Part shown: positions 1 to 10,610 of the stretch, piece after piece | Position numbering within the stretch: position 1 is the stretch's first letter | How the letters are laid out: each line of letters starts with the position of its first letter | Origin: a virus | Taxonomy: Duplodnaviria > Heunggongvirae > Uroviricota > Caudoviricetes | Strand: one strand, 5' to 3' | IMG/VR virus record: IMGVR_UViG_3300014039_000029 | Span: 64,001 to 74,610 of that record | DNA: 10,610 nucleotides | Made by a program: the position numbers and the translations under genes | Notes under the pieces: model-generated | What the model saw: only the letters and a program-made list of their open reading frames with translations | Told to the model about the DNA's origin: nothing | Databases searched by the model: none

Positions 1-636
1 TTGGGTATCAACATTAGGTGTGCTTGCACCTAAGCCACTCTTATTCAGTCCTTTACCTCCTTCGAGTTGTGACCCCAATTGGTTCACACCAGCCTGCATC
101 AACGCATTTGACATGTTTTGCGCAGCTTGTGTCGTGGCTTGTGCCTTGTTCTCCTCAATCTGTTGTCTCTCTCGGCTCAACTGGCTCACGTTCTGCTGAT
201 GTTGGTCTGAAACCTGCTGCTTGCGTGCAGTGTCCTGCGCCGCCACGTTGGCTATCGTGTCACCCATCGCCTTGTTAGCGGCTTCCTTTGCCATCGCAGT
301 GGAAGCTGCGGTTCCACCACCAACCGCAGCGGCACCATCAGCCTTGCGTACGTAGTTGTCCTGCACCTCTTGCGCCTTTCTCATGAGGTTTTGACCTGCT
401 TTCGTGTCGAGGTAGTCTGTGTTAAACTCCTTGTCGAACCAAGCCTTCTCAGCGTTGGTGCGGTATCTATTCTCGGCTTGTGCCCTTCTAGCTGCCTTCT
501 TAGCCTTGTTGGCACCAAAGAGGGAAGACGCAACACTGCCAGCCAACATCGCAGCGGTGGCAATCCACTGCTTTTCGTTGCCCATAATTGGTGAATTTCC
601 AATCATTCGGGGTATTCTCTGTAAAATTTCGCTCAT
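1..636 (-). CDS. Probable internal virion / DNA ejection (pilot-type) protein, 3' end beyond window
   Basis: Open frame from ATG 636 to the window edge (212 codons, not in the ORF track): MSEILQRIPRMIGNSPIMGNEKQWIATAAMLAGSVASSLFGANKAKKAARRAQAEN...QQVSDQHQQNVSQLSRERQQIEENKAQATTQAAQ. Hydrophobic Gly/Ala/Ser N-terminal helix then Ala/Gln-rich coiled coil, as in podovirus ejection proteins. The real start could be a downstream ATG. Confidence 0.7.
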   Translation of the reverse strand, partial: MSEILQRIPRMIGNSPIMGNEKQWIATAAMLAGSVASSLFGANKAKKAARRAQAENRYRTNAEKAWFDKEFNTDYLDTKAGQNLMRKAQEVQDNYVRKADGAAAVGGGTAASTAMAKEAANKAMGDTIANVAAQDTARKQQVSDQHQQNVSQLSRERQQIEENKAQATTQAAQNMSNALMQAGVNQLGSQLEGGKGLNKSGLGASTPNVDTQ

Positions 637-663
637 AATTGCAATTATTTAATGATTTGGGGG

Positions 664-671
664 CAAATATA
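664..671 (-). promoter_or_regulatory. Possible Bacteroidota -7 box for the leftward virion gene
   Basis: CAAATATA = TATATTTG on minus (TAnnTTTG), 28 nt upstream of ATG 636, inside the palindrome CAAATAT-ata-ATATTTG; no -33 TTTG seen. Confidence 0.4.
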
Positions 672-757
672 TAATATTTGAAGTCCGCTTATTCCGTGTT
701 TCCGTGTCGTGATTTTTTACCATTAGCCCCCATTAGTGTGTTAGTCGGAGCGATTTT

Positions 758-796
758 GTTCCCAAAAGTATAAATTTGTGTTCTCAAAAGTATAAA
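758..796. repeat. 17-bp direct repeat, 22-bp period
   Basis: GTTCCCAAAAGTATAAA (758-774) and GTTCTCAAAAGTATAAA (780-796), 16/17 identical. Confidence 0.85.
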
Positions 797-1036
797 CGAG
801 GACGCTTATATGTAAAGATAATGTACTTTTGTAAAGAAAATACAAGTAACTGATTATTAAGATTTTAGTCCCAATCTTTCCCGAGGCAATATAAGGCAAA
901 GATGTAAAGATATTTCCGAATTGTCTTAATTTCGTGTTTTTCACTCGAAATAGGCTGTTTGCATATAATAGGTACGCACGTGCGCAAAGCTGTCTTTAAG
1001 AAGATTTAACCTTGCGTTCCTCCCATTCTTGATTGC

Positions 1037-1202
1037 TTTTGCAGTTAAGTCAAGTCATTTTCAGCGATTTTTGCGATTTTCGGGCAATTGGTCGGGTTTT
1101 CTCGCAAATTCGCGAGTTTTGAGCCCTTTTAATCCCATTTTTAGCCCATCTAGAGCCGATTTTGCCCTATTTTAGGGGCTTTCCCGATTTTGTGCAGGAT
1201 TT
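1037..1202. other. Helically phased T-tracts (predicted intrinsic bend)
   Basis: T3-T5 tracts start at 1037, 1058, 1068, 1077, 1097, 1117, 1127, 1138, 1160, 1170, 1180, 1188, 1200; gaps are about 10 or 20-22 bp. Confidence 0.75.
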
Positions 1203-1276
1203 ATCACCAATCTAGAAACAATGGTCTAGAGAGGATATTTCGAGGGGGATTGAAATAATAATGTGCTCTCTTGGAT

Positions 1277-1307
1277 AAGTCCGATACAAGTCCGATGTAA
1301 GTCCGAT
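1277..1307. repeat. Three AAGTCCGAT repeats at 11-bp period
   Basis: Exact 9-mers at 1277, 1288 and 1299; near copy AAGTCCGCT at 681. Confidence 0.85.
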
Positions 1308-1363
1308 GAAATGTGTCTTGGAGTATATGGAGGTATATTCAGGGGAGAGAGTGAAGAGAACCT

Positions 1364-1411
1364 TGGGGAGATAAGGGGGGCAGCGCCCCCAGCGGCTTGC
1401 GCCGCTCCCCA
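1364..1411. repeat. Three-way-junction GC-rich element, copy 1
   Basis: TGGGGAG-ATAAG-GGGGGC agc GCCCCC-A-GCGGC ttgc GCCGC-TCCCCA; homologous to 3016-3060 and 4487-4535; extra GGCttgcGCC hairpin at 1422-1431. Confidence 0.85.
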
Positions 1412-1432
1412 CGCCCGAGGAGGCTTGCGCCA

Positions 1433-1976
1433 TTATCTGATTTGTATCAGTAGATTTTCTGTTTCAGAAATTGGTACAAGATGCCTAAATAATGCTATTT
1501 GGCAATTACCATTACCCCATAATGATTGTGTTGCTCTACTAGAATAAGGCTCTACTCCTAGAATACGACAGATGCGGCTTACCAGTATTCCGTACATATC
1601 TTTAATACCCTCTTTTGAGAAATCAATATCAATAACAATAGATACAAGTTTGTTACTTTCAAAGATAAAACGAGCCTCGTTCACGTTATTAAAGGTATTC
1701 TTTCCCCCATGCAACTATCATAGAGTTTGCTCCAGTTTTGTCTATTGAATCCACATCAATATTAAGATGCTTAAATCTGGACCAACAAAAATCAAAAGAA
1801 TCACCGAGCATAAAGCCCATAACTCCACCAAATCGAATGCCATCTATTGGGTTAGAAGACTTTACAATTTTCTTTGCACTGCTAGGAGTAACTTTCTTTG
1901 TGCTTCTAGGTGTAAAGACAAATTTGAGAACGACAGCCAAAAGAACTACCGCACCGAAAAATAATAATACTGCCAT
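1433..1976 (-). pseudogene. N-terminally membrane-anchored protein split by one extra base (superinfection-exclusion / lysogenic-conversion candidate)
   Basis: ORFs 1689..1976 and 1433..1714 overlap at TGGGGGAAAG (C5 at 1704-1708 on plus). Deleting one G gives one 180-aa frame ...MIVAWGKNTFNNVNEARFIF...; N-terminus MAVLLFFGAVVLLAVVLKFVF is a TM/signal segment; starts 34 nt after the repressor stop. Confidence 0.6.
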
Positions 1977-2010
1977 AGATAAAATTGTTAAAGCGTTATT
2001 TTTATATTGT

Positions 2011-2334
2011 TTATCTCATTATAGTTTTTATTTCGTCAACTTGTTTCATAAACTCTTCAATACTATCAGCGGTATAATGAATTCCTTTGTAGCGGATATA
2101 TGCTGCAAAGTCGTTTCTACTCTCTTCAATATCCAGTTTAACTTCTTCGGGCGATACTAACAAATGCCATACTGGGACTTCTAAAGCGATAGCCAGTTTC
2201 TCAAGCGTAGCAGTTGTTAGCGATTCAGCCTTAACCATTTGCCCAACCGCTTGTTTTGTTACTCCCATTTTATCAGAAAGGGTTGTGTTAGTAAACCCTT
2301 TACTTGTCATTATTTCTTTTATTCTTAGTGTCAT
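2011..2334 (-). CDS. XRE/Cro-CI family HTH repressor (107 aa)
   Basis: LRIKEIMTSKGFTNTTLSDKMGVTKQAVGQMVKAESLTTATLEKLAIALEVPVWHLL fits the HTH_3 pattern; divergent from the early operon with operator-like repeats between. Confidence 0.9.
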   Translation of the reverse strand: MTLRIKEIMTSKGFTNTTLSDKMGVTKQAVGQMVKAESLTTATLEKLAIALEVPVWHLLVSPEEVKLDIEESRNDFAAYIRYKGIHYTADSIEEFMKQVDEIKTIMR

Positions 2335-2335
2335 A

Positions 2336-2469
2336 TAAACTATTTACTTTCTGTTAACGAGTGCAAAGATACACATTTATATATAAAGTAAAGTGGTTTC
2401 TTTACTTAAATAACGTTAAAGGAAAGTATTTTCTTGCCTAAATATTTGCAAGAGTAAAGTATTTACTTT
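2336..2469. promoter_or_regulatory. Four operator-like sites, consensus TAAAGTATTTACTTT
   Basis: TAAACTATTTACTTT 2336, TAAAGTGGTTTCTTT 2389, GAAAGTATTTTCTTG 2422, TAAAGTATTTACTTT 2455; core dyad AAAGTA-tt-TACTTT; last three spaced exactly 33 bp. Confidence 0.7.
2364..2371 (-). promoter_or_regulatory. Repressor promoter -7 box
   Basis: Minus strand TATCTTTGCACTCG (2371-2358), identical 14-mer to the rightward promoter; no consensus -33. Confidence 0.75.
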
Positions 2470-2476
2470 ATCTTTG
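2445..2476 (+). promoter_or_regulatory. Major early promoter
   Basis: TTTG 2445-2448, 20-nt spacer, TATCTTTG 2469-2476: perfect Bacteroidota sigma-A consensus. Confidence 0.9.
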
Positions 2477-2774
2477 CACTCGAAATCAAGTTACAACGAG
2501 ATTTCAAAGAGGAACGATGGCACGTTTAGCCCAATCACGTTTAACTACCTCTATAAAGTAATAGCTTAGTCGGGAAATGGGGAAGAGATAGAACTTCTAA
2601 AACATCAAAGGAAAATGCAACCCAGTTAGCGAGACACTGCCAAAACCGCAAAGACAAAGAAGTCTCAAACACTCTTCTAGGACGGAAGCAAACACCCAGT
2701 CGTGTTAGACTGGTTAAATATCGAAACACGTTGACCCACGAACGTTAAGAGAGGGAGCTAGGCTGCATATAGCT

Positions 2775-2811
2775 TGCAGACGTTGGGAGCAAACGTACAC
2801 CTGCACTTTTT
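2775..2811 (+). terminator. Possible leader terminator/attenuator
   Basis: TGCAG-ACGTT gggagca AACGT-acac-CTGCA followed by CTTTTT, 34 nt before the first early gene. Confidence 0.4.
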
Positions 2812-2845
2812 AAACTAGAAGTTTAACATTTAAAACAACAACAAC

Positions 2846-3010
2846 ATGAAGAAGTATTTAGTTATCAAGCAGTACAATGTAACAAAGAGTACTGATGTGT
2901 CGGGACAATTCGATAACAAGGAGGATGCAGACAATTTTGCAAAGCTATCTTTCACCGCACAATGTGAGAAAAGAATAGCTACATTTTGGGTATATGAAAT
3001 GAGTGAGTAA
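2846..3010 (+). CDS. Hypothetical early protein (54 aa)
   Basis: MKKYLVIKQYNVTKSTDVSGQFDNKEDADNFAKLSFTAQCEKRIATFWVYEMSE; A-rich leader; below ORF-track cutoff. Confidence 0.75.
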   Translation: MKKYLVIKQYNVTKSTDVSGQFDNKEDADNFAKLSFTAQCEKRIATFWVYEMSE

Positions 3011-3015
3011 CACCC

Positions 3016-3060
3016 TCGGGAGATAAGGGGGCAAGCCCCCAGGGCTTCGCCCTCCCCCGA
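3016..3060. repeat. Three-way-junction element, copy 2
   Basis: TCGGGAG-ATAA-GGGGGC aa GCCCCC-A-GGGC ttc GCCC-TCCCCCGA, 5 nt after stop 3010. Confidence 0.85.
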
Positions 3061-3079
3061 GCCTAACGGACACAAGACA

Positions 3080-3316
3080 ATGAAAGAATATTTAGTTATA
3101 GTAACGGACACCCATTTTATCAATGGGAAACTCATTAGAAATAGTTACGTGATGGACTCTTTTGAGACACACGATGAAGCGGTGAACGAACTGAAGAGAC
3201 TGGGATATATATTCAGTTATGATTACCAGCACTGGAGAAAGGATAAAGGAGACAAGACCTTTTATTTCGCAGCGATTCATCAAATGGATTATCCACAATG
3301 GATTTATAACTATTAA
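3080..3316 (+). CDS. Hypothetical early protein (78 aa)
   Basis: ORF track; MKEYLVIV...SFETHDEAVNEL resembles the 2846 protein. Confidence 0.75.
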   Translation: MKEYLVIVTDTHFINGKLIRNSYVMDSFETHDEAVNELKRLGYIFSYDYQHWRKDKGDKTFYFAAIHQMDYPQWIYNY

Positions 3317-3332
3317 TAAAGGAGGTCACATA

Positions 3333-3503
3333 ATGGAGAAGACAATAACACTAACAAGTGATGAGATACAGATAATCACCATCGCTTTAGACGATAGAAT
3401 ACCAACAATTCAAAGATACGAGAGAATGGGAGCATATCCCGAGCATTTCGCTAATTCCCTCATCGAAGAGATAAGAGCATTAAAGAACAAGTTAAACTAT
3501 TAA
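3333..3503 (+). CDS. Hypothetical early protein (56 aa)
   Basis: MEKTITLTSDEIQIITIALDD...; start moved from 3219 to ATG 3333 because AAGGAGGT lies at 3319-3326 and the longer frame overlaps the previous gene. Confidence 0.75.
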   Translation: MEKTITLTSDEIQIITIALDDRIPTIQRYERMGAYPEHFANSLIEEIRALKNKLNY

Positions 3504-3520
3504 TATAGGAGGTTAAGACT

Positions 3521-3706
3521 ATGGCAGTTAAAAGAAACTACAGAGAGGTTTACACATTGTTGCAGAACCTTAAGGAGGTACGAGGAGCGGAAGCACTTCT
3601 TGAAGAGTTGTCTAACGTTATGGCATCGGACGATATGGCGGATGCACTGGAAGATGTTGCAGACAACTGGGACATCGAAGTTAACGAGGACGGAAGTATT
3701 AACTAA
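3521..3706 (+). CDS. Acidic hypothetical protein (61 aa)
   Basis: AGGAGG at 3507-3512; 15 D/E vs 5 K/R. Confidence 0.75.
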   Translation: MAVKRNYREVYTLLQNLKEVRGAEALLEELSNVMASDDMADALEDVADNWDIEVNEDGSIN

Positions 3707-3724
3707 TCAATAGGAGGTAAGATA

Positions 3725-3844
3725 ATGATAAAGAACTTATCACAAGAAGAGGTTGCCACAATAAGAAGAGCCCTCAAGCATTTTCAGAACTGGCTAGGCA
3801 GTGGAGAGGAATCCACCCTAGACAACTTAGTAGAGAACTTTTAA
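3725..3844 (+). CDS. Hypothetical early protein (39 aa)
   Basis: MIKNLSQEEVATIRRALKHFQNWLGSGEESTLDNLVENF; AGGAGG at 3712-3717; fills the gap exactly. Confidence 0.65.
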   Translation: MIKNLSQEEVATIRRALKHFQNWLGSGEESTLDNLVENF

Positions 3845-3856
3845 AGATATACGACA

Positions 3857-4102
3857 ATGAGAAAGAACAAGACTTATGAGCAGCAGAAGAAATTCTATGA
3901 TGAGAGTAACGACTACGAATCATTAGGGGCTATCTTCTTGTACTGGCTAGATTGTGGCAACGCAACCGCAAAGCAGATGCAGGAGACCTACAGAGAGGGC
4001 ACAAGAGAGTGCAAGGAGTTTATCTTTGAGGACTTGTACCACCTTTGCGACAGAGAAACCTTATACCAGTTTGTTAGAATCTTCAACTTTGGCAAGATGT
4101 AA
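3857..4102 (+). CDS. Hypothetical early protein (81 aa)
   Basis: ORF track; ACGACAATG start context shared with other genes; operon packing. Confidence 0.75.
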   Translation: MRKNKTYEQQKKFYDESNDYESLGAIFLYWLDCGNATAKQMQETYREGTRECKEFIFEDLYHLCDRETLYQFVRIFNFGKM

Positions 4103-4110
4103 ATCAAGGA

Positions 4111-4161
4111 GCGGTCAGCGAATAGAGGAGCACTTCACGTTCAAGCCGTGAGACCGCACAA
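4111..4161 (+). ncRNA. tRNA-top-half-like structured element, copy 1 (putative)
   Basis: GCGGTC(4111-16)...TCACG TTCAAGC CGTGA GACCGC ACAA: 5-bp stem with a 7-nt T-loop stacked directly on a 6-bp closing stem. Confidence 0.55.
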
Positions 4162-4191
4162 GTAATAACAATTTAAAAGAAAGGAACAACA

Positions 4192-4374
4192 ATGAAGAAA
4201 ATTCAGCTAAGACACCGCATCCAACTTGGCGATTACAAGTGTATGGACTTGTGGGACGGGGAAGTTTGGGTGGACGATTACACATCGCAGCAGGGAGAGT
4301 TGACACAATTCTACAGAGGCGGCTACACTTTGTTTATGCTAGCTAAGTGTGAATACAGATACATTAACCAGTAA
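4192..4374 (+). CDS. Hypothetical early protein (60 aa)
   Basis: ORF track; AGAAAGGA at 4178-4185. Confidence 0.7.
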   Translation: MKKIQLRHRIQLGDYKCMDLWDGEVWVDDYTSQQGELTQFYRGGYTLFMLAKCEYRYINQ

Positions 4375-4389
4375 TGGAGGGCAAGTGAT

Positions 4390-4479
4390 ATGGATATTGC
4401 ACCTTATGTATTCGGAATGCTTTTCGGCATCCTGCTAGGAATTGGAATTGAAAAGGCAAAAGCTTTGCCTGATGAGTAA
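4390..4479 (+). CDS. Small membrane peptide (29 aa)
   Basis: MDIAPYVFGMLFGILLGIGIEKAKALPDE; GGAGG at 4376-4380; fills the gap before repeat copy 3. Confidence 0.55.
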   Translation: MDIAPYVFGMLFGILLGIGIEKAKALPDE

Positions 4480-4486
4480 TAAACCA

Positions 4487-4535
4487 GTGGGGAGATAAGG
4501 GGGCACTGCCCCCAGTGGCTTGCGCCACTCCCCAC
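4487..4535. repeat. Three-way-junction element, copy 3
   Basis: GTGGGGAG-ATAA-GGGGGC act GCCCCC-A-GTGGC ttgc GCCAC-TCCCCAC, 7 nt after stop 4479. Confidence 0.85.
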
Positions 4536-4554
4536 GCAAACAATACAGAGCAAC

Positions 4555-4821
4555 ATGAAGAAGAAATCACCAAAGATGATTAACGAGCAGTTAAATCGTA
4601 TATGGGACTACTATATGAAGAAGTCTTGGCAAAATGGTGCTCCATCAAAAGAAGAGCGCAAAAAAGTAAGCGCAAGATTAAATGTGCTTAGAAAGATTGC
4701 TTGGACTTGGATAGATAACATATACGATTTGGAAGGTGTTGATAAATATGGCGACACAATCGCTTCAAACAGAGTTTGGGCGAATGCTTATCACACTAAG
4801 GTAGAGTACATGAACAATTAA
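4555..4821 (+). CDS. Basic, Trp-rich hypothetical protein (88 aa)
   Basis: ORF track; operon position. Confidence 0.75.
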   Translation: MKKKSPKMINEQLNRIWDYYMKKSWQNGAPSKEERKKVSARLNVLRKIAWTWIDNIYDLEGVDKYGDTIASNRVWANAYHTKVEYMNN

Positions 4822-4833
4822 AACAGAACGACA

Positions 4834-4992
4834 ATGAAGAAAAAAGATTTACTCATGTTAGATTACTTGCTGACAAGATTACTTCTAGACGAAGGACAAA
4901 TCGAAATTTCCAAATATGGTTTTTCCATTTTGGCTAAGGCGCAAAAGGTAGTATCAAGTTATATCATTAACAATAAATACGGAGCAATATGA
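4834..4992 (+). CDS. Hypothetical early protein (52 aa)
   Basis: MKKKDLLMLDYLLTRLLLDEGQIEISKYGFSILAKAQKVVSSYIINNKYGAI; ACGACAATG start, ATGA overlap with next gene. Confidence 0.65.
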   Translation: MKKKDLLMLDYLLTRLLLDEGQIEISKYGFSILAKAQKVVSSYIINNKYGAI

Positions 4993-5174
4993 ACAAAGTA
5001 ACAATGGAACTTACAGACAAGGAGTTTAACGCAATATCGGAACTCCTTGCGGCATTCTCAGTACAGAAATACAAGAAAGCAGTTGGCGACCATACAATAA
5101 CTGCATCATATATAGAAGTTAGCAACGATGTTGCTAGAGTTTTGAACAGACTAGACAAGAAGATTAATTCATAA
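4989..5174 (+). CDS. Hypothetical early protein (61 aa)
   Basis: ORF track; ATGA coupling. Confidence 0.7.
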   Translation: MNKVTMELTDKEFNAISELLAAFSVQKYKKAVGDHTITASYIEVSNDVARVLNRLDKKINS

Positions 5175-5178
5175 GACT

Positions 5179-5511
5179 ATGAAGAAGAATATTAAGAAGA
5201 ATGTGTTAGCGGTTGCGATAGCAGCCATGACAATCGGAATCCCTTACGCATGCGCACGCACGTACGAGAGCGGTCAGATGGAACGAGCATACTTAATGGA
5301 TTTCATCCAGTATTGCAAGACTTGCGAGAATCTTCGCCAAGTGAACCCAGCCAAGGACTACACCAAGGCAAGCCTTCACGAATTGAAGAGCGCAGCACGT
5401 TTCTATGTGGAGCAATACGATTTTGCAGACTGCACCGACTATGAGAATCAATCAGAGATAGATAACATTATCGGCAGAACTTATTCTGCAAGAATCATCA
5501 ATAACAAGTAA
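5179..5511 (+). CDS. Hypothetical protein with N-terminal signal/anchor (110 aa)
   Basis: MKKNIKKNVLAVAIAAMTIGIPYACA: basic n-region plus hydrophobic h-region; CxxC (CKTC). Confidence 0.75.
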   Translation: MKKNIKKNVLAVAIAAMTIGIPYACARTYESGQMERAYLMDFIQYCKTCENLRQVNPAKDYTKASLHELKSAARFYVEQYDFADCTDYENQSEIDNIIGRTYSARIINNK

Positions 5512-5541
5512 CGAACAATTTAAACTATAGGAGATAAGATT

Positions 5542-6183
5542 ATGAAGACAATAGCAGTAGGAAATTTTGTAGGTTTTGAGATAACAACCATTCAAGAGGT
5601 AGTAAAGGCGCAAGCTTGTGGGCTGGTTATCACAGACAAGGACGGAGGTGATTACCATTACGAGTTTGAGGACGAGGACGAGAACGGAGATGTGTTCGAC
5701 AGAGAGCCAACCGACAAAGAGGTGTTTGATAGAATTGCCGAAGACATAGCGAACGGACACACTTTAGTAGCAGGTTTTTGGCTAGACACGGACAAAGTAC
5801 AAGTTGTGCCAAGGGCAGCTATAACCTTGCAGACCGACTTCCATATCGGTCAAGAGGTGTACGCAATGCGAAATAACAAGATTATTGAAGGTAAGATTGT
5901 GCACTTGTCTTTGACACGCTCAGCGGACAACAAAAAGTTACTTGCTGATTACAAGTCTCGCAGTTTAGGTGAAGATGTATTCCATATTGTAGCCAGTGGC
6001 ATTAACCATAACTTCACCAACTATTATTGTTTTGATAATAGAGGAATATTAGAGGACAAGCTAAAGCGAGCACTTAACGACAACCGAGTGTTGCTGCAAG
6101 TAGAGAATCAGTACATCGCTTATGGCTTTGATGAAATCTTCGCCACCAAGGAGGAACTTGTTAAACATTTGATGGAGGAATAA
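5542..6183 (+). CDS. Hypothetical two-part protein (213 aa): acidic N-terminal half, possible SH3/KOW-like C-terminal half
   Basis: ORF track; YEFEDEDENGDVFDREPTDKE acidic tract; TDFHIGQEVYAMRNNKIIEGKIV beta-barrel-like start. Confidence 0.75.
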   Translation: MKTIAVGNFVGFEITTIQEVVKAQACGLVITDKDGGDYHYEFEDEDENGDVFDREPTDKEVFDRIAEDIANGHTLVAGFWLDTDKVQVVPRAAITLQTDFHIGQEVYAMRNNKIIEGKIVHLSLTRSADNKKLLADYKSRSLGEDVFHIVASGINHNFTNYYCFDNRGILEDKLKRALNDNRVLLQVENQYIAYGFDEIFATKEELVKHLMEE

Positions 6184-6186
6184 GCT

Positions 6187-6369
6187 ATGGAGAAGAAAAG
6201 ACAAACAATAAGTGTTTACAACGTGCAGCCTAGCGAAATGGCTGCACGATTAAGTACAATCAAAGGTTTGAAGTTTGGAACTCCTAGAGTTGGGGATTTT
6301 CATTTCACAGAGGTAGAAATCATAGATGCAAACTTAAAGCAGTGGGGTGAAATAACAAGATTATGGTAA
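6187..6369 (+). CDS. Hypothetical early protein (60 aa)
   Basis: ORF track; GGAGGA at 6174-6179. Confidence 0.7.
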   Translation: MEKKRQTISVYNVQPSEMAARLSTIKGLKFGTPRVGDFHFTEVEIIDANLKQWGEITRLW

Positions 6370-6539
6370 TACTAGAGACTTGTTACAAGGGAGCGACTAG
6401 AGCGGACAGCAAGGGCAGACGATACCGAGCAAAGGTAACTTGCACGATACGCAGAACACCTTTTAGGGAAAGCTATTTCGTTGAGGGCATGAACGTCAGC
6501 AGGAACACTTGCCTAGAGACGATAAGAGACAAGAAATAG
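6363..6539 (+). CDS. Basic hypothetical protein (58 aa)
   Basis: MVILETCYKGATRADSKGRRYRAKVTCTIRRTPFRESYFVEGMNVSRNTCLETIRDKK; 7-nt overlap with upstream stop. Confidence 0.55.
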   Translation: MVILETCYKGATRADSKGRRYRAKVTCTIRRTPFRESYFVEGMNVSRNTCLETIRDKK

Positions 6540-6564
6540 AGTTGTTGTTTTAAGTGTTTATATA

Positions 6565-6625
6565 GGGTGATACGGAATCCCAAGGGATTAGCCGAGCAGC
6601 CATGTGCGAGCCATGCCACCCACCA
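6565..6625 (+). ncRNA. tRNA-top-half-like structured element, copy 2 (putative)
   Basis: GGGTG(6565-69)...AATCCC aa GGGATT...CATG TGCGAGC CATG C CACCC ACCA; homologous to 4111-4161. Confidence 0.5.
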
Positions 6626-6667
6626 AGATAAGAATAAGTTGAACAATTAAAAGAAAGGATTTACACA

Positions 6668-6802
6668 ATGAGTGAAGTATTATTCGACATCTACAATGAT
6701 GCCTATTACGCTGCAATGAATAGCGGCGCAAGTGAGAGTGACGCAAGAGCATACGCAGAGCAGTATTGCGAAGACTTGCAGAGCCAGTTGATATTTTATT
6801 AA
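6668..6802 (+). CDS. Acidic hypothetical protein (44 aa)
   Basis: MSEVLFDIYNDAYYAAMNSGASESDARAYAEQYCEDLQSQLIFY; AGAAAGGA at 6652-6659. Confidence 0.65.
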   Translation: MSEVLFDIYNDAYYAAMNSGASESDARAYAEQYCEDLQSQLIFY

Positions 6803-6826
6803 TCAAACATAGGAGATAAAGCAACA

Positions 6827-7105
6827 ATGAGAACAATGAAAGTATTTGTGTTGACAAAGCAAGGTCGAGACAACCAAGACCAAGACACGTTAGAGGTTGT
6901 GGGAGTGTATTCCACCAAGACCGCAGCCAAGGAGAAGATGGCAGAGGAGAAAGAGAGCATCAAAGCTTTCTATGCCGATGAGTACGAGGGCGAGGACGTT
7001 GAGGAGTACGGAGAGAACAACATCGAGAACTGGGGAATCCAAGTAACCGACTATCCGGTATTTACAGAGTTGAACATTATAGAAAAGGAGGTGGATCATG
7101 ACTAG
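6827..7105 (+). CDS. Highly acidic hypothetical protein (92 aa)
   Basis: ORF track; 23 D/E vs 10 K/R; MKVFVL...VVGVYSTKTAAKE motif; start could be ATG 6836. Confidence 0.8.
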   Translation: MRTMKVFVLTKQGRDNQDQDTLEVVGVYSTKTAAKEKMAEEKESIKAFYADEYEGEDVEEYGENNIENWGIQVTDYPVFTELNIIEKEVDHD

Positions 7106-7472
7106 GAGAATAGTTTGTTATGATTTCAGCGAGGACGACAAGAAACTTATCGTTTCTCGCTTGCTAGGAGAACAATTCTCCCAGTGCACAAGTGATGAGC
7201 ATGGGCGATATTGTGGTTACATAGACGATAAGCTTTGCGAAATCAAGTTCTACGCGTTCATGGTTTCAATATTCGTACGTGAGAAAGGCAAGAGCATTCC
7301 ACGAAAAGAGTGGGTGAACATCCTTTTCAGAAAGCTATTCAAAGATGATAGTTTGGATTTTGAGAAGAACGACAAGAAAGAATTCAATCGCTATGCTTAT
7401 GCCGAGGTTGATTACGACAACCTTGCAGTAGATTTTATTTTCAGATATAAACCAATGGAGGATGCAGTATGA
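7098..7472 (+). CDS. Hypothetical early protein (124 aa)
   Basis: ORF track; AAGGAGGTG at 7085-7093; overlaps both neighbours. Confidence 0.8.
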   Translation: MTRRIVCYDFSEDDKKLIVSRLLGEQFSQCTSDEHGRYCGYIDDKLCEIKFYAFMVSIFVREKGKSIPRKEWVNILFRKLFKDDSLDFEKNDKKEFNRYAYAEVDYDNLAVDFIFRYKPMEDAV

Positions 7473-7744
7473 AAAAGCAAGAGTTTATTTTCGTCTTCCC
7501 TATTTCGGGTGAGACAATCCACAAGGAAATGAATCCTTTGGCAGTAAAGGACGCAGCGGTAAAGTTTCTGAAAAGGCAGAACGAGGTTAGGGGTGACATT
7601 TGCGTTATCAAGAACAGCCTAGAGCAGGTTATCGCCATGGCTTGCGTGGACGAGCTTCTTCACGTGTCATTCTTCACCGAGGACGAATCGGTGAACGACA
7701 TCAAACCAATAGGAATCATAGACGAGGAAGGAGGTAACAAATGA
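7469..7744 (+). CDS. Hypothetical early protein (91 aa)
   Basis: ORF track; ATGA coupling; GGAGG upstream. Confidence 0.8.
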   Translation: MKKQEFIFVFPISGETIHKEMNPLAVKDAAVKFLKRQNEVRGDICVIKNSLEQVIAMACVDELLHVSFFTEDESVNDIKPIGIIDEEGGNK

Positions 7745-7809
7745 GCAAGCAGGAGTGGTTTGTGCTGATAATCTTCTTCATCAGCATCATATTAGGAATT
7801 TTGAGTTAA
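7741..7809 (+). CDS. Hydrophobic micro-peptide (22 aa)
   Basis: MSKQEWFVLIIFFISIILGILS; AGGAGG at 7729-7734, ATGA coupling, ends 6 nt before the next start. Confidence 0.6.
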   Translation: MSKQEWFVLIIFFISIILGILS

Positions 7810-7815
7810 CAGGGT

Positions 7816-8232
7816 ATGGCAGATAAAGCAAGAATCATAGTTTATGACGACTTGATGATACTAGACGAGACCGAGACTTTCTTTAAGGACAGCGACCAGC
7901 TAGCCAGCATAGCAAGGCAAGTACTCAGCCAAACTCCCGATGCAGAAATTGCGGAAGTTTGGGTCAAGGAGAAAATCAAGATGCGTTTCACCAAGAACCG
8001 AAAGGGAAAGATCGTCAAGTCGAACACTCTTCACCCAGGGTGGGGAGGTAGGAGAGAGGGAGCAGGTTCAAAGGGAAAAGGCAAAGAAGCCTTAACCAAT
8101 AGAGTTGTGTTCCACGTCAACGATGAAATGTTTGAGTTTCTCGATGCTTTAGGGAAGAGAAAGCCCGAGTGGATAAGGCTAGCGGTCAAGGAGAAACGAG
8201 AACGAGAGGAAAACGAAAAGGGTAGCCAGTGA
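7816..8232 (+). CDS. Probable DNA-binding protein, C-terminal ribbon-helix-helix preceded by WGGRREGAG motif (138 aa)
   Basis: HPGWGGRREGAGSKGKGKEALTNRVVFHVNDEMFEFLDALGKRKPEWIRLAVKEK: GGxRxGAG motif plus alternating beta strand and two helices. Confidence 0.6.
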   Translation: MADKARIIVYDDLMILDETETFFKDSDQLASIARQVLSQTPDAEIAEVWVKEKIKMRFTKNRKGKIVKSNTLHPGWGGRREGAGSKGKGKEALTNRVVFHVNDEMFEFLDALGKRKPEWIRLAVKEKREREENEKGSQ

Positions 8233-8255
8233 TGGCTACCCTTAATTTGTTTTTT
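8218..8255. terminator. Intrinsic terminator between convergent early operon and integrase
   Basis: AAGGGTAGCCA gtga TGGCTACCCTT 11-bp stem, then AATTTGTTTTTT on plus; A-run to the left could serve the minus strand. Confidence 0.8.
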
Positions 8256-8301
8256 GCTAGAGTCTGATAACTTACGCAGAATGAGCTAGTTAACTTGCTT
8301 T

Positions 8302-8344
8302 ATGTTATCAGATATGTTATCAAATCTTCCCTTCTATGTTATCA
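8302..8344. repeat. Three ATGTTATCA repeats at the integrase 3' end
   Basis: Exact 9-mers at 8302, 8314, 8336; related TGATAACT at 8265. Confidence 0.85.
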
Positions 8345-9456
8345 AATGCCGAATAGACATCACGATTGAGTGTGCGAGCGTATCTTTGCGTTTGCCTGAT
8401 GTTCGTATGACCGAGCACCTTTGCCACGATGTTGAGTGGCATCCCGAACGAAAGAAAGAGGGTGGCAGCCGTAGCCCTGCCCATGTGGCTGTGCAGCTTG
8501 GGCACTCCGACGATGGCACCGATGGCTTTCAGATACTCGTTGTATTTCTGATTGCTGATTTGAGGAAGGTGGAAATTGTATTTCTTGAGGATGGCAACCG
8601 CACTACCCAACAGCTGAAACGTGAAGTCAGTATCTGTCTTCACTCGCTTTCCGTGATAGTAGTATTTTCCGTTTCTCTCCTTGCACTCGGTGAAATCGAA
8701 AGCCATGAGGTCGGAGTAAGCCAGCCCGGTGTAGCACTGCATCAAGAACAAATCCCTTGCCTTTACTAGATAATCCACCTCTAGGTGCAATCGCTTGATA
8801 CTCTCGAACTTATCTATCGGAAGGCAATCCACATACTCCTTGTCGCCCTTGGCAATCTTGAAAGGCAGGTGGTTGTAAGGGTTCTTATCCACCAACTCAT
8901 CTATGCACGCATCACGCACGAATAGCTTGAGATACTTGTGATAGCAGTAGACGGTACTCTGTTCCAATCCCTTGGAGTGCAGGCATTCGTCCAGAGCACG
9001 CACGTTCGACACGTTGACGTCCGAGAACTCCTTAATCTTGCCCCATTTCTTCAAGAAATCCGTGAAGACCTTGTATCTCCGCTTGGTATGGTCGCTTACC
9101 TTGCGCTGCTTGGTGCGTTCCTCGCAATAGGCGATGAAATTGGCATACTTTGTGGAGCAGCCATCCATGAGGGCAGGAATCTCCTCTAGGTCGGTGGAGC
9201 CTTTAGCAATCATCTTGGCGATAACCTCGTTCGCCCTATCCACGAAAGCGTCAATCTGCTTGTTGAAGACCTCCGCATCCTTGCATCTGATTACATGCTT
9301 GCTGCCGTCAGACCATTGAGAAGGACACACCTTCACCCCAGTGGAGATATACTTACGCTTACCCCCGCAAGTGAACCTTAATTCCACGGAAACGGGCTTT
9401 TGAGCCGTTCCACGCTTCAATCGATTGTGAATAATACTTAAATTAATTTTTCCCAT
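8320..9456 (-). CDS. int: Tyrosine recombinase / phage integrase (378 aa), Bacteroidota IntDOT-like
   Basis: N-terminal arm-binding-like domain (VELRFTCGGKRKYISTGVKVCPSQW), core-binding domain, catalytic motifs TGLAYSDL, KRVKT, HMGR, LGH, QTQRY. Confidence 0.95.
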   Translation of the reverse strand: MGKINLSIIHNRLKRGTAQKPVSVELRFTCGGKRKYISTGVKVCPSQWSDGSKHVIRCKDAEVFNKQIDAFVDRANEVIAKMIAKGSTDLEEIPALMDGCSTKYANFIAYCEERTKQRKVSDHTKRRYKVFTDFLKKWGKIKEFSDVNVSNVRALDECLHSKGLEQSTVYCYHKYLKLFVRDACIDELVDKNPYNHLPFKIAKGDKEYVDCLPIDKFESIKRLHLEVDYLVKARDLFLMQCYTGLAYSDLMAFDFTECKERNGKYYYHGKRVKTDTDFTFQLLGSAVAILKKYNFHLPQISNQKYNEYLKAIGAIVGVPKLHSHMGRATAATLFLSFGMPLNIVAKVLGHTNIRQTQRYARTLNRDVYSAFDNIEGKI

Positions 9457-9629
9457 ATTGTGATAACATATTTACAAGTGTTTGGTAACATGTTCGTACC
9501 ACACTTTTGTTTAACATTCGTTTAGAATAGCCGAATGCGCTTGTTATCAGTCCGTTATGAGATTTGCGATTTAAACTAGTCTAAGACAGGTTTTTCTTAC
9601 GCATGTTATCAAAACGTTATCAACTTTCA

Positions 9630-9678
9630 CAAAGCAAAAACGGACATAACTACCTTGTAATAAGGAGGTTATATCCGT
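9630..9678 (-). terminator. Minus-strand intrinsic terminator downstream of the att core
   Basis: Minus: ACGGA-T-ATAAC-ct-CCTT attac AAGG-ta-GTTAT-G-TCCGT then TTTTGCTTTG; includes a G.U pair on this strand. Confidence 0.65.
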
Positions 9679-9725
9679 CTTTCTCTTAGATAAATTCCGT
9701 TTAAATGCGTTATTTTTACATTTAG

Positions 9726-9742
9726 TTGTACACCCTTAGGGG
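9726..9742 (-). other. Putative att core matching a tRNA 3' end (likely tRNA-Lys)
   Basis: Minus CCCCTAAGGGTGTACAA = T-stem 3' strand CCCTA + acceptor 3' strand AGGGTGT + discriminator A; resembles Bacteroidales tRNA-Lys from memory (not searched); no 5' tRNA half upstream. Confidence 0.55.
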
Positions 9743-9795
9743 TCGTACTTGAAATTTCCTAACAAGCTGCAAATCAGCGTTCTCCTTTTTCAATG

Positions 9796-9827
9796 CAAAG
9801 ATAATGATAACATTTTTATAACACAAA
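9796..9827 (-). promoter_or_regulatory. Leftward promoter pointing across att core toward int
   Basis: Minus TTTG (9827-9824), 20-nt spacer, TATCTTTG (9803-9796). Confidence 0.8.
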
Positions 9828-9888
9828 TTTTTGGGTAATTTTCTTTGATATTTAGACAAAATCTAAATCTTAACTGACCTTAAAGAGA

Positions 9889-9920
9889 TTTGGAAGTTAT
9901 CATTTTTATGCTTACTTTTG
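9889..9920 (+). promoter_or_regulatory. Rightward promoter
   Basis: TTTG 9889-9892, 20-nt spacer, TACTTTTG 9913-9920, followed by CACTCG as at the two immunity-region promoters. Confidence 0.85.
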
Positions 9921-9925
9921 CACTC

Positions 9926-10033
9926 GTCAATGTGGTGATTGATGTAAGACTTCGATATTTAATCTATGTTTTCAATAGGTTCTATATAAATCACGAAATC
10001 CCTGGGTCGGCACCACACGACTTGGGGATTTTT
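9926..10033 (+). ncRNA. Putative ~108-nt small RNA / attenuated leader with complementary loops
   Basis: Starts just after the -7 box; 5' hairpin GTCAAT gtggtg ATTGAT; 3' 14-bp hairpin AAATCCCTGGGTCG gcaccaca CGACTTGGGGATTT (three G.U pairs) plus T-run. Confidence 0.55.
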
Positions 10034-10395
10034 AATTTTCCCCGAGGTTGTTTGGCAAAGACATACGAGGTTAAATCCGTGCAGTCCTCTTCGGAGTTAT
10101 CGCCCGATATATAAAACTGCTCAGTCTAGTGTAGTATATCTATCTATGTGAATCCTGCGCTGTGCAACCATCACAACAGGTGCCCATCTTCCCAAAAGGA
10201 ATTGACCCATATTTAGATGAAACAAACTTAGTGGGCAACTAAGCTATACGTAGGCTATGGTTAGGATATTTTTACTACGTTTTCTGTAGTTGATAAAATT
10301 ATAAAAAAAATCCTTGCCGAAAGCTATCCTCATAAGGGATGGGCAAAAATGGTTCGTACACCAAAAATAAAAAGTTGAACTAAAATATAGAATCT

Positions 10396-10610
10396 ATGGC
10401 ACAAAGAACAAAGGAAGAAGAACTTAACATCGTCTTGAAGAACTACGACAAGCTCAAGGCGGAACGTGATTCCCTCAAAAAGGAGAACGAAGACTTGAAG
10501 AGCAAGTTGACTCAGCAAGAAACCTTATACAAGAATATGCTTACAACCTATTCCGAGAGAAAGGAAATCTTGCCTAAGAAGTGGAACGGAGAGAAAATCC
10601 GTGCCAAGTT
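10396..10610 (+). CDS. Coiled-coil hypothetical protein, runs off window
   Basis: MAQRTKEEELNIVLKNYDKLKAERDSLKKENEDLKSKLTQQENLYKNMLTTYSERKEILPKKWNGEKIRAK...; open to the edge; heptad pattern. Confidence 0.75.
   Translation, partial: MAQRTKEEELNIVLKNYDKLKAERDSLKKENEDLKSKLTQQETLYKNMLTTYSERKEILPKKWNGEKIRAK

Follow-up and report, generated by a model that had tools for sequence, protein, structure and literature searches.

A recurrent three-armed element at gene-module boundaries of temperate Prevotellaceae phages: a possible signal of the early transcript

The 74.6-kb genome of a temperate phage of gut Segatella (Prevotella) contains exactly three copies of a GC-rich, 48-base element with a three-armed fold, all on the + strand and all located at gene-module boundaries of the early and immunity region. 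The element is conserved in about 60 related phages and represents a real, uncatalogued family, whose job would most likely be that of an early-transcript signal. More specifically, and tentatively, we propose a structured RNA acting in cis: it would divide the early polycistronic mRNA into segments or insulate its parts, be recognised by a conserved factor and serve secondarily as a recombination joint. Its structure, its conservation pattern, its positions and the mosaicism around it are described here.

Prevotella and Segatella are dominant bacteria of the human gut and their phages are almost unstudied; to our knowledge, nothing is known about the layout of early transcription in their temperate phages. 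The element is compact and strongly constrained, adjoins the lysis-lysogeny switch and marks points of accessory-gene exchange; a HicA toxin cassette is among the genes concerned in one relative. Should it prove to be an RNA signal, it would give first access to how Bacteroidota phages process or insulate their mRNA or achieve antitermination, with a tie to the unusual use of Shine-Dalgarno-like sequences in the PR operon. If it acts at the DNA level, modular phage evolution would have a structure-specific joint of a new kind. An RNA-family entry is merited under either reading.

The stretch analysed, hereafter the window, comprises 10,610 nucleotides (positions 64,001 to 74,610 of IMG/VR record IMGVR_UViG_3300014039_000029). 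The elements (bit scores from the covariance model) and their neighbours in it are:

637-1221, conserved non-coding region of about 600 nt upstream of copy A
1364-1411, + strand, copy A, 61.9 bits, syntenic in relatives: P1 1364-1369/1406-1411; J1/2 GATAA 1370-1374; extra G 1375; P2 1376-1381/1385-1390; A1391; P3 1392-1396/1401-1405 with loop TTGC
1422-1431, + strand, small extra hairpin GGC-TTGC-GCC 3' of copy A
2011-2334, minus strand, Cro/CI-type HTH repressor
near 2371, minus strand, divergent PRM-like -7 box
2441-2476, + strand, PR-like Bacteroidota promoter (TTTG ... TATCTTTG), 535 nt upstream of copy B
2846-3010, + strand, first small gene of the PR operon (54 aa), stop 4 nt before copy B
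3015-3061, + strand, copy B, 53.8 bits: P1 3015-3020/3056-3061; J AGATAA 3021-3026; P2 3027-3031/3036-3040 with loop CAAG; A3041; P3 3042-3045/3049-3052 with loop TTC; J3/1 TCC
3080-3316, + strand, gene after copy B, start 18 nt downstream of it
4390-4479, + strand, ORF for a 29-aa hydrophobic peptide, conserved in contigs L025 and L038, ending TAA TAA just before copy C
4487-4535, + strand, copy C, 63.7 bits: P1 4487-4493/4529-4535; GATAA 4494-4498; P2 4499-4504/4508-4513; A4514; P3 4515-4519/4524-4528
4555-4821, + strand, gene after copy C, start 19 nt downstream of it

The 14-mer GGGAGATAAGGGGG occurs three times in the window, on the + strand only, and these are also its only occurrences in the whole 74,610-bp record. 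With filters off, the covariance model found the same three copies (E 1e-12 to 2e-10), the next-best match having an E value of 0.43. The three same-orientation copies of the preliminary description are thus borne out, with the limits of the second refined from 3016-3060 to 3015-3061, and the P3 pairs, outer-stem differences, fixed ATAA, single A and minus-strand P3 loops (GAA and GCAA) that it listed are all present. The minimum free energy fold is the three-way junction for copies A and C; for copy B a nested alternative is favoured by a small margin. Copy C is confined to the window's own lineage (L025, L038, L208).

In the wider family, the covariance model detected one to three copies per contig in 57 related viral contigs, and matched Segatella/Leyella prophages as well, including L205 of a Leyella stercorea isolate, always at the same sites, site A being the most widely conserved. 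All 333 P3 positions in the 67 distinct full copies are Watson-Crick pairs, and each of the five positions shows two or three pair types. The covariation that the preliminary description had proposed to look for in a larger alignment was found: on an unrefined MAFFT alignment the score was 0.136 against 0.082 +/- 0.009 in shuffles, none of 500 shuffles reaching the observed value, and pairing on that alignment was 86% against 49-66% with slid partners. P3 is constrained in structure only, P2 has 11 compensated variants over the wider family and GATAAGG is nearly invariant, a pattern typical of a folded nucleic acid that a factor recognises. In distant relatives, successive early genes are followed by reduced forms, which consist of GAAGATAAGG and a hairpin and have no P1; up to three of them occur within 1.4 kb in L156. 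Two contigs have a B copy with an internal 20-nt deletion, so that an intact junction is not always required.

No known family accounts for the element. A cmscan of the window against Rfam 15 (E<=10) gave no match to it, only two chance matches elsewhere, and GenBank phage sequences gave none; the earlier opinion that it has no name holds, and the phages that carry it are those of Bacteroidales (Prevotellaceae). ARAGORN detected no tRNA, and a tRNA-like structure was discarded on the P3 loops of 3-4 nt and the missing P1 of the reduced forms. No coding explanation was found. A riboswitch was rejected on the functional incoherence of the downstream genes, which fall into at least eight unrelated clusters, and read-through recoding because in relatives the element is followed by an in-frame TAA and then by an ATG that lies in another frame. 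In the window the two spacers are in frame by chance.

The two kinds of site differ in their transcriptional surroundings. Copy A has no + strand gene before it and abuts the 3' end of a minus-strand gene block, here the repressor and a gene at 1689-1976. On one side of site A lie variable cargo and repressor genes of the minus strand, with their 3' ends towards it; on the other is the conserved non-coding region. This region carries the late-operon promoter of the minus strand, phased T-tracts over about 170 bp and, near 972-986, a palindrome. At a distance of 49-66 nt after GATAA, 42 of 50 A-type copies have the end of a minus-strand ORF; the extra hairpin, which in relatives is GGGGC-TGAC-GCCC-like, lies directly against the stop codon with which the first cargo gene of the minus strand ends. 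A + strand promoter upstream of site A was recognisable in no relative. Sites B and C, in turn, lie inside a PR-type early operon, with a stop codon 4-7 nt upstream, close to the 5-7 nt noted before, and the next ATG about 20 nt downstream; 42 copies in relatives lie 5-31 nt past a + strand stop, and 58-64 nt separate GATAA from the next ATG. Copy B is 500-1100 nt downstream of a PR-type promoter in nearly all relatives. Strict host-type promoters of the + strand are present at 2469 and 9913 only. The terminator scan found no canonical + terminator before 8218; those at 8218-8243 and 9995-10032, with plain U-tracts, separate early from delayed-early genes. In the absence of any other + promoter or terminator around them, B and C must therefore be transcribed, within one unit, and passed by RNA polymerase. 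The + strand tails of all three copies are CGCCYAAC-like without a U-tract and the scan listed none of them, which upholds the earlier statement that these are not ordinary terminators.

Genes beside the element are reshuffled at it, as the preliminary description had suggested checking: up to nine different downstream flanks are combined with one and the same upstream flank, and an A-rich leader moves with the element while the downstream gene differs. In L128 a hicA cassette is bracketed by a full and a partial copy, and a reduced copy lies exactly at a convergent junction beside a canonical + terminator. Variants with deletions between the G/C arms are found among relatives.

Taking these positions together with the pattern of constraint, we infer the acting strand, the reader and the processing or insulating mechanism as follows. 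The element would be a self-contained structured module that a clade of temperate Prevotellaceae podophages carries in its early transcript. The core common to all forms is a single-stranded (G)AAGAUAAGG followed by the GC-rich hairpin P2, one A and the second small hairpin P3; in this phage the closing helix P1 packs these into a three-way junction. The + strand RNA would be read by a conserved factor, probably host-encoded, through the invariant GAUAAGG adjoining a helix. The polycistronic PR mRNA could then be divided into units at a single strand accessible to endonuclease between helices, while the flanking helices would cap the RNA ends and keep structure away from the stop codon and from the A-rich region in which the next gene starts. 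The element would also be a joint for module recombination, since no other sequence is conserved between the unrelated small genes, although such recombination may be a by-product. In favour of the RNA reading are the place of B and C within one transcription unit, the positions after stop codons, the travelling leader, the reduced copies after successive early ORFs, the differing constraint on P3, P2 and GATAAGG, the G.U pairs of the + strand and the failure of Rfam, tRNA and coding explanations. Against it stands site A, which faces minus-strand 3' ends without a + promoter, so that its + strand may be untranscribed, and which nevertheless keeps the same orientation and sequence. The minus-strand stable loops, the B copies with the 20-nt deletion and the minus-strand P2 plus TTATCTTC, which scores as an intrinsic terminator in L156, also argue against it. 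The mRNA element of the preliminary description suits sites B and C, as well as those reduced copies that lie between early genes; site A does not agree with it.

The search for the functional strand, for which the preliminary description had put forward a comparison of G.U with A.C pairs, gave a contradictory answer: G.U pairs favour the + strand and stable loops the minus strand. On the + strand there are tandem or single wobbles within P1 extensions, and in L067 GGGGGC/GCCUCC, with a + strand G.U, is an intermediate towards GGGAGGC/GCCUCCC. Loops that begin with U and end with C on the + strand read G..A with GC closure on the minus strand, where 11 of the 15 P3 loop types are GNA or GNNA. 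The minus strand reads GCGNAGC/GCGNNAGC, the consensus of mini-hairpin DNA, and the loop CAAG becomes CUUG. The minus strand also reads P2 followed by TTATC(TT), a terminator-like arrangement that was not among the options first considered.

An intrinsic terminator or insulator of the minus strand, formed by the P2 hairpin followed by UUAUCU(U)C and passive on the + strand, is an unlikely but serious alternative. Copy A would end PRM transcription of repressor and cargo genes ahead of the late operon for ejection proteins, and B and C would stop leftward read-through into the switch. The ORF ends near A-type copies, with no other terminator before the late promoter, the reduced copy at the L128 convergent junction and the G..A or CUUG loops agree with this, and all four L156 copies rank best among minus-strand terminator-like sites. 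However, the window's own tails (TTATCTCC, 4 T in 8) were not listed by the scan, the tail is broken up by an A and a C that never vary, unlike the plain U-tracts of the phage's terminators, and P1 with its G.U pairs would have no meaning. Furthermore, the only strict minus-strand promoter right of B or C is that of the integrase (an arm-binding Bacteroidota type), with a strong terminator of its own at 8218-8243. Somewhat less credible is a folded-DNA signal, in which the strand with GNA/GNNA loops would extrude or fold when single-stranded and be recognised as DNA, serving as a structure-specific recombination joint, priming site or hairpin promoter. It would explain the single DNA orientation of all copies under differing local transcription, and P3 and the extra hairpin fit the mini-hairpin consensus with free middle bases, not the RNA GNRA rule. 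The mosaic junctions, bracketed hicA cassette and arm deletions fit recombination, the phage encodes NinG/Rap, SbcC-like and RecT proteins, and a conserved bent-DNA region adjoins copy A. Short GC arms extrude poorly, however, and the G.T pairs lie on the strand opposite the stable-loop strand. No phage primase or dedicated recombinase was found. Pfam/PHROGs searches gave no RNA polymerase for the proteins of at least 493 aa apart from SbcC, terminase and portal, for the 255- and 287-aa products heading the minus-strand operon or for any part of the 5,625-aa protein, and DxDGD is absent from every ORF of at least 150 aa. The ssDNA or hairpin-promoter option of the preliminary description gains from the loop pattern but loses ground because no phage polymerase or primase was found and because this is a repressor-controlled temperate phage with host-type promoters. 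A narrower version, which we consider improbable, sees strand-specific folded-DNA recombination sites, attC-like in function but with a three-way junction and no IntI, through which Prevotellaceae phages would insert, delete or swap small early-gene and immunity/defence cassettes by their own Rap/NinG, SbcC-like and RecT proteins acting on the extruded structure.

Equally improbable is put- or nut-like antitermination, in which the nascent element would load onto RNA polymerase past PR and carry it through the terminators at 8218-8243 and 9995-10032, so that after circularisation of the genome it would reach the 18-kb delayed-early block. The distance of copy B from the PR-type promoter is comparable with that of putR (about 270 nt), two hairpins lie one base apart with strong sequence conservation, canonical terminators separate early from delayed-early genes, and the logic resembles that of Tn916 canT. 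Yet site A has no promoter, L156 repeats its reduced copies, there are no internal terminators from B to 8218, and the pairing of P9913 with a terminator behind it at 9995 suggests a separate control, of Q type or by an attenuator. HK022 put, about 70 nt with long bulged stems, occurs once per divergent operon in operon orientation, and its action on the zinc-binding domain of RNA polymerase beta' and terminator resistance are proven (PMC9378689). The element shares with put two stem-loops conserved between copies past the early promoter of a lambdoid-type temperate phage, but has 48 nt, short stems and no sequence likeness. Antisense immunity in trans, by which a repressor/cargo 3' UTR carrying the complement of copy A would pair with B and C on early lytic mRNA, is very improbable. 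It explains the same DNA orientation and the identical 26-nt core at oppositely transcribed sites, but P2 of A and B-like copies is mismatched within L156, L175 and L128, the single J variant of L071 copy A (GATAG) is not mirrored in its B copy, and both partners are locked into GC helices.

Returning to the structured-RNA reading, intercistronic hairpins are known in phage early mRNAs, such as the RNase III sites of T7 and the UUCG hairpins of T4, and RNase III needs about 20 bp of duplex. The element likewise lies between cistrons of an early polycistronic transcript without terminating it, but differs from RNase III sites in its arms of 4-8 bp, its invariant junction sequence and one copy outside any + operon. 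Promoter-early stem-loops (PeSLs) of T4-type phages combine a terminator stem-loop with an early promoter (Arbiol 2010; Comeau 2014, PMC4122927). Like them, the element is a short conserved composite motif between small variable early genes, at boundaries of indels and replacements between related phages where unrelated sequences are exchanged. The PeSL-like cassette boundary proposed earlier is supported in this respect, but the defining promoter is missing, with no TTTG...TAnnTTTG in or beside the element. Moreover, the element has the conserved single-stranded GAUAAGG and a second, covarying hairpin or a three-way junction, and is present in one to four copies only, in a temperate Bacteroidota phage. 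The virion-RNA-polymerase promoters of N4, a precedent for folded DNA, are three template-strand hairpins of 5-7 bp with a 3-nt G..A loop (PMC4496689, PMC13037366). Three co-oriented copies before early genes resemble them, as may the small stems of 5-7 bp with GC closure and G..A loops on what would be the template strand; an N4-type system is disfavoured by the lack of an RNA polymerase match among the proteins searched, and here the hairpin lies inside a junction with a second hairpin in a temperate phage with host promoters. Rho-independent terminators share the minus-strand GC-rich hairpin with a U-rich tail, but that tail is an invariant UUAUC and not a U-run, there is no gene-strand U-tract and there are extra covarying helices. 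With attC and REP/BIME the element shares its location just past stop codons, one orientation, structure conserved more than sequence and variable flanking cassettes. As to integron attC, the flanking TAAC and AAAC are direct and not inverted, so that R''/R' core sites (RYYYAAC ... GTTRRRY) are missing, as is an IntI integrase. REP/BIME were discarded since host chromosomes show no dispersed copies: among 185,579 genomes scanned, each standing for one species, there were six matches. Four of these are records of Bacteroidales in which the prophage-like flanks recur, one is a MAG mislabelled Bacilli that carries both site types and one is a chance hairpin.

The three copies of a three-way junction claimed by the preliminary description are real and were confirmed in the sequence of the window, which forms the final 10.6 kb of a virus record of 74,610 bp, at 1364-1411, 3015-3061 and 4487-4535 (copies 1, 2 and 3, at sites A, B and C). 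They share a 14-mer that has exactly three occurrences, all on the + strand, whether the window or the whole genome is counted. A covariance model made from 28 members of the family, run over the whole genome without filters, matched these three copies only. In each copy the closing helix P1 is GGGGA/UCCCC with one to three further pairs; its 5′ strand is followed by GAUAA, the hairpin P2 (GGGGGC/GCCCCC), a single A and a second hairpin, P3, that directly adjoins the 3′ strand of P1. RNAfold gave the three-way junction as the minimum-energy fold of copies 1 and 3 on either strand, and favoured a nested alternative for copy 2. No match to the element was obtained in Rfam 15 at a permissive threshold, ARAGORN detected no tRNA, and no match among GenBank phages resulted from megablast of the window or blastn of copy C. 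The element is an undescribed motif family. It comes closest to the conserved, structured spacers between cistrons in phage early regions and to junctions of the PeSL (promoter-early stem-loop) type. What distinguishes it from both is the invariant single-stranded GAUAAGG, the covariation of its second hairpin or three-way junction, one copy's place at the immunity boundary, and the clade of its hosts.

Scanning viral contigs by pattern and with the covariance model yielded about 90 confident copies, spread over 57 contigs; the one to three copies within a stretch all have one orientation. A structure-aware parse of the 67 distinct full copies found P3 to be Watson-Crick at 333 of 333 positions, with two to three pair types at each of five positions and stems that include GGGGC, GGGCG, GCGGC, GTGGC, GTGCG, AGGGC, CGGCGG and GGGCC. 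The core of P1 is invariant and its complementary extensions are lineage-specific. Even on an unrefined MAFFT alignment, in which some P3 arms are out of register, the pair count lay above all 500 shuffles and all slid controls. Distant relatives (L156, L065, L175, L128, L166 and L207) carry reduced forms, located after successive early ORFs, in which (G)AAGATAAGG runs into a hairpin whose sequence varies with full compensation (GGAGGGGC/GCCCCTCC, GGTGGGGC/GCCCCACC, GGGAGGC/GCCTCCC, GGGCGGC/GCCGCCC and GGGCC/GGCCC), in most cases followed by A and a tiny hairpin. GATAAGG adjoining a helix is therefore all that stays nearly constant across the whole family. Elsewhere in the genome of the window no reduced copies were found. 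A conformational switch between junction and nested hairpin was rejected, the alternative pairing existing only where P3 resembles P2 and not being conserved. The distant relatives have another intercistronic element (L156:4273 and L065:7934) that likewise starts with GATAAGG; within it is GGGTTCGAGACCC, which resembles a tRNA T-arm.

In this temperate, lambdoid-style podophage of Prevotellaceae the copies are surrounded by the following features of the window.

637-1221: non-coding region conserved across relatives
2011-2334, minus strand: Cro/CI-type repressor
2371, minus strand, and 2469, plus strand: divergent Bacteroidota promoters (TAnnTTTG)
4390-4479: ORF of a 29-aa peptide, strongly hydrophobic and kept in the closest relatives, with a tandem TAA TAA end just before copy C
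8218-8243: canonical terminator, bidirectional
8320-9456, minus strand: arm-type tyrosine integrase
9913: −7 box of a strict Bacteroidota promoter, within 9885-10032
9995-10032, plus strand: strong terminator with a 15-bp stem and a U-tract, the strongest + strand terminator of the window

The positions of the element are syntenic among relatives, and in those that are near-complete (78-100% by CheckV) one to three copies are clustered within 1.3-2.3 kb. At site A a 600-nt non-coding region, 68-77% conserved, precedes the element; after the element come a small extra hairpin and, at once, the stop codon of a gene on the minus strand. This ORF ends 49-66 nt after GATAA in 42 of the 50 A-type copies. 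Site B comes after the first small gene of the PR-type operon, its copies starting 0-9 nt past a + strand stop codon, with the next ATG usually 18-22 nt after P1 and a conserved A-rich leader. Nearly all relatives have a strict promoter motif 500-1100 nt upstream of B, and none has such a motif upstream of A. Site C is confined to the lineage of the window. The host assignment rests on prophage copies in Leyella stercorea, Segatella copri, Candidatus Segatella violae and a Tannerellaceae MAG, the Candidatus Segatella violae copy being nearly identical to the window. A MAG labelled Bacilli bacterium (L206) has both site A and site B of the Prevotellaceae phage family; this label is probably a binning error.

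The flanks of the element are mosaic. At site A a single upstream flank can be followed by as many as nine different downstream flanks, and at site B five upstream and eight downstream clusters occur in free combination. In contig L128 an insertion (2900-3790) separates the full junction from a further, partial copy of the element; it comprises a hicA toxin gene and another ORF, which have an operator/promoter and a canonical terminator of their own. In two contigs a B copy has a deletion between similar G/C arms. In practice, therefore, the element serves as a joint for recombination. The earlier proposal of a recombination-prone cassette boundary like the PeSLs of T4-type phages holds to that extent, on the mosaic flanks and the hicA cassette, but the promoter that defines PeSLs is absent.

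The invariant AAGG(A/G)GG of all copies is complementary to the 16S 3′ tail CCUCCUU (Segatella copri 16S 3′ end, L211:640-660), and the hairpin strand with which it pairs (CCUCC or CUCCCC) is a mimic of that tail, so that a Shine-Dalgarno-like sequence is sequestered within the element. In an L156 copy with AAGGUGG the pairing is kept but the Shine-Dalgarno sequence is not.

As to which strand acts, the evidence conflicts. Towards the + strand point (i) the location of copies B and C and of the reduced copies inside a + strand operon, and (ii) the wobble pairs, all of which are G·U on the + strand, including ones in P1 extensions that have G-C pairs on either side, and a P2 change confined to one side in the related contig L067. 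This operon contains no further strict promoter (at 4021 a −7 box stands alone, lacking a −33 element), and no canonical terminator is reached until 8218; such a structure rules out a constitutive + strand terminator. We rank highest, if tentatively, a cis-acting RNA module of the early transcript: a conserved factor would read the element through GAUAAGG, the element would segment or insulate the cistrons, and recombination at it would follow from its conservation. Site A is left unexplained by this RNA module. Being the place where minus-strand transcripts must end, site A argues instead for a terminator or insulator on the minus strand, as do the order of P2 and then UUAUCU(U)C on that strand and a terminator scan in which all four L156 copies were the top minus-strand terminator-like sites; the copies of the window were not ranked so, and we hold this alternative to be unlikely.

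Also on the minus-strand side, the loop ends, fixed as U..C on the + strand, read G..A with GC closure and free middle bases, a pattern that is the GCGNAGC/GCGNNAGC mini-hairpin consensus, and the loop CAAG reads CUUG. A signal in folded DNA, against which the + strand G·U pairs are to be weighed, is given a lower place still. Put-like antitermination on the early operon appears improbable, and the least credence goes to pairing in trans of the 3′ end of the repressor transcript with copies B and C, an antisense arrangement for which coordinated change between copies A and B was looked for but not seen.

Other identities were discarded. An N4-type promoter failed a defining test: a virion or phage RNA polymerase was looked for and not found, the examined proteins of the phage include no RNA polymerase or primase, and the DxDGD motif is absent from every long ORF. 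A REP element was likewise rejected on a defining test, and a riboswitch because the downstream genes are unrelated. Stop-codon read-through or recoding was dismissed since both spacers of the window are in frame with the next gene but the frame is broken in relatives, and attC since the flanking TAAC boxes are direct, not inverted, repeats. A mimic of the tRNA acceptor/T-arm is at odds with the variable length of P1 and its absence in reduced forms. The likeness to rrn boxA fails in that the Segatella copri 16S leader and spacer have a GUUCU...ACAUUGAAAA-type element and not GAUAAGG, and TTATC...CACA has no 9-mer match to a DnaA box. A + strand promoter at 771 has only 12 nt between its −33 and −7 boxes and lies in a region that is not conserved.

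In the wider setting, the ORF at 4390-4479 could encode a small membrane peptide or be a type I toxin-like gene. The region 637-1221 contains a palindrome (GTACGCACGTGCGCA-like) at about 972-986 and some ten T-tracts phased at 10-11 bp (1050-1200); it may represent bent DNA, an origin, or regulatory sequence beside the late promoter. From about 640 a minus-strand operon encodes a T7 gp14-like internal virion protein and a 5,625-aa polyvalent ParB/methyltransferase/Sno-helicase/LPD38 protein. Its first gene (1-636) matches the T7 gp14 family in Pfam only weakly, with a score under the curated cut-off, and its location upstream of the 5,625-aa protein gene suggests a T7-like ejection-protein module. 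The 9913 promoter, with the terminator about 80 nt later, precedes an 18-kb delayed-early block whose + strand genes include NinG/Rap, Ant, dUTPase, SbcC-like, RecT and a replication initiator; by analogy the pair resembles lambda PR′-tR′ (Q-type antitermination or an attenuator). Two stretches of the contig's head recur in its tail: the promoter region (window 9874-9966, genome 58-150) and the start of a 237-aa ORF (window 10395-10610, genome 1328-1543; 96% identity over 216 nt). Between them the head has about 750 nt more, among which is an RNase H-like gene. Hence the genome in the record is circularly permuted, rather than plainly linear, and its assembly ran into an indel variant.
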